From a virus: a DNA stretch of 64,000 nucleotides. The translations under genes and the position numbers were made by a program. The stretch covers positions 26,527-90,526 of IMG/VR virus record IMGVR_UViG_3300005253_000098. One strand, 5' to 3'. Below, in pieces: positions 1-64,000 of this stretch. Under the pieces are notes generated by a model that saw only the letters and a program-made list of their open reading frames with translations, was not told the origin of the DNA and searched no databases. Each line of letters opens with the position of its first letter. Position 1 is the first letter of the stretch.

Positions 1-1
1 G

Positions 2-1246
2 TGTTGTTCCTTCTCGATAAGCCAAGTAAATGATATTAGAGATTCGATCCATATATAATTCTATACTATCGCTATATCCATCTCCATCGATCGGAGTATG
101 CCACCGTATAATTGCATAGTCCGCAGGATCGAGAGGTCCGAGATCAATTTCCTCATTTTCACTGATGCCACTTGTAGTCATACTGAGACTGTCAATTGCT
201 GAGTCTGAACCTCTATTTGGTGAATGTGTCCAGCGTATGGTCTTAATAATCTTACCAGCAGCCAATGTGCTCAGGTAGTTGTCTAATACCCATGTTCCAG
301 AAGATGATGTGCGAGTATATTGATCTGTCGTGTCATCGGTATATGTGACCTTCATTGTAACTGTTCGAGTCGAGAAAAGCTTGGAATATCCAGTAAAGGC
401 TGTAATATTATCAACAGGGATCATGACATTTTGTTCAATATAGCCCTCGTAATAAGTTGGAGATTGGTAAGGAGTTATTTTACATCCCCATGCCCCTGCT
501 TGACGAAAAAAGGCACCTGTAGTTGCAGCTGGAGGAAGACTTGGATGAAGAGAATCGTAATCATCCCAATCAGTTGCTAAATTACCATTATCAAAATTTC
601 CATCCTTTAAGAGATCAATGGTTATAATATTGGGTTCAAGATGCCAGTTAAACATTCCTTCGATCTGGACATCTCTTGCGTATGCATTAATAGTAACTCG
701 TCCTCCATCTGTCTTGAGGACATCTCCCCCTTCATATGCTTCTGCATCGGCTACCGATTTAACAGTGCCAGTTTCTTTTTCCCAAGTGATAGAAGATTGT
801 TGTTTTCCACCTGTCCTCCCTATGCCATCTACAGTTGTTATATCTGAACCTGTCCATTCCGCATTCTCGAATGATTCATCAATGATGTATTCCCAGTCGT
901 TCTCAATATAAATAGCTTTTGAGGTTACGATAATGCCCTCGACCTTCTGGAAAGTTATGTCAATATTATATCGATTCTTTGATGTCTCTGAGTAGCTTAA
1001 ACGATTGGCAATAACCATATAATTGACGTCATCTGGTCCTTTGATCTTCTTGGCTCCACTAATAGCTTTGGTAGTCAAAGCAATATATTCCTTGTATGTT
1101 ATACCATTAAACATTAGTGTAAATACTGGAATAGTTGAAGAGGTTGGGAAAGAGGATATATATCCTTCTAAAAGAGAGATGTTAACATTAGAGTTTAGTT
1201 CACGAATAGCATGAAAGGGTGTTCCATCAATCTCGAATCGTTGCAT
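2..1246 (-). CDS. Tail protein, probable distal-tail (Dit-like) N-terminus plus carbohydrate-binding-like domains; runs off the window edge
   Basis: Not in the ORF track. Manual translation from ATG 1246 (MQRFEIDGTPFHAIRELNS...) is open to position 2. Beta-rich, with a CBM-like LKDGNFDNGNLATDW; located in the tail module. Confidence 0.6.
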   Translation of the reverse strand, partial: MQRFEIDGTPFHAIRELNSNVNISLLEGYISSFPTSSTIPVFTLMFNGITYKEYIALTTKAISGAKKIKGPDDVNYMVIANRLSYSETSKNRYNIDITFQKVEGIIVTSKAIYIENDWEYIIDESFENAEWTGSDITTVDGIGRTGGKQQSSITWEKETGTVKSVADAEAYEGGDVLKTDGGRVTINAYARDVQIEGMFNWHLEPNIITIDLLKDGNFDNGNLATDWDDYDSLHPSLPPAATTGAFFRQAGAWGCKITPYQSPTYYEGYIEQNVMIPVDNITAFTGYSKLFSTRTVTMKVTYTDDTTDQYTRTSSSGTWVLDNYLSTLAAGKIIKTIRWTHSPNRGSDSAIDSLSMTTSGISENEEIDLGPLDPADYAIIRWHTPIDGDGYSDSIELYMDRISNIIYLAYREGTT

Positions 1247-2312
1247 AGGGAACTACATCTTTAAAGATTATTTCGTTTACCTGCCACTTTACAAGCTGTG
1301 TCTTACACCATTCTTGATTTAGAGCATACATACTTCCGGTTGCATCTTGGAAGTTTGAATAGCAGGTGCTACACGGATAAGCAGGGCAGGAATGACACTG
1401 ATTAAAGTCGTAGTTTTGGATCTTCAAAAACTTATCGTTAAAGAAAGTGGCTCCGTTTTCATTTATCTGTCCAACTGGTTCTAAGTTAGAACGGTGGCAG
1501 GGCTTAATAGAGCTGTCAGTATCGATACCGATAGACTTCTGACAGGCTCCACAGGTAACACGATTCTGAGGTTTTGCTCCACCAGTTCTTTTATAAGCTC
1601 GTTTTACATTCTGAAAGTTTCTTATTGTTCCTAATTTAAATCCTTCCTTAACATACCATGTAGCAAGGTTGAGCCAATGTTTATGGAGTTCCCAGGTTGA
1701 CCACTTGCCGGAATGTGTAGTGTCTAAGTTGAAATGCACGAATTGTTGCGAGCGTCCAAGAAGGAAAGCCGCCGAGTCTTTCACCATCTTAACCGTGTCA
1801 GGGGTTACGGTTGCAGCAATGGCTGGCACTATGCCCGAATCCAAGAGGTTATCCCAACCACGCACAACCCTACTATGAGTAACATCACCAGTATTAGACA
1901 CTCTGTGCAAATCGTGAGCCTCAGCTATACCATCGCAACTAAGCAATACACCAAACTTATTTTCTTTTAACCATTTTGCTTTAGTTTTATCTATTAAAGA
2001 ACCGTTGCTTGTCATCCCAAGAGTAAAGCTTTTGTTCATATTCTCTTGGAACCAGCTCACCATACCTGTCATTAAAGGGTAGGATAACATAGGCTCTGTG
2101 CCAAAAAAGTGTATCTTTCCTCCATCTTCTAATAAATCTCTAATGACCTCACAGACATGAAGAGATTCCTGCACGGTCATAAACTTTGGTTGCTTGGGGA
2201 TAAAACAGTAAGTGCAACGAAAATTGCACTCTTCATTTAAGTTGACAGTAATCTCACTATACTGGTTATTCTGCTGTGGAGGGGTAGAGGGCTTGAATTT
2301 TTGCTGACTCAT
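1227..2312 (-). CDS. Radical SAM/SPASM peptide- or protein-modifying enzyme
   Basis: CNFRCTYC (CxxxCxxC), FFGTEP, TSNGSL, SCDG; SPASM cysteines CGAC...PCHR...CHSC..PCSTC...WCK. Confidence 0.93.
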   Translation of the reverse strand: MSQQKFKPSTPPQQNNQYSEITVNLNEECNFRCTYCFIPKQPKFMTVQESLHVCEVIRDLLEDGGKIHFFGTEPMLSYPLMTGMVSWFQENMNKSFTLGMTSNGSLIDKTKAKWLKENKFGVLLSCDGIAEAHDLHRVSNTGDVTHSRVVRGWDNLLDSGIVPAIAATVTPDTVKMVKDSAAFLLGRSQQFVHFNLDTTHSGKWSTWELHKHWLNLATWYVKEGFKLGTIRNFQNVKRAYKRTGGAKPQNRVTCGACQKSIGIDTDSSIKPCHRSNLEPVGQINENGATFFNDKFLKIQNYDFNQCHSCPAYPCSTCYSNFQDATGSMYALNQEWCKTQLVKWQVNEIIFKDVVPYATIRD

Positions 2313-2733
2313 ACGTGTGTCTACCAGCTCTTGAGTTATGGATATTAAAGTGTTTAGCTAATAGTTTCTTAATACTTTCGTGCTTAATTTCTACACCTGC
2401 TTCCTTTACGAAATCTAATTCTTTCAGGACGGTATGAATCATTCCAGTATTGATCTGCTTCCTATTAGAGGACAGATCCAAAACAATTTCCTGTATGTTT
2501 TCAATAAGTTTGACTTGAAAATCAAACATTTCCTGTATTTGTTTCCCGGGTTGCCAAATAAAAATATCGGACTTAACAGGAACTCGTGCCTGTTCTTTGC
2601 CTTCTTTACTGACTTCTACCGGGGCTTTAGCGACTGCTTTTTTCTTAGCAGTGGATTTCTTTTTTGATTTAACCGGAGCTACAACGGGTGCAACTTCTGG
2701 TTGTGGTTTAACTTTTTCTGGAGGGGCTGCCAT
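2266..2733 (-). CDS. Hypothetical protein, Lys/Pro/Ala-rich N-terminus, overlapping the radical SAM start
   Basis: ORF track; GGTGA RBS upstream of the ATG. Confidence 0.7.
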   Translation of the reverse strand: MAAPPEKVKPQPEVAPVVAPVKSKKKSTAKKKAVAKAPVEVSKEGKEQARVPVKSDIFIWQPGKQIQEMFDFQVKLIENIQEIVLDLSSNRKQINTGMIHTVLKELDFVKEAGVEIKHESIKKLLAKHFNIHNSRAGRHTYESAKIQALYPSTAE

Positions 2734-2826
2734 TATTTCACCATAAATTTAGGGATATTGAGTAGAACCGTTGATTGGTTCTTAGCTTGACGATTGCATA
2801 TTTTATACAGCCTATTTAAGCTTTAT

Positions 2827-3348
2827 CTATGATCTTATATTCCAGAAACATAGTGAGCCATTAGCAAGTATCCAAGTTCGTTGATGTAATTGGATCGTAA
2901 TGGACGAATCATTGGTAGTCACATTATACAGGAGATCAAGGTCATAATTATACAATGAAAATTTAGCTTCACACTTTGATGTAATAGTTATACTGGTGCT
3001 ATTGACTCCATACGGTCCATCGAAGATAGCATCACCAAATAATAGGTTTGTAGGTGCTTCTGTTCTGGTGTATGTGAAAAATCTCCATCGCGTGTCCGGG
3101 TGACTATTATATATTATCTCGTAATCTTGTGATGGTAGTGAGATCCATGTATATTCAACATTCCAGGTAAGTGTAAGTTTATTATTAATACTGATATTGA
3201 TATCTCGTTTCTCTTCTGATATGCTCTGAATTTCTATGACTGTCCACTCATCAGATATATCATCTGGTGGTGTATATAGAATCATCCCTATAAATAATGT
3301 TAGAGTCCATACTGATAGTAAAAATATTGCAGTTCCTCTTTTGGACAT
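2827..3348 (-). CDS. Membrane-anchored or secreted beta-rich protein
   Basis: N-terminal hydrophobic helix (AIFLLSVWTLTLFIGMILY); start overlaps the stop of the hub gene. Confidence 0.7.
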   Translation of the reverse strand: MSKRGTAIFLLSVWTLTLFIGMILYTPPDDISDEWTVIEIQSISEEKRDINISINNKLTLTWNVEYTWISLPSQDYEIIYNSHPDTRWRFFTYTRTEAPTNLLFGDAIFDGPYGVNSTSITITSKCEAKFSLYNYDLDLLYNVTTNDSSITIQLHQRTWILANGSLCFWNIRS

Positions 3349-5303
3349 TATCTGGTCTCAACTTCCAAGTAGGTCTCACAATTTTCTAAACAGGGATTCT
3401 TAACAACTATACCTTCCGTAGTAAGTATCCCGGTTACCGTTTGATTTTTATCATTCTGGCAGACCTCTTCACATTGTGCTTGACAAAATTCAAAGCATGT
3501 ATCTTGATCGAAGGTCGCATTGAGCTTGTATCCTTGACCCGCTGTTTGTGTGTTGACGTTCATTACTCTAAACGCAGATAATATTGCTAACATATCAGGG
3601 TTCTCTGATCCGAGGATCATTACCATTTTCTCTTTTGACGTGACCGTAATAGCTCTGACCAGTAGCTTAAAACGCTTTCCTTTCCAAATAATATTGATCA
3701 TATCATTAAGTCGAATGTTAGGGTTGAACGGCACTTCTACATCTCCAGTAATAACTTCTTTTTCTAACCTGGCAAGTATCCCCCTGCTTGTCTGATGAGC
3801 AGTCTGCCAATCCTTAAGATCTGGATTACTGAATGACTTAGTTCTGATCCCTATCTTATTAATAGAATCAGTATTTCTTTTGACAATATTAATCTGATGA
3901 AATTGAAAGCTTAAATTATCGATCCATAAATGACAGTTCGCTGCTTTCATACTATAAGTGATACCTGACATTCTGAAAATAATACCCTCGATATCATTAG
4001 CCTTTAGGGATACTGAACCGCTTGAGACCGGGTAAAGAACTAATCTTTTCCAGCCTTTATTGGGATAAATCTGAAAAGTGTCACCTGTCCTAATCTCTTT
4101 TGTAGCAATATGGTTAGCTGTTGGTGAGTTCCCATTGGTAAGATATTCCTGTCCATCATTTGTATTGATATAAACCTGAAAAAGTGGGAATGCACAATCT
4201 ACTACCGGATTCCTGGTTAGTCCAACCTCTCCGTGTTGATCTTGACTCCACCTAAATGATACTGTTATAGTATCAAGGATTAAATTACCCAGATCAACAT
4301 CTTCATATTGTTTGGCTCTTTTGACTGCTGAATTACAAACATCTCCTTCGCCATCACTCCAATCGGCTGAGGTTCCTTCAAACCCGAATGAACCGGTCTG
4401 ATTGGAGAAGTTACAGTAAGCGTTTATAGATGGAGTATCATTAATAATATTAATTCTGATCGCATAATTTCCCTCTCGCACCCCACCAGTATTGACAACT
4501 GGAGCATCTTGTTCTGGATCATATAATTGTATTCCAGCATCTGAGCTGGGGTTATAGGTTAATGACCAACCTGTAGGTGTTCCACCTGGGGTTCCGTCTT
4601 CAGTAAAGAAGTCTTTGTCACCTGGGACTATTGGTGGGACTCCACCAATGAATTTAACATCATTAACGACCTGTGTATTGTCAAAGCTCAGGGACTGAAC
4701 CTTATAGGTAATATTATCGTGATAGGTTCCCGAACCAAGTGGGTTGAACCTGACTCGTTTTCTTCCATCTATCCAGATAGAGAATCCTATATCAACTACA
4801 CTAACACTTGAACTATTAGCCAGTTCAATCAGAGCATCAGCAAGCGTTCGATTATTAAACTTCCATTTTTTGGAGGTGTTGGTAGCATCAACATAAGTAA
4901 TATAATTGTAATCCGTATCTGTGCTTGTCTTACCAGTGTAAGTATTGAACAATTGTCTTAATGCAAGAGTTGCATTGACGGCTTCTAATAAGAAGGGTGT
5001 GGTGGTGTTAGCTGCTGCCCAATCTATTAATCGATCACCAAGTTTACCCATTTCGTCCTTCCCATTAAACGTAACAGTAGTTTCAGTATCATCTATTAAT
5101 GTTCCGAATCTCCCAGAGAACATTGGTTCACCTCTCCATTCAATTCGCATATCCATCCCTGGGATCATAAACTTAAGCATGTCTGCTTCCATGATTACAC
5201 TAAAGATCCCAACCTGATTTATGGCTTGAGTATAAGTAAAACTGACAAAATTAATTTCTATTTCTTCCATCTGTTGGAACTGAGCGAATACTTTAAACGT
5301 CAT
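3348..5303 (-). CDS. Tail tip/hub (Tal-like) protein with a Cys-rich C-terminal extension
   Basis: Directly downstream of the tape measure gene; hub-like segments (FSGRF..., SINKIGIR, NIRLNDMI); ends CFEFCQAQCEEVC...CLENC. Confidence 0.75.
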   Translation of the reverse strand: MTFKVFAQFQQMEEIEINFVSFTYTQAINQVGIFSVIMEADMLKFMIPGMDMRIEWRGEPMFSGRFGTLIDDTETTVTFNGKDEMGKLGDRLIDWAAANTTTPFLLEAVNATLALRQLFNTYTGKTSTDTDYNYITYVDATNTSKKWKFNNRTLADALIELANSSSVSVVDIGFSIWIDGRKRVRFNPLGSGTYHDNITYKVQSLSFDNTQVVNDVKFIGGVPPIVPGDKDFFTEDGTPGGTPTGWSLTYNPSSDAGIQLYDPEQDAPVVNTGGVREGNYAIRINIINDTPSINAYCNFSNQTGSFGFEGTSADWSDGEGDVCNSAVKRAKQYEDVDLGNLILDTITVSFRWSQDQHGEVGLTRNPVVDCAFPLFQVYINTNDGQEYLTNGNSPTANHIATKEIRTGDTFQIYPNKGWKRLVLYPVSSGSVSLKANDIEGIIFRMSGITYSMKAANCHLWIDNLSFQFHQINIVKRNTDSINKIGIRTKSFSNPDLKDWQTAHQTSRGILARLEKEVITGDVEVPFNPNIRLNDMINIIWKGKRFKLLVRAITVTSKEKMVMILGSENPDMLAILSAFRVMNVNTQTAGQGYKLNATFDQDTCFEFCQAQCEEVCQNDKNQTVTGILTTEGIVVKNPCLENCETYLEVETR

Positions 5304-5445
5304 TTATTGTATACTTCCCACCAATCCAGATGTGGATAATATTTCTGCATCAACCTTACTTGCCATGGTTCTAATGTTTTCACGTGCTTAAGTCCAGCTT
5401 TGATGCATTTCCATGTTTGTTTTACATTAAACTTATATTTGGTAG

Positions 5446-8400
5446 TCATGCCATTACCTGTTTTAATTTTTCAGATATTTGCTTAATTGTTCTGTCTGCT
5501 TCCATGGGATCATCTGCTTTGATAATAAAAGTAATGTTCTGAGTAACGTTATTATTATTGTTTGTGGTGCTTCTACCATCGGCTATACGTATAGCAGTAT
5601 TTAGAGTATCTGCATCTCTTGAGGAGAAGACTGGTTCTCCTCCATGAGCAATAATTGGAACACTGCCTGCCCCTGGAACTGTTCCACCTGTTTGGAAACT
5701 ACTAAACCACCTGGCAACGTCTCCGAGACTACTCCATGTTCTTTCCTCTATCGAGCCTTTTCCACTACGTTGCCACCGATCCTGTTCAAAGTCTTCAATC
5801 AGACCCTTTGCACCAAAGGTAAGTGCATTAAATCCATCCACAATAACCTTGACGATAGCATCTCCTATCATAACGATAACATTAGAAATGCCTTCTACCA
5901 GGATCTCCGGCGAATTTATTAGTATATCTGTTGCTTTAGCTACTCCATCGACCATTTCAGTGAACCCATTAGCTAAGTTATCCAATCCATCCAGTAACCA
6001 TTGAGTTAATCTACCGAGATCGTCCCAGAGATCCTGTAGGTTAAGTAATACAGTTATTGCTCCAAATAGACCACCTACTAACCTGGCGAATCCATCAATG
6101 ATTCCTAATAAACCCTGTATCAAGACTACTCCTGCAAATCTTCCGAGTTCGTAGAATAGACGTAATATATCTCCAAGTATCTGCATAAGTGGATTAATGA
6201 CACCCATAATTGCACCGAAGATTGCTCCTAAACCATCACTAATTCCAGTCAGACCTTCCATGCTGGTGCCAAGATTATCAAAAATCTTGATCGTTGCTTG
6301 AATTGCTCCTACGAGTCCTCCTATAACAAATGCTACTACTGATATAACAATAGATGCTTTAGCAAGGAGTTTTACAAATCCCATGAGTCCTCCACCGGCA
6401 TCAAATAGAGCCTTGTGAAATACAAGTTGTGCTCCTCTTCCAACGATAGCAGCAGCCTCGGGTCCGCCTCCAGCTCCTGCAATGATCGGTCCGATGGTAG
6501 CACCAATGATTCCACCTATTATACCAGCCATAATCTTACTGAATCCGCTTGCTCCAGTTGCTGCGGCTCCTGCTCCCTGGAATCCTAATGCCATGGTTGT
6601 CTTGAGTGTATTAAGTGCAAATATGAATCCACCAAGAACTGGTGTCAAAAGCGAAATGCTTGCTCCTACAACTTCGATGGCTACTCCTAATCCAGCCAAT
6701 ATTGGCACAGCTGCAACAGCAAACAATGCTATCTGTGTTAATCCGGATGCTATAGCTTCTACAGATGATCCACCTGTATCACCGAAGATTTTATCTATTA
6801 TCTTACCTATTCCATCAAATATAAATTTTATAAATCCAAATCTTATTCCTATCCTGTCCAGTAGATCCATCATCATCTTAGCAAAGCGTTGACCGTGTGT
6901 AGTAGTTGCCTCTAATCCATTTGTGACGGCATCGGTCCCCTTGGTAATCCATCGGAATAAGTTGACTACATCTTCCAGAAATCTGGTTACTCCTTTTCCT
7001 ATTCCCGCCCCAATCTCTTCAAAGAATGGTGCCGCATCTTTTAGAACATCTACTAATCTCTCTAAGACACCTGTTTGCATTAATTGTTTTCCTATGGCTT
7101 CTCCTGTGGCTATTTTCATCTCATCAATAGTATTGATCACTGCTTTTAATGCCAGATCTAACCGTGGTGTAGTGTCATTAGCAAATTCTTCTGTTATACC
7201 ATTTACGTTTCTATTAGATTCTGCCAGTTCATCGAGAGCATCTCTATTAGCTAATATCTTCTTAACTAATTCTGCCTGTCTGGCTCCGAACAATTCTGAT
7301 AAGAACCCAGCTCTGTCAAGGTCTGTTCCAAAACTATCATATTGGACTTGTAGTAAATCGAACTGTTCTCCCATCGATCTAAGCTCTCCGGTTGCTGGAT
7401 CGAGGAAGTCTCTAATATAGAGCTTACCCTTGGTAGCTAATGAATCCAGGACACTACCGAACCTTCTTGCTCCAACTGAAGGTGGAATACCAGCCTGTTG
7501 CAAAACTCCGAGTGCTGCTGCTACATCTGCTAAACTGAATGAATAAGCTTCTGCAATACCTGAGACGAACTGCATTGATGTTCGTAATTCGCTCAATGTA
7601 ATGTTAGTTTGGTTAGCTGTATTAGTCAAAATATCTGAGGCTTTAGCTGCTGATAAGAATGTATCCTGTGGTAATGATTCCCTGAATGATACCATGACAT
7701 CTGTTAAGGTATCGACTGCTGTTTGTGTATCAGAAAATGTGGCTTTACCAAGTAGCACAGCCTGGTTGAATACGATCATAGATTCTGCTCCCCTGAATCC
7801 TGCCTGTTGAACCTCGATAAGCATTTCTGCAGTCTCTTGTAACGATACTCCGAAGCTCCTGGCTATGTCGAAGCCGTCTTTGATCTGAGCCATTCCTACA
7901 TCGAAAGCATCTCCGGTCTCACCCATAGCTATTCCTAACTGGATAGCTGATTTTTCAAGCTCGGCGAACGATTTGACTCCAAATATTGCAAATGAACCCA
8001 ATGCTCCTACAGTAAATAGTATGTCTCGGGCTGTGAACTGTAGATTACGACCGAAGTTCCTGGCTTGTCTGCCTGCTCGACTGAGAGATCTTCCCAGGCT
8101 GTTAGTTTTTCTCCTGACTTTCTCCTGTTCTTTCCTGAACTTTACGAGATCCCTTCGAGTATCCTCTAAGATTTTCTTGTAGGTTGTCTTTCTCTGGGTG
8201 ATCTTCTTTGTTTCCTTGGCAACTAAGGCTTCTTCTCTCGCCAAGGACTTCATCTGGATAGCAAATGATTTAGCAGCGGTTTTTGCGACAGCCATGGCTG
8301 TAGCCATTTGATCTCGTTTATTTCCGAGTTCCTCCTCTACTGAAAGTATTTTCTCCTGACTTGCTCCTACTGCTGCCATAATCTCAGTTTGATCTTTCCC

Positions 8401-9189
8401 AGCTTTATCTAAGGCTTTCATGGATTCTTCTACCCGTTTTCTAAACTGTAAGGCTGTTTTTGCCAATTTCTCGAATCCAGCGGCGGTCTCTGTTTGCCCG
8501 GGGATTACAGTTCCCATTAAAATATTCTGCAATTGTTCCCTTGCTCCTGAAATACGAGCCTGACCTGCTCTATTCTCAAATGATGAAATCAGCATGCCTC
8601 CTTCTGCTTCTCCGGTTACTCCACCTTTCCCGGTTCTTGCTGGCATCCGTTGCGAGTCAAGCATACCCCTGGCTCTTCTTATTAGTTCCAATTGGAACTG
8701 AAGAGAGTGTTCTCTCTCCTTTTCATCTTTTATCAGCTTCTTAAGGACAATTTCTTCTGCCTGTAACTGTATGGTTATATCTTTACTGAATCTTAGACTC
8801 GCCTTCCGTGTTTCGAGATTGTGTTCAAGCACCCTTCTACCTGTTTCACTGTCTCTTCTCTCTGTTTGTATGAGCTGGTTTCGTTTCTTTTCGGCTTCTA
8901 ATAGACGACGGACGCCAACTAATTCTCTCTGTTTCATTAGAACGATAAGATTGGATTTTCTTAACTGTATGTCCATGTTACGAGTTTGTGATTCCGTCAG
9001 TATTTTGATAGAGGGTTTACCTAATTCCTCTTTAGCAAATTTATTATAAGACTTGCTCATTCGATTGATGGCTTTATTTACTGCATCGAATTGACCACTG
9101 ATTCCCTTCAATCGGCTACGTATAATATTAGAAGCCTGATCTTCTCCAATAACTAAATCAATGGGGATTTCTATTGATGGTGCACTCAT
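5446..9189 (-). CDS. Tail tape measure protein (TP901-like core)
   Basis: 1247 aa, coiled-coil N-terminus, Ala/Gly-rich hydrophobic segments, ANQTN..L.EL...LGVLQQAGI core; follows the chaperones. Confidence 0.92.
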   Translation of the reverse strand: MSAPSIEIPIDLVIGEDQASNIIRSRLKGISGQFDAVNKAINRMSKSYNKFAKEELGKPSIKILTESQTRNMDIQLRKSNLIVLMKQRELVGVRRLLEAEKKRNQLIQTERRDSETGRRVLEHNLETRKASLRFSKDITIQLQAEEIVLKKLIKDEKEREHSLQFQLELIRRARGMLDSQRMPARTGKGGVTGEAEGGMLISSFENRAGQARISGAREQLQNILMGTVIPGQTETAAGFEKLAKTALQFRKRVEESMKALDKAGKDQTEIMAAVGASQEKILSVEEELGNKRDQMATAMAVAKTAAKSFAIQMKSLAREEALVAKETKKITQRKTTYKKILEDTRRDLVKFRKEQEKVRRKTNSLGRSLSRAGRQARNFGRNLQFTARDILFTVGALGSFAIFGVKSFAELEKSAIQLGIAMGETGDAFDVGMAQIKDGFDIARSFGVSLQETAEMLIEVQQAGFRGAESMIVFNQAVLLGKATFSDTQTAVDTLTDVMVSFRESLPQDTFLSAAKASDILTNTANQTNITLSELRTSMQFVSGIAEAYSFSLADVAAALGVLQQAGIPPSVGARRFGSVLDSLATKGKLYIRDFLDPATGELRSMGEQFDLLQVQYDSFGTDLDRAGFLSELFGARQAELVKKILANRDALDELAESNRNVNGITEEFANDTTPRLDLALKAVINTIDEMKIATGEAIGKQLMQTGVLERLVDVLKDAAPFFEEIGAGIGKGVTRFLEDVVNLFRWITKGTDAVTNGLEATTTHGQRFAKMMMDLLDRIGIRFGFIKFIFDGIGKIIDKIFGDTGGSSVEAIASGLTQIALFAVAAVPILAGLGVAIEVVGASISLLTPVLGGFIFALNTLKTTMALGFQGAGAAATGASGFSKIMAGIIGGIIGATIGPIIAGAGGGPEAAAIVGRGAQLVFHKALFDAGGGLMGFVKLLAKASIVISVVAFVIGGLVGAIQATIKIFDNLGTSMEGLTGISDGLGAIFGAIMGVINPLMQILGDILRLFYELGRFAGVVLIQGLLGIIDGFARLVGGLFGAITVLLNLQDLWDDLGRLTQWLLDGLDNLANGFTEMVDGVAKATDILINSPEILVEGISNVIVMIGDAIVKVIVDGFNALTFGAKGLIEDFEQDRWQRSGKGSIEERTWSSLGDVARWFSSFQTGGTVPGAGSVPIIAHGGEPVFSSRDADTLNTAIRIADGRSTTNNNNNVTQNITFIIKADDPMEADRTIKQISEKLKQVMA

Positions 9190-9536
9190 CTTTTTCTTCT
9201 TTGATCCATTTTCTCAAATTGCCCTTTTTTTACAGGCATAACTTTCTTGGTTGACATTTTGGGTATTGGTCTATCGGCGAATATATCTAACTGCCTTTGG
9301 ATTTCTGGTCTATCTCTTCTTGTATCACCTAACAGGTGTTTGTCCCTGGCTTTGGATTGACCTGTTTTACTTCTTGCTTCATCTGATGCTTCAGTCTCTA
9401 ACCGAATCATTTCTCCGGCGAGAGTCATATCGAAAAATAGATTATCTGGATAACGTTTGATCATTATAAGGACGGATGGACGCACCTGCCAATATTTAGC
9501 AGTTGCACCCAGTGACCGACCAAATTCACTCGTCAC
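9186..9536 (-). CDS. Tail assembly chaperone, C-terminal part (gpGT-like, probably made by +1 frameshift)
   Basis: Lies between chaperone and TMP, in the +1 frame immediately after TCC TTT C. Confidence 0.75.
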   Translation of the reverse strand: MTSEFGRSLGATAKYWQVRPSVLIMIKRYPDNLFFDMTLAGEMIRLETEASDEARSKTGQSKARDKHLLGDTRRDRPEIQRQLDIFADRPIPKMSTKKVMPVKKGQFEKMDQRRKR

Positions 9537-9999
9537 GAAAGGAATCTATTTCTGCTTGTGTTAGTTCTGGTAATTCTCCTGTGGATGCCCATGTTAATAT
9601 GGCTATTTGATCGTTTGCTGTAAGTATCCTGGTTGATAGCACTCCATCGAGAAGTTCTTCATCCTCTGCTGGTGGTTTACTAACTGATGGTTTGGTTATA
9701 ATACGTGGTATATATTCGTCAGCCAGCTTTTCTAAATCGTTGTAAGCTTCTTTCTTAAAGTTACCATTCTTCAACCGTGGAAGGTTAGAGAAACGATACG
9801 TTAGCATATTAGCTGACTTTGGACTTAATATTTTTGCTCTAAAGACAAGCCTTGATTGGGGTAACTTTATGGCATAGTCTTTTTCAATTCTCTCCTCATA
9901 AGCCTCGGCGGAGCTAATAGGAGTATCATCTGCGACTATAGTAGCTTGGAATGGTCTCAAATCCAAGTCTTCGTCGTTTTCATCAAATTTTGTGGACAT
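9526..9999 (-). CDS. Tail assembly chaperone (gpG-like)
   Basis: Between tail tube and TMP; acidic; ends ...DSFRDE across the slippery site. Confidence 0.8.
   Translation of the reverse strand: MSTKFDENDEDLDLRPFQATIVADDTPISSAEAYEERIEKDYAIKLPQSRLVFRAKILSPKSANMLTYRFSNLPRLKNGNFKKEAYNDLEKLADEYIPRIITKPSVSKPPAEDEELLDGVLSTRILTANDQIAILTWASTGELPELTQAEIDSFRDE
9535..9543 (-). promoter_or_regulatory. Programmed +1 ribosomal frameshift site UCC UUU CGU
   Basis: Minus strand reads GAT TCC TTT CGT GAC GAG TGA; the +1 frame continues GTG ACG AGT GAA TTT into the next ORF. Confidence 0.75.
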
Positions 10000-10045
10000 A
10001 GTATATCACAACTGCCACTCCACGAAGGGAATTTAAAAGCGTTCC

Positions 10046-11137
10046 CTAATACGTATCGTAAAGTGTTGCGATATCGTTCACCATTACAGCCAGCATTTCG
10101 TATTGATCGGGTATACCCGAGTAAGCGAGTCCATCATATAGATTGGTAACTGTTGGAGAGACCAAAGACTCATACGCACGGAACACCATCGATTGAACCA
10201 ACGCTCCACGACCATCGAGGTTCGGAGGACCGCTTTCATAGACCGTTCTGGGTAGATAGAACTTGGCTTCGTGTGCCTGAGCAACCGTGAATGCCTCGGC
10301 ACTGGTCAACACAAAGGAGATCGAATTCTCGGCAAGGAAGGTCTGTGGTCCGGTTGCACCTGCTGCACCGAGGAATTTCTCATATTCGTCCTCTGCACCA
10401 TAGGCTGCACCTACATCGTCCTCAAACAGAAAGTCCATATTACCACCAACATCACGTCCACCCTCTCTGACCTTATAGACTGTTCTTTGTCCAAGAACGT
10501 AATCTGGAGTAAGGTTATTTCCTATTTCGAGAGTGAACCTTGTTGCGTGTCTAACTGCGTGTGATCCAATATCTTCTCCTTCAGTTCCGAAAGCTAAAGC
10601 AGCTTCATGGAATCCGTAGAGAATACCGTGATGGAATGTCCCATCGAATCCATAATAAGTAGAAGTAATCGCAGTATCATTAAACTCGTCCAGATGGTAA
10701 GGCGTATCATAATCAGCAGTGGTAATTCCACCTGCCTCACAAGTCAAGCTTAACCTGTCTACACCAGCCCCAGAAATTCGTCTGACACCGAGGTCATCGA
10801 GTCCTAAGTCCAGTGAATAACTGGGGAGATTAAGCTCTGGGTAAAATACATGTTCTGTTGCTCCTGTAGTAGGAGTATCCGCTTCCAATTCAGTTGCACC
10901 CAATGCGGCGAATAGCATCTGCCCAAAGGTTCTTGCATCGATGGCTTCCGCAAATCCACCGGAATCCGTCACGAATTTTCCGGGTGAGAATCGAGTCCTT
11001 GCTCGTGCAACTCCTGGTGGTTCCTGTAAATCGTTAGAAGCTTCAAATTTGGTCGAGTCTACGTCTTTAAAGACCGTGTCAGGTGTTACGTAAACTCCAG
11101 CAGTCGTTTCTTTCTTTATTCCTATTATCCGAGACAT
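10046..11137 (-). CDS. Major tail tube protein
   Basis: N-terminal IGIKKETTAGVY, LPSYSL, F.LEIGNNL and GGRDVGG motifs typical of siphoviral tubes; gene position. Confidence 0.85.
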   Translation of the reverse strand: MSRIIGIKKETTAGVYVTPDTVFKDVDSTKFEASNDLQEPPGVARARTRFSPGKFVTDSGGFAEAIDARTFGQMLFAALGATELEADTPTTGATEHVFYPELNLPSYSLDLGLDDLGVRRISGAGVDRLSLTCEAGGITTADYDTPYHLDEFNDTAITSTYYGFDGTFHHGILYGFHEAALAFGTEGEDIGSHAVRHATRFTLEIGNNLTPDYVLGQRTVYKVREGGRDVGGNMDFLFEDDVGAAYGAEDEYEKFLGAAGATGPQTFLAENSISFVLTSAEAFTVAQAHEAKFYLPRTVYESGPPNLDGRGALVQSMVFRAYESLVSPTVTNLYDGLAYSGIPDQYEMLAVMVNDIATLYDTY

Positions 11138-11201
11138 TTATACCACTTACATATATTATTTACATACATTTTTTATTTGTTTGGCTATCTTAGGATTTCA
11201 T

Positions 11202-13376
11202 TTAAGCAACCCTGTGTTTACGGACAGTTAAAGTTATCTTGAACGCACTGACTCCGGGTTTAGCCTCACTGATAAATATCATTTCTGGTGGGGTTGTTAT
11301 TAAATCTATAGTTCCATTTAGCAATGTCCTTGGAACACTATTAATGAATATCTCATTAAAGTAAGAGAATATCCTTATCTTTTCTATAAACTCTGTATCT
11401 GGATTGAACTTCTCAAATATCATTATTTTGATCGGGATGTTGTGTCCTGGTGTTGTTCCAATCGTATAGTATTGAGCACCTACTGAATCAAAGTCTATTA
11501 CACAGTATGGATGCACTGCTCCCAGTTTCTCGTTCCCAATGAACACATCCGTGAACTCAAACCTCTCCATTTCTATCTTGGTCAACTCATCAGATAACTG
11601 GACTGTCTTTGGTTCTATTACAAAATCCAACATGAGTTTTCGTAGTTCAATCAATAAGTTTGTATAGTTCGTAAAGACCTTACCAATTCTGATATCCGGT
11701 CTAATGACAAACCTGGTCAGGGTTCTTGATTCCCTGGCAGAAATAGACCCGATATCGACCGACCTGGTCAAACTTCTACTTTCTTGAGCAAAGCTTTGAA
11801 CTATTAATGCTATTGCCCTTGATTCCCTCGCTGTTTGCTGGACAGTTCTTGTTAATGTTCTTGATTCTTGAGCAGTAGCCTGAACAATACGTGTAAGAGT
11901 TCTTGATTCTTTTACGGGAGTTAATACACTTCTTGTAAGTGCCCTGGATTCTCTATTAAAAGCTTGCACAGTTAAAGCTAAGGTTCTACTCTCTCTGACA
12001 GTAATACGAACACTCCTGGTGAGTGTCCTACTCTCACGAGCAATGATTCTAACTACTCTCGTAAGTGCTCTTGGTTCCCTGGCGAATTGTTGGATTATCA
12101 GTGCCAAGGTTCTACTTTTTCTATCCGTCAGTATAGCTGATCTTGTAAGTGTTCTCGATATTCTATCTGTTATTTGTGCAGTCCTTACAAGTGTTCTACT
12201 CTCACGAGTTACCTGTTTGACTGTTCTTGTAAGAGTTCTGCTTTCCTTATCAGTCAATATGACTGACCTTGTTAGTGTTCTTGAAACGCGATCGGATATC
12301 TGTGCAGTCCTTGTTAGTGCTCGGCTCTCCCTATCAGTCTGCTGGACTGTCCTGGTCAGGGTTCTTGATTCTTTACTTGGAGCTAATACGGTTCTGGCTA
12401 ATGTTCTTGATTCTTTCGATGCTAAGATTACTGATCGTGTAAGAGTTCTGCTTACTTGATTCATTATCTGTGCAGTTCTTGTAAGTGTCCTTGACTCTCT
12501 TACAGTTATAACAACAGTTCTTGTTAATGTTCTACTCTCTTTATCAGTAAGGATAACATTTCTGGTTAGTGTCCTTGATTCCCTATCACTAATCTGTGCG
12601 GTTCTAACTAATGTTCTTGATTCCTGATCCCAAACTTGCACGGTTCTTGTAAGAGGTCTACTTTCCCTATCATAGACCTGGACTATTAGTGCTAAGGTTC
12701 TACTGACTTTATCTACGATGATTACTGATCTGCTAAGAGTTCTGCTTTCCTTATCAAACCATTGTGCTTCTCTGGTAAGGGTTCGTGATTCTCGATCCCA
12801 AACTTGAACCTCCCTTGTTAGTGTCCTGGATTCTCTGGCTGATAATACTCCAGCCTCAGTCGTGACCTGTGCAGCTAAGGTCGTTGATAAGGCTGATCCT
12901 TGTGTTTCATCATAGAGTCTAAATTCGTATTGTTTATTGTCTAAAGCATTAGACATATCAATAAGAAACTGGAATTCTATACCATTGTTCTGGGTGCCCG
13001 TTACCGAAGCAGTAGTATAAGGAGATTCAGTATCTATTTCGTGAGATTCGGAATCCAGGGTTCCAGACTCACATCCTGCTGAATCTCCAATAGGATCATT
13101 ATTAACTAATAATCCAGCAGACACACCTGTTCTTAATTCTCCAGAACCACTGACTAAATTAGTAAAAGAACCAGCATCAGTAACATTTCTCCACTGAAGA
13201 GTGAACGATGCCGCAGTAGGAGTATGCTTTGTTGAAACTATCCCATACGATAAGATTAGTTTATTAGTCTTGACCCAACCAGTGACATCTACTCCACAAG
13301 CTGCCTCCCAAGTCATAGTAGTTGCATGATCTTTAGCAATCCTACCACCTTCAGAGTCGTAGTCAGATGCAGTCAT
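11202..13376 (-). CDS. Fusion protein: N-terminal beta domain, 27x14-aa repeat shaft and C-terminal tail-terminator-like domain
   Basis: Repeats [RK]ESRTLTRxVxxxx; C-terminal ~150 aa (HPYCVIDFD...FKITLTV) directly before the tube gene. Confidence 0.7.
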   Translation of the reverse strand: MTASDYDSEGGRIAKDHATTMTWEAACGVDVTGWVKTNKLILSYGIVSTKHTPTAASFTLQWRNVTDAGSFTNLVSGSGELRTGVSAGLLVNNDPIGDSAGCESGTLDSESHEIDTESPYTTASVTGTQNNGIEFQFLIDMSNALDNKQYEFRLYDETQGSALSTTLAAQVTTEAGVLSARESRTLTREVQVWDRESRTLTREAQWFDKESRTLSRSVIIVDKVSRTLALIVQVYDRESRPLTRTVQVWDQESRTLVRTAQISDRESRTLTRNVILTDKESRTLTRTVVITVRESRTLTRTAQIMNQVSRTLTRSVILASKESRTLARTVLAPSKESRTLTRTVQQTDRESRALTRTAQISDRVSRTLTRSVILTDKESRTLTRTVKQVTRESRTLVRTAQITDRISRTLTRSAILTDRKSRTLALIIQQFAREPRALTRVVRIIARESRTLTRSVRITVRESRTLALTVQAFNRESRALTRSVLTPVKESRTLTRIVQATAQESRTLTRTVQQTARESRAIALIVQSFAQESRSLTRSVDIGSISARESRTLTRFVIRPDIRIGKVFTNYTNLLIELRKLMLDFVIEPKTVQLSDELTKIEMERFEFTDVFIGNEKLGAVHPYCVIDFDSVGAQYYTIGTTPGHNIPIKIMIFEKFNPDTEFIEKIRIFSYFNEIFINSVPRTLLNGTIDLITTPPEMIFISEAKPGVSAFKITLTVRKHRVA
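11694..12836 (-). repeat. 27 tandem 42-bp (14-aa) coding repeats
   Basis: Counted by eye; one unit has a 3-aa insertion; conserved at protein level, degenerate at DNA level. Confidence 0.9.
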
Positions 13377-13822
13377 TAATAAGTCTCCTCTGACATTATT
13401 ACTTGAATATCATCTATTGAAATAAGTTTTTCAGTGCAGTTCTCTGACCAACCCTCACAATTAGACGAAATACAAGAATAAGGAATAGAAGTCCCTAATG
13501 TGCAGCCCTCATCTCCCAATAAAGGGCAAGGATTCCCTGTTCCCTGCCACTCGTAATCTTTTAGTCTGGATTGGATTTTCTCTAATAATCCCTTAGAGAA
13601 TGGCGAGCCGCCAGTGGAACAGCAGTCCCCACAGCCATTGCATCTCCCATCTTCGGGCTTTACTGCCATAGGCATATATTTCTTGATCCTGGTTATAGTG
13701 CCATCTGGGTTAGTAGTTTTAGTATAAATAAATTGCATCTGAGCTAAAAGCTCAACCCCAGCTAAAACAGTAATATGCCTACCAATAGCCCAATCTGGTA
13801 TTTCAAGTTCTATCTTTACCAA
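13376..13822 (-). CDS. CxxCxxCC cysteine-cluster protein (YkgJ/FliB-N-like)
   Basis: RCNGCGDCC ... CPLLGDEGC ... PYSC. Confidence 0.75.
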   Translation of the reverse strand: MVKIELEIPDWAIGRHITVLAGVELLAQMQFIYTKTTNPDGTITRIKKYMPMAVKPEDGRCNGCGDCCSTGGSPFSKGLLEKIQSRLKDYEWQGTGNPCPLLGDEGCTLGTSIPYSCISSNCEGWSENCTEKLISIDDIQVIMSEETY

Positions 13823-14600
13823 TCACTGTCTCCTCGATATTAGTTGTAATACGAGGAGGTGTTCCCAACTCCGGTAAATCTTCTAATCGACCAAAACGGG
13901 CGATATTTACAGCAACGCTATTTCTCATAGATTTAGGGTCTTTAATAGTTGGCGTTCCATCAGCAAACTGATCCTGTGAGTTAATATTCTCAGTATCCTC
14001 TTGTATGTCAACACCATACTTAATGTTGGCATTTAAAATCCTGGTTATCTGAGGGAAGGCATCTAAGTTGATATTCTCATTCTGGAGCTCTGGATGATTG
14101 TTCGGTAGACCAGCCAGTATTTCTCTGATCCTCTCAAACTTCATCCTTACTGGATGAGCATAAGCAATATGATCGAGCTTCACAAACTTGGCGTCGCCAT
14201 TAGAGTTATAACAGAAACCGATGCGTTCCTCAAAATAACCGACATCTAATCCGATCTGTGAGCCCATAGCAATCTTGCGACCAGCCTTGATATGATAAAA
14301 GAAGCCCTCGATAATCTGATTATTAACTTTCCTGCTGATAGTAATGTTTCTATCACCTGAGATTAATCGTAGAGCTCTGATATTCAGACGTTTCTCCTCT
14401 GGTATGAGATGAAAGTTTTTGTATTGTTTTTTATTTCCAGACGTGCCATCTGCAAAGTTTACTGTCCAGTCAAGAGGTTTAAGAGCATCAAACTGTTGCA
14501 TATATACCGGTGTCGGAAAATGAAAGTTCTTTATACCCACGGTGCTACCATCCGTAACAATATGAATTTTAGGTAAGCGTGCCGGTCTTATGACCCACAA
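13803..14600 (-). CDS. Hypothetical protein (start uncertain)
   Basis: Long ORF overlapping the start of the CxxCxxCC gene. Confidence 0.65.
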   Translation of the reverse strand: MWVIRPARLPKIHIVTDGSTVGIKNFHFPTPVYMQQFDALKPLDWTVNFADGTSGNKKQYKNFHLIPEEKRLNIRALRLISGDRNITISRKVNNQIIEGFFYHIKAGRKIAMGSQIGLDVGYFEERIGFCYNSNGDAKFVKLDHIAYAHPVRMKFERIREILAGLPNNHPELQNENINLDAFPQITRILNANIKYGVDIQEDTENINSQDQFADGTPTIKDPKSMRNSVAVNIARFGRLEDLPELGTPPRITTNIEETVIGKDRT

Positions 14601-14665
14601 ACTTATAAGATGCTCTCATCTTATCCTATCTACTTTAAAAGATTTCTATTTTCGAGTAATCGACA

Positions 14666-15787
14666 ATGACTAAAATCGGACTCTCTATTATCGTAAGTGA
14701 TAGACCGGAAGAATTAGAACGTTGCTTAGAGGCAGCACAGCACCTATATGACCACCTTTCAGTAACTATAGTTCACGCACCTACATTAATAACACAACCC
14801 TGCTTAATAATAGCAGAAAAATACAAAGCTATTGTTTCTCATTATTATACTAATCCCCAGTGGAGACATCATTTTATTGATGATTTCTCAGCTGCTCGCA
14901 ACATATCCTGGAAAGAGTTACCAGAAGACTGTGATTGGATATTCGTGCTCGATACTGATGATAGAATAGAGGATTGTAAGTTAGCCCGAGAAATTGTCTT
15001 AGCACAGAAGTCTCCCGGTGTAGGCTTTGTGAAAATTATCAATAGTGAGGGTGATGGTCACTTTTTACAGCCGAGATTCTGGTCCCATGGAGATGCCCAT
15101 TGGGAACACAGGATGCATGAGCAATTAGAGAAAGATATTGATGATTTACCACAAATCTTTGCTGATAAAATTGTCATTATCCACGACTACGAGAAAGTAG
15201 AAAAGAACAATCGAGAGGAACGCAATCATACCTTAGCCCAAGAAATTATGAAAGAAGGCAATGTTAGTCCACGGTTTAAGTTCTTCTTTGCTGAAAAGCA
15301 ATATATTAAATACCTGAAACAGGGTATCAAAGAGGGAGAAGAATTAAAAGAAGCAGTCGAGATCTTCCATGAGATTACTGGTAAAGATCTTGGTAAAAAA
15401 GATACTATTGCAGTATTCAAAGCTTTTTATTACTTAGCTGATTATTATTCGATCTCAAAAGAAAGAGATTACTTAAGAGCTATCCGCTATGGCTTAGAAG
15501 CCCTCAAACATAATATGGATGATGGTCGACCCTACTTCGTCATTGGTCGAGCACTATACTCTATGAATCACCATGAGCAAGCTATAGTATGGCTTGAACA
15601 TGCTATGAGTCTACCCGATTCTCTTGGACCATTCCCAATCTTTGCTGCGTTCAAAACATGGCTCCCAATCGAACAGATAGCGTTCTGTTATCTAAAATTA
15701 GGAAAAAAAGAGAAAGCTCAAGGCTATCATTCCCGAGCCCGCTACATGAATAAGGAATACGAAAAACACGACAAGGACTTTGACTGA
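14666..15787 (+). CDS. GT2-family glycosyltransferase with C-terminal TPR repeats
   Basis: LSIIV...LERCL, DDFSAARN, DWIFVLDTDD (DxD), WEHRMHEQL, IIHDY, TPR-like helices; only substantial plus-strand gene in the structural block. Confidence 0.9.
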   Translation: MTKIGLSIIVSDRPEELERCLEAAQHLYDHLSVTIVHAPTLITQPCLIIAEKYKAIVSHYYTNPQWRHHFIDDFSAARNISWKELPEDCDWIFVLDTDDRIEDCKLAREIVLAQKSPGVGFVKIINSEGDGHFLQPRFWSHGDAHWEHRMHEQLEKDIDDLPQIFADKIVIIHDYEKVEKNNREERNHTLAQEIMKEGNVSPRFKFFFAEKQYIKYLKQGIKEGEELKEAVEIFHEITGKDLGKKDTIAVFKAFYYLADYYSISKERDYLRAIRYGLEALKHNMDDGRPYFVIGRALYSMNHHEQAIVWLEHAMSLPDSLGPFPIFAAFKTWLPIEQIAFCYLKLGKKEKAQGYHSRARYMNKEYEKHDKDFD

Positions 15788-16462
15788 TTACGTATAGTAA
15801 TACTTATACGTTAACTCACAGCTTGATGCGCCCGCAGTAGAGTCATCTACCACGAACACATGCATAGCAATCCTATTTCCAAAATCAACAGTTCCAATAG
15901 CCGCAGAAAAGGTCAAACTCCTGGTATCTCCCTGTAACTGATACGTAGTAGTAACAGCAGCCTGTGAAGAATAACCAGCAGGTATGGCTCCAATACCAGT
16001 AGTAGAAATAACATTAACGGCAGTTTCAACAGCTCTAAGCTGTGAATGCACCCCCAGATTGGTTGTGCCTGCTAAAATCTCATTAATTGTTGAGTTAAAC
16101 GAGGTATTGTCCCAAGCCTCTAATTCTCCTGCCTGTGATTCTATATCAACAGTGGCTCGTATTCCAAGCGTGTTGGTTGTAGTTGGATTGGAGGCAAACA
16201 TATCAACTGTATAGGAGTCCGTTTCCTGTCCGGGTGCAGGGTCATCAGCATAAATAGTTATCTCGATATCTGTAGATGTATCGACCCAAAGCTCGTCAGC
16301 AATTCTTACCAAGTTAGCTCCAGTAGGAACTGGAATTGGTTTCAAGTCACCATCAGCAGAACCCGCACCAGTAAAGGTAATAGTGGTATTAGTATCAATA
16401 TCCACCCAAACTGGTGTGGTTTCACTTGTAGTTCGCTCAAATACTATAGTTGGTTGTGCCAT
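15788..16462 (-). CDS. Putative virion structural protein (acidic, Thr-rich, beta)
   Basis: Composition and position in the neck/tail region. Confidence 0.6.
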   Translation of the reverse strand: MAQPTIVFERTTSETTPVWVDIDTNTTITFTGAGSADGDLKPIPVPTGANLVRIADELWVDTSTDIEITIYADDPAPGQETDSYTVDMFASNPTTTNTLGIRATVDIESQAGELEAWDNTSFNSTINEILAGTTNLGVHSQLRAVETAVNVISTTGIGAIPAGYSSQAAVTTTYQLQGDTRSLTFSAAIGTVDFGNRIAMHVFVVDDSTAGASSCELTYKYYYT

Positions 16463-16534
16463 TATATTTTTCCTCTTATAAATATTATATATATATTATT
16501 GAAAGTTTCATTTTTTAATGATTCCTATATCTTA

Positions 16535-17494
16535 TTATCGAGATTCTCCTTCTTTAATTAAATCCTTTGCCAGCTGTTCTACGATAGCTCGGGCGATATC
16601 TGCTCCATGATTAGCAATAACCTGTGATTGTAGAGTTTGCATATCTGCAAAGATATTACCTGTTGCTGAATCGTCATTAATACCATAATCTGCATCTGAA
16701 AACTGCTGGGTAAAGTCTTTGGACGGATAACCTGGATGGGTAGTATTAACATCGCCTATATCTTGAGGTGGACCAATTTGAATCAACTGTCGTATTTCCT
16801 TGATTGATCTACTTCTGGGTGGCTTTCTCCTGATCCTTTCAGTCTCTGCTCTACCTGATGTCAGGGCATCGATAAAAGTGGTCTTGAATGGATCCGACAA
16901 AACTTTTTGTCGTTGCTTGCGTATCTCCTCGATTGCCGCACTTGGAGTTATTCTTCTACGAGCAGGTCGATCTCCTCGTTTAGATCTGAACCCCTTAGGA
17001 TCTCCTTTACTCCTATTGGGACTTTTAAGACCAGTCGGGACGTATCTACCTGTGGAGGCTTCTGTTCCCTTATCGTGCCAATGATAGACTTCACCCCAAT
17101 AAGTCCTGCTGACCGTCATAACAATGTTTCCAACTCGATATGTGGCTTTTCTTTTTAAACTTCGTATGGTTGGTAAGTTTCCAGCCATCAGACCTCCCTC
17201 GAAGTTGATTCCCTCCATTACCATTGGCTCATAATCCAACCTATCTTTTCGGGTAGGTGCTTTGGTTCCTCGGAAGCTTTGTGCATTCTGCATAGATTCA
17301 GTGACTATATCGAGCAGATTCTTCCTGAGTTCTGGAATAATGACCCTATTAATCATAGTATCGTAAGAATCTTTTCGCCCTTGACGAACGGCAAGATGCA
17401 TTCTTCTCGAGGGTCTAAAACCCCAGATTATCTTTATGAGTTGAGCATCAGCTGGAGGATTTAAACTGGGTAATCCGGTTGTTTGGACAGGCAC
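16535..17494 (-). CDS. Putative neck/tail-completion protein
   Basis: Basic protein with HDKGT and HPGYP motifs reminiscent of HK97 gp10-like proteins; position. Confidence 0.55.
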   Translation of the reverse strand: MPVQTTGLPSLNPPADAQLIKIIWGFRPSRRMHLAVRQGRKDSYDTMINRVIIPELRKNLLDIVTESMQNAQSFRGTKAPTRKDRLDYEPMVMEGINFEGGLMAGNLPTIRSLKRKATYRVGNIVMTVSRTYWGEVYHWHDKGTEASTGRYVPTGLKSPNRSKGDPKGFRSKRGDRPARRRITPSAAIEEIRKQRQKVLSDPFKTTFIDALTSGRAETERIRRKPPRSRSIKEIRQLIQIGPPQDIGDVNTTHPGYPSKDFTQQFSDADYGINDDSATGNIFADMQTLQSQVIANHGADIARAIVEQLAKDLIKEGESR

Positions 17495-17497
17495 TAA

Positions 17498-18244
17498 TTA
17501 ACCTCCGATATTTCCCCCACCGGGTAATCTTCGGGAAACCGACTTCCCATAGACTGCTGCGATCGTATCCATTGTGAAATCGATCCCAACTGTATCTCCA
17601 GTCTTAGCGAGAATCTCAAATTCAAAAGCCTTACTCTCAAAAGTCCTGACCAAGTTCTCATTATTAATATTGTCTTCCTCGGTCATAGTCCTCTCATGAT
17701 TAGCTGTATAAATAGCGTATGCATGATGTGCTATCCTGAATATCTTAGCCCATATTATAACATCAGAATCTGCCAATGCACTCTTGATCTGATCGATATA
17801 CAAACTCTGAGCAGTGATCTCCATTGATATCGTTGAATTAGGAAGTATGTTCTGTGAGATATTTATCAGATAACCTCGCATCCAGCTAACAGTAATGATC
17901 GTAGGAGTCGTCGTATAATCAAAGGTTTGTATTTGATCGACCTCGAACTTCCTGCTGTTGATAGGAGAATCTGTTCCGAGTGTATAGGAAAATGATATCT
18001 TCCAGCCTCCAGTTGGACCAGCAGATGGTATCGTATAAGAATAATAATATAAACCAACTGCTGTTCGAGTAGCAGCATCCGAAGTTATCAGCTGATTATT
18101 AGCAGAATCGTAAACATCCACTGTTACTGACTGACCGGCAGGATCAGCTAATTTTGCCACTCCATCCCTGACCTGCATAGACCAAGTAAAAATTTCTCCA
18201 TATAATAGAGCTCCGTGTGGTTCCTGAACCGTAAAATCAGTCAT
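17498..18244 (-). CDS. Putative head-tail adaptor with Ig-like N-terminal domain
   Basis: V.VDVYD...GLYYYSYTIP...GGW Ig-like motif followed by a helical C-terminus. Confidence 0.6.
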   Translation of the reverse strand: MTDFTVQEPHGALLYGEIFTWSMQVRDGVAKLADPAGQSVTVDVYDSANNQLITSDAATRTAVGLYYYSYTIPSAGPTGGWKISFSYTLGTDSPINSRKFEVDQIQTFDYTTTPTIITVSWMRGYLINISQNILPNSTISMEITAQSLYIDQIKSALADSDVIIWAKIFRIAHHAYAIYTANHERTMTEEDNINNENLVRTFESKAFEFEILAKTGDTVGIDFTMDTIAAVYGKSVSRRLPGGGNIGG

Positions 18245-18636
18245 TATGTTGGACTCGTAGCTGATCTTACTCCGCCTGTTAAGTTTAGTCCATTAAATAC
18301 CGATATAAAGCCGGCTTGGTTCCCAGCTAAATTAGCAGCCAATTCTAATCTGAATTCTCTGAATCTACTATCAATAGTTACATTCACAGTCGTTACACCA
18401 GCTAACGTGGTCTCTGCTTGTATAAGAGCAGACATAGTCCTGGCACTATTATAGTAACCAGTTATGGTAAACTTTATCACATTAGCAGCATGTGTATTCC
18501 TGATAGAGATAACTGGCTTTCCTGCTACACTATAATCTAAGTGATTAATTGGAGAAACATATACAGTATTACCCGAATACACATCGGTTGTGGTTCCACT
18601 TATTAGTGGATCTAAATGCACAGATTTATTACTCAT
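18244..18636 (-). CDS. Small beta-rich putative virion protein
   Basis: ORF track; coupled to both neighbours. Confidence 0.6.
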   Translation of the reverse strand: MSNKSVHLDPLISGTTTDVYSGNTVYVSPINHLDYSVAGKPVISIRNTHAANVIKFTITGYYNSARTMSALIQAETTLAGVTTVNVTIDSRFREFRLELAANLAGNQAGFISVFNGLNLTGGVRSATSPT

Positions 18637-18896
18637 TCTTCATCTTCCTCATCTATTGGATTACTCGAATCATACCTGTCTGGGTAAGGATATCGTTCCT
18701 TAGGGGACATAGCTGCCCATTTCCGTAATTCTTCCTCAATTACGACATTCTGATCATATCGAGTCTTGATAATCGTAACTAACGCAGGGCTATACTGCTG
18801 ATCATTTAGAGAACGCAAAAGTGTCATTTCCTGAAGCTGTCCGAGGATCTCTTCAAGTGTTTTGATATCCACTTCATTGTTACTATTCTTAATCAT
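18633..18896 (-). CDS. Hypothetical protein
   Basis: ATGA overlaps on both sides. Confidence 0.65.
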   Translation of the reverse strand: MIKNSNNEVDIKTLEEILGQLQEMTLLRSLNDQQYSPALVTIIKTRYDQNVVIEEELRKWAAMSPKERYPYPDRYDSSNPIDEEDEE

Positions 18897-19624
18897 ATTT
18901 CAAACTTTACCTTACTCTTCTTTTTTATAGGGGGTTCGAGTATGTTCTCAGTTTCGGTCAACAGCAATCCGAAGTCTCGCCTGTTAGGACAATCCTGACA
19001 AACTGCCTCAACTTTACCAGAGAACCGAGCTTTGATTCGACCGAGCTCGTCACCCTGACGTTTCATTTGTTGTCTGTATGTGAGAACCTCATCTTTAAAC
19101 TCTTCCTCTATCATTTCTTTTCCAATATTAATACCCTGTTTGATTCCGTTGTCTCGTTCCTCTTTAATCAACATGTTGTAATGATCGTGAACCTTTCCGT
19201 CCTCACTTCTATATTTCTGGTTCTGTTTGAGCACATTTCTCTTAGCTTCACGTTCCATCTCATTAAAAAATAAACTAAATCTGTATGACCACCTGGTCTT
19301 ATATTCAGTCCTCAGACGATCAATACCCCAGAAAAACATCAACAATGCTAATACAATCAATGCTACAAATACATAGAACAGTCCTTCTTGACCTAATCTA
19401 AGGGATAGGAGCTGAGCTCCTACGGTGGACATGGCGCCAATAAAGAACCACTTGACCAACCATTCTGCAAGAATAATAACCCTTATTTTTCGTATTCCTT
19501 TAGTGAACCCATCCATTCGTTTTCTTTCTCTCTTAAGAAGTTGAGTTGTTTCCCTTGCCTGTTCCGTATAACTTGGAGATCTTATTATCCCTTCAATAAT
19601 ACCAGAGTCATCATTTTGTGACAT
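18893..19624 (-). CDS. Two-TM membrane protein with coiled-coil C-terminus
   Basis: Two hydrophobic helices; start placed at MSQND (19624) after a GGA-rich RBS. Confidence 0.7.
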   Translation of the reverse strand: MSQNDDSGIIEGIIRSPSYTEQARETTQLLKRERKRMDGFTKGIRKIRVIILAEWLVKWFFIGAMSTVGAQLLSLRLGQEGLFYVFVALIVLALLMFFWGIDRLRTEYKTRWSYRFSLFFNEMEREAKRNVLKQNQKYRSEDGKVHDHYNMLIKEERDNGIKQGINIGKEMIEEEFKDEVLTYRQQMKRQGDELGRIKARFSGKVEAVCQDCPNRRDFGLLLTETENILEPPIKKKSKVKFEI

Positions 19625-19946
19625 CCTTTCGTCCACCAGTTTTTTGCTTCTTTTCAAGTTCATATAATGTTTGAATATGTGGTAAATTTTCAACCGAAAC
19701 ACCGAATACATTTGATATCGTGTAAAACAACTTATATAAAGTATCCGACAACATCAATAACTCCTCCGGTGTGGAACCATCTGCCATCTCTCTTACACTG
19801 GTGGCTAAATCAAAACCATTCTTCGTAAGGACAGGCATAAGATGTCTTCTCTTAGCTCCACGTAAATAGACAAGAATTAAGGCTAATATAGCAAGTATTG
19901 CTATGATCCATGGTAAATATGAGAGTGTGTCATCTACAGTAATCAC
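19611..19946 (-). CDS. Small single-TM membrane protein (holin-like candidate)
   Basis: LPWIIAILAILALILVYL followed by basic residues; GGTGA RBS. Confidence 0.65.
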   Translation of the reverse strand: MITVDDTLSYLPWIIAILAILALILVYLRGAKRRHLMPVLTKNGFDLATSVREMADGSTPEELLMLSDTLYKLFYTISNVFGVSVENLPHIQTLYELEKKQKTGGRKDVTK

Positions 19947-20019
19947 TAATGGTCACCAAATAATAGAAGAGAAAGGGAATATAAAAATATTCCGACTAAT
20001 AACTTATAGAGAAAACGAC

Positions 20020-21264
20020 TTATTCTGAGAAGATATCGGTTATTAATCCTACGTTTCTTGAGGTAGTGTCACCTTCAAGAGCGGGCACGAATTGAGTATT
20101 GAAGAGTCTTTTCCAGGTCACAATTGTTCCTTGACCTCTCCAGCGTTCTTGCTCCATTAAGGGGATTTCTCCACCACTGTATGTTCCATGGATACAAGTA
20201 TCAGCTCCTTTATAAGTTACAAGAGCATCGTTGTCAAAGGTTGCGTTTCTGGTAAAGTATATTTCAAATCCTTCAGCAGATAAGGCTGCTCCGACTTTTC
20301 CTTCAGTGATAACGGCTGGGTGTCCAGCTGTTTGTCCACCTTGGGTGATACCAGGCTTTATAGCAAGATAAGGTTTAAGAACCAAGGGTGCAACTACATA
20401 TTTCTTATCTCCAAGCTCGCCTACTGGTTTCCGAGTTTGATCCAATAGTGTTGAGTGAGCAGAGCCGAAGTCTTGAACGAAATCTGGTTCATTAGCTGCA
20501 GAGCCATCCCATTTGTCGGCAGATGCTACATCTGCGAGGACTCCGAAAGAAGATGAAAACAACTCCGCAAGGATGTTATTATCAATTTCTAAAGCCACAG
20601 CCTCAGATTGTCTTTTCATGAAGTCTGATCTGAATTGTCCGATTTGATTGCTTGCCATTGAAGCATCGGTAATATACATACTCATTGAACCGAGTTTGAG
20701 ACCCATTCCGTATCCCCAGTAGGTCAGTGTTTGGATATTTCCAATTCCAGACTCTATAGGTAGTGGATACTCGAAAGTCAACTCGTTAGGACGAAGCCAT
20801 CCCATCTCAAGCGTGCTTGAACTCTCAGTGTAGACTACATTTAATCCAACTGATATGTTCCTTGTAGCTTGATACCAGAGCTTACGATAGATTTCTCGCA
20901 CAATAGCCCCATCAATCGTAGTAGATCCAGCCGCCAGGTGAGATGCATACGGTTGTGGGAAATAGCAAGCATTTTCATCGGCTTTCACACCGACTAATGT
21001 GCCATTTTGGATTGCACTTTCAGGAATCCATTTTCCACCAAATCCAGGGATTTCTCCCGGTTTGATTAGAGCATAAGACTTATTCTGATATTCAGATAAG
21101 ATTTGTTCGGAAGTCTTAAATTGACTTAAATATTCTTTGATTGCGTGATCGCCACGAGCTGGATTAGGCTCTTGAAGCTGATGCTCTTTCTGTTGAGCAG
21201 CAAATTCAGCCTGTTGCTTCGCGGCAGCAGCCATTTCAGGGGTTACAGTTGCTTGTGCTGTCAT
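20020..21264 (-). CDS. Major capsid protein (HK97 fold, inferred)
   Basis: 414 aa; follows protease and decoration genes; spine-helix-like SEAVALEIDNNIL; strong AGGTGA RBS. Confidence 0.8.
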   Translation of the reverse strand: MTAQATVTPEMAAAAKQQAEFAAQQKEHQLQEPNPARGDHAIKEYLSQFKTSEQILSEYQNKSYALIKPGEIPGFGGKWIPESAIQNGTLVGVKADENACYFPQPYASHLAAGSTTIDGAIVREIYRKLWYQATRNISVGLNVVYTESSSTLEMGWLRPNELTFEYPLPIESGIGNIQTLTYWGYGMGLKLGSMSMYITDASMASNQIGQFRSDFMKRQSEAVALEIDNNILAELFSSSFGVLADVASADKWDGSAANEPDFVQDFGSAHSTLLDQTRKPVGELGDKKYVVAPLVLKPYLAIKPGITQGGQTAGHPAVITEGKVGAALSAEGFEIYFTRNATFDNDALVTYKGADTCIHGTYSGGEIPLMEQERWRGQGTIVTWKRLFNTQFVPALEGDTTSRNVGLITDIFSE

Positions 21265-21273
21265 ATAATCACC

Positions 21274-21933
21274 TTAAGCTGAGGGCACCCAGAACACAGG
21301 AGATCCCAACATTAGAATTACGTCTATGTTTACGTCTCCAGGTGTTGCACCGACATCTTGGTCGGATTGTCCTACATATTGACACCCTGCCTTTTGCATA
21401 ATATCTCTAAGGTTCAAACCATCGACAGGCTCACCGTCAGTTATGACGGCAGCTACCCAGGTTGCTCCATAGGCAGATCCAGCCTCGTCTTCTTCATAGA
21501 AGGGAGTTAAGGAGGGCAGATTTCCTGCTGATGATTCCCATACATGGGAATCTACAACGAGACCTAATTGGTCACCTTGAACGAACGCAGTTGAAAAATC
21601 ACTATCGACCGGCATAGAGAAAATCCCTACGAGTGCGACAGCTACTTGGTTAAAAGCAGAAATATCTCCTCGTATAATATGATCATAATCCGTGAATTTT
21701 TCACCATAATTACGATTGGGATCAGTCCCAGAAACTGCAGCACCCATAATTCTCTGTCTTAGATCATCATTCGTGTCCCATATCTTTGCTAATGATTGGT
21801 CGGTTCCGTCTCTTTGGATAGCGAGTCCACCGAACCATACTGGGGCAGCTGCTTCATATCTACGATGATCTGTCACAACTCTGCTTAATCCACCGGTTTT
21901 TGTTGGAGGTTTGTAATGAATACTTGTTACCAT
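21274..21933 (-). CDS. Head decoration/cement protein (putative)
   Basis: Acidic, Gly-rich; between protease and MCP. Confidence 0.6.
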   Translation of the reverse strand: MVTSIHYKPPTKTGGLSRVVTDHRRYEAAAPVWFGGLAIQRDGTDQSLAKIWDTNDDLRQRIMGAAVSGTDPNRNYGEKFTDYDHIIRGDISAFNQVAVALVGIFSMPVDSDFSTAFVQGDQLGLVVDSHVWESSAGNLPSLTPFYEEDEAGSAYGATWVAAVITDGEPVDGLNLRDIMQKAGCQYVGQSDQDVGATPGDVNIDVILMLGSPVFWVPSA

Positions 21934-21972
21934 AATTTACACCATATTAATTCTGTTTATTCTTTATTCTCC

Positions 21973-23310
21973 TTATTCGTATCCAAATCTTTTTAGAGCT
22001 TCTTTCTCTAAATCTTCTATTTTTTCAGGTTTGTTTGGATCGCCAGCGGAAAGATTAACAGTAGAATCGGTTTGTCCAGGTGTCACTTGAGGGTTTGGTG
22101 GTGTCTGTTGTCCGTCAGGTGGCGGTGCCTGGGCTAATGCTGTAATCCTGCTATTGCGTCTTAGCATTCCTGATAAAAATTCACGTTTAGAACAGAAGGT
22201 GTCTTTTCCAGCAAGCTCTATCTCAAAATTGAATTCTGGGTCATCTTTGAGAACTGCTGTTTTCAGAGCCTCTAATTCTGAAGCATCTGCTTGAATCTTG
22301 CTTGCGAGCACCTGCTCTTTTATTGGTGTAAGTTCTGCCATGAATTTCTCCGTTTGTTTTTCCATAGCATCAGTCACCAATTTACCTACAATATTTCCGT
22401 AAGCATTGACTCCAGCATTAGCTGGATCTTGCCCACCAGCTGTGTAGGGGGACGGATTGGACAGTTGGACACTATCAGCAGGAGCAGCTTGGGTTATTTC
22501 AAAACCTGCGTCCTTAAGCGATGCCAATAATTCCATCTGTGCTTTTTTCTTGTTTTCTTCTTCTGAACCAGTCATAGATATCATACCATCTTTTATACTT
22601 TTCATGTTTAACGAGGTGTTTTTAATAATTTGTGTATCATGGGAAGAGGGTAGCGTGGTTATAGGCATAATGACATTATAGATACCTTCCTCTGTTTGAG
22701 ACAAAGTCACAGTTTGACTGTGATAATTAACACAGCTCTTACAAGCAGGATTAGGCACGAGTGCAACCCTATTTGCTATAACTTGATCAACAGTAAGATT
22801 TCCTTCAGCGTCTTTTTGACCAAGTTTAACAGATGCTTCAATAGAATTCTGTAAATCACCGGTCTCTATTGCATCAGCAATCCGTTTGTTAATTACCACA
22901 TATGTAATATGCACTTCTTTGAAGTCTTTTGCATATCCAATATTTATAATTGTCCCCACATTTGGAGACCTGCCTCCTGGCACCATAGCTGGATGAAGCA
23001 ATCCTATCGGTTTATACAATAATCCAGCAAAGAAATCTTGTAGATTAGTCGAAGTCCACTTAATCAGTTTACCATCAATTCCCTTAAACACACCCTCAGC
23101 AAGTGCTACTCCCTTAACAACGTATAATTCGTCCTGTTGGAGCACCCAATTTACGCCCTGTTCCTGTCCGATTGTGATCTGTGGACTCACTCCATATTGT
23201 GCTATCACGTCAGATCCCGAATGCACGGAGCACGAACTTACGCTGGGTGTATTCCCTGCTGTGAGGGTGATATTTACGGCAGTTACGCCAGATGAATCGG
23301 TATCGTTCAT
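21973..23310 (-). CDS. Prohead protease-scaffold fusion
   Basis: KPIGLLHP...VGTI...NSIE...NRVALV..PAC protease-like motifs plus a helical, low-complexity C-terminus. Confidence 0.75.
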   Translation of the reverse strand: MNDTDSSGVTAVNITLTAGNTPSVSSCSVHSGSDVIAQYGVSPQITIGQEQGVNWVLQQDELYVVKGVALAEGVFKGIDGKLIKWTSTNLQDFFAGLLYKPIGLLHPAMVPGGRSPNVGTIINIGYAKDFKEVHITYVVINKRIADAIETGDLQNSIEASVKLGQKDAEGNLTVDQVIANRVALVPNPACKSCVNYHSQTVTLSQTEEGIYNVIMPITTLPSSHDTQIIKNTSLNMKSIKDGMISMTGSEEENKKKAQMELLASLKDAGFEITQAAPADSVQLSNPSPYTAGGQDPANAGVNAYGNIVGKLVTDAMEKQTEKFMAELTPIKEQVLASKIQADASELEALKTAVLKDDPEFNFEIELAGKDTFCSKREFLSGMLRRNSRITALAQAPPPDGQQTPPNPQVTPGQTDSTVNLSAGDPNKPEKIEDLEKEALKRFGYE

Positions 23311-23495
23311 TCCTTTTTCCTCTTATGCTTAGTGTCATATTTAGCGTCGTTAGCAAATTCTTTCATTTTTTCTGTATTGGGCGCCTTTTTGTGTGGACGC
23401 TTGAGCAAACTTCGACTCCTTCCGTCAGTTCGCTGGGGCAATAAATCATCCTCTGAACCGCCCGGTCCAAGCATCATTTTTCTTCTGGGACTCAT
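23307..23495 (-). CDS. Small basic hypothetical protein
   Basis: ATGA-coupled between portal and protease. Confidence 0.55.
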   Translation of the reverse strand: MSPRRKMMLGPGGSEDDLLPQRTDGRSRSLLKRPHKKAPNTEKMKEFANDAKYDTKHKRKKE

Positions 23496-25171
23496 CTGGT
23501 TTTCTGCCTCTGTAATTTTGAATTATCTGTTGTGGGTCTATTTGCTTGAGGACCCTGTTTCTTAGCTGGTTCTCTACCAGCGGTCTGAGAACTTATCTTT
23601 TTAGTGCTGGCATTCGATCCAGTCTTTCCGCCTGGTTGAACACCCACTTCTTTTCCAAAACTGGTAATTTTCTCGTAGAACTTGTCTCGTTCTTTCTTCT
23701 CGTTGGGAGTTAAGCGTTTCTCCTCGCCAGCAATCAATCTTAATTCGTCCTCGGTGAAGATCATCAGCTCTTTAGCCACTGCAGCTCGTCTCATCATCAT
23801 GTCCTTATCCTTGTCAAGTGATGTGCTACGAGAGATGCGTATACGTGAGATCTCCTTCTTAAACAGGGGATAGATTCCCAATAATATCTCCTTGATATAC
23901 CTTTCTAATGGTTTGAAGACTACATTAATCAGGTGCTCGGTCGTAACAGAGCTATGAGACATTCTATTAACGTCAGTCGCAAAACTCCCGCTGCCAGTGC
24001 TCGTTTCGGAGATCGGAAGACCGATGGCTCGTGTATGAGCTTCATCGATCTGCTTGAGTAAGTCATTTGATTGCAGGTAAGTGACCGCCTGTGGCTCAAC
24101 AATCTGCACCTTGACATGCTCATCAGTAACAAGGGCTGAATCTGGTGCCCTCAACTCCTGCATCTGAATATAAGCATTCAAATAGTCTCTCCTCTGTTTA
24201 ATTATGTGACTCATCCTCGAGTCAGTCGAACCTTTTGGTAAGTTTACAGTTTGTTCATTAATCCAGCTCAAGTCCACTTGATGCCACTGTATCGGCTGTG
24301 TTTGCTCCCTCGCTAACATATCCGCCCACATGATCTCCTGTTTCCACCACCAGGTAGTAACCAGTCTCTGCAGGGGTGCTCTGCTCCACACTCCATATGT
24401 CCACCTGTTCATAGAATCATCTACTTGATCATCCCCTTTATTAACCTGAATATGAATAATCTGATTCTCATCGAACACGATTGGCAACGGATCGTCCTTG
24501 TGATGCAGTCTCATAATATTACTCATCACATTTGATAACCGTGAATCCATCACTTCATTTAGCACATAGTAATTGGGCTCCCATACCTGAAAATCCCTGC
24601 CCTGACCCATCCCATACAACTGCTTCATATTCTCTACTATAGTTAGATAATTAATAGGCAAGGATCTGAGCACCGGATAACCGTGTTTGACACTCTTCAA
24701 GTAAACAGCATTACCAAAAGTGATAGCATTAGCCGTAGCCTGATAAATCAAAGTCCTATAGTCAAGCAACTCCTCAGCTATCTTCTCCCCTGTCGTAAGC
24801 AAAAATAGTTCCTGATCATCCAGCTCACGCCCCGCATCCATGACCAATCCCTTATAGGCATTACTAACGAGCCCTGATTTTGTTCCAATACTGGCTCCAA
24901 GGTTAGCATCTGACCAATTCATATAACTGTAAAGTTCGTTCTGATTACTCCTATCTACGAAACTTCTCTCCACTGCATCAACCGCAAATTTCAATGGGTG
25001 ATCAGTCTGTCGAGACATAGCTATCTTGAATGCACTCCTGTTATCAATTCCACCGACTGGAATATCGGACAGTATTACATTCTTCCCATTATGATAGACT
25101 GGACGTTCGTTGATCCACTTCTTGACGTGACTATATGGACCGAAATTTGCATCCTGGAACTCTGTTGCCAT
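23492..25171 (-). CDS. Portal protein
   Basis: Follows TerL; ITFGNAVY, IIHI, AIGLP and IFTEDELR portal-like motifs; 559 aa. Confidence 0.85.
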   Translation of the reverse strand: MATEFQDANFGPYSHVKKWINERPVYHNGKNVILSDIPVGGIDNRSAFKIAMSRQTDHPLKFAVDAVERSFVDRSNQNELYSYMNWSDANLGASIGTKSGLVSNAYKGLVMDAGRELDDQELFLLTTGEKIAEELLDYRTLIYQATANAITFGNAVYLKSVKHGYPVLRSLPINYLTIVENMKQLYGMGQGRDFQVWEPNYYVLNEVMDSRLSNVMSNIMRLHHKDDPLPIVFDENQIIHIQVNKGDDQVDDSMNRWTYGVWSRAPLQRLVTTWWWKQEIMWADMLAREQTQPIQWHQVDLSWINEQTVNLPKGSTDSRMSHIIKQRRDYLNAYIQMQELRAPDSALVTDEHVKVQIVEPQAVTYLQSNDLLKQIDEAHTRAIGLPISETSTGSGSFATDVNRMSHSSVTTEHLINVVFKPLERYIKEILLGIYPLFKKEISRIRISRSTSLDKDKDMMMRRAAVAKELMIFTEDELRLIAGEEKRLTPNEKKERDKFYEKITSFGKEVGVQPGGKTGSNASTKKISSQTAGREPAKKQGPQANRPTTDNSKLQRQKTR

Positions 25172-25212
25172 GGTTGAATTACTGGATGTAATATCAACCT
25201 ATAAAGATTCCT

Positions 25213-27024
25213 CTATCTTCGCCTGCGTGACAAAGAAAGAGATCTCGATGCCATACTTCCCATTCTACGAGCAGAACTCATCATAGGCATACTTTTGGCT
25301 ACTACGGCAGGGATAGCAGTTGGTGGACTGAACGTAGCACTAAGAGCTGGTCCAATTCCCACTTCTGGCATCTCCTGAATGAGATTCGCACCAGTTATGA
25401 CCAGCACAGCTACATCCAGAATATCTTTCGAGCCCTTTGGTGGATGGTCGATACCCTTGGTGGTAGCCGTAACTTTCAATTGCATCTCTTTAACTTCCCT
25501 TGTGAAAACAGGATACTCCGGCATAGTGAACATCCTAAATTGAGCATAATTCTTAAACAGTTCCGCTTCGGGAAATCGGATCTGCCGTTGAACTACGTCC
25601 AAACCCTCTCGATCGAGTGTTTGTTGAAGTATCGGATAGTTCAACGTATCAAACATCGCACGCCTCAAAGGAAACAAATAATTACAAGAAAGGAAGAAAT
25701 CCCTAACCTTAAAGGCATCAATATCAGACTCCTTCGGAACAAACCTGTAAAAACCATCAAACTGAATATGATAAAGCAATCGATCCTCAGCCTCAGAACC
25801 CATCAACTTACCAGCAGTATTATACTTATAGACCTTGTGCCACTCACCCTCACCAATAGTATGACCGACTGCGATGCCGAACGCATCGAGTCGTGTTGCC
25901 GGATCACCAGCAATAATATAGTAAGCATTACTATCAATAGGCATACCAGACTCGTGTTTAAGAACGTCGAGACGTTCCGTCGCATAGCCATGCTCCTCCA
26001 CGATCTCTCCAATGGGTTGTAAGAGATTGGGTAAGTTGGGTTGGATGTTTGGTCGGATGGTCTGGTCGTAATCTTTGATCCAAACATTAGAAGCAAAACT
26101 GGGATCGCAACCATAAAGTTGCCAGAACTCAGCAGGTTCGGTCGTTCGCTCGGTGTCAAAGTCCTCAAACTTGTAAAGCTTATTCCCGAAGGGATTAGTA
26201 ACCTCATCATACCAGGTCACGACCTTCATCCAGATAGTTTCTCCACCACTGGCTTCAGCAGGCTGCTTTAACCTCCACATCTTAGAGCCTGCCAGTCCAC
26301 TACTCGAAATCATAAACACCTTCCCAAAAAGACCTTTAGTAGCTTGGTAGAGTGTCTTAGTCGAGTTCTTCATAATCTTATAAACATTATCGACTCCACT
26401 TGGTCCCTCTGTATCATCGAACTGATCTACTTCGTCCATACTAAAGAAAGCAGCAGTCTTACCAGCCGCACCGCCAGACTTGCTCGCAAGTGCAATAACA
26501 TCAACATTCTCCCTCGGAAAATTGATCTCCTCACTCCTGATGTTCATCTCAGGAGCATATTCCCTAAAGTAGGGTGAACTATCAAACATAGCTTTGCTAA
26601 TGGCGAACACCGAGTCCAGGGACTGTGGCTTATTGGTAGCAACATTAGTGATTTTAATGTGCTGATCCTTCATTTGACCGAATTCTTTTGCAGGAGTCCA
26701 GCCTGGCTTATCTGCAATCCTGTGCATCTTATACATAGCTACGAAAGCTTGAATACCAGCAGTAGTCGTTTTACTTAGACGCATACCGCCCATTACGACC
26801 ATTTCTCTGATATTCTGGTTGGGAATACCCCTTACGGTATTACACGGACTCCACAAGCGACGACTGACCTCCTTTTGCAGTGGTGTCGGCTCAACATATT
26901 GCCCTCCATGAAAATAAGGATCAGAAATAAGATAGACTGGATCGAGGAACCCCTTATACATTTTTGTTCTTCGTTGCAGATCAGTAAGTCTGCCCCAGCT
27001 CTTAACCATATCGTGTCGCCGCAA
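25213..27024 (-). CDS. terL: Terminase large subunit
   Basis: Walker A variant GGMRLSKTT, Walker B FFSMDE, coupling motif ISS, nuclease IAGDPA..DAFG and DHPPKGSKDILD. Confidence 0.92.
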   Translation of the reverse strand: MRRHDMVKSWGRLTDLQRRTKMYKGFLDPVYLISDPYFHGGQYVEPTPLQKEVSRRLWSPCNTVRGIPNQNIREMVVMGGMRLSKTTTAGIQAFVAMYKMHRIADKPGWTPAKEFGQMKDQHIKITNVATNKPQSLDSVFAISKAMFDSSPYFREYAPEMNIRSEEINFPRENVDVIALASKSGGAAGKTAAFFSMDEVDQFDDTEGPSGVDNVYKIMKNSTKTLYQATKGLFGKVFMISSSGLAGSKMWRLKQPAEASGGETIWMKVVTWYDEVTNPFGNKLYKFEDFDTERTTEPAEFWQLYGCDPSFASNVWIKDYDQTIRPNIQPNLPNLLQPIGEIVEEHGYATERLDVLKHESGMPIDSNAYYIIAGDPATRLDAFGIAVGHTIGEGEWHKVYKYNTAGKLMGSEAEDRLLYHIQFDGFYRFVPKESDIDAFKVRDFFLSCNYLFPLRRAMFDTLNYPILQQTLDREGLDVVQRQIRFPEAELFKNYAQFRMFTMPEYPVFTREVKEMQLKVTATTKGIDHPPKGSKDILDVAVLVITGANLIQEMPEVGIGPALSATFSPPTAIPAVVAKSMPMMSSARRMGSMASRSLSLSRRRR

Positions 27025-27385
27025 AAATAGTATTCTTGACCTGATCTCCCTTCATATAAGTAATATCGAGAGAGTCAAGCATTTTTTGAGCATATTCGTA
27101 GAGAATTTCCGTCAATTGCAACTTGAAGGGATTACCCCAGCGATCAGTCCCAATATCACAAATAATAATCTTTTCCTTGCTGATGTGTTCCTGAACACGT
27201 TTGATATCATATCCCCTGTGAGCGAGAACTACGACTTTATCTGCCCAATGACCGAGTTCCTGGAGAGACACGTCACCAGTAAAGTCAATACCGATAGCGA
27301 TAGCCTCATGATCCATATACTTGAGCATACGAGCTAAAGCATAGCTCCTGCAGTTGCCCTGGTTGCAAATAGTGAGAAACCTCAT
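27002..27385 (-). CDS. Low-molecular-weight phosphatase (LMW-PTP/ArsC fold)
   Basis: N-terminal P-loop CNQGNCRS (CX5RS), WADKVVV, D..D.WGNP. Confidence 0.8.
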   Translation of the reverse strand: MRFLTICNQGNCRSYALARMLKYMDHEAIAIGIDFTGDVSLQELGHWADKVVVLAHRGYDIKRVQEHISKEKIIICDIGTDRWGNPFKLQLTEILYEYAQKMLDSLDITYMKGDQVKNTIFAATRYG

Positions 27386-28092
27386 CTGTCTTGATTCCTG
27401 TTCCTGTTAGCTAAATGACTCAGGTGATCGTCCATGCGAGACCTGACCCGAACTTTCTTGACCTCATCGCGTTTAGTCACGACTTCGAGTTTTTCCTCAG
27501 CTTCCTTTTCTTCTTTAACATCAGCTTTCTCTTCCATCTTATCGAGAACCTTGATCTGACACTTTGGACACAATTCCATGGTCACGAGATTGAAGAAATA
27601 ATCGTATTCTTCTTGGACGTTGACTTCAGTCTCCTCATTAACTGGGAGCTCGCTCATAGCCTTGAAGGTATCTCTAATCTCTCTCGTGATCTTTGTGATG
27701 TCACGAGTATCCGAGAGTAGTCTGATTAGTTCACGAGTGAGGATCTTTTGCTGAATAATGTAGTATTTATGTGGTTTCTTTACCAGTTCCTCGAGATTTT
27801 CGGTCAGGTTCGTTCGATCAGCCGCTTGTTGAGTGTTGTTTTCCTCTCGGGTCTGATAATAACTGGAGTCCTGGTAGGATAAATGGTGTCCCTCGACAAC
27901 ATGCGTTCGGACAGCTTGAACAGAGATATGATAGAAGCGAGCAACTTCTTCTTCTGGAGCATCAGCGATCGATTGATTGATTTCTGACACTCTGGGGTGG
28001 AGACCGACCGGACAAGGCGTTGGGAGCACAGAGCACCAATCAATACGCCGGCGGTTAGCATCTGATGACATTTGAATAGGAGATAAAAACAA
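27382..28092 (-). CDS. Terminase small subunit (putative)
   Basis: First gene of the packaging operon; C..HP...IN...VAR.Y.IS...V..H HTH-like pattern, coiled coil, LCPKC. Confidence 0.7.
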   Translation of the reverse strand: MFLSPIQMSSDANRRRIDWCSVLPTPCPVGLHPRVSEINQSIADAPEEEVARFYHISVQAVRTHVVEGHHLSYQDSSYYQTREENNTQQAADRTNLTENLEELVKKPHKYYIIQQKILTRELIRLLSDTRDITKITREIRDTFKAMSELPVNEETEVNVQEEYDYFFNLVTMELCPKCQIKVLDKMEEKADVKEEKEAEEKLEVVTKRDEVKKVRVRSRMDDHLSHLANRNRNQDR

Positions 28093-28126
28093 GGTTATTT
28101 AATGTTTTTGGTATCAGTGATTTAAT

Positions 28127-28327
28127 ATGAACAATTTGTCTAAAATAGTAATAAAATTGAAAACAAGAGAAGATGGGCTTACCCCAGCTCACGATACACA
28201 TGTCTTTATTGACGGTAAAGAGATACATGGTATTTTTAAGATAGAAGCAGAAATAGAAGCTGATACTATCCAGATAATGAAATTAAGCTTCCATGCAGCC
28301 CTTATCAAGTTTGAATACGAAACATGA
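28127..28327 (+). CDS. Hypothetical protein
   Basis: First plus-strand gene after the divergent intergenic region. Confidence 0.6.
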   Translation: MNNLSKIVIKLKTREDGLTPAHDTHVFIDGKEIHGIFKIEAEIEADTIQIMKLSFHAALIKFEYET

Positions 28328-28361
28328 TAGGGAAAAGTTTATGAAATAGTGTTTTCAGGAC

Positions 28362-28790
28362 TTGCCAGTGATCATGATGGTCTGGATATTTAATTGGTTT
28401 ACGAAGGCTGACGAACTCAAGTTATGTCAGGATGCACTCGATATTGCACAAGCAGAGAACAAGAAGTTCAGAACGGAGTTTAAGCTTGACAAATTCGAGA
28501 TTAAATACAACTACAAAGTTGATTTAAAAAGGAAAGTCATAAAATCATTTACCGCTGGTAAGTCTGCACAGCTTATCTATGATGAGATAATAGACTTCTT
28601 CCCAAGTCTGGCTGAAGAAGGCGAATCATTAGAAGCTTGGCTACCGATAGACGCCGAGAAACAGGAAGATAGTTCCGTCCAATTCCGAGTCGCAAACGGC
28701 TGGGCTATCGTGCTTGTTAACGAAAAAGCAGTTCTCATTGACGGTTGTTCATTCCATAACTACGTCGCTGAGCTGTTTAAGATTGCCTGA
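28362..28790 (+). CDS. Hypothetical protein
   Basis: ORF track. Confidence 0.65.
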   Translation: MPVIMMVWIFNWFTKADELKLCQDALDIAQAENKKFRTEFKLDKFEIKYNYKVDLKRKVIKSFTAGKSAQLIYDEIIDFFPSLAEEGESLEAWLPIDAEKQEDSSVQFRVANGWAIVLVNEKAVLIDGCSFHNYVAELFKIA

Positions 28791-29111
28791 ATTGAAATTT
28801 GGACATTTCAATTTTCTTTCTATATATAATATAATGAGTTGAAAAATATGAACAAAAATATTATGTTTGTTCCGCCTTTTCACTCCAAAGAATGCGGTTG
28901 TTACTGGTATATAGGAAAAGAAATGGTTGTCTGTGATTATCATAAGAAAAATACTGTAATAATAAAAGATGTTAAATAATGAACGATTTTGAATGCCCGA
29001 GCTGCCATAAAATCGGAGGAATTTACTTTATGAGCGGAGCTAATTGTGGATTATGTGGTTGGGATGACAAAAGAATCGAGAGAGAGTTAGCCGAGACAGA
29101 AATGATGAATA

Positions 29112-29507
29112 ATGGGTAAATGGTCCAAACTATGGTTCGCGATGTGCTTCCCGCCAAGATTTTTCTATGCCTTCCTGACGCTCTTGTTCTGGTCGATACT
29201 CGTGGTTTTAGCTACTATATCTATGTTGACGGGTCTGGGAGAAGCAATTTTAGGACTACTTTTATTCCTCGGATTGTTTGGTCAGACTATTATTACGTGG
29301 CTGTGGTTGCGGGCTAAGTGGCTCGGAAAGAAAGCCCAACATTATTTAGACACCATTGGAACCGGCGTAAGCAATAAACTCGGTCAGATCGGTGGTTTTA
29401 CTCTCGAGACCATGGGAAAGGGAAAAGTTGTTTTTCGCGATAAGACCGGCAATATCGTCGGAAAATCTATCGAACAAGCCAGATCCGGCATCGATAGACT
29501 TAAATAA
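29112..29507 (+). CDS. Membrane protein (2 TM)
   Basis: Long hydrophobic N-terminal half. Confidence 0.7.
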   Translation: MGKWSKLWFAMCFPPRFFYAFLTLLFWSILVVLATISMLTGLGEAILGLLLFLGLFGQTIITWLWLRAKWLGKKAQHYLDTIGTGVSNKLGQIGGFTLETMGKGKVVFRDKTGNIVGKSIEQARSGIDRLK

Positions 29508-29595
29508 TGATTACTGCATTAGATAGACCAACCTGTAAGTAATATGAACCCACCTGGGCATGTGGCAAAACCGCCTATTTTTATTGTGATAGATT

Positions 29596-29808
29596 ATGAC
29601 TTTCATTAACGGTATATGTTCTGCCTGTGGGCACGAATCTACTGAGCATCACGAGAGATTTGTTATGTGTGACTTTACTCGCTTCTGCAAGAAGTGCGGT
29701 GAACTTCACCCCGATCCTTATGTTAAGGCTGTGGCTTGTTTCTGGTATCCAGCCCATTTTCACCCGGATGTTGGCGGTCAGGTTCCTTGCGTTGAAGTGA
29801 CCATATGA
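29596..29808 (+). CDS. Cys/His-rich zinc-finger protein
   Basis: CSACGH...H...C, CKKC. Confidence 0.6.
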   Translation: MTFINGICSACGHESTEHHERFVMCDFTRFCKKCGELHPDPYVKAVACFWYPAHFHPDVGGQVPCVEVTI

Positions 29809-30029
29809 AGATTTTCGATCATCGAGAGAGATGTGCTGGCTGCAAAGGCTACATAGACCGAGGTGAACACGTCGATTGTCTGGAGAGACTGCCTGATGGT
29901 TACTTTAGTCAAGAAGCTCGAGAGATCACCTTCCATGGTCCGTCGTTCAACCTGTTCGTCATTGATGATATGGAACCAACTCTCGGTAGTGTGGAAGTCC
30001 AATTAACATATAAATATTATTACAAGTGA
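29805..30029 (+). CDS. C2HC zinc-finger protein
   Basis: RCAGCKG...HVDC. Confidence 0.6.
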   Translation: MKIFDHRERCAGCKGYIDRGEHVDCLERLPDGYFSQEAREITFHGPSFNLFVIDDMEPTLGSVEVQLTYKYYYK

Positions 30030-30158
30030 TTACTATGACACACAAACAAGCTAAAAGTTTAGAAGAACTACCACATGTCTGCCCCGAGTGCAAAGCGGAC
30101 CTCCTAAAGGTAGGATATTCCCAGACATTGAATATAAATCCTCCACACAAGCATTCCT

Positions 30159-30416
30159 GTGGTAATTGTGATGTATTGTTGGGGTATTTTTAACATGGAT
30201 AATCAAGAAGATAAAGACGCCATCAAGGCTGGAATGGCTGCCCTCGAGGTATTGAAGATGCAAATGAAGTTGTTTGATATTTTTGGCATAGATGATCCCG
30301 AGGTGACTGGTGATCATGAGCTAATGGAGTTCCGTGCTGATTGTCAGATCGTGGTTGAGGCTCTGGATCGAATTGTCAAGTTTGCCAAGAAACGCTGGGT
30401 GGATAAAGTTCAATGA
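30159..30416 (+). CDS. Hypothetical protein
   Basis: ORF track; true start probably at MDNQED. Confidence 0.55.
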   Translation: MVIVMYCWGIFNMDNQEDKDAIKAGMAALEVLKMQMKLFDIFGIDDPEVTGDHELMEFRADCQIVVEALDRIVKFAKKRWVDKVQ

Positions 30417-30688
30417 GTATGCATGATCCCTGTCAGAAGTGCACCCATCGACAGAGCTTCCATTATTATCATCTCGAGAGAGGCAGATCGAATGTTGATC
30501 ATGAGCACTCTATTGTTCTGATGTGCACACAGTGTGATACTGAGAACACTCTTCTTACTGAGGAGGCTTATGTTATCGAGTCGACTATTGGTTTCTGTGA
30601 AAGAGTTGTTCTTAAGTCTGGTGATACGTATGCTGTTGGTGTTCGTGATGGTTTATTGACTATCGGAGTGGAGTCCTGGTTCAGATGA
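30413..30688 (+). CDS. Zinc-finger protein
   Basis: CQKCTH...H, CTQC. Confidence 0.6.
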   Translation: MSMHDPCQKCTHRQSFHYYHLERGRSNVDHEHSIVLMCTQCDTENTLLTEEAYVIESTIGFCERVVLKSGDTYAVGVRDGLLTIGVESWFR

Positions 30689-30851
30689 GTGTTGTATCGT
30701 TTATCTATGCTATTTTGATTGTTTTCGTGTCCGCTGGTGTTGTTATAGTTATGTCTATGATTGACCTTACCGGGGAACCGACTATAGAACGCGTGACCTT
30801 CATTATTGCGGTCATTGCTTTAACGCATTCTCTTGATAAGAGGTCTGTGAA

Positions 30852-31229
30852 ATGAGTGTTGTTGACGAAGGTGAGAGGCGTTGTCCTGGTTGCAGGCAAG
30901 AAGTGACCGTAGAGAACATTCTGGTTCATATGGATTGCCTTGAGAACCTGATGACGGCTTTCCGAGCTGCTCGGTTGGAGAGAGGGCATGCTACTTCTTT
31001 GGAGATTGAGATCGAGGTCAACGACGAGAGACTGCGGAATTCGCTCCTTAATTATCGGGCTGGTATGGAGTCTCTGATGGTGGCTTATGGTGAAGGTATT
31101 CGTCGCCATAATCGAGAGGCTATTCGTATGTATGCTCGTCACCGCGGATTGATTCATATTGTGAGTGTTGCTCTCGGTGCGTTTGTGGGCTCGTTCATCG
31201 GACTGGGTATTATCAACCTGCTTTTTTAG
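30852..31229 (+). CDS. C2HC zinc finger plus C-terminal TM anchor (paralog 1)
   Basis: RCPGC...HMDC; hydrophobic C-terminus. Confidence 0.7.
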   Translation: MSVVDEGERRCPGCRQEVTVENILVHMDCLENLMTAFRAARLERGHATSLEIEIEVNDERLRNSLLNYRAGMESLMVAYGEGIRRHNREAIRMYARHRGLIHIVSVALGAFVGSFIGLGIINLLF

Positions 31230-31269
31230 GTTTGTGAAATATGAAATACTATAGAGGATAAAAGTTCAA

Positions 31270-31602
31270 ATGAGTATTGTTGGTGATGGTGAGATCCGCT
31301 GTGCCGGTTGTAAGCAGATTATTTCTATGGAGATAATTACTAATCACCAGGACTGTATGCAAAGAATTGATACACATCGCAATCTGCTCCAGTTCGTGCT
31401 CGAGGTCAATCCAGAGGCTCTACAGGAACGCTTGAATCAGCATTATAACACTATGGAGGTATTTGACTCACATTTTTACGATACGGCTGCTAAGGCTCAC
31501 GTTTTAGCCAAGAAACGTATTCGTCGGACTGCTATAGTTTGGACTGCTGGTTCTATTTTTGCTATTCTTCTCACCCAGTTCCTCTCTTACCTGTTGTTTT
31601 AG
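31270..31602 (+). CDS. C2HC zinc finger plus C-terminal TM anchor (paralog 2)
   Basis: RCAGC...HQDC; N-terminus similar to 30852..31229. Confidence 0.7.
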   Translation: MSIVGDGEIRCAGCKQIISMEIITNHQDCMQRIDTHRNLLQFVLEVNPEALQERLNQHYNTMEVFDSHFYDTAAKAHVLAKKRIRRTAIVWTAGSIFAILLTQFLSYLLF

Positions 31603-32309
31603 GTTGATTTTCCCGCAGGAATTCAACCACCTCCTCTTCTAATTGGATACCCCCCTCCGATCTTTGTTACTGTTTTAGGGTCGGATACTCTTGTGTGGGG
31701 TAAGAGCTTTTGCAGGTCAATCTCCCCAGCTGGGTGAGCGACTGTGCCCAGAAATCCTGCAGATCATCGAATTTCGTAGATTTGTTTGAACTGAGCTTAT
31801 TTGCAGCTATAAACGTTGATTTATGCTCTATTTTTAATTTAATGTTATTAGATAAGAATACAGCTGCACAAGTAGATAGAATAGGGTTATAATATAGCTG
31901 CTAATAGCTGCTGCTTTGCGGAACTCGTTAGGAACCCTAATTTGCACTCCTTTAGGTAACTAAAAGGGAAAAAACAAAGGATTTATAAAGAGAAGTATTA
32001 TATATAATATAAGACAAAATAAAGGTAAAGTGATAGATGAATAAAAAAATTAAACCAGTATTAGTTTTAAGCAGCGTAAAGTTAGCTAAAAAACCGCTGC
32101 CGTGTAATTCTCAGCTTTCACGTGTGTTAATTGCTGAACCGTAAAAACTTGTTAGGTCTGCCTTGAATTTACTACAACCTCTCTGATTCAATTACGTTCA
32201 TAGTGTATAAGTCAACTACTTCTTCATTTCTTCACTCTCTAAGGTAAGATAGCACGAAAAGACGGTATATATATAAGTGAATATACTAATAGAAATAGGT
32301 GTGAACAAT

Positions 32310-33395
32310 ATGGATACAAATGACATAGAAAAACAAATCGAATTGTTACGTAGTAAGTCTAAGACTAACTACGACTCTTACAATATATTTAGTGATATTG
32401 TAAGTCCTAAAAAGGAAAGAATGGATTCTAAGAGGTCAACAAAGCTAAGAATACAAAGCTTACCTGATATGGAGACAATAGATGCAACTACTACTTTAAA
32501 GATAGTATTTAATCAACTCGTTGGGTCTGATAACGTCTTTACTTATCCTGCAGTCCTAAAGGGCAGCAAAAAGAAGCTTAATGATGCTATGGATATTTAT
32601 CATCCTATAGTTTTTGGTTTTAATGTAGCTAAGAGCTTAATTCAAAACAAGACAAGACTACTTAAGTCTAATTGGTCTCATATATGGGAAATATTGGAGT
32701 TAGCTTTAGCAATAACACCAATAAGCCGTTCTTCTACAGCAGATTCTTTTGCGGGTAGTATGGATTATTTAGACGATAAAGGTAACATACTTAACTATGG
32801 TAATGGAAATTTTAACTCCAAAGTTAGAGCTGCCTTTAATTATCTTATTGTTGATGATAAGATAAGCCCAAGTTATGAGAAAAGATTCAATAAGCTCATA
32901 GACCAAGAGGTTTTAATTGAGAAGTCAAAAGAAACCTTTGGAGTTAATCCTAACTTAGAAGAATATACGATTGATCTATTGACTGAAGAACAACAAACCT
33001 TTTACAAATGCTTCTTTGATTCTAAGAGCAATATCCATTTCTATCTAAGAGATAATCCTAAAAGGTCTCAATACAAGCAAGGCAATACACATATAGAGGT
33101 CGTTAAGGGATATATGCACAGAGCTGGGATAAGCTATTATAATCCCGTCTTAGATGGAACAATAGCAGGGTTACAAACCAATAACCCAAAGCTTTGTGTT
33201 CCTTACCAATTTAAGCAATTCCTTAACGTAATAAGCGATGATACCTTAAAGCTTAAACCTTTCTCAGAGAAGAACTTAACGGTAAAACAATTACAGTCTA
33301 AGTTAGATGAGAAAACATCTAAAACCCTTAAGACAATCTCTGAGCGATCTCATAACTTCTATAAACTTCCTTTCCCTTATAGCGTAAAGGATTAA
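32310..33395 (+). CDS. Hypothetical protein in an AT-rich segment
   Basis: Long ORF; ATG 32310 after AGGTGTGA and a TATATATAAG box. Confidence 0.75.
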   Translation: MDTNDIEKQIELLRSKSKTNYDSYNIFSDIVSPKKERMDSKRSTKLRIQSLPDMETIDATTTLKIVFNQLVGSDNVFTYPAVLKGSKKKLNDAMDIYHPIVFGFNVAKSLIQNKTRLLKSNWSHIWEILELALAITPISRSSTADSFAGSMDYLDDKGNILNYGNGNFNSKVRAAFNYLIVDDKISPSYEKRFNKLIDQEVLIEKSKETFGVNPNLEEYTIDLLTEEQQTFYKCFFDSKSNIHFYLRDNPKRSQYKQGNTHIEVVKGYMHRAGISYYNPVLDGTIAGLQTNNPKLCVPYQFKQFLNVISDDTLKLKPFSEKNLTVKQLQSKLDEKTSKTLKTISERSHNFYKLPFPYSVKD

Positions 33396-33504
33396 CCAAT
33401 ACGCTAATCTACTATAACCAATTTCTTCTTCCCTTTTTTAATACTCACGAATTTAAGTAGTAATAGATTTAACTCGGTATATAATTAAATGGAGTGATAG
33501 AATA

Positions 33505-33654
33505 ATGCACGATTTAGTAGAGATAAGCCCTAAAGACATAAACAAGTATGATAAAACAGAAGTAATTGAAACAGGAGTTTTAGAGTGGATTCCATTACTT
33601 AGACAATATGTTAAGGTTATTAGGTATTACGTTCACCAAACCTTAAGAGAATAA
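33505..33654 (+). CDS. Small hypothetical protein (49 aa)
   Basis: Manual call; GGAGTGA RBS. Confidence 0.45.
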   Translation: MHDLVEISPKDINKYDKTEVIETGVLEWIPLLRQYVKVIRYYVHQTLRE

Positions 33655-33669
33655 TAGGAGTAATCAATA

Positions 33670-33813
33670 ATGAGCAAAGGATATATATTTACTCCCAAAG
33701 AAATAGCAAGGTTTGAGTATACAAGAATAACAAGGAAAGATATTAATAATGAGGAATTAACGAAAGCTGAAATAGACTTCGTTATCTTCATAGAACAAGA
33801 TTTTATAGAATAA
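33670..33813 (+). CDS. Small hypothetical protein (47 aa)
   Basis: Manual call; AGGAG RBS. Confidence 0.45.
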   Translation: MSKGYIFTPKEIARFEYTRITRKDINNEELTKAEIDFVIFIEQDFIE

Positions 33814-33847
33814 ACTACTACATAAGAAACCAAATTCTTATTCTAAT

Positions 33848-33877
33848 ATTTTTTTTCTTTTTTTTATTTTTTTTTTG
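33848..33877 (+). terminator. Oligo-T tract, archaeal-type terminator
   Basis: Three T9-T11 runs after the last small ORF. Confidence 0.55.
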
Positions 33878-35096
33878 GCACTCGGACTCGGACTCCTGGA
33901 CCAGGGCAATCGTCCTGCCACGAACCCATGCATTTGCCTCATTTCCCTGAACTATTATTTTTTTAACTCGCACTCGGACTCGGTGGGATAACGCACCCAT
34001 GCTCAAACTCGGCTTCTTTGGGCTGATCGTCCTGACTCGTGCTCGTTCTCATGCTCATGACTCGTGCTCGGTGGTATCGGACTTAAGCACTCGGTCACCC
34101 CCCTCCAAACTAAACTATTCTTATGATGTCGGACTCGTTCTCGGACTCGTGCTCGGACTGTTCCCAGATTCGATCTTTTTGTCTTTTTGAGCACTCGGTC
34201 GATCGACTTTCTGGTCTGAACACTAATGCAATCTCAACGCAGCGGTGTATCCAGCTCTCTAAGACCACCTTTCTGATGTCCCTCTTTTTTCATCGGGCAT
34301 GAGGGGCTCTCCTGCAATAGGTATTTTAGCGATGCAGAGGTTAAACCACTCGTATAACTGACGATCTACCTATGCTATCCCGATTGCTTTTTGTCTTTTT
34401 ATGGGTAGTAATGAACACTCACTCACCCACTTGGGTATGGGTAATTGTAATTTGAACATTACAATTAAATATTGCACATACACCCATCACACTCGATCAC
34501 TATCGTTATTATAGCCCGTTCTGTAAAAGTTGTCTTACAAGCTTGTCGGACAAAGTGCTCGCTAACACTCGCATTAGTCCGTATAGCCGCTAATTCGGAT
34601 TTACTCCACACGCTTTTACTCAAATCCACCCTCGTCAAGCGTGATCGATCACTCGGACTACCTCTCGACGCCCTACCCTGACCTCCGTTGGACGAACGGA
34701 CAGCTAATTCACCGCCGAGTGCTGCACTACATTTGAACGCAGCGAAATCTGTTAAGGAAATCAAAAAGAGTGCCCAATCCACGCACTCAATCCCAAAGCT
34801 AAGCAGATTTCGTGCACAAAACAAAAAATGTCAAGACCTCACGACTCGTTAGCTCAGCTTACCATCCGTTGCGTAAGCCGAAGCACATTTACCCACTCGT
34901 TGAACGAGTGCTAATCAAATCCAAGCACATTTCAGCTTTTCGCCACTCGGACTCGATGCCTTGATTTACCGTCCGTTTGCCAATTGCTGCCCAAATATCC
35001 GCTTGTTTTGGCACTCGTCAACTACTCTCCTTTATAAAGACAATTTCCCTCTAAATAAATAAAACACTTTGAGATATACTTTATGCTACCGAGTGC
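33878..35096. other. Non-coding region with dense ACTCG motifs; candidate replication origin
   Basis: Tandem hexamers (ACTCGG/GCTCGT); motif polarity flips to CGAGT beyond 35090; AT-rich core 35020-35085. Confidence 0.5.
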
Positions 35097-36021
35097 TAAC
35101 CCCTCTCTGAACGAGTCCTCTGAAGAGGTCGTGTGGATAGACGAGTCCCGACTACGTAGGTTTAACGAGTGGTATTCCAAAACTATCGCTTGTGATCAAC
35201 AGTTAGCCGAGCTCAATCTACGGATCGAGTTTGAGGAGAACGAGTTTGAGTTAGAATTACTGAAAAAAGATCGAACTAAAATTAGAGCGAGGGTATTAAC
35301 CAGAACCAAATACTTCTTTTCTATGTGGGGGCTTCTCTATAACTACCACAACAACCCCGAGTTATTTCTATCACGTAAACGAGGGCGTAATCCCTCACAA
35401 CGAGGCGTAACTCACGACGAGTCAGGTCTGACAATCGGTGTTCCTACCCGAGTAACTGGTATGGATATACGAATATACGAACTACACGAGATGATTAAAA
35501 CTATCGAGTTACTCTCACTACTTATGCCCGAGCGTGAGCCACACGCCCTTATCTCCTTCTATGAATCAGTCCAAATCTTCAGGATGTCCGAAGGAAAACG
35601 AAACCTGATCCTTGCCGAGTTAGAACAATATATTCTCCCACCTACATTTACCCGACGAGTTATAACCAAAAACAAAACCATTACCTACATTGTGGAGGTC
35701 GAGGTAGAAAGCAATCCCGATGCGAGTAGAACAGCGAGTCTACCGAGTGGTATAAGTAACAAATCTATTCGTCGATGGTATCGCTTACGCCGAGACTCTG
35801 AGGGTCTCATTACTAAGAAGTGGTATGCTAAAGCTACAGATTTGAACCAACGCCAACGCACAGTTAAACTACAGTTCGACGAGCTCTCCAAAGACTATAT
35901 CCCTCCAGAGAAACCCAAACCCACATTACCCCGACGAGTCCTCAAAGCCATGATGCAGCCGAGTAAATATGTCGATCCCTTCTCTTTCCTACAAGAGCAA
36001 CTAAGGATGGAACAAAAATGA
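35083..36021 (+). CDS. Hypothetical protein next to the candidate origin
   Basis: 312-aa basic ORF. Confidence 0.7.
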   Translation: MLPSANPSLNESSEEVVWIDESRLRRFNEWYSKTIACDQQLAELNLRIEFEENEFELELLKKDRTKIRARVLTRTKYFFSMWGLLYNYHNNPELFLSRKRGRNPSQRGVTHDESGLTIGVPTRVTGMDIRIYELHEMIKTIELLSLLMPEREPHALISFYESVQIFRMSEGKRNLILAELEQYILPPTFTRRVITKNKTITYIVEVEVESNPDASRTASLPSGISNKSIRRWYRLRRDSEGLITKKWYAKATDLNQRQRTVKLQFDELSKDYIPPEKPKPTLPRRVLKAMMQPSKYVDPFSFLQEQLRMEQK

Positions 36022-36487
36022 ACGAGAAACATAGCTGGTGGCTTTATTTCTTTTTTTCCACGAGTGAAGAAGAAATGATCGAGGTAGATATGTTAGACTT
36101 CCTTGAGATAACTCCAGAACAAGCCCGAGTGATCCGAGAAAGACGTAAGAAGAATCGAAAAGCCATCCGAGAGATTGAAAAGAAATTGAACGAGTGATAA
36201 ATAAATTGAACGAGACACCCAAATTCAGCGAGTGGAAAACAACCATCGAGGTCTTACTCTGGTATTCCGAGTCCAAAGAAGATTTAGAGAGATTGTTGAA
36301 GCTCAGCGAGGAAAAGAAATAAATTGACCGAGCCGATTGTCATGCGAGTCCCATATACGCCCATGCTTACCAGTTATCCATATCTCCTTGATATAAAACT
36401 CATACCGAGTATTCAATATGAGTGTATCGAGTTATATACATACCCAGTCAAGCGATCTACCCTACCGCTTGAGGAGGTGAATTCCAC

Positions 36488-37417
36488 ATGGTAGATGAAC
36501 AAAAACCTAAAACTAAAGCCCAAATTAAAGCAGAAAAAGAAGCCGCTAAGAATAAGCCCGAGTCCCAACCAGAAACACAAGCTGCAATTACTTCCACCGA
36601 CGCTATGTCCTCACTTGACTTATCGAGTGAAGAACAAATCCAAAAACACATAGCTTCCCACGAGGAAATGGATGACATGGTTACTTATCTAAGTAACACA
36701 GTTACCCAACGAGTCAATAGATCACGAAAACGAGCACAAGTCGGTTATTCAGTCCAACAAATCAACAAATCACGTATCCTTAAATTGGCAGTAATTGTGA
36801 ACGAGATAAACGGATATTCCAATCCCTCTTTCCTCAAGAACAGTTACTTCGACTTCTTCACTCTTCCCTTAGCCAAACGAGAGGAGGTTGCAGCTATCCG
36901 AGCTATAACAACTCTTGCTGACCGAGCTGAAGCAGTCCTTGATTTCAAGAACCTGAGAACTATCTCAAGAACTAAACAGAAATTCGACAGAAACCTTGCC
37001 GAGATCAAGAAATACTACCGAGTTGCTGAAACTTGCCGAGCTCTATTCACTGGCTCTAACGCTTTGATTAAAATTGCCTTCGAGGAAAAACTCTTATTAC
37101 CCGACGAGTCAGCTCTTGGTAATCCTGACGGTTACTTTTTCAATCCCAACGTATCCGAGTTAATCGACTCTTGGAAAGGTCAAGCCGCAGGTCTAAGAGA
37201 GGAGGTTGGCGGTGAGCCTAACGAGGACGACATCAAACATACTATCAACGTATTTGCAGCTCTCTACGAGTTACAACAGAAATACTTCGACAGTATTAGC
37301 GAGGTGTTTGGATTCCTTCAACGAGCTTCCCCAATCGTCAATAAATATATGCTGAGTTCCTACGAGCAGATCAAAACTGCAGCTTTAAAGGTTGGTCTCT
37401 TGAAAGCAACGAATTAG
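36488..37417 (+). CDS. Hypothetical alpha-helical protein
   Basis: 309 aa; strong GAGGAGGTGA RBS. Confidence 0.8.
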   Translation: MVDEQKPKTKAQIKAEKEAAKNKPESQPETQAAITSTDAMSSLDLSSEEQIQKHIASHEEMDDMVTYLSNTVTQRVNRSRKRAQVGYSVQQINKSRILKLAVIVNEINGYSNPSFLKNSYFDFFTLPLAKREEVAAIRAITTLADRAEAVLDFKNLRTISRTKQKFDRNLAEIKKYYRVAETCRALFTGSNALIKIAFEEKLLLPDESALGNPDGYFFNPNVSELIDSWKGQAAGLREEVGGEPNEDDIKHTINVFAALYELQQKYFDSISEVFGFLQRASPIVNKYMLSSYEQIKTAALKVGLLKATN

Positions 37418-37590
37418 GATCGTTTCCTATCGAGCCTCATGGCTCTAATTCTTCTCTTTTAAAATTTTTTTGCAAAATTTTCTTAGCCAACGAGTGCTAT
37501 TTCTTTTCTCAGCGAGTAAATCCGCTGGTATCAACCGAGTAGTCCTACGAACCTTCATCGGTTCTCACTAATTGCTAAACGAGGAGTGAA

Positions 37591-37989
37591 ATGACAACTA
37601 CTCAAACATTTTGGTTAGACGCACGAGCACCCAAGTCACCACCCGATCGAGGAATTTGCTGTATAGTCCGAGCCCCGAGGCGTATCGAAACCTTTAAATC
37701 TTCTGGATTTAAACGAAACTATCAACAGCGAGTGACTCTCATGGAAACCGAGACTTTGGTAATCAAAGACGTATCTAATCGAGGAAAACATAACTGCTAT
37801 ACTATCCGAGCCCATCTTCATGGGATCGAGAAACAAATAGGATATTGCGACGAGCGATGCTATCGTCGTAGACGAGGCTACGTCTGGACCGGCAACGAGT
37901 CCAATTTCGAGAAGCACGAGAGGTCTCCCGATGTTATATCTAAGGAGCACATGATTGCTGCCCGAACTTATCTAAGGAAACGCCGATAA
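37591..37989 (+). CDS. Hypothetical protein
   Basis: GAGGAGTGA RBS. Confidence 0.65.
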   Translation: MTTTQTFWLDARAPKSPPDRGICCIVRAPRRIETFKSSGFKRNYQQRVTLMETETLVIKDVSNRGKHNCYTIRAHLHGIEKQIGYCDERCYRRRRGYVWTGNESNFEKHERSPDVISKEHMIAARTYLRKRR

Positions 37990-38201
37990 TGACAGACTTC
38001 ACAGAAGCGATCCGAGAGGGTCAACTGGCTGCCTTTAAGAATATATTCATGAAACGAGATTATTCTGAACGAGTGAGTATCTTCTACGCTCACAAAGTGG
38101 TCAACAATAAATGTATATGTGAGACTTGTAACATCATCTACTTAAATGATTCTATCTTCTGTCAAAACTGTGGAAACAAATTACAAGGAGTCACACTATG
38201 A
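37989..38201 (+). CDS. Zinc-ribbon protein
   Basis: CETC...FCQNCG. Confidence 0.65.
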   Translation: MTDFTEAIREGQLAAFKNIFMKRDYSERVSIFYAHKVVNNKCICETCNIIYLNDSIFCQNCGNKLQGVTL

Positions 38202-38487
38202 CCGAGCATTCACACGAACCACAAAACACGAGATTCCTACTTCGATACGAGATCGAGGAAGGTCATTGGCACCGCTTGTGCGAGTGTAAGATTTGTGGTC
38301 ACCAAGACGAGCTTTGCGAAGGTAAAATTGTTATCTCCTTTGAAGAGTTCGAGGAAGACGACGAATTTGACTGACGAGCGCTGGGGTCTTTCAGCGACCA
38401 ACCACGACTACCCATGCCTCATATGGCAGACCGAGAGGTCTTGTGCTACCTGCCGAGGCAGAGCTGACGAAATAAATTCCGCAAGGA

Positions 38488-38940
38488 GTGAAAAATATGG
38501 CAAAAAACGAAAAAGAAAACAAACCTAAGAAAGAAGCTACTGTTGGTATCATTGATCTTGATATTGGCGAGAGCTATGATATGCCTGCGAGCGAGTTCTT
38601 TGACAAACTCAAAGAAGCATTAACTAATCGCCCACAGGTAGACCTGACTCAAATGTCCATAGACGAGATTCAATCCGTTCTTGATGGACAACGAGGCTAC
38701 CTATGTTTAAAATTAATAGACAAGAAAGAGCCCAGACAATTCGCTACTATCTTCTCATCAGTCACGCTGACCATTGAAATGCCTGAACTCATGGATATTC
38801 TTCAACACAAGAGTCCTCTTACCATTGTCAAGATGGGGAAGTATGATATCATGGACGGATATCCAAAGGACGTCAAAAAATTCCCTCTTAAGACCTACAA
38901 ATCTATTGACAAATTGCTTGAGGTGTGGGAAGTTGACTGA
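38488..38940 (+). CDS. Hypothetical protein
   Basis: ORF track; AGGAGTGA RBS. Confidence 0.65.
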   Translation: MKNMAKNEKENKPKKEATVGIIDLDIGESYDMPASEFFDKLKEALTNRPQVDLTQMSIDEIQSVLDGQRGYLCLKLIDKKEPRQFATIFSSVTLTIEMPELMDILQHKSPLTIVKMGKYDIMDGYPKDVKKFPLKTYKSIDKLLEVWEVD

Positions 38941-39111
38941 CGACGAAGTTGATTCGAGCTGGGAAGAAGATATTAACCGAGTTCGACAAAAATTCAGGGA
39001 AAATATCGAGTTACGAGCCCCAGTAGAACTTGTGAGAGACCTGCTGGCATCCATCGGTCGATTATACCGAGAATGCTCCCAGTCATCCCTGGAATACGAG
39101 GAGAAATCAAA

Positions 39112-39375
39112 ATGATTAATCTCAAGGGCGAGCTCCAGATCGACCTCAACACAGGCAAAATCTGGTTCAATTCCGACGAGGGTATTTGCATTGTTCGTAT
39201 TCAAGGCATTAAACCCGAGCAATTCCTCCAGCCCACTACACCCCAGAACACTATGATTCTTGATCTCAACCTAACTCCGAAGCCCGACAGAAGGGATATC
39301 TGCGAGCGATGTCTGGAAACCTACCATGAACATATTATGAATCAAAGCGAGACCTGTGGGGTGTTCATGAAATGA
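39112..39375 (+). CDS. Hypothetical protein with C-terminal CxxC..H..C
   Basis: Start adjusted to ATG 39112. Confidence 0.55.
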   Translation: MINLKGELQIDLNTGKIWFNSDEGICIVRIQGIKPEQFLQPTTPQNTMILDLNLTPKPDRRDICERCLETYHEHIMNQSETCGVFMK

Positions 39376-39698
39376 GTCCAGATGATTGGCACGAGACCCA
39401 TGATGAATACGGGAATATCCTCAAACATAAAGACGGTAAGTATATCATCCGAACGAAACCTATCGAAGATGTAAACGACTACGATTTCTTACCAGAGGAA
39501 CAACGAGAGTTCGCTAAATCATTAGACAACTTTGTTAACCGAGCCAAGCGAGGCGAGTGCAAACACAAACTCTCCGATGAAGGCGTTGCTATCCGAGACA
39601 TACGCATTAACGAAGAAGACGTCCAAGCCTACTACACATGCAAACGATGCGACGTCCGAGTGCCTATGAAATTCAAGCGAGTATTCGAGGATTTATAA
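39372..39698 (+). CDS. Zinc-binding hypothetical protein
   Basis: CKH...CKRC. Confidence 0.6.
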   Translation: MSPDDWHETHDEYGNILKHKDGKYIIRTKPIEDVNDYDFLPEEQREFAKSLDNFVNRAKRGECKHKLSDEGVAIRDIRINEEDVQAYYTCKRCDVRVPMKFKRVFEDL

Positions 39699-39914
39699 TT
39701 CTCTTTTTTTCTCCATATATTATATATATATTATAATTATTTCTTTCGAGAGAGCGTTCGATGGTCGAGCGTTCCGAAGGATTATTCAATTTTTCATCGA
39801 GCAATCCGATGAACTTTCGTTCGAGAAAGTCATCGCCGAAAATCCTGCAGCGGGCAGTCTGTCACCATGGCAGTCCGAGATTCGCTCACAGGATCGAAAG
39901 CTTGATATACCCAC

Positions 39915-40223
39915 TTGACTTTTGCAAAAGTCAAGTTACCGAGGTTCAGTCAGTTGACAGAACACAAAGAATTTATGAAAGAACGCTTTCGAGACATCAG
40001 AAAATATGTCAAGAAGCATGGACCGGTCAAACCCGAGCAGGTTCAAGCCGAATTCAAATTAGGCAAGAGAACCGTAGCATTAGCACTCAGATACATGACC
40101 GACTACGGATTACTCATGAGACTACCCGACTTCGAGGATTTACGATCACAGTATTACGACTTACCCAATACCGAGTCCGAACGAGACGCCCTTGCTTTTA
40201 TCGAGAGCATCATAGAGGTCTAA
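39915..40223 (+). CDS. Winged-HTH DNA-binding protein
   Basis: IRKYVKKHGPV...QVQAEFKLGKRTVALALRYM..YGLL. Confidence 0.7.
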   Translation: MTFAKVKLPRFSQLTEHKEFMKERFRDIRKYVKKHGPVKPEQVQAEFKLGKRTVALALRYMTDYGLLMRLPDFEDLRSQYYDLPNTESERDALAFIESIIEV

Positions 40224-40226
40224 CAA

Positions 40227-40556
40227 ATGGCACGCAAAAAAATAGACTTAAAAACTTCTATATTAGAAGTATTAACCCTTATGTCCGAGGGTAATCCCGG
40301 TGCAGCTAATGTTCTGGGTCAAATGATGCAAAAAGACCCTGATACTGGTTTAATAAAAATTCTTCACTTGGATGATATGAATATCCGAGGCACTCAGATT
40401 TGGCTTGGTTTCAAAGACCATTGTGGTCAAGACATGGAACGATTCATGCAGGCAATCCTGGACCGAGACCAGCAAATGGTTGACGAGATTAATTCTCATG
40501 TCCCCGGTAATCACACCGAGATCGCAGTCACCAGTAATGCGAGTTTCAACAGATGA
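40227..40556 (+). CDS. Conserved viral hypothetical protein
   Basis: MSEGNPGA..VL...LDDMNIRG..IW motif recalled from phage proteins. Confidence 0.65.
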   Translation: MARKKIDLKTSILEVLTLMSEGNPGAANVLGQMMQKDPDTGLIKILHLDDMNIRGTQIWLGFKDHCGQDMERFMQAILDRDQQMVDEINSHVPGNHTEIAVTSNASFNR

Positions 40557-40873
40557 CACACGTTAAAACACCTAAATTCAATCAAATGGTGGATTTCAAG
40601 ACCTTTATGGATTCCACGCTTACCGATTATGATGGTTTCATGCACGATGATTCCGTGCAAATGGAAATGCCTCACTATGAGCCTCCTGACGAATATGGCG
40701 AGCCCCTCATGATCCACTGCTGTCGGTATGATCAATTCGATAGAAGCGTAGACGATACTGATCTAAGATGGTATATCTTTGGAATTCCAGCCCGTGGACA
40801 CTTCAACACTTATCAAGAAGCTCTCATATTTCTTATAGCATTCATAAAAAGAGATGAAGAACAAAGATCATGA
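40553..40873 (+). CDS. Hypothetical protein (FxTYxEA family)
   Basis: Shares a motif with 42930 and 54383. Confidence 0.6.
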   Translation: MTHVKTPKFNQMVDFKTFMDSTLTDYDGFMHDDSVQMEMPHYEPPDEYGEPLMIHCCRYDQFDRSVDDTDLRWYIFGIPARGHFNTYQEALIFLIAFIKRDEEQRS

Positions 40874-41148
40874 GCTTATTGGATACATACTGTCACAATT
40901 GCTTCAAGCCCGATCACACATCAAGGAATTGCTGGGAGAAAATCACCAAGACCCTCGAGCCCGAGGAGAAGCCCACACTTCCTTGTGGTTGCGGCTATCC
41001 CTATGCAGGAGACGGCAAACGTCCGCACATCGACAGGCGAGTCAAAATTGGAGAATTCTATCGCCGTGTGATCATGTGCCGAAATCATAACCGAAACTTC
41101 TATATTTATAACACTATAAAATTTTCTGAAATAACATTGAGAAGGTAG
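40870..41148 (+). CDS. CCHC zinc-knuckle protein
   Basis: CHNCFKPDHTSRNC = CX2CX4HX4C. Confidence 0.75.
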   Translation: MSLLDTYCHNCFKPDHTSRNCWEKITKTLEPEEKPTLPCGCGYPYAGDGKRPHIDRRVKIGEFYRRVIMCRNHNRNFYIYNTIKFSEITLRR

Positions 41149-41278
41149 GATTGACCCCGAGAGATTGCCCGCTCGTTAAGGAGAGTGGGACAGCGTATCG
41201 GATGGTAATCCACGGTGCAACGCACAGGCTAACCACCTGAGGCAACCCGAAACCGAGGTTCAAATCCTCGCCTTCTCA
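41139..41278 (+). ncRNA. tRNA-like RNA with a large central insertion; anticodon not assignable
   Basis: Acceptor GAGAAGG/CCTTCTC plus A; perfect T-arm CGAGG-TTCAAAT-CCTCG; about 110 nt of hairpins between them. Confidence 0.6.
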
Positions 41279-41280
41279 CT

Positions 41281-41356
41281 AATCGAAGGGCATTATTAGT
41301 TCATGGTAATATTACCACCCGAATTAACCGAAATTAACTGCCCTCACCCTTCGATT
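41281..41356 (+). ncRNA. Structured element closed by a 10-bp stem
   Basis: AATCGAAGGG/CCCTTCGATT with an inner TGGTAATATTACCA palindrome. Confidence 0.4.
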
Positions 41357-41556
41357 TGGACGAAGTTCCGAAAGGAACCCTCCTCAGGGCTCAGAGATCA
41401 AAGCTAAGAGTTAACGAGTCAAAGCTCAGGATGCTCAAGGTTCAGGTCTCAAGGCTCACAGAATTCCGCTCTTTATTCCGAAAGGAGTGGCATTGGTTTT
41501 TTGAGGGCAAGTTACCTACGGTTACGCCGAGCGGTGGGTGGCGAGTATTACACCAG
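41357..41556 (+). ncRNA. Structured RNA containing 11 heptamer repeats (GCTCAAG-like)
   Basis: Repeats at 41382-41460; two TTCC-GAAA-GGA hairpins; CCCTC/GAGGG and GTTACCTAC/GTGGGTGGC stems. Confidence 0.6.
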
Positions 41557-41565
41557 TTGATAAAA

Positions 41566-42138
41566 ATGGTAGCAGAAAAGTATTCAACCGAAACTAATCA
41601 GATGACCGTCGCAGATGGTCTTACTGAGCTAAAGAGAATAGATAAACTGTTAAGTCAGCGACAGCAAGAAATTGTTCGCTACGCTTCCAAAAAGAAAGGA
41701 TCTAAAGACGAGATTGAGAACCAACGAGACTTTGTTAAAGACAAGTTCAAGTCCGCACAAGATTTGATCAAACGCTATAATGATGTCAAGATCGCTATTC
41801 AGCAATCGAACATCAAAACAACCATTCATTTCGAGAATAAGAACTACACCATCGCCGAAGGACTTTTGCTGAAGCAAGGACTGTTCGACCGATACGATTC
41901 ACTCTTCGCATGTCTCAATAACCACAACGGAGCTCAGCAAGTAGCTGTAGCCCAGCAAGAACTCAATATGCGAGGTAAACTCCCCGAAGAAGCTGCTGAG
42001 AAATTCGAGATGATCCCCGAGCTGTTATTCAACGAAGTCGAGAATATGGCTCGAAAAGAGGAATTGCTCAACCTACGATCCTATATCGATGCATTAATCG
42101 AAAAATCCAATCACCATTCCTTTATTGAAATCAAGTAA
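41566..42138 (+). CDS. Coiled-coil protein resembling the DIP1984/'septicolysin'-annotated family
   Basis: MTVADGL..LKRI, IKxAIQQSN, YTIAEGL, IDALIEKSN...IEI; start at ATG 41566. Confidence 0.7.
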   Translation: MVAEKYSTETNQMTVADGLTELKRIDKLLSQRQQEIVRYASKKKGSKDEIENQRDFVKDKFKSAQDLIKRYNDVKIAIQQSNIKTTIHFENKNYTIAEGLLLKQGLFDRYDSLFACLNNHNGAQQVAVAQQELNMRGKLPEEAAEKFEMIPELLFNEVENMARKEELLNLRSYIDALIEKSNHHSFIEIK

Positions 42139-42174
42139 ACTATATATATATCTTCTATATTTTTTTATTTAATC

Positions 42175-42251
42175 TCCTGAAACTGGATTAGACCGGCTAT
42201 CTTATTCCGAGAGAAGCCAATTATGGTCTACGAGTGCACTCACCAGCAGGA
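42175..42251 (+). ncRNA. Structured RNA element A
   Basis: TCCTG-AAA-CTGG...TCA-CCAG-CAGGA; inner TAGACC/GGTCTA, GGCT/AGCC and GAGTGCACTC. Confidence 0.5.
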
Positions 42252-42262
42252 AAAGAAATAAC

Positions 42263-42330
42263 TTGCAGATCCTCGCTCGGCGACGAGCTGGTAGGGTTTC
42301 ACATTTGTTTTTCCCTTTCATAGTCTGCAA
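42263..42330 (+). ncRNA. Structured RNA element B
   Basis: Closing stem TTGCAGA/TCTGCAA with inner hairpins. Confidence 0.35.
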
Positions 42331-42356
42331 CACCAATATTTATCGCCAATTAATTA

Positions 42357-42524
42357 CCCGAAACTGGTCGGAGTCCAAGGATCGCCTATTTTCCAAGGTA
42401 TGAAAGCATATCCTGAATCGTGTCGAGCACGGAAGACGACGAGGAGCTAAGGCAGCGCACCTGGTTTTCCCAGGAGAGCGAGCCGGGCAAGCTATTTGCA
42501 AGTAGCTGTGTCCTCACCAGCGGG
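42357..42524 (+). ncRNA. Structured RNA element C (multi-branched)
   Basis: CCCG-AAA-CTGG...TCA-CCAG-CGGG; inner AGGAT/ATCCT, CGTG/CACG, CCTGG/CCAGG and AGCTA/TAGCT. Confidence 0.55.
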
Positions 42525-42531
42525 AAAGATT

Positions 42532-42756
42532 ATGATAACTATTACAAAAGAAGAATATAGCGAGGTTATTCGTTTGTCAGCAATTGCTGCAAATACTCCA
42601 GTTATTACCATGGACGGAGGCAAAACCTCAATGGCAGATCATGCCCGAGAGTCTGTCAACGCCTGTTGGAAGAAACTGGGTGCGAAATATGGCTTCCCAT
42701 GGGATAAAGTCATAAGCTTAAGCTCAGATACATTCGAGATAAAATTGAGTGATTAA
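42532..42756 (+). CDS. Hypothetical protein (WxKLGxKYxF family)
   Basis: Start adjusted to ATG 42532, after RNA element C. Confidence 0.6.
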   Translation: MITITKEEYSEVIRLSAIAANTPVITMDGGKTSMADHARESVNACWKKLGAKYGFPWDKVISLSSDTFEIKLSD

Positions 42757-42946
42757 AATGTCAGAAAAAATCCTGCACTTTAGATGCGTTGCTGGTGATT
42801 GTCCAGCGAGAGAAGTAAAATTAAAGGTCAAGGTCTCAATTCCACCCGAGACCAAGTGGATTAACGAGAAAGACCTCGGAGACCCCAAGTGTCCAGCCTG
42901 TGATTCTAAATTAGATTCATATACCAATAGTGATTCAAATGAGTGA
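42749..42946 (+). CDS. Zinc-ribbon protein
   Basis: C....C...CPAC. Confidence 0.6.
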   Translation: MIKMSEKILHFRCVAGDCPAREVKLKVKVSIPPETKWINEKDLGDPKCPACDSKLDSYTNSDSNE

Positions 42947-43316
42947 AAATAGATTAGATGTCAAGGATTTGCAGAAATCTGAGCTCATGGACGTAAAGAA
43001 CTTATTCTTTATTCATTATTGTCCCTCATGTGAGCCTGATCCTGATCCGTTTAAACGAGACGGTTCTGAACGAGGACCATACTTCATTGATCAGATCTGG
43101 GATTACCCAGAAAAATGCGAATGCCCAGAAGAATTGATCTGCATAGATGGAACAATCGAAATCCATATGCTCGAGCGACACGATCATTCGTTAAAGGACA
43201 CCAGATACTATGATGTTCTTGACAGGTGTATCCACACGGACTTCGAGACCGAGGCAGAAGCCATCAGGGCTTTGATTCAGATTATTGACGAAGTTAACAA
43301 GCTTAAAAGTGAATAA
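42930..43316 (+). CDS. Hypothetical protein with CxxC
   Basis: YCPSC, CEC, FETEAEA. Confidence 0.6.
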   Translation: MIQMSENRLDVKDLQKSELMDVKNLFFIHYCPSCEPDPDPFKRDGSERGPYFIDQIWDYPEKCECPEELICIDGTIEIHMLERHDHSLKDTRYYDVLDRCIHTDFETEAEAIRALIQIIDEVNKLKSE

Positions 43317-43605
43317 CATGAAACTACAAAAAATGGAACAGCACGAGTATGATTACCTGAACGAGCTCTCTATGGATGCTCGCTGGGAGGTCAGACCCGA
43401 TCCAGCAAATGATATTGTGGGAATAGCACTCTCATATCGAACGAAAGAATATGAGGTCAGGCAAGGAAACCTGACCAAATTCTGGGCTAAATTGGGAAAG
43501 AAGTATAACTTCGATCCCGCTGACGTGCGAGGCATGACCTCCACCGATGACGGAACCAGACAGATAAAGATAATCGAGGATCATGAGCGAGTTCACCAAA
43601 TGTAA
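43285..43605 (+). CDS. Hypothetical protein (WxKLGxKYxF family)
   Basis: FWAKLGKKYNF. Confidence 0.6.
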   Translation: MTKLTSLKVNNMKLQKMEQHEYDYLNELSMDARWEVRPDPANDIVGIALSYRTKEYEVRQGNLTKFWAKLGKKYNFDPADVRGMTSTDDGTRQIKIIEDHERVHQM

Positions 43606-43618
43606 GAAGTGAAAAATT

Positions 43619-43906
43619 ATGGCATATTCACCCTATTACGACTACGAAGCAGCAGCGGACGATAGCCCGCTCATCGAGTCATGCTCAGCATACTATGATG
43701 AATGCCAAAGTTTATTCGTGGCTAAATGCGTCCAGTGCCTCGATTATTATTGCGATGATCATATGTTCAAACATATGCTTAGTCGATGCCCGAATAAGCG
43801 AACTCATTATATGCTGAGAACCTATACCGGTGATAAACACCGAAAACGAATAATGGCTGAACTTACCAAACGTGGTAAGAACGAGCTGATTGATGATTTC
43901 CGATGA
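43619..43906 (+). CDS. B-box/AN1-like zinc-finger protein
   Basis: C......C......CVQC...YCDDH...H. Confidence 0.6.
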   Translation: MAYSPYYDYEAAADDSPLIESCSAYYDECQSLFVAKCVQCLDYYCDDHMFKHMLSRCPNKRTHYMLRTYTGDKHRKRIMAELTKRGKNELIDDFR

Positions 43907-44322
43907 CTGAACTACGAGGATTTAAATTACTCCGTCGAGAGAATCACCGGAACGGAACGGAGAGCCTAATGTCTGTTATGCAGAATGGAGGTGGGTTAAC
44001 ACACTACAAACTCAACGAGTGGACGAAACCATGGGAATTCGCTGGTCCATTGTGCGTTTTCAATAACATCGATGCTATGTGGGAATTCATGGCTGAGTTC
44101 AATGGTGCGAGTTATATGCAAATATATATGTGTCTATACGAGCCCTCACCATACACTTTTGTCTGGCATATGGAATATCAGGACACGAAACGTGTATGTG
44201 ATCTCAACATGTTGCCAGATGGCACAATCTTAGCTGACCGAGTGATGGTGTTAGATTATGTCCCCTACTCAACTGAAGCCACCAAACTATTACACGCTCA
44301 TCAATCCGGAGACGTGTTATAA
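43903..44322 (+). CDS. Hypothetical protein
   Basis: ORF track. Confidence 0.65.
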   Translation: MTELRGFKLLRRENHRNGTESLMSVMQNGGGLTHYKLNEWTKPWEFAGPLCVFNNIDAMWEFMAEFNGASYMQIYMCLYEPSPYTFVWHMEYQDTKRVCDLNMLPDGTILADRVMVLDYVPYSTEATKLLHAHQSGDVL

Positions 44323-44430
44323 TTGCGAGAGCTCATTTTGGCGACAGAAGAACAGCGAGCTTCTCTGCACCCGCTACAATTTCGTAGTGGATATCAACGG
44401 TCACTGCGACCGCTTCAGGAGTCGAAATAA

Positions 44431-45045
44431 ATGAAACTATTCGGTAAAAAGACCCTACATGAAAAGAATATCGAAAATACCTCCGAACAAATACTTGATA
44501 AACTAAGCGACTATGCTATCAAGTTTAATGTCCCTTACAAGCTTGTCAAAGCCAGATATTTTGATCAGCTCGAGTCTCTGCAATTGACTACCACTAAAGG
44601 GTCTATTCAATACGAGAACATCGAAAATGCTACTCTCGTTCGTATCCTTTGTTGGCTCCGAAGAATGGAAGAAGAAGCCCCACCAGTGCGTCCGCCTCCA
44701 GCCGAGCCCACCAGTCACTGTAAGAATTGCGACATGCTCCGTGAACCCGCTGACGTATTCTGTGCTTACTGCGGTTGGCAACATTTTCAAAAGGAGTCTG
44801 CAGCCTTAGAAGAGCCCGAGATCAAGAAATACGAACCAACTTATGCTACCAATGCCGATGTAATGGAGGATGCCTACGATTACTCCGATCCGAGAGAGTT
44901 AAGGTATTATCCCATCCAAATAATTCCCGGTATTCCTCGTGGAGAATGTAATGAGGAATGCTTTGAAGGGAGAGATTGCGATAATACCAGACATCACAAA
45001 ATTAGATATTATGAAAGAAGAAACAAACCGAGTATCGATCACTGA
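44431..45045 (+). CDS. Zinc-ribbon-containing protein
   Basis: HCKNC...FCAYCG. Confidence 0.65.
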   Translation: MKLFGKKTLHEKNIENTSEQILDKLSDYAIKFNVPYKLVKARYFDQLESLQLTTTKGSIQYENIENATLVRILCWLRRMEEEAPPVRPPPAEPTSHCKNCDMLREPADVFCAYCGWQHFQKESAALEEPEIKKYEPTYATNADVMEDAYDYSDPRELRYYPIQIIPGIPRGECNEECFEGRDCDNTRHHKIRYYERRNKPSIDH

Positions 45046-45390
45046 GGAATTTTCCAAATGAAATTATACAAGGATATGAATAATATTGAAGAAATATCAA
45101 CTGACATCAGACGATATGTTTGATCTAAATAAAATCATGGAAGAGATTATGGGACTCACCAGAGCACCAGGCGAATTCCAGAGTATAATCTCTGGTGATA
45201 CATTAATAAAAATCTTATCAGAGGCACTAAAGAAATGAGTAATTCCGGAGACGCAAATAAGTTCTTCAATCGCCGGATTAGATGCGATTACTGCCTGAGG
45301 AAGCTTAAGAACGAGGCAGGCGTAATAAGACACAAACATTTCGCGCATCCTCTCCAACTCAAAGCAGAAAAACGAAGGATATGAACAATA

Positions 45391-45606
45391 TTGAAAGTAG
45401 ATTACAAAGGCTATATGAAGAAGATAGCAAAACTCGTCCATAAGGGCGAGGAAGACATGGGAAAACATAAAGAAGATAAGAATTGGGTCATGTCCGCTTA
45501 TTTTTTGCAGATCAAACAGGTCGTGCATACCTACGAGCAGGAAAAAGATCGGGCTGATACCATCGACCAATTAGCAGGCATTGCATCGGGGGCTGAAGAC
45601 GAATGA
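45391..45606 (+). CDS. Hypothetical protein
   Basis: ORF track. Confidence 0.5.
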   Translation: MKVDYKGYMKKIAKLVHKGEEDMGKHKEDKNWVMSAYFLQIKQVVHTYEQEKDRADTIDQLAGIASGAEDE

Positions 45607-45896
45607 ATGAAGAATATCCTAAAGTTATCCGAATCCAGTTCTTTGATGATAATGAGCCCGGAAAACAATCCCTTTACGAGAAATTCTTTCAAGTGAAAAG
45701 CAAAGCTCACGCAGCCGAGTTTATGAAATTTATTACTGAGCAAAAGCAGAGATACACTACCTACATGATGGCTGAAGTAATAAATGGTAGTTTCATGCCG
45801 CACGAGGCTTTCGAGGCTCAAGACATCTACGATAATATCAATATGCAGAGTATCACCGAAGAAGTCAAGATCGAAGACTGGAATTGGTCAATATAA
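45603..45896 (+). CDS. Hypothetical protein
   Basis: ORF track. Confidence 0.6.
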   Translation: MNEEYPKVIRIQFFDDNEPGKQSLYEKFFQVKSKAHAAEFMKFITEQKQRYTTYMMAEVINGSFMPHEAFEAQDIYDNINMQSITEEVKIEDWNWSI

Positions 45897-46070
45897 TATG
45901 CCAAGAAAAATGATCAAACGAGCAAGGCAACGCACTAAGACCATGACTCGATACCATCACAAGACTGGTATCATGAATTGCGTCGAGTGTGGTGAAGACA
46001 TCGAGAAAAGTGCCCACCACGATCGCTGCGAGAGATGCTGGGTCTTGAATCGTTTAGCAGGTAGAATATC

Positions 46071-46322
46071 ATGAAGTATCAATGTTATGACTGCTGGAAA
46101 GAATTTCCTGCACCAATCACCCGAATTATCGGGTATGATGGTATCCAATTATTAGGTTGGTTACGAGCCCTTTTTGGCGATAAATCAAAAGAAATAACGG
46201 ATCATAGATGTCCATACTGTGGAGGTCACAGCTTTGGTTCTATCGAGCACATGGGTCGTAAAACACCCGAGACTCTCTACGAGTCTATCCCTTATCCTAT
46301 GGAGGATGACACCCCAACATGA
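46071..46322 (+). CDS. Zinc-ribbon protein
   Basis: YQCYDC...RCPYCGG. Confidence 0.65.
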   Translation: MKYQCYDCWKEFPAPITRIIGYDGIQLLGWLRALFGDKSKEITDHRCPYCGGHSFGSIEHMGRKTPETLYESIPYPMEDDTPT

Positions 46323-46786
46323 GTGATATAACTGAACAAGTAAACAATCAGCGAGTCCAGCAACTACGGCTGGTATTCTTTAAAGATAAAGACTTGCTGC
46401 ATCTTTTAATGACCGAGTTCACTGGAGTTTCGGTTAAGAAATCCCTCTGGAATCAGATCATCAACCCTGGAGGTTACGCCAAGGTCGAATTCATCGAAAT
46501 TTCTGAACAGGCTGAGCGTATGGATTACATTGAAGAATATATTAATAGCCATAAGCGCCCTGCTCATTTACCGCGTTACATCCCAAAATATGAATCTTAT
46601 GATATTGTTTTCTTCGGTGTTTGGAAGAAGAATTTCCCCAACGAGGATGAGGATCTTGTTAGCACAGAGTATATCGAAGGAGCTACTCCTCTCGAAGATA
46701 TGACTCCCGACGTTCGTGAGCGTTTCATCGAACGACTCAGGGAATGGCGATATCAAGCCAGTCTCCAGCACCACAGATTATCCTAA
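46319..46786 (+). CDS. Hypothetical protein
   Basis: ORF track. Confidence 0.65.
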   Translation: MSDITEQVNNQRVQQLRLVFFKDKDLLHLLMTEFTGVSVKKSLWNQIINPGGYAKVEFIEISEQAERMDYIEEYINSHKRPAHLPRYIPKYESYDIVFFGVWKKNFPNEDEDLVSTEYIEGATPLEDMTPDVRERFIERLREWRYQASLQHHRLS

Positions 46787-47097
46787 TATGAGAGACACAT
46801 ATACATGTAGTAATGATAATTGTGACACCGTAAACGTTACTGTTTTCATAACGTATAAATACAGTCGTCCTAAAGGATTCCGTGGACCCTCATGTCCTAT
46901 GTGCGACACCGACATGGAATTTTTGGAGAGTGATTAGATGAAGAGCTATCATTTCTACTGTGAACAAGAAGAGGGCTGTGACGCCTCCGAGGTCGTGGTC
47001 TACATCAAATACGATAACGATCAGCCCCTAACATGGAAACCACCATGCCCTGTTTGTGACGTCACCATGGAATTAAAATTAAAGGATGGTATAATAG

Positions 47098-47463
47098 TTG
47101 AAAGTTAAGCATACTTGTCCCGGCTGCAAACGTCGAGACATCATTACGGTTGAGCCCAAGATAAATATGGTCAATCTGTCAATCGAGAAACGTCTGGAGA
47201 TCATGAGACATATACTCGTCCATATAGTCGATAGTGGCATCGTCTCACCCGAACATCTAACCTTAGAGATAGACGTTGATATTAATGATGTATTTGACTT
47301 CTTGTGCGTGCATTACGATATCGAAACAGTTTTAACCTATTGTATCCTCTCTGCAATTACCGAACATGGTAAAATGTTAAAACGTCGACCTGATTTATTA
47401 AAAATGGTCGCCGATTATAGGAAATTGAGAGATGCGAATATTAAGCGAGAAGACCAAACCTGA
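47098..47463 (+). CDS. Hypothetical protein with N-terminal CPGC
   Basis: ORF track. Confidence 0.6.
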   Translation: MKVKHTCPGCKRRDIITVEPKINMVNLSIEKRLEIMRHILVHIVDSGIVSPEHLTLEIDVDINDVFDFLCVHYDIETVLTYCILSAITEHGKMLKRRPDLLKMVADYRKLRDANIKREDQT

Positions 47464-47619
47464 ATGCTTTTTTTGTAAATGTGACCCATGTCAGGGTAAT
47501 TGCGACGAAATAATTGTCAAACCCCTCATGGAAATCGTAGATTTGCTGATAGACTGCTTTAAACCAGTAGTTGAATGTATCGAGCAATTCTTTAATTCCC
47601 TTGCTGAAGGAATAGAAAT

Positions 47620-49074
47620 ATGTCAGAACAAGTAATAGAAACAGTCGAAGAGACTAAAATCGAGGCATCTCATTTCCAACGAAAATATGACCTTAGTGCA
47701 CATCGTTTGGACGAGATATCGGCGATAATTACTCGGCATGAGAACGGTCAACAGAAATTAACCAAGGAAGAAATCGATTGGTGTAAAGACGAATACGATA
47801 AATTCATGGCTGATGTTGTTAACCGTAACTCTAACGAGAATCAAACAATACAACGCAAGAGCGCTCTCGAGAATCTCGAGAAACTGAACAAAATGGACCA
47901 TAGTAAGAAACGTCATTCTATGACCATGTTCGGCAAGAACAAATACAAATACCTGCCCCAGCCCAACCCAGAAAAGAGCACCTACGACCAAAGCAGGATG
48001 CGTGCGACCGAAGAAATCATAAACAGCTACAAGAACGCTGATGGAAGTGACCACAACTACACCATTCATAAGGATATCATCTTAGGAGAACAGCCGGGTG
48101 TATTTACTGCATTTTGTCACACTGAACTGGTCGACGGAAAACTGGAGTGGTATTACAAAGCCGACTCCTGGAATGAACATATATACGCCACTACTCCACA
48201 TGCCCATAAACGAGTGTCTATCCGAGATAATGACTTCTATTCGTTTGAAGAGATCATCGGAAGACGCTGGATTAAGAACGGAGTTCCATACTTCCATCTA
48301 TACCCTGAGAAATCTATCGAGTCCGCACTAACAGGTGGAGATGTCTGGTCACTCAGGCAAAAATGTTTCGACCATTATCCCGACACTACACAACTGATTC
48401 CTGGTTTCTTAATCAACTGGACCAAAGATATGCAGAGAACAGGCTCCGATAACGAACTCCCCAAGTATTACTTCGATAAAGTAGCACATGGTGGATTTAC
48501 CACTCTCGAATATCTCCCCGATCTGGTCAAACGTGGTAGCACACCAAAACAAACCGTTAATAACGTCGAATACCATATCATCAAGATTGATGGCAAACAC
48601 TTCATCTACTTGATTCAATCTATCGAGCCCGCTACCAGTGTTATGATCTACATACCCGACAACATTCTTGGACTCATGGACAACGGTGAAGAACTCTATT
48701 ATGCCTTGACTCATCCTCCCCAGATCGATCAAACCAAGCCCTATTTCCGCCAAGGCGAGTGGTATTTCGTGCCCACTGATAAAAAGACCAGAGAACTGAT
48801 CAAGCCCACTGAACCACCCAAAGACAAGGGCGGTATCACCGGTGACGGAAGAGCTCGGACTAAATGGTATGAAATAGAAGTAGACTCGTCTCATGTAGTT
48901 GGCGAATATAGATTTGATGAACAAGGTAACTCTTATGTCCGTAGCACCGTGTATCACATGCAAGGGGATCATCCCGCTCTCAGATTAGGTAGAAAAGTCT
49001 GGCACAAAATATATCGCTCAGATGCGAAAGGTCACTCTGCTGATCTTCGTGGAGCAACCGTTAGATACGATTAG
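47620..49074 (+). CDS. Large hypothetical protein with a C-terminal RQG[DE]/His motif domain
   Basis: YFRQGEWYFVP...SHV...H..GDHP.L.L, a motif set recalled from phage proteins. Confidence 0.75.
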   Translation: MSEQVIETVEETKIEASHFQRKYDLSAHRLDEISAIITRHENGQQKLTKEEIDWCKDEYDKFMADVVNRNSNENQTIQRKSALENLEKLNKMDHSKKRHSMTMFGKNKYKYLPQPNPEKSTYDQSRMRATEEIINSYKNADGSDHNYTIHKDIILGEQPGVFTAFCHTELVDGKLEWYYKADSWNEHIYATTPHAHKRVSIRDNDFYSFEEIIGRRWIKNGVPYFHLYPEKSIESALTGGDVWSLRQKCFDHYPDTTQLIPGFLINWTKDMQRTGSDNELPKYYFDKVAHGGFTTLEYLPDLVKRGSTPKQTVNNVEYHIIKIDGKHFIYLIQSIEPATSVMIYIPDNILGLMDNGEELYYALTHPPQIDQTKPYFRQGEWYFVPTDKKTRELIKPTEPPKDKGGITGDGRARTKWYEIEVDSSHVVGEYRFDEQGNSYVRSTVYHMQGDHPALRLGRKVWHKIYRSDAKGHSADLRGATVRYD

Positions 49075-49130
49075 TTGAAATTTGAAGATTTCAACATATT
49101 TTTTTCTTTATTTTTTAGGAGTGATTTATT

Positions 49131-49349
49131 ATGGTCCGAGAGGGTGACGACGGAACCTATCACCTCAAAACATGCACACATGATCTATGTGACACTGTTT
49201 TCTGTGATAACTGTAGCTGGAACCCCAGCGAGTGCTGGAATTGCGAGGAGGACTTTTGTGCCAAACATATTGTCAAGGTTGAGAACAATATATGGCTCTG
49301 TCCTAATTGCCGAATTAAATACAACAGAGGTGAATTTATAATTGCCTGA
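49131..49349 (+). CDS. Cys-rich zinc-finger protein
   Basis: CDNC...CWNC..FCAKH...LCPNC. Confidence 0.65.
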   Translation: MVREGDDGTYHLKTCTHDLCDTVFCDNCSWNPSECWNCEEDFCAKHIVKVENNIWLCPNCRIKYNRGEFIIA

Positions 49350-49557
49350 ACATGCCGAAATTAGCCTCTCAAGCCTTGAACATTTCAAGGACGAGTTCGA
49401 GAGCTGTAAGACTTATGTCTGGAAAATGATAGACCTTGAATCTGACGAAAAAATGAAGAATAAAGGAATGGAACTTATTAAGTCCATCGATTCTTCTATC
49501 GAGATCATTAATGAATGTTTAGAAAAACCCTTACACGATGGTTATTTAGATGGTTAA
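49342..49557 (+). CDS. Hypothetical protein
   Basis: ORF track. Confidence 0.55.
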   Translation: MPEHAEISLSSLEHFKDEFESCKTYVWKMIDLESDEKMKNKGMELIKSIDSSIEIINECLEKPLHDGYLDG

Positions 49558-49875
49558 ATATATGCTACGTATCAATACCTACGATGGTTGTCTAATCGAG
49601 ATTACTACAGATGCTAAAACTGAAAAAGATGCACATAAACAAATAAATGTAGTTATGAAACGCATATTTGGTGCTGACGATTTTAGTGCACCTTTTAGTT
49701 TCCATGAGGTTAAAGAAGATGGTTAAATACAAATTTGAATTTAAAGAGGATGATATTGTCATCCAGATCTTCACTGAAGAAGATAGTGAAGAAAACGCTT
49801 TTGCCAGCGTCGAAGGAGTGCTCGAGTCAAACTGGGGCATTAAATACATGCTCGAAACTTTCGAGGTGTCCGTAG

Positions 49876-50076
49876 TTGAGTGAAGAACCCAAGAAGAAAT
49901 TCGATCCACCTTATTGTCCATGGTGTGGATCAAAGATTACTAATATGCCGAAAGCTACGGAAAAGGAACCTATGATCCTGAATACTACGATCCGTTGTCT
50001 AAATTGTGATGCTAAGATAGTCTTTAGCGAAACGGAATTAGGATTCAATATGCATGTAGGAATTGGTATAAAATGA
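49876..50076 (+). CDS. Zinc-ribbon protein
   Basis: YCPWCGS...RCLNC. Confidence 0.65.
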   Translation: MSEEPKKKFDPPYCPWCGSKITNMPKATEKEPMILNTTIRCLNCDAKIVFSETELGFNMHVGIGIK

Positions 50077-50786
50077 CTGAAAAAGGATTTCTCCCTGCAA
50101 CATGGAATGAAATATCTGCCCATTATGGTAGTTTTCTTGATAAAGAGTTTGCATCGGCTCACTGGAAAATAGCCGATATTCTACAGTATGTAGCTAATGT
50201 TGTGCAACATCTACCGACAAAAGGAGAACTTGTAGAATTTTCTGATATGGCTGCAAGCCAATTAGAGGATGATATGGTTAGTCGAGGTTGGGACTCCATT
50301 TCTACGCTCGTGGACATCTGGCACGGTGATCGATATTGTAAAATGTGCAACTCCAGGCTCAAAGAGAAATCCGACGTTGAAAACAACTTCCAGAGGAAAT
50401 GCGAGAGATGTCAGAAACTCAACTGGTTCACCATGAGCAAGGATCAACGTAGATACGTATTCACACTCATACAAAAACATTTACAGTGGGTAGCAGACGA
50501 GATTATTGCCTACAAAATTAGACCAGGCGAAGACTTCGAGACAAAATTCCCACAAGATCTAACTAACGTCGAGGTTAGTGCATATCCACAATGGTTCTCA
50601 GGAACTCGAGAAGAATCATTAAATTCCAATGAAGTTTATATTCGATGTGGTCACACAGCTTGTAATAACCGACTGATCACATCTGACCCATGGGAGAAGA
50701 ATGCATATAATAATTGTTTAGATCATATCTTTGAATATGAGCATGAAAAAGTAGCAGACCATCCCATGATTTTTGGGAACACTTAA
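50073..50786 (+). CDS. Protein with two zinc-binding motifs
   Basis: YCKMC...KCERC; C....C...H....H. Confidence 0.7.
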   Translation: MTEKGFLPATWNEISAHYGSFLDKEFASAHWKIADILQYVANVVQHLPTKGELVEFSDMAASQLEDDMVSRGWDSISTLVDIWHGDRYCKMCNSRLKEKSDVENNFQRKCERCQKLNWFTMSKDQRRYVFTLIQKHLQWVADEIIAYKIRPGEDFETKFPQDLTNVEVSAYPQWFSGTREESLNSNEVYIRCGHTACNNRLITSDPWEKNAYNNCLDHIFEYEHEKVADHPMIFGNT

Positions 50787-50820
50787 AAAACCTATATAAT
50801 ATAATAAAATGTGATATATC

Positions 50821-51357
50821 ATGTCCGAAGAACCAACATCCTCAGATGCCAAAGGCACTGAGATTATAATCGATGTCGAGCCCAGAAACAAAGAGTTTCG
50901 CGTCGAAGTAATGCCCGAGACTACCGTTGAGGAAGTTATCGCCACTCTGATTCGCAGATGTGAAGACGAAGGTATTAACGTGTCCGACTGGGGACGCTCA
51001 AAAGTAGGTTCAAGCAACGTGTCTTTTACAATGTTACGTAAAAGCACTGGGAATACTGCGTTAGCACCTAACGTGACTTTTGGTGAACTCTTTCCAGAAA
51101 TGGAAGATCGCGAGACGTTCCGCTTAGATGCAAGAGCACAGGTAGGCGAAGCTCGAACATACGCCGAAAATACTCAGCGAGCATTTGAGTTCGACGAGCT
51201 ACAAAACATTCGAGCAACTGCTGACTATAATGCTCAGACACTACTTGATTCTCCGCCCGAGACGATAGATCAGCACTGGATTCCAGCCTACAGACTGCTT
51301 CAACATGCTGCTAACAATCTTCTCATGCTAAAGATTAGACTTCAGGAAACTGAGTAG
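50821..51357 (+). CDS. Ubiquitin-like (beta-grasp) domain ending ...ARAQVG, fused to a C-terminal helical extension
   Basis: IIIDVEP..KEFRVEV.PETTVEEVI..L, F..L, L....TFGEL, ETFRL..AQVG pattern; own TATA-like promoter. Confidence 0.65.
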   Translation: MSEEPTSSDAKGTEIIIDVEPRNKEFRVEVMPETTVEEVIATLIRRCEDEGINVSDWGRSKVGSSNVSFTMLRKSTGNTALAPNVTFGELFPEMEDRETFRLDARAQVGEARTYAENTQRAFEFDELQNIRATADYNAQTLLDSPPETIDQHWIPAYRLLQHAANNLLMLKIRLQETE

Positions 51358-51369
51358 GAGGAGAGCCCT

Positions 51370-51711
51370 ATGGTTCTCCGAGCTGTAGCCGTCTACTGGT
51401 ATACGAATCGGGATGCATTACTGCGTCCCCTTTCCGTTGTCCTGGATGCCAGCAGAATTTTAAACCTCTTACCTCCGTCCGAGAAAGAACGAGAGGCTCT
51501 AATTAATCAAGAAATTGGAGTGCAAGACTATTTCGCCGAGTGCATTAAAGCTGTTGTCTTAAACTTTTCGACACCCGATTTCGACCCAAAACGAGACCAC
51601 GATACACACTTCCTCATGCGAATGCGAGATAAGTATGAACGAGCAACCTCACCACAGGAGAAGATAGAAATTGGTAGCGTTAGCCAACTGGAAAATAAAG
51701 AACACGACTGA
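51370..51711 (+). CDS. Hypothetical protein
   Basis: AGGAGG RBS; follows the Ubl gene. Confidence 0.65.
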   Translation: MVLRAVAVYWYTNRDALLRPLSVVLDASRILNLLPPSEKEREALINQEIGVQDYFAECIKAVVLNFSTPDFDPKRDHDTHFLMRMRDKYERATSPQEKIEIGSVSQLENKEHD

Positions 51712-51834
51712 TAGATATAATGTTTTCTGTTTCTATTGCGGAATAGTTAAAGATGTCAATCAAGAAGAATGGGAAGAACATGTTTGGGATAAACATCTCA
51801 AGTTACTTGCTCCAATACCTGATTAAGTGATTTT

Positions 51835-53085
51835 ATGATTTGCGGTGCTCACAAGGGCGTTTTTACAGGCGAGGCTCATCCATTCCAACTCGAGGGTAAA
51901 CCTGTCATTCTGTGCACTGAATGTTTCGAGGGGTTTTCTCAGACCAACCAGGATGAGCTTATTCGAGTCAATGAGGAATCTGAACGTCTGAGGGATGCAG
52001 GAGAATATACTACTGGTCGTGTAGGTCGAGACCGTCGTCGAACTACTGAACAAATTGAGGCTCAAGATGATCGTAATAGACAACGTGGTGAACGTCGCAG
52101 ACTCAGAGCTATGGAACGTGCTGAGCAAGACGAAGATGATCGTATCAGGGAAACACAAGTTGGTCGTGTTGCTCCAAACCGAGAACAACTGGAAGACCCT
52201 CTTCCACAAGAATATACACGTAGCCATCGTTCGTGGTCAAGCGAGCCCTATACACGACCCAATCAACCTCCTGTTCCTTTCGTTGATACTGAAGTTACTG
52301 ATACTGAACGAGCCGAACAATTAGCCAGACAAACTATTTTCGCTCTTACAACTGGTGGTATACCAGCAGACTTTCCATTAGTTCCTGTGGGTAGTAATCA
52401 ACCCGATCATCGTATTCAACTTGCTCCTGTAGCTGGTTCAACCGATAGACGAGTCGCCAATCATATGATCAGAATTAAAGCTATTCTTCGAGAGGAAGAG
52501 ATAATTCCAGACTATCCACCTTTCTTTGCTACACAAACCCCTCAATTTATTGAGGATTTCTTCGATACCATTTATCCAGGATTGACAGAGGCTGGTCACG
52601 ATGAGAGAATGCGTCGTTTCAGGTCTCTTATCGATCATCCAAACAAGGACAATCCAGAATTTTTCAAAACTTATCTTGAGAATCATATCAACGACGCTGA
52701 GAGAACTATACGACCGCCAGTCTACAGCAAAATTCATATGTTTGCTAATGGTCCTCATGGAGAATTAGCTGCTCCCAATCTAATATTCGATAAAGCCTCC
52801 TATCTCCAGATTGATCCAGGTAACAGATTACGCTTTATAACTTATGATACTGATAATATGGAGCTTATGAGACTATTTTACCGGGATATAAATTTTGGTC
52901 GTTCTTATATAATCAAAACTTTTTCTCCTACTGTGCACGGACATCACACCTCCTGGTATCAATACGATGATTATGTTATCGATGACGGTATTTGGTTAAC
53001 CGATAGTAATGGTGTTGATGTTATCGGCTTAATGATTTTATTTAATGCCCCTACCACTACCATCCCGGAGGCTTTAATAGTATGA
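51835..53085 (+). CDS. Hypothetical protein with N-terminal Zn finger and Arg/Glu-rich region
   Basis: C..H...LCTEC. Confidence 0.75.
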   Translation: MICGAHKGVFTGEAHPFQLEGKPVILCTECFEGFSQTNQDELIRVNEESERLRDAGEYTTGRVGRDRRRTTEQIEAQDDRNRQRGERRRLRAMERAEQDEDDRIRETQVGRVAPNREQLEDPLPQEYTRSHRSWSSEPYTRPNQPPVPFVDTEVTDTERAEQLARQTIFALTTGGIPADFPLVPVGSNQPDHRIQLAPVAGSTDRRVANHMIRIKAILREEEIIPDYPPFFATQTPQFIEDFFDTIYPGLTEAGHDERMRRFRSLIDHPNKDNPEFFKTYLENHINDAERTIRPPVYSKIHMFANGPHGELAAPNLIFDKASYLQIDPGNRLRFITYDTDNMELMRLFYRDINFGRSYIIKTFSPTVHGHHTSWYQYDDYVIDDGIWLTDSNGVDVIGLMILFNAPTTTIPEALIV

Positions 53086-53948
53086 GAATCCTATCCACAA
53101 GTTTCCAAGCTTCCAAATGTAAAGGCTGTAGAGCATGGCTCACTAATAACTACGAGTTCATAGATAATATGCACTTGAAGTGTATTCGAGAAATGAGTCT
53201 CATGCGTATCTATCTGCCCAGTATGACCAGAGACGGTCTGCAGCTTAACGAAAACAGTTTCATCTCCATCGAGGACATCAAGAAATCCGGTAAAACCAAT
53301 TATTTATATGGTTATGGACCGGCATTCCATATCCAAGATGAAGTATGGAGAGTGTGGCAAGATTGGTTAAGAGAAGCTCGTGAAGCTCAGGAACGTCGCG
53401 AAGAGCTACAATCCCGGGAAAATTTCGCTAATTTGCATTACGAGATCCTGTTAGAGGAGTTAGGTCTCGGCGCTTCCGATTGGGTGGGTCGAGTTTCTCA
53501 CGGACATGATTTTCTCACCGGTAGGACAATAATAGGAGGAGATACGGATTCTATCTATGTGATTCAAGGAGCTCGAACTCAGACTGATCTCTGGGATCAG
53601 GAAATCATGAGACGTAACTATCTTGATCTCTACTACAGACACACTGCTTCTCCCCAAGCAGTCTTGCAAGTCACCGGTAGCGTAGAATTTATTAATGCTA
53701 TTGATTATTCAACTCAATATCCAAATTCTTCTATTATCAGATCAGTATCAGCATCTGTTAAGCCGGCTAAGAAGAAGAAACGATCCCATCGTTCCAAGAT
53801 AACCACACGAGACAATCAATTAACCAAACTACTCGACATCAGACCCCTCACCAAAGAGGACAAGGTTCCATTCAATAAACTCTTTGCTACTCGCTTTAAA
53901 CCAATCAAATCGGATAAAATGATAGGACTCATAAGTGATGTGTTTTAA
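53082..53948 (+). CDS. C2HC zinc-finger protein carrying PolB-like motif fragments
   Basis: CKGC...HLKC; IGGDTDSIYV; IDYSTQYPNS. Confidence 0.65.
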   Translation: MRILSTSFQASKCKGCRAWLTNNYEFIDNMHLKCIREMSLMRIYLPSMTRDGLQLNENSFISIEDIKKSGKTNYLYGYGPAFHIQDEVWRVWQDWLREAREAQERREELQSRENFANLHYEILLEELGLGASDWVGRVSHGHDFLTGRTIIGGDTDSIYVIQGARTQTDLWDQEIMRRNYLDLYYRHTASPQAVLQVTGSVEFINAIDYSTQYPNSSIIRSVSASVKPAKKKKRSHRSKITTRDNQLTKLLDIRPLTKEDKVPFNKLFATRFKPIKSDKMIGLISDVF

Positions 53949-54355
53949 TGAAAAAACTACAAATTTTAGGTGTTACAGTTTATGTAGCACTGATTTTACT
54001 TCTTACTATACCAATAGTAGAGGCTACTTATCCTACTGAGGATAATACCAAGGAACGTGTCCATGATAAATGGTTAGAATGTTTAGAATACAATTCTATT
54101 AAGATAGAAAATGATTGTATTGAAAATCTCTTCAAGGCAACCAGAATTGGCTTAGATATTCCTAAGACCGAAGAAGAATTCGATTATTTTTTCGTAGAAT
54201 ATCTGCATAATATTCGGAATGGATATCACTTTGGTGTATCTGTCATATTTATGTGTGCTTTAGGATTTGGGGGATTTGGAGTCTATCTACTATTAGATAA
54301 ATTGCCAAAACTTAGATTCTACGTAGAAAAGGACAATAAGGACAATAGATATTAA
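53948..54355 (+). CDS. Membrane protein
   Basis: N- and C-terminal hydrophobic helices. Confidence 0.7.
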   Translation: MKKLQILGVTVYVALILLLTIPIVEATYPTEDNTKERVHDKWLECLEYNSIKIENDCIENLFKATRIGLDIPKTEEEFDYFFVEYLHNIRNGYHFGVSVIFMCALGFGGFGVYLLLDKLPKLRFYVEKDNKDNRY

Positions 54356-54382
54356 ATGTTTAATTAAGCATGAGGCTATGTT

Positions 54383-54601
54383 ATGGATTCTGAAATTGTA
54401 GTGCAAGAATGGGATAATAGAAAATACTTAGATTTTGAATTATTAAGTTCAGAAATGAGATTATCAATTAGTGATGATATAGGAATTCATCATTGTCCTG
54501 ATCAGGATTATTTTATGGTGATATCGCCTAAACATCCTGATTCAGAGAGTTTCAATACTTATGAAGCAGCTTTAGAGTTTTTACTTAGAGATCTAACATA
54601 A
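54383..54601 (+). CDS. Hypothetical protein (FxTYxEA family)
   Basis: IGIHHC...FNTYEAAL. Confidence 0.6.
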   Translation: MDSEIVVQEWDNRKYLDFELLSSEMRLSISDDIGIHHCPDQDYFMVISPKHPDSESFNTYEAALEFLLRDLT

Positions 54602-54740
54602 ATATACAGGGTTGAATGATATGAATAAATGTCCTGATCATCGGTGTGATAAAGAATTTTTAGATGATCAGGAATACATTAAACACTTAGAAGAAGAATT
54701 GCTTAAATGGATAAGAGTAGCTGTAGCAAGAGGTTAGATT

Positions 54741-55388
54741 ATGTTCGGACTACTTCACAATCCGCAAAGAATCCTTTTGCTCAATTCGGGCTACGGACTG
54801 TCCGCCCTCGGTATCCGCACCATTCTTAAGATGCATGAATTAGATGGAACTGTAGTCGGCATAGACGACAAACCAGATGCCCAGTGGTATTTCCAGAAAA
54901 TAGATCAAATGAATACTACCCAGGGCACAAAATTCTTTTTTGTTAATAAAAGTATCCATACCCTTAATGAAGAGTTCTTTGGAGGTGTCTCCGAGAATTT
55001 CGATTTCATTTTTGCATCACCTGAGCCAGAAGAATACGATCGAGTATTCAATCTTTTACGTCATCTTTACCAACAATACGGTAATCCATGCGTGATCGAA
55101 TATAAGACCAAACCTCATTATTATGACCGTTTGCTATGTGGTTACGATTTCGACTATAGAAGAACCTATCATCGCTTCTATGAATTGATAGGATTCGAGA
55201 TCGAGGAATACGAGCACGTTTGTGAGCGACCAAAAAACAGCGATAAAGATTTAAGATTCATTATCCCTGCTTACTATCGTGACTTAAACCCTGATATCTG
55301 GAAGACAGACATTTGTCCACCCGACTTTTCTGGTTTTATTTACGAACAATTTATAAAATACACTACCCGAGAGTTTAAAGATGTTTAA
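54741..55388 (+). CDS. DNA (cytosine-5) methyltransferase-like protein, catalytic motifs degenerate
   Basis: LLLNSGYG, VVGID, FDFIFASPEP (for ASPPC), CVIEYK (for VIENV), LLCG..F...YHRFYE. Confidence 0.6.
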   Translation: MFGLLHNPQRILLLNSGYGLSALGIRTILKMHELDGTVVGIDDKPDAQWYFQKIDQMNTTQGTKFFFVNKSIHTLNEEFFGGVSENFDFIFASPEPEEYDRVFNLLRHLYQQYGNPCVIEYKTKPHYYDRLLCGYDFDYRRTYHRFYELIGFEIEEYEHVCERPKNSDKDLRFIIPAYYRDLNPDIWKTDICPPDFSGFIYEQFIKYTTREFKDV

Positions 55389-55587
55389 AATCATACAGAT
55401 TTTATATGGAGTAGCTCCATATGATAAGAATATAATATTCCCCGACACTCTTAGTGCCGAAACTCAATTAAATGATTTTGTGAACTCTAATGTTTGTAAG
55501 GAGTGTCCATATGATATCCATGCTACTCAATACTATATTCTTATTGATTATGAACCAATGGGACACACTAAGGATCATATGGAATGA
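55381..55587 (+). CDS. Hypothetical protein
   Basis: ORF track. Confidence 0.5.
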   Translation: MFKIIQILYGVAPYDKNIIFPDTLSAETQLNDFVNSNVCKECPYDIHATQYYILIDYEPMGHTKDHME

Positions 55588-55593
55588 TACATC

Positions 55594-55875
55594 ATGTCTA
55601 CTAACTTTTATTTGAGAAAATATGTTGCTAATATCATGGAAGAACTCCATTTAGGCAAACAACAGAATGATGCTGGAAAGGATAGACCTTTTCTGTGTAA
55701 TTTTCAACAGAGCACTCTTAAGACCCTAATCCGTGACGGATGGCGTATATTTGATGAGTATGATCATCCCTTTTCATGGAACCAGTTTATTGACGAGATG
55801 GATGATCAAATGCCCTTCATTTATCCCGGTTTTCCCTATGATGAGCCTCATCAGATTCTGGAGGACTGGTTTTAA
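55594..55875 (+). CDS. Conserved small phage-type protein
   Basis: MSTNFY...LHLGK...I.DEY. Confidence 0.6.
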   Translation: MSTNFYLRKYVANIMEELHLGKQQNDAGKDRPFLCNFQQSTLKTLIRDGWRIFDEYDHPFSWNQFIDEMDDQMPFIYPGFPYDEPHQILEDWF

Positions 55876-56084
55876 TGTTAGCCATGGAAGAACCCACTGA
55901 GTATCTTGAATGTGAGCAGTGTGAACGAGATGTCTGCGATGATGTTAAGGTAGTCACGGTTCATCATCAACCCGGTTCCGACGAAGACTGCAGTCTTTGC
56001 TGTTTATGCCGAGCACAAAGACCCTACTGTAACGAGTGTAAAGCTGTTTACTCAAAAGAACGATTGGATAGGTTATTACCATGA
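55875..56084 (+). CDS. Cys-rich zinc-finger protein
   Basis: Multiple CxxC. Confidence 0.6.
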   Translation: MLAMEEPTEYLECEQCERDVCDDVKVVTVHHQPGSDEDCSLCCLCRAQRPYCNECKAVYSKERLDRLLP

Positions 56085-56104
56085 TGGAGGAGTATTTTGA
56101 TTAA

Positions 56105-56461
56105 ATGCCAGTCCCGATTAAGTTAGCCAGTAGATATGATAGGGAGAAAAATGAAGACACACTCTCAGTTAAAGATCTGATGATCTGGAAGCTCATCCAG
56201 GATGAACGACGATATAACGAATTCGAGTTTTGGACACTCGACGACTTAGCCGAATGGATGAAAGCAAAGATCGTAGAACTAAACACAAAAACAGACACCT
56301 ACCACACACCACCAATCTCCCAGACACTCCGTATATGGTTAAACGAATATAAGAAAATGGGCTTTGTAACACTCTTTCAGAGTGGAGACAAGGTTATTGT
56401 TACCGCAAAATCCAGGATCAAGCGTTTATTACCATCTGGGTATCAACCGCCTGTCAGGTGA
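56105..56461 (+). CDS. Winged-HTH protein (putative)
   Basis: TLDDLAE...ISQTLRIWL..YKKMGFV. Confidence 0.55.
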   Translation: MPVPIKLASRYDREKNEDTLSVKDLMIWKLIQDERRYNEFEFWTLDDLAEWMKAKIVELNTKTDTYHTPPISQTLRIWLNEYKKMGFVTLFQSGDKVIVTAKSRIKRLLPSGYQPPVR

Positions 56462-56465
56462 AATC

Positions 56466-56912
56466 ATGAAACTAACAATACCACAACTATCAAAACTATT
56501 ATCAGATGTCTGCACTGATACTGTTCCTCAAGAGGACAAGAAATTGATACTGGATCTCTACTCCCTCGCGACAGAGATCGAGGATATTCGTTTACGCATA
56601 AGATTTGTCTACAAAATTATGGGCAGATTCAAAACTCCGCATATGATCGATCTATTAGCTATTATGACCCCTTTCATCTTCGATTGTATGGATATTCATG
56701 CTCGAACTGGATCTCTACGCTTCCGAGAGATCGATTACTTTATTATTAATGGTATTACTACCGAATCTGAAGCTGTTGGTATAGATGATTTTGTCACCAA
56801 GCAATTATCCAAGTTAAAACCTGTCCATGTCTTCAAAGAGATGTCTGGTGGACCCGTCAATGATGATGAAGACGATTGGGACGACACCGAGGATGACATT
56901 GATGCCGATTGA
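56466..56912 (+). CDS. Hypothetical protein with acidic tail
   Basis: AGGTGA RBS before ATG 56466. Confidence 0.65.
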   Translation: MKLTIPQLSKLLSDVCTDTVPQEDKKLILDLYSLATEIEDIRLRIRFVYKIMGRFKTPHMIDLLAIMTPFIFDCMDIHARTGSLRFREIDYFIINGITTESEAVGIDDFVTKQLSKLKPVHVFKEMSGGPVNDDEDDWDDTEDDIDAD

Positions 56913-57177
56913 TAAAGAAAGTGGAGTTATCTTCTGTAATCAATGCGAGAAGGACTGGACACGGGATTTAGCCGATAAAGACGGTAATATGAGTTTTGTA
57001 GAGTGCGATGACTATAATGCCGAGAATAAAGATGTTGCCTGTGATGATGGTCAGCATTTGTGTAATCTGGACTGCTGGATTGAGCATATAATCAACCGTC
57101 ATGGTATGGATCGAACATTCAAAAATATAAATATTAAAACAGGCGTTGTTTCCGAAATAAAGGTCGATTCAGGTTAG
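56902..57177 (+). CDS. Zinc-finger protein
   Basis: FCNQC...HLC...CW..H....H. Confidence 0.6.
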   Translation: MPIDKESGVIFCNQCEKDWTRDLADKDGNMSFVECDDYNAENKDVACDDGQHLCNLDCWIEHIINRHGMDRTFKNINIKTGVVSEIKVDSG

Positions 57178-57180
57178 AAA

Positions 57181-57200
57181 AAAGAGTTTATAAATAAGGA
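57181..57200 (+). promoter_or_regulatory. Archaeal-type BRE/TATA promoter
   Basis: AAAGAG-TTTATAAA upstream of the 57241 operon; similar boxes near 28333, 31977 and 50786. Confidence 0.5.
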
Positions 57201-57240
57201 AAACTGAGCTTTCCGCCGGCTCCATTCAATTTTCAAAAAA

Positions 57241-57519
57241 GTGATCAAAATGGCATCATGGGAAAAATCTAACAACTACGTGATCAACACGTTTCTAATG
57301 GAAGAACGAGATATACTCCTTCATAAAATAGGTAGCTTATCTCAAGATAGAAGAACAGCTCTCGAGAAATTCACGACCTTCCGATTAAAGGGAGAACCTA
57401 TGAAAGTTGAGATATTACACGCTCGCGCTCGTAATCTCGTTATTGAAATTAAGCAGATAGATAAAGATATCGCTGATATGCAGAAAACCAGAGAGGTAAT
57501 GAGTCTACTAATTATATAG
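57241..57519 (+). CDS. Coiled-coil hypothetical protein
   Basis: ORF track. Confidence 0.6.
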   Translation: MIKMASWEKSNNYVINTFLMEERDILLHKIGSLSQDRRTALEKFTTFRLKGEPMKVEILHARARNLVIEIKQIDKDIADMQKTREVMSLLII

Positions 57520-57527
57520 GTGTAATC

Positions 57528-58118
57528 ATGCCAAGAAGTAAGTTAAAATATGATGACATCATCAGGATCAAGAGATTTTGTGCGTCACACCCTACACGCA
57601 TCACCGTTAGTGAAATCCTCAACGATTTAATTAAATTATATCCACGATTTTATCCCACGTTACTACCTGGCACTCCGGAATATAAAATAGGCGAGCCCGA
57701 TAATTATAAGACAGCTATCCGTAAGCTCCTGAAGAAATTTGAGGTAGAGGGATACTTAAAACGACAAGAGGAGAGAGTTTATGATCCTATTGGTATATTA
57801 CAGAAAGAACGCACCAGATTCATATGGTATTTACCAGATAAAACCCCTGACATTCGGGTCACCATACCATTCGATGAGTTCAAGCTCATGGTTCGAGTGG
57901 TCTGTGAGACTGGGAAAGAACTCGACGCAATCATATTGATAGCTAACTCGAACATTCTATTGGGCAATAAAGACCTCCGAGAGTGGAAGGTCACGTTGAC
58001 CGAAGAAGTCCGAATAGTTCTCATGCAACCGGAGTATTCCGATACGTTCGAGCAAACACTTAAAAGGTTACTCGACCGCTTGGATAATATGTTCCAAGAG
58101 ATAAAGGAACTCCAATAA
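57528..58118 (+). CDS. Winged-HTH protein (putative)
   Basis: ITVSEILNDL...AIRKLLKKFEVEGYL. Confidence 0.6.
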   Translation: MPRSKLKYDDIIRIKRFCASHPTRITVSEILNDLIKLYPRFYPTLLPGTPEYKIGEPDNYKTAIRKLLKKFEVEGYLKRQEERVYDPIGILQKERTRFIWYLPDKTPDIRVTIPFDEFKLMVRVVCETGKELDAIILIANSNILLGNKDLREWKVTLTEEVRIVLMQPEYSDTFEQTLKRLLDRLDNMFQEIKELQ

Positions 58119-58130
58119 GGACCGATCGCT

Positions 58131-58724
58131 ATGCCAGTCGAAATTGAAAAAGCTTCCGAGTTTGAAATATCGGAAAAGAAAATGTTTGGTCAGCGACACT
58201 CTAAGTATCTGAAAGATGGTGATCTAATTCGTCATTTCGTAAATACGAAAGAATATTTGACGGAGAAAGATCTTGCTGAGCTGTTAGGAGTCACTGCCAA
58301 TACAGCGAAAGATCGAGCGAACCCTTTTGCGTCTGATAAGGAGATATATGTGGACATTGGCAAAGAAGTTCAGCCAGTCTCTATCCCTCGACTGTTAGCT
58401 CGTCGGCTCGATAAACCACAAGGTGATGATCAAGATCATTTTATGTTCGCGTTCATCAACCACGATCCAGCGTTCTCTGATCTTCATATACCAGAAGACG
58501 ATCCCGAGTATCCGTTCGATGAAGTGATCGATAAGATAGTTGGGTATCTAAATATGAAAAGATTGTCCCCTTCTGATGTCAGGAAATTGCAAGAAGTTCA
58601 GGAAGAAGACGACGACGATCCAATGAACGCTCCGTCAGCCGAAGAAGATACAGAACCAGAAGAGTCCGGTGAGGCTCTGCCAGCTTCTCAGAAACGAGGT
58701 GCTACCAAACCCCAAAAGAAATAA
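58131..58724 (+). CDS. HTH protein with acidic C-terminus
   Basis: LTEKDLAELLGVTANTA. Confidence 0.65.
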   Translation: MPVEIEKASEFEISEKKMFGQRHSKYLKDGDLIRHFVNTKEYLTEKDLAELLGVTANTAKDRANPFASDKEIYVDIGKEVQPVSIPRLLARRLDKPQGDDQDHFMFAFINHDPAFSDLHIPEDDPEYPFDEVIDKIVGYLNMKRLSPSDVRKLQEVQEEDDDDPMNAPSAEEDTEPEESGEALPASQKRGATKPQKK

Positions 58725-58750
58725 ATAGTCTTTGATCTCGTAGTGAAAGT

Positions 58751-58990
58751 ATGCCTTCCATTAGTGATTCCGACCGAGAGACCTTAAACTATTGGCAGAA
58801 ATTAATGTGGGTGAATAAGAGTTATTCATTCATCGAGCTGATAGATTTAACAGGTTTCAGCAATTCACATCTCCGTAGAATTGTGGGCGTCGCATGTGGG
58901 AAAGGCATTCTTTGTTCCGATGTCGATCCAGACCACCCAAAGAAAAAGTTATACCGTTTAAGCACGGTAATAATACTCAGTCATAAGTGA
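58751..58990 (+). CDS. Small winged-HTH regulator
   Basis: SFIELIDLTGFSNSHLRRIV...KGIL...KLYRL. Confidence 0.65.
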   Translation: MPSISDSDRETLNYWQKLMWVNKSYSFIELIDLTGFSNSHLRRIVGVACGKGILCSDVDPDHPKKKLYRLSTVIILSHK

Positions 58991-58996
58991 TATACT

Positions 58997-60355
58997 ATGA
59001 GTAAAAAATTAGTAACCAAAAAAGCATCTGTCTTACCAAGTAAGACGGAAGAAATGCTTTCCGAGTTCTCAATCAAGTATGAGATACCTCTCCCTAAGTT
59101 ACAGGAAGCACATAAAAAGATTATGGCTTCCATGAAAAGCAAACGTAACGTCGAGGATAGAGCGATCATCAAATTGCTTGGTCAATTGAGAGAAGGAAAG
59201 CTTGTTGATACCGAGCCAGTAAGCTTCGTCTTATTAGGCTTGACCGGACTGAACGACTCGAAAGATTTTCAAGTCAAGGAAGTAACAAAATGGGTTAAGA
59301 AAGAAGTGCCTAAAGTTGCACAGGATCTCGTGACCAAGGGTTTATTGGGTATCGGATACCCTATCTACAAATCTGCAGCTGGACCCGAAGCCACACTCAA
59401 TGTGGCGACAACAGTCTATCACCCCGACCATAAAGAGCGAGCCATCAAGGAATGTGGAGAATCTAACCTCCTATCAGTCGCAGTAGATGGCTTTGCATCC
59501 CCTGTTCTTGTGTCAGCCATCGATAAACAGGAGACTTTTGCCAAGTCAGGTTCAGAGAACCCGAACTACAATAAGCCTGTGCTCCACAACTATTCTCGTA
59601 GATATATTGGCATCGCAGTTCGCCAACGAGAAGAGCCCGATGCAGAAGGCGGTAGAAGTTTTGTCCCCTCTTTTATAACTAACTATGGGACTCAAGCCAA
59701 GGAATTTTTACCTCTACATAGACACATTGACTACGATGCTAAGGTCACAGATATAACCAATGATCAGAAAGAGGTAGAAATGTATGCTATCTCCGTTCCT
59801 GAATACAGTGAAGCCACTAAAGTATATGAGAAAGGTGAAGCTTCCGAGTATCTTGGTGAGAGTTGGCTCATTAATGACGACGATGATGTAGCAGAAATAC
59901 TATACGTTATTGATAGTTATTATGAGAACGGTAGAGTAGTTGATTACGATAAAATCCAACAGCTCTTCGCCAATCAGAAAGATTGGAAAGCCATGATCAA
60001 AGAGACCATCCCAAGGGTATTCTCTGGTGTATTTACCGTTGCAGGTAGAAGCCAGGGTGCTATCTTTGCTGATACCATAGCTGGTAGCTTGATCGACGCA
60101 GGTAAAGACCCAAAGGATCTTCGCAATGCTCCAAGGTTATCTTTCCAAACATGCTCTAACAATCCCTTAGCTCAAGAGCTAAACACGGGAGATGTTATCA
60201 AGCCGATCTTTTATTTCGATGAAGGAAATAAATACGACTTCGATCTCAGAGTTAGAACACAGGAAAGGGAACCAGTAGTCTATCTATTAGGCTGGAGCTG
60301 GGAACACAAAGCAGGTAGTGAGTCATTCATCCAAGCTGATGAGGTAAGCTCCTAA
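58997..60355 (+). CDS. Putative ssDNA-binding/replication protein (function inferred)
   Basis: 452 aa, beta-rich C-terminal part; upstream of an AAA_24-type ATPase. Confidence 0.45.
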   Translation: MSKKLVTKKASVLPSKTEEMLSEFSIKYEIPLPKLQEAHKKIMASMKSKRNVEDRAIIKLLGQLREGKLVDTEPVSFVLLGLTGLNDSKDFQVKEVTKWVKKEVPKVAQDLVTKGLLGIGYPIYKSAAGPEATLNVATTVYHPDHKERAIKECGESNLLSVAVDGFASPVLVSAIDKQETFAKSGSENPNYNKPVLHNYSRRYIGIAVRQREEPDAEGGRSFVPSFITNYGTQAKEFLPLHRHIDYDAKVTDITNDQKEVEMYAISVPEYSEATKVYEKGEASEYLGESWLINDDDDVAEILYVIDSYYENGRVVDYDKIQQLFANQKDWKAMIKETIPRVFSGVFTVAGRSQGAIFADTIAGSLIDAGKDPKDLRNAPRLSFQTCSNNPLAQELNTGDVIKPIFYFDEGNKYDFDLRVRTQEREPVVYLLGWSWEHKAGSESFIQADEVSS

Positions 60356-60377
60356 ATTTCTCGAGAGTGTGTAATGT

Positions 60378-60836
60378 ATGAGCGAACAATTCAAACTCCA
60401 GGAAATCAAACTCAGTGATGCTGACAAAGCCGTCATTGCTGAAGATAAGATCCCACTCGGAAGAAACATGTTCGAGTTGCTCATGCATTCTCTTAAACTC
60501 CAAATAGATAATGTCCATGGACATACTGACTCTTACATGATCTGGTATGAGGACTGGGAAAAAGGAAACTTAACCAAGCCCGATCCTCCTATTAAAATTG
60601 GTCTAAAAGGTAAAAAGAAAAACATTCAAACCCATCAGCATATATCAGATTCAGATAAGGCAGGTAACACCCCTCATGCTGCATGGCATGTCCTCAATGA
60701 TATTTATATCGCTATTAATGAATTTGAGAGAGCTAAACATGAAGAGAAAACAGGCGAGCCTATGCCTGCACCTGTGGAAAAACCCAAGAAAACTCTGATT
60801 GGATTTAAAATTTCAAAACCTATCCCTAAACGATAG
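60378..60836 (+). CDS. Hypothetical protein
   Basis: ORF track. Confidence 0.65.
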   Translation: MSEQFKLQEIKLSDADKAVIAEDKIPLGRNMFELLMHSLKLQIDNVHGHTDSYMIWYEDWEKGNLTKPDPPIKIGLKGKKKNIQTHQHISDSDKAGNTPHAAWHVLNDIYIAINEFERAKHEEKTGEPMPAPVEKPKKTLIGFKISKPIPKR

Positions 60837-60839
60837 GAA

Positions 60840-61880
60840 GTGAACTACTTGAGTAAGAAACTTACCAAAAGAAAAGTGCTCTCTATCCCTAAGAAGAAAC
60901 CCGAGAGCAAAACTGCATCCGCTAATATAGAGACGCCAGCTGAGACATCCTCTGCTAATACGCCTCCAACTTATGAGCAGGTGCAGTCTGGAGCAAATGA
61001 AATGCTTCAGAAGGCAAGCACCCAGATAAAAGGGTTCGTGAAGCCTAAGTTAGCCAAGGATATAGCTCTCAAATGTCTGATCTCTGGACCTCCAGGCTCA
61101 GGTAAATCTATGTTTGGTTATGGTGTCCCTGCCTCTAAACTGGCTCCCATTTATGTCATCAGAACCAAGCCCCTTGATAGAACTATTCAGTTTTATGAGG
61201 AACGAGTAGAAGATGGTGTCATTCAAGTCTTCGAGACCTTCGACGGTTTAGAAGAAGATGAATGGAACATGGAAAGAGTGTCCGCTAATGTCCAGATAGC
61301 TACTCATCGATTAGCCAGGATAGAAGCTGGAACTGTCATCCTTGATGACGTAACCGACCACTACCAGGGCTTACAGTCATGGATGGAAAATCTAACTGAT
61401 GCCAAGCGAACCAAGTATGGAAAAGTTATTCGTATGGAATGGTCACGGATCTACGACCGATTGATTTCTGGTCTGATCCTGGTCTATCGTAAACCTAAGA
61501 TCCCTGTCTTCATTATGAGTCAGATCAAGGACGTCTTTGGAACCGATGCCGAAGTTAAGAAAGAAGAAGGACTAACGACACCACTACATGCCTCTCGTGC
61601 ACCAAAGGAGGTTGACCATCTGATTGATTATAAGATCGAGGTCGCATCGTATTACGATTATGGTCCTGAGATCTCTCAGTATGTGGATATCCCAACTACC
61701 GAGACCAAGGTTAACATAGCCACATTCAGGAAGGTTAGAGGCTGGGTTAATAACCCACGTCGAGATAGGTTCTACGACTTCGTGTATCCCCACCTTAAGA
61801 CCTATATGAATAATAAGGGTGTGAAATTCTATGAGCCCGAGGGTGCAGAGCCCTTCGTGCCAGCTAATAGGTTTGGATAG
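60840..61880 (+). CDS. P-loop ATPase, AAA_24/Sak4-like recombination protein
   Basis: LISGPPGSGKS (Walker A), TVILDD (Walker B), W..I, FIMSQ.K. Confidence 0.75.
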   Translation: MNYLSKKLTKRKVLSIPKKKPESKTASANIETPAETSSANTPPTYEQVQSGANEMLQKASTQIKGFVKPKLAKDIALKCLISGPPGSGKSMFGYGVPASKLAPIYVIRTKPLDRTIQFYEERVEDGVIQVFETFDGLEEDEWNMERVSANVQIATHRLARIEAGTVILDDVTDHYQGLQSWMENLTDAKRTKYGKVIRMEWSRIYDRLISGLILVYRKPKIPVFIMSQIKDVFGTDAEVKKEEGLTTPLHASRAPKEVDHLIDYKIEVASYYDYGPEISQYVDIPTTETKVNIATFRKVRGWVNNPRRDRFYDFVYPHLKTYMNNKGVKFYEPEGAEPFVPANRFG

Positions 61881-62048
61881 ATGACTGAGAGTTTCTGTGA
61901 CGAACCTAACTGTTTGAGCAAAGGCATTGACGAGTGTAACGACTGTAGAGATCAAAAGATCTATTGCGGAAAGCATTCTAAGGAACATGCCTCTGCATAC
62001 ACTCATATTATGATCAAATGGGTAGGTTTTCCACCGAAGCTTGTTTAG
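61881..62048 (+). CDS. B-box-like zinc-finger protein (55 aa)
   Basis: Manual call: FCDEPNC...CNDC....IYCGKHSKEH. Confidence 0.6.
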   Translation: MTESFCDEPNCLSKGIDECNDCRDQKIYCGKHSKEHASAYTHIMIKWVGFPPKLV

Positions 62049-62085
62049 TAACATATTTAAACTCTATCCTTTCTATATCTTTTTC

Positions 62086-62241
62086 ATGCCAACTCTTAAT
62101 GCAAGGCTGGCTAAAACCTATAGGAAAGGCGGTGAATCTCAAAGCGACTGCGTATCAAGGAAGATTTCAATCCTTAAAGGCGAACATCCCGACTGGGCAC
62201 ATAAACGAATCGTTGGTGCGGCTCAAGGGATGTGTAAATAA
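62086..62241 (+). CDS. Small phage-type protein
   Basis: GESQSDCVSR.I...EHPD...IVGAA.GMC. Confidence 0.55.
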   Translation: MPTLNARLAKTYRKGGESQSDCVSRKISILKGEHPDWAHKRIVGAAQGMCK

Positions 62242-62310
62242 ATGTAAACATTTGTTTTATCTCATGGGAGGAGGTTTTTGTAGTGATTTTCCCTCCTCCA
62301 AATTACCCAT

Positions 62311-62401
62311 GCCGGGATGGTATAGTCAGGGCTCACGCTCTGGTGGCTATTGCACTCTACTGAAAATAGAGAGACGTTGGTTCAAATCCAGCTCCGCGGC
62401 G
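62311..62401 (+). tRNA. tRNA-Phe(GAA), atypical (enlarged D-loop, bulged acceptor)
   Basis: GCCGGGA acceptor; CTCTA-CTGAAAA-TAGAG anticodon arm; GTTGG-TTCAAAT-CCAGC T-arm. Confidence 0.8.
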
Positions 62402-62422
62402 CTCTTTTCTAAAGTGATAATT

Positions 62423-62761
62423 ATGGTCGTAAGATTATTTAAAACCTCCGGAGAGATTATCCATCTTGAACGGAGGAACTATAAGTTAGCCGAGATGAAA
62501 GAACTACTTGAAATTAAGAACCTCGGTTACTATTTGATTGGTCGCAAAGACCCATGGCTCTACGTCTATTGTGACGATGATGGCTTAGCTAATGACCTCC
62601 CATTAAACACTGCCATTATGCAGTATCTATGGAGTAAAAGAAAATTCTGGTATCCTAACCCCATGGTTGGTAACTTTATTCTCTATGAGGATCAGACAGA
62701 ACTCCTTATCCACGATGGGCAGATCGATCCTGATACCGGTGAAAGAATAGAAGATGAGTAA
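62423..62761 (+). CDS. DUF3846-like protein
   Basis: YCDDDGL..DLPLN...MVGNFIL; start placed after the tRNA. Confidence 0.65.
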   Translation: MVVRLFKTSGEIIHLERRNYKLAEMKELLEIKNLGYYLIGRKDPWLYVYCDDDGLANDLPLNTAIMQYLWSKRKFWYPNPMVGNFILYEDQTELLIHDGQIDPDTGERIEDE

Positions 62762-63245
62762 TATGTCAGAACAAGAACAAGAGACTGTGAAGAAGAAGAA
62801 AAAGCTCACGCCTGAGCAGAAAAAGGAAAGAAATATGCGAAGAAAACTCATGCGTAAAGCAGCCAAACGGTATACTGTAAAGATCGATCCGAAACTTCTG
62901 AATGAGATATTTAGAGATGCATGGATTAACCCAGATGAGATGAAGATTGTCCAATGGGAACGATTGATCTTTAATCTATTAGTCAAGGCTAAGAGGAATA
63001 CTCCTCATCGCCCCGGCGATCAGAGATGTAAGTATGCCAGAACGAAAGAGGCTTTTGACTTAGCTTACCGAATAAAGATACATTTTGAGAGTAAGTATAT
63101 GTTCAGGATCTCTGGGTTATCCGACTATGATCGCTATGATTCATGGATGGAACGCTTTTTCATGTTGTTATATACCCAGTATAATCGAGATGTAACTGCC
63201 TCGAAGAAAGGATGGTTTATTCTGGAGAAGAAATGGAAACCATGA
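62754..63245 (+). CDS. Basic hypothetical protein
   Basis: ORF track. Confidence 0.65.
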   Translation: MSNMSEQEQETVKKKKKLTPEQKKERNMRRKLMRKAAKRYTVKIDPKLLNEIFRDAWINPDEMKIVQWERLIFNLLVKAKRNTPHRPGDQRCKYARTKEAFDLAYRIKIHFESKYMFRISGLSDYDRYDSWMERFFMLLYTQYNRDVTASKKGWFILEKKWKP

Positions 63246-63559
63246 CGGTAGACAGGAGATACGACTGCCCAAAATGTGGGAAGATAGATATCGGAGCCAA
63301 ATCTACATGGTTTGTGCTCAAAAAAATTATTGGACACCTTGAGAAACACGTTAAGGAAGACTCTCGTCCACTGGTTTACGAGCACGAGATGGAAGCCTAC
63401 AATCAGGTTCTCAAGCTGACTGAAGAGAAGATCGATGCCTCTATCGGGCTCAATAAAGAGAATAGTTTTTCTGATACTATGAAGTCAGCACTGCGTGATC
63501 TCGATGCTGAATTAAAAATCTACCCCGAAAAGAAAGAGAAGGATGAAGAACATGAGTGA
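63212..63559 (+). CDS. C2H2-like zinc-finger protein
   Basis: YDCPKCG...HLEKH. Confidence 0.6.
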   Translation: MVYSGEEMETMTVDRRYDCPKCGKIDIGAKSTWFVLKKIIGHLEKHVKEDSRPLVYEHEMEAYNQVLKLTEEKIDASIGLNKENSFSDTMKSALRDLDAELKIYPEKKEKDEEHE

Positions 63560-63776
63560 AGAAGAAGAATTTATTGTATGCTGTGAGCGAATGAAAGACT
63601 GTAAGGACAGGGAAGACCCCGAGGATTCTTGTTGTGTCTGCTCAGACAATTTCCAACTACCAGGTGAAGCTAATCGTATGTGTCCCGAGTGTTCAGTCGA
63701 TTACATCTCAGGGATGGCAGACCAGGCTCATGATGCTTACAAAGATAGGATATTAAGAAATGGTCTTAACACTTAA
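63543..63776 (+). CDS. Cys-rich protein
   Basis: Multiple Cys pairs. Confidence 0.55.
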   Translation: MKNMSEEEEFIVCCERMKDCKDREDPEDSCCVCSDNFQLPGEANRMCPECSVDYISGMADQAHDAYKDRILRNGLNT

Positions 63777-64000
63777 ATAGCCTGTATTATCATTTGTTAC
63801 TGTGATCTACTATGACCGATATAAATGAATACGATGACTATGTTCATCGTTTAGGAAAATTGGTGCCCGTCTATGTAATCGCACTGATTTTCGCAGTTGA
63901 ACCACTCCTGTATATCTTTCAGGGGGATGAGACCAAAGTCTTAGTGACTCTTCTACTCTTAGTGGTAGTTGTAGTATTGATATGGAATACCGAAGTGCGT

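Follow-up and report, generated by a model that had tools for sequence, protein, structure and literature searches.

We found that a 178-aa protein of a tailed virus consists of a ubiquitin-like (Ubl) domain, homologous to the modifier of a conjugation cassette of Asgard archaea and ending at a glycine (Gly109), followed without interruption by a 69-aa extension. Our preferred reading, to which we give a probability of roughly 0.55, is that the Ubl is host-derived and is made here as a precursor that a host JAB protease cuts at Gly109, with subsequent use of the host E1 and E2 enzymes. The gene lies in a 64-kb stretch of viral DNA (hereafter the window), where the whole ORF, comprising the Ubl domain and a helical tail, occupies 50821..51357 (+ strand; 178 aa plus stop). 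The initial annotation, made from the sequence alone, had described a Ubl domain ending at Gly109 and then a 69-aa extension at exactly this place, and that observation held.

The virus record and the layout of the gene

An IMG/VR virus record of 90,526 bp, with an estimated completeness of 74%, contains the window as its right-hand 64 kb. Genes for a tape-measure protein (PhageMin_Tail, E 1e-23) and for a tail tube protein (Phage_tube_2, E 3e-12) identify the record as a tailed virus. The majority of the other window proteins have no match in either Pfam or PHROGs; a PHROGs search with 10 of them returned two families only, both of unknown function, and no tRNA was found with ARAGORN. All four datasets listed with matching DNA are marine sediment metagenomes, and no RNA dataset was among those listed.

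A TATA-like, AT-rich tract (50793..50809, + strand) located 12–28 nt 5' of the ATG is, from our reading of the sequence, a candidate archaeal promoter, and the mRNA could possibly be leaderless or near-leaderless. The beta-grasp Ubl domain (aa 13–109; 50857..51147, + strand), delimited by the AlphaFold2 model, Foldseek, VIA-align and homology, finishes with FRLDARAQVG, the last codon of which (GGC, 51145..51147, + strand) encodes Gly109, predicted from its conservation to be the site of both cleavage and conjugation. The 69-aa C-terminal extension then runs from EARTYAEN to LQETE (51148..51354, + strand); its codon usage is of the coding type, and in the AlphaFold2 model it is a predicted helical hairpin. 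Directly 3' of the stop codon lies a GGAGGAG Shine–Dalgarno-like tract, and this tract together with the next gene (51358..51711, + strand) was defined by sequence reading and by comparison with a related contig, L001. This next gene (51370–51711, + strand) has the same orientation, encodes a 113-aa protein of unknown function and is kept beside the Ubl gene in L001.

Fold of the Ubl domain

An AlphaFold2 model of the 178-aa protein, built with a 29-row alignment, folds aa 13–106 as strand-strand-helix-helix-strand-strand-3(10)-strand (block pLDDT 91–95), with strands at residues 13–19, 24–30, 67–73, 79–81 and 98–106, helices at 36–49 and 54–62, and a short helix at 87–90. The best 50 Foldseek matches against the PDB (E ≤ 0.001) all fell on this N-terminal domain and comprised SUMO/SUMO1, ubiquitin, UBX, ISG15, the Bil Ubl 8tyx, Caldiarchaeum ubiquitin 6fnn and EccD Ubl domains, with TM scores by target of 0.6–0.8 for single-domain targets. 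VIA-align superposed the protein on beta-grasp structures with Z values of 9.6–11.0 over 72–89 aligned residues, all within aa 9–108, the best rows including the non-modifiers toluene monooxygenase gamma subunit and EccD. Structural neighbours of the domain in the Atlas were the YukD/EsaB, Rad60-SLD and ubiquitin clusters. The beta-grasp fold claimed by the initial annotation is therefore agreed upon by the AlphaFold2 model, Foldseek and VIA-align, and structure prediction returned a confident domain (pLDDT > 90 for aa 13–106). Sequence searches gave little: no Pfam family was matched by the 178-aa protein at E ≤ 1, searches of PHROGs and of PDB sequences produced nothing significant, and a profile of 17 family members reached at best E 0.16 against PDB sequences, for a 'ubiquitin-like protein' (5zmb).

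The 69-aa tail

Beyond Gly109 the model continues with two long helices, 111–143 and 146–177 (pLDDT 73–81, without alignment support). The tail is genuine coding sequence: its in-frame codon score was 0.31, against 0.35 ± 0.14 for 109 in-frame windows drawn from 16 window genes, no off-frame window scored above it (mean −0.72), and the probability of 69 stop-free codons at the composition of the tail is 0.023. It is not an assembly slip either, since the junction and the tail recur with 0 differences in contigs (51010–51249 and 51024–51412) that were assembled from another sample of that study. The tail fills the entire space up to the ribosome-binding site of the next gene, and contains no in-frame ATG, GTG or TTG until its last 11 codons, so that it can be made only as a fusion to the Ubl. 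A relative in a run from another study matches the window from 51370 on and diverges completely just upstream, in the tail region, which fits with variability of the tail.

Apart from two matches that we judged to be due to chance, no relatives of the tail were found among 1.84 billion cluster representatives. The two proteins in question, P0049 and P0051, are built of repeats, resemble the tail in a short word containing HW and were rejected as relatives. The tail matched no Atlas feature, its structural neighbours there being generic helical hairpins, and was unrelated to the other long tails of the virus-type family described below. It is an orphan sequence that, on the basis of the model, forms a helical hairpin.

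Virus-type relatives and the Gly109 boundary

A word-indexed search recovered 28 database proteins 66–90% identical to the window protein, over aa ~14–109 only. These, two further proteins read from contigs and the window protein itself constitute the virus-type set (n = 31). Gly109 is invariant in the family alignment A1 (29/29 rows), and homology among the proteins ends at this residue. The glycine is terminal in 9/31 proteins and is followed by a single residue (V, N, H, A, F or R) in 10/31 and by two residues in 2/31, while the remaining 10/31 carry long tails of 30–87 aa, one of which is truncated by a contig end. With a free glycine, or one or two residues past it, in 21 of the 31, a conjugation-competent form is, as judged from sequence, probably the usual state of the family, and the proposal of the initial annotation that the protein acts as a non-conjugatable decoy is weakened accordingly.

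The RAQV preceding Gly109 is invariant or nearly so in the tailed forms also. The long tails themselves are mutually unrelated, except for those of P0003 and P0008 (E 1e-10) and, weakly, those of P0013 and L004 (E 0.001–0.003), and the kinds of cargo found behind the Ubl glycine comprise a helical hairpin, a zinc ribbon and a conserved 45-aa domain. The zinc ribbon forms the tail of P0025, a protein named ribosomal protein L37AE/L43A by its source. In P0003 and P0008, the homologous cargo domains start 2–3 residues past an RAQVG motif; P0003 has the motif once, directly ahead of the domain, and P0008 (the protein of contig L001) has it twice, with the shared domain directly after the second copy. 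A phmmer search of the 1.84 billion cluster representatives extended the family to remoter proteins (24–52% identity), most of them ending exactly at the aligned glycine. Two, P0036 and P0040 (about 300 aa), have the Ubl fused directly after the glycine to an E2-like domain, and translation through the glycine is therefore recurrent in the family.

The closest relatives (66–90% identity) sit on short contigs, with virus-like gene content in four, all from metagenomes, whose Ubl genes are 72–84% identical to that of the window. L001 is syntenic with the window, and there the Ubl domain is 83% identical, compared with 42% and 28% for the next two genes. The Ubl domain is thus far better kept than its neighbours, which suggests that it is under strong constraint. 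In L003 a recombinase-like gene, read by eye, lies upstream of the Ubl gene and in L004 a gene with a Walker-A motif does, and P0013 sits on a 60.7-kb contig. A pattern scan of IMG/VR gave 22 pattern matches and no confirmed relative, and the INPHARED phage collection contained no match to the window protein.

Cellular homologues and their E1/E2/JAB cassette

Metagenome-assembled genomes (MAGs) of Asgard archaea carry cellular homologues of the viral Ubl (42–62% identity, E 1e-27 to 1e-41) as single-copy genes. When each GTDB species, represented by one genome, was scanned for a sequence pattern, 21 loci were confirmed, and 21/21 were in Asgard MAGs, a count that belongs to the single peptide pattern used and leaves absence elsewhere unproven. 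These genomes were labelled Heimdallarchaeota, Hermodarchaeota, Promethearchaeota, Odinarchaeota, Thorarchaeota or simply 'archaeon'. The window Ubl is 61–62.5% identical to the Heimdall-labelled proteins (58–62% for the Heimdall-type cellular Ubls overall), versus 42–49% to the other cellular ones, and its C-terminal stretch is nearly equal to the Heimdall-type one (FRLDARAQVG in the virus, FKLDACAQVG in the cells).

On the cellular contig L005, a ThiF E1 gene (E 8.7e-41), the Ubl gene and an E2-like gene are followed by a histidine ammonia-lyase gene, and the encoded Ubl (58% identical over 106 aa, BLASTP) ends in AQVG plus four residues. Among 22 cellular Ubls, the glycine is terminal in 4 and followed by one residue in 12, two in 1, three in 4 and four in 1. 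In seven further Heimdall-type genomes the Ubl ends exactly at ACAQVG (7/7), and within the Heimdall-type clade 10/11 Ubl genes stop exactly at the glycine. A long extension was seen in 0/29 cellular loci.

An E2-like gene directly follows the Ubl gene in 21/22 cellular loci. A ThiF E1 is encoded in 18/22 (Pfam E 1e-39 to 1e-41, above cut-off), a Prok-JAB protease in 15/22 (E 4.6e-9, above the Pfam cut-off), a zinc-finger protein in 17/22 and a transglutaminase-like protein in 16/22; loci without one of these parts are mostly cut by contig ends. The Prok-JAB proteins, such as that of L010 (12156–12785, minus strand), have invariant Glu and HSH..S..D positions. The E2-like protein is sub-threshold on both UQ_con (E 0.004–0.012) and PDB sequences (E 0.08), and has HPR where HPN is canonical; in a model of it (aa 11–200 mostly at pLDDT > 85), the best 50 Foldseek matches to the PDB were all UBC enzymes. 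The cassette Ubls are 103–108 aa in length, with an extra helix and a single terminal glycine (VG, not GG), and the Heimdall-type Ubl matched no Pfam family at E ≤ 0.1. In two loci that we read, the cassette adjoins a long Walker-A ATPase, SMC/Rad50-like by eye.

All three cassette-bearing genomes that were searched possess a separate, canonical Pfam ubiquitin gene (PF00240). Its product ends in Gly-Gly in both loci read (L027 and L029), that of L029 being a RING-Ub-E2-E1 operon. The cassette is thus a second, non-canonical Asgard Ubl system, one that standard domain libraries miss, its Ubl having no Pfam match and its E2 falling below threshold.

Origin, host and absence of viral enzymes

The initial annotation had suggested a captured host Ubl and had looked to cellular homologues for support. 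In line with its prediction, those described above end exactly in AQVG (10 Heimdall-type genomes) or 1–4 residues later, they sit among E1, E2 and JAB genes, and the long extension is missing from all 29 of their loci; the idea of capture gains from the shared glycine end inside such cassettes. Among 400 sampled Asgard genomes, 31 hold a cellular-type Ubl, in one copy each and at ≤ 61% identity to the virus, and none holds a virus-type Ubl (> 61% identical). A 66-row tree placed the viral rows together with the Heimdall-type clade (support 96/75), apart from the other Asgard clade (99/98); it was built on 106 columns with most forks lacking resolution, and decides neither whether the viral rows form a single clade nor the direction of transfer. 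Virus-type rows were trimmed at the glycine and three fusion rows to 110 aa for this analysis, which left out P0034, P0035, P0037, P0041, P0043, P0044 and P0052 (fragments or frame-shifted ends) as well as the unrelated P0049 and P0051. Sequence comparison supports the derivation of the viral gene from a cellular Ubl.

The annotation had also singled out this gene as the best clue to the host, and all 21 confirmed genome loci being Asgard, with the Heimdall-labelled clade nearest, bears it out. From this one gene we infer an Asgard host, closest to the Heimdall-labelled clade, and this is the sole host assignment that we found for an otherwise unrecognisable 90-kb virus. The putative capsid gene (20020–21261) gave a single marginal match (E 9.7e-4) against the 400 Asgard genomes.

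No E1 (ThiF, Pfam), E2-like or JAB gene was found in the 90.5-kb virus record, estimated at 74% completeness, and a tblastn search of the window with every cassette protein recovered the Ubl alone. A viral Ubl without enzymes of its own would have to work through those of the host, although an E1, E2 or JAB of the virus could lie in the missing part of the genome.

Precursor processing and its alternatives

In the mechanism that we favour, a lineage of tailed viruses would have taken the Ubl from the non-canonical Asgard conjugation system, the nearest present-day source being Heimdallarchaeota-labelled MAGs, and this virus would translate the 178-aa protein as a precursor. A host JAMM/JAB protease would cut after Gly109, freeing a mature 109-aa Ubl whose exposed glycine could enter the host E1–E2 cascade, and at the same time releasing the 69-aa helical-hairpin peptide, which has no start codon of its own and may have a function once free. 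The viral Ubl might then benefit the virus either through the proteins that it tags or through competition with that of the host.

Several observations suggest cleavage. By analogy, the spread of ends in the virus-type family (0, +1, +2 and 30–87 aa) resembles the pattern of ubiquitin precursors, short precursor-like ends of 1–4 residues are found in 18/22 cellular Ubls as well, and the Ubl-E2 fusions together with the RAQVG repeated ahead of the cargo in P0008 are signs of cleavage at this glycine. An archaeal JAB, CsRpn11, is reported to process a ubiquitin precursor (PMC6043591). Trimming is not demonstrably needed in the likeliest host clade, in which 10/11 Heimdall-type Ubls already end at the glycine, and JAB may act there in deconjugation only. 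A complex prediction of a Heimdall-type JAB (aa 50–211) with the viral Ubl (aa 8–125) scored 0.01 and was counted neither way. Between a cleavable pro-form and a blocked decoy, the evidence leans to cleavage.

Integral Ubl domains are present in proteins such as Rad23 and parkin. The viral fusion could likewise stay uncleaved, its Ubl being a docking module with a blocked glycine that binds host E1, E2, JAB or Ubl receptors and either inhibits the pathway, as in the decoy of the initial annotation, or brings the tail to it; this is the main rival reading, and we regard it as doubtful. The 69 residues of genuine coding sequence after Gly109, the lack of any JAB-type protease found in the virus and the Heimdall-type cellular Ubls that need no trimming would all suit such a protein, and the strongly kept Ubl surface fits continued binding of host enzymes. 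However, a conserved function of the blocked end is hard to square with long tails that are mutually unrelated and with the free or nearly free glycine of 21/31 virus-type relatives. Moreover, Gly109 and RAQV are invariant or nearly so even where a tail is present, and the Ubl-E2 fusions and the doubled motif of P0008 again argue for a cut here.

Less probable still is that cleavage occurs but the tail is functionless, residues past the glycine being trimmed in any case, so that the stop codon drifts and the 69 aa are tolerated read-on that is discarded. Tail lengths varying from 0 to 87 residues, with one alike pair (P0003/P0008) and one weakly alike (P0013/L004), are as expected from drift, as are the lack of relatives of the window tail and the complete divergence just upstream of 51370 in the related virus from another study. 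Yet codon usage in the window tail is normal for its frame, and composition alone would leave the tail free of stops with a chance of only 0.023; its predicted structure is a regular helical hairpin (pLDDT 73–81, even without alignment support), and it occupies all the space to the ribosome-binding site of the next gene. A conserved domain makes up at least one tail type, and a zinc ribbon the tail of P0025. A non-conjugating structural module resembling Ubls at the level of fold only, as might be imagined from how widespread beta-grasp domains are, from the toluene monooxygenase gamma subunit and EccD among the best VIA-align rows and from the empty Pfam and PHROG searches, is very improbable and largely refuted by the cellular cassettes, given 42–62% identity (E 1e-27 to 1e-41) to Ubls that are adjacent to E2, near E1 and JAB, and share the same glycine end.

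Returning to processing by the host JAB, we tentatively suggest, as a possibility that we would not yet bet on, a broader role in which this protease frees varied small proteins from behind the Ubl glycine and the viral Ubl redirects tagging through the second Asgard E1–E2 pathway.

Comparison with known systems

Viral acquisition of ubiquitin is familiar from eukaryotes, where baculoviruses encode a ubiquitin of their own (v-ubi) and cytopathic pestiviruses contain ubiquitin inserts that are cut by host deubiquitinases, freeing the downstream protein. As in these cases, a virus appears to have captured a modifier gene whose product has stayed very close to that of the host; unlike them, the host is probably archaeal, the modifier is not ubiquitin proper, and the cargo varies between close relatives. 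The window protein has no profile match to ubiquitin proper (PF00240) and ends its Ubl domain in Val-Gly rather than Gly-Gly. Eukaryotic ubiquitin-fusion genes, in which ubiquitin is joined to the ribosomal proteins eL40 and eS31, likewise link an N-terminal modifier at its terminal glycine to an unrelated small protein. The same architecture is present in the window protein, where an unrelated polypeptide directly follows Gly109, but the viral tails are not conserved, unlike those of the eL40 and eS31 fusions, and that of the window is not ribosomal.

Mature UFM1 also ends in Val-Gly, and the end of the window Ubl resembles it in this respect. Kinship with UFM1, raised by this end and by the UBA5-like E1s of the Nidhogg viruses considered below, was supported by no test: PF03671 matched neither the window protein nor anything in three cassette-bearing Asgard genomes, and UFM1 entries were absent from the Foldseek and VIA-align rows listed; kinship may nonetheless exist. 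Ufm1 homologues have been reported from nine Asgard clades (PMC12962969).

The operon of Caldiarchaeum subterraneum, Ub-E1-E2-RING-Rpn11 (PMC5654768; PMC6043591), has in common with the Asgard cassette a beta-grasp modifier, an E1 of the ThiF type, an E2 with the UBC fold, a JAMM protease and a zinc-finger protein. Its ubiquitin precursor can carry residues past the terminal glycine, which a JAB trims, and the ubiquitin structure (6fnn chain C) aligned to the window model with a VIA-align Z of 10.2. In contrast to the Caldiarchaeum system, the Asgard cassette Ubl ends in VG rather than GG and has no Pfam ubiquitin match, the E2 has HPR, and the window Ubl gene is viral and stands alone.

Four parts (Ubl, E2, JAB and E1) are common to the Asgard cassette and the bacterial Bil (BilABCD) anti-phage systems. 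The Bil Ubl 8tyx matched the window model with a Foldseek E of 1.5e-4, a TM score by target of 0.77 and a Z of 10.6; no sequence relationship between the two was detected, and the likeness is one of parts list and fold.

The Nidhogg viruses of Helarchaeota are reported to carry three E1-like ThiF genes, UBA5-like (bioRxiv 10.1101/2021.07.29.454249). Like the window virus, with its probable Asgard host, they are tailed, infect Asgard-type archaea and encode components of a ubiquitin-like system, read as a hijack of tagging; whereas the Nidhogg viruses bring enzymes, the tag with its fused tail is all that was found of such a system in the window virus. In the literature outside supplementary data, we came across no description of an Asgard virus that encodes a Ubl by itself. 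What sets the present case apart is a virus with the tag alone, a non-canonical Asgard Ubl family and variable C-terminal fusions.

Implications

Protein tagging of the ubiquitin type, like its takeover by viruses, is regarded as a eukaryotic theme. Clear sequence homology links the virus-borne tag described here to a distinct Asgard Ubl-E1-E2-JAB cassette, and in its precursor-like ends and its fusions the viral Ubl family behaves like the ubiquitin genes of eukaryotes. One viral protein and three host enzymes make up a concrete and cheap test system for the processing of Asgard Ubl precursors and for their use by viruses. If release of cargo and redirected tagging both prove true, the family would be an archaeal counterpart of both the ubiquitin-fusion genes and the viral hijacking of ubiquitin, and ubiquitin fusions and viral hijacking would both have been present on the archaeal side of eukaryogenesis.

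Gene neighbourhood of the Ubl in the viral window

The operon encoding the ubiquitin-like protein (Ubl; window 50821-51357, plus strand) is flanked by two genes whose products carry CxxC zinc-ribbon motifs (50073-50786 and 51835-53085), neither of which gave a family match. The latter encodes a 416-aa protein with an N-terminus weakly conserved (28% identity) in L001, a virus-like contig syntenic with the window. ARAGORN found no tRNA gene over window positions 1-64000, which include the stretches 40870-41278 and 62311-62401, where tRNA-like elements had been proposed.

Run X4, a marine-sediment data set from a different study, contains a relative that matches window 51370-51767 with two to eight differences per contig. 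Since the X4 sequence directly upstream of 51370 is unrelated to the window, the region encoding the Ubl tail differs in this relative.

Fusions and tails among related proteins

Two database representatives of about 300 aa (P0036 and P0040) are natural Ubl-E2 fusions, the E2 being joined straight after the terminal Gly. The virus-type Ubl of contig L001 (771-1271; P0008) contains a second RAQVG end motif in its tail, 12 residues past the first and directly preceding a 45-aa domain also present in P0003, another relative; this repeat looks like a duplicated putative processing site. In P0025 (138 aa, JGI), a CxxC...CxxC zinc ribbon is fused to a virus-type Ubl, an arrangement resembling eukaryotic ubiquitin-ribosomal protein fusions; its source annotation is ribosomal protein L37AE/L43A.

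The E2-like proteins (L008 8411-9190, from a Heimdall-type Asgard MAG, and its relatives in alignment A7) end in a disordered, Lys/Glu-rich C-terminal tail (pLDDT <30). This tail holds two to three copies of a short motif of the G-G-[IM]-R-I-I or V-R-I-L-D type, the last copy forming the very C-terminus.

The Asgard Ubl cassette

Ubl cassettes were located in the Heimdall-type MAG (L008 5845-9483) and in a Promethearchaeota MAG (L010 7989-12785). They encode a Ubl of 103-108 aa with a Val-Gly C-terminal end. The enzymes encoded with it are a ThiF E1, an E2 of UBC fold with HPR in place of HPN, and a Prok-JAB; the other members are a zinc-finger protein, a conserved protein of 70-98 aa and, except in Heimdall-type loci, a transglutaminase-like protein. 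A long Walker-A ATPase, SMC/Rad50-like when read by eye, adjoins the cassette in both loci. Directly downstream of the Heimdall-type cassette, in L008 (9629-11347) and the cellular contig L005 (2555-4273), lies a gene for a histidine/aromatic ammonia-lyase with a mid-protein rubredoxin insertion (Pfam Lyase_aromatic, E 4.5e-169; Rubredoxin, E 2.5e-13).

The canonical RING-Ub-E2-E1 operon (L029) belongs to the same genome as L010 but is separate from the cassette. The L008/L010 cassette is a second, non-canonical Ubl system of Asgard archaea.
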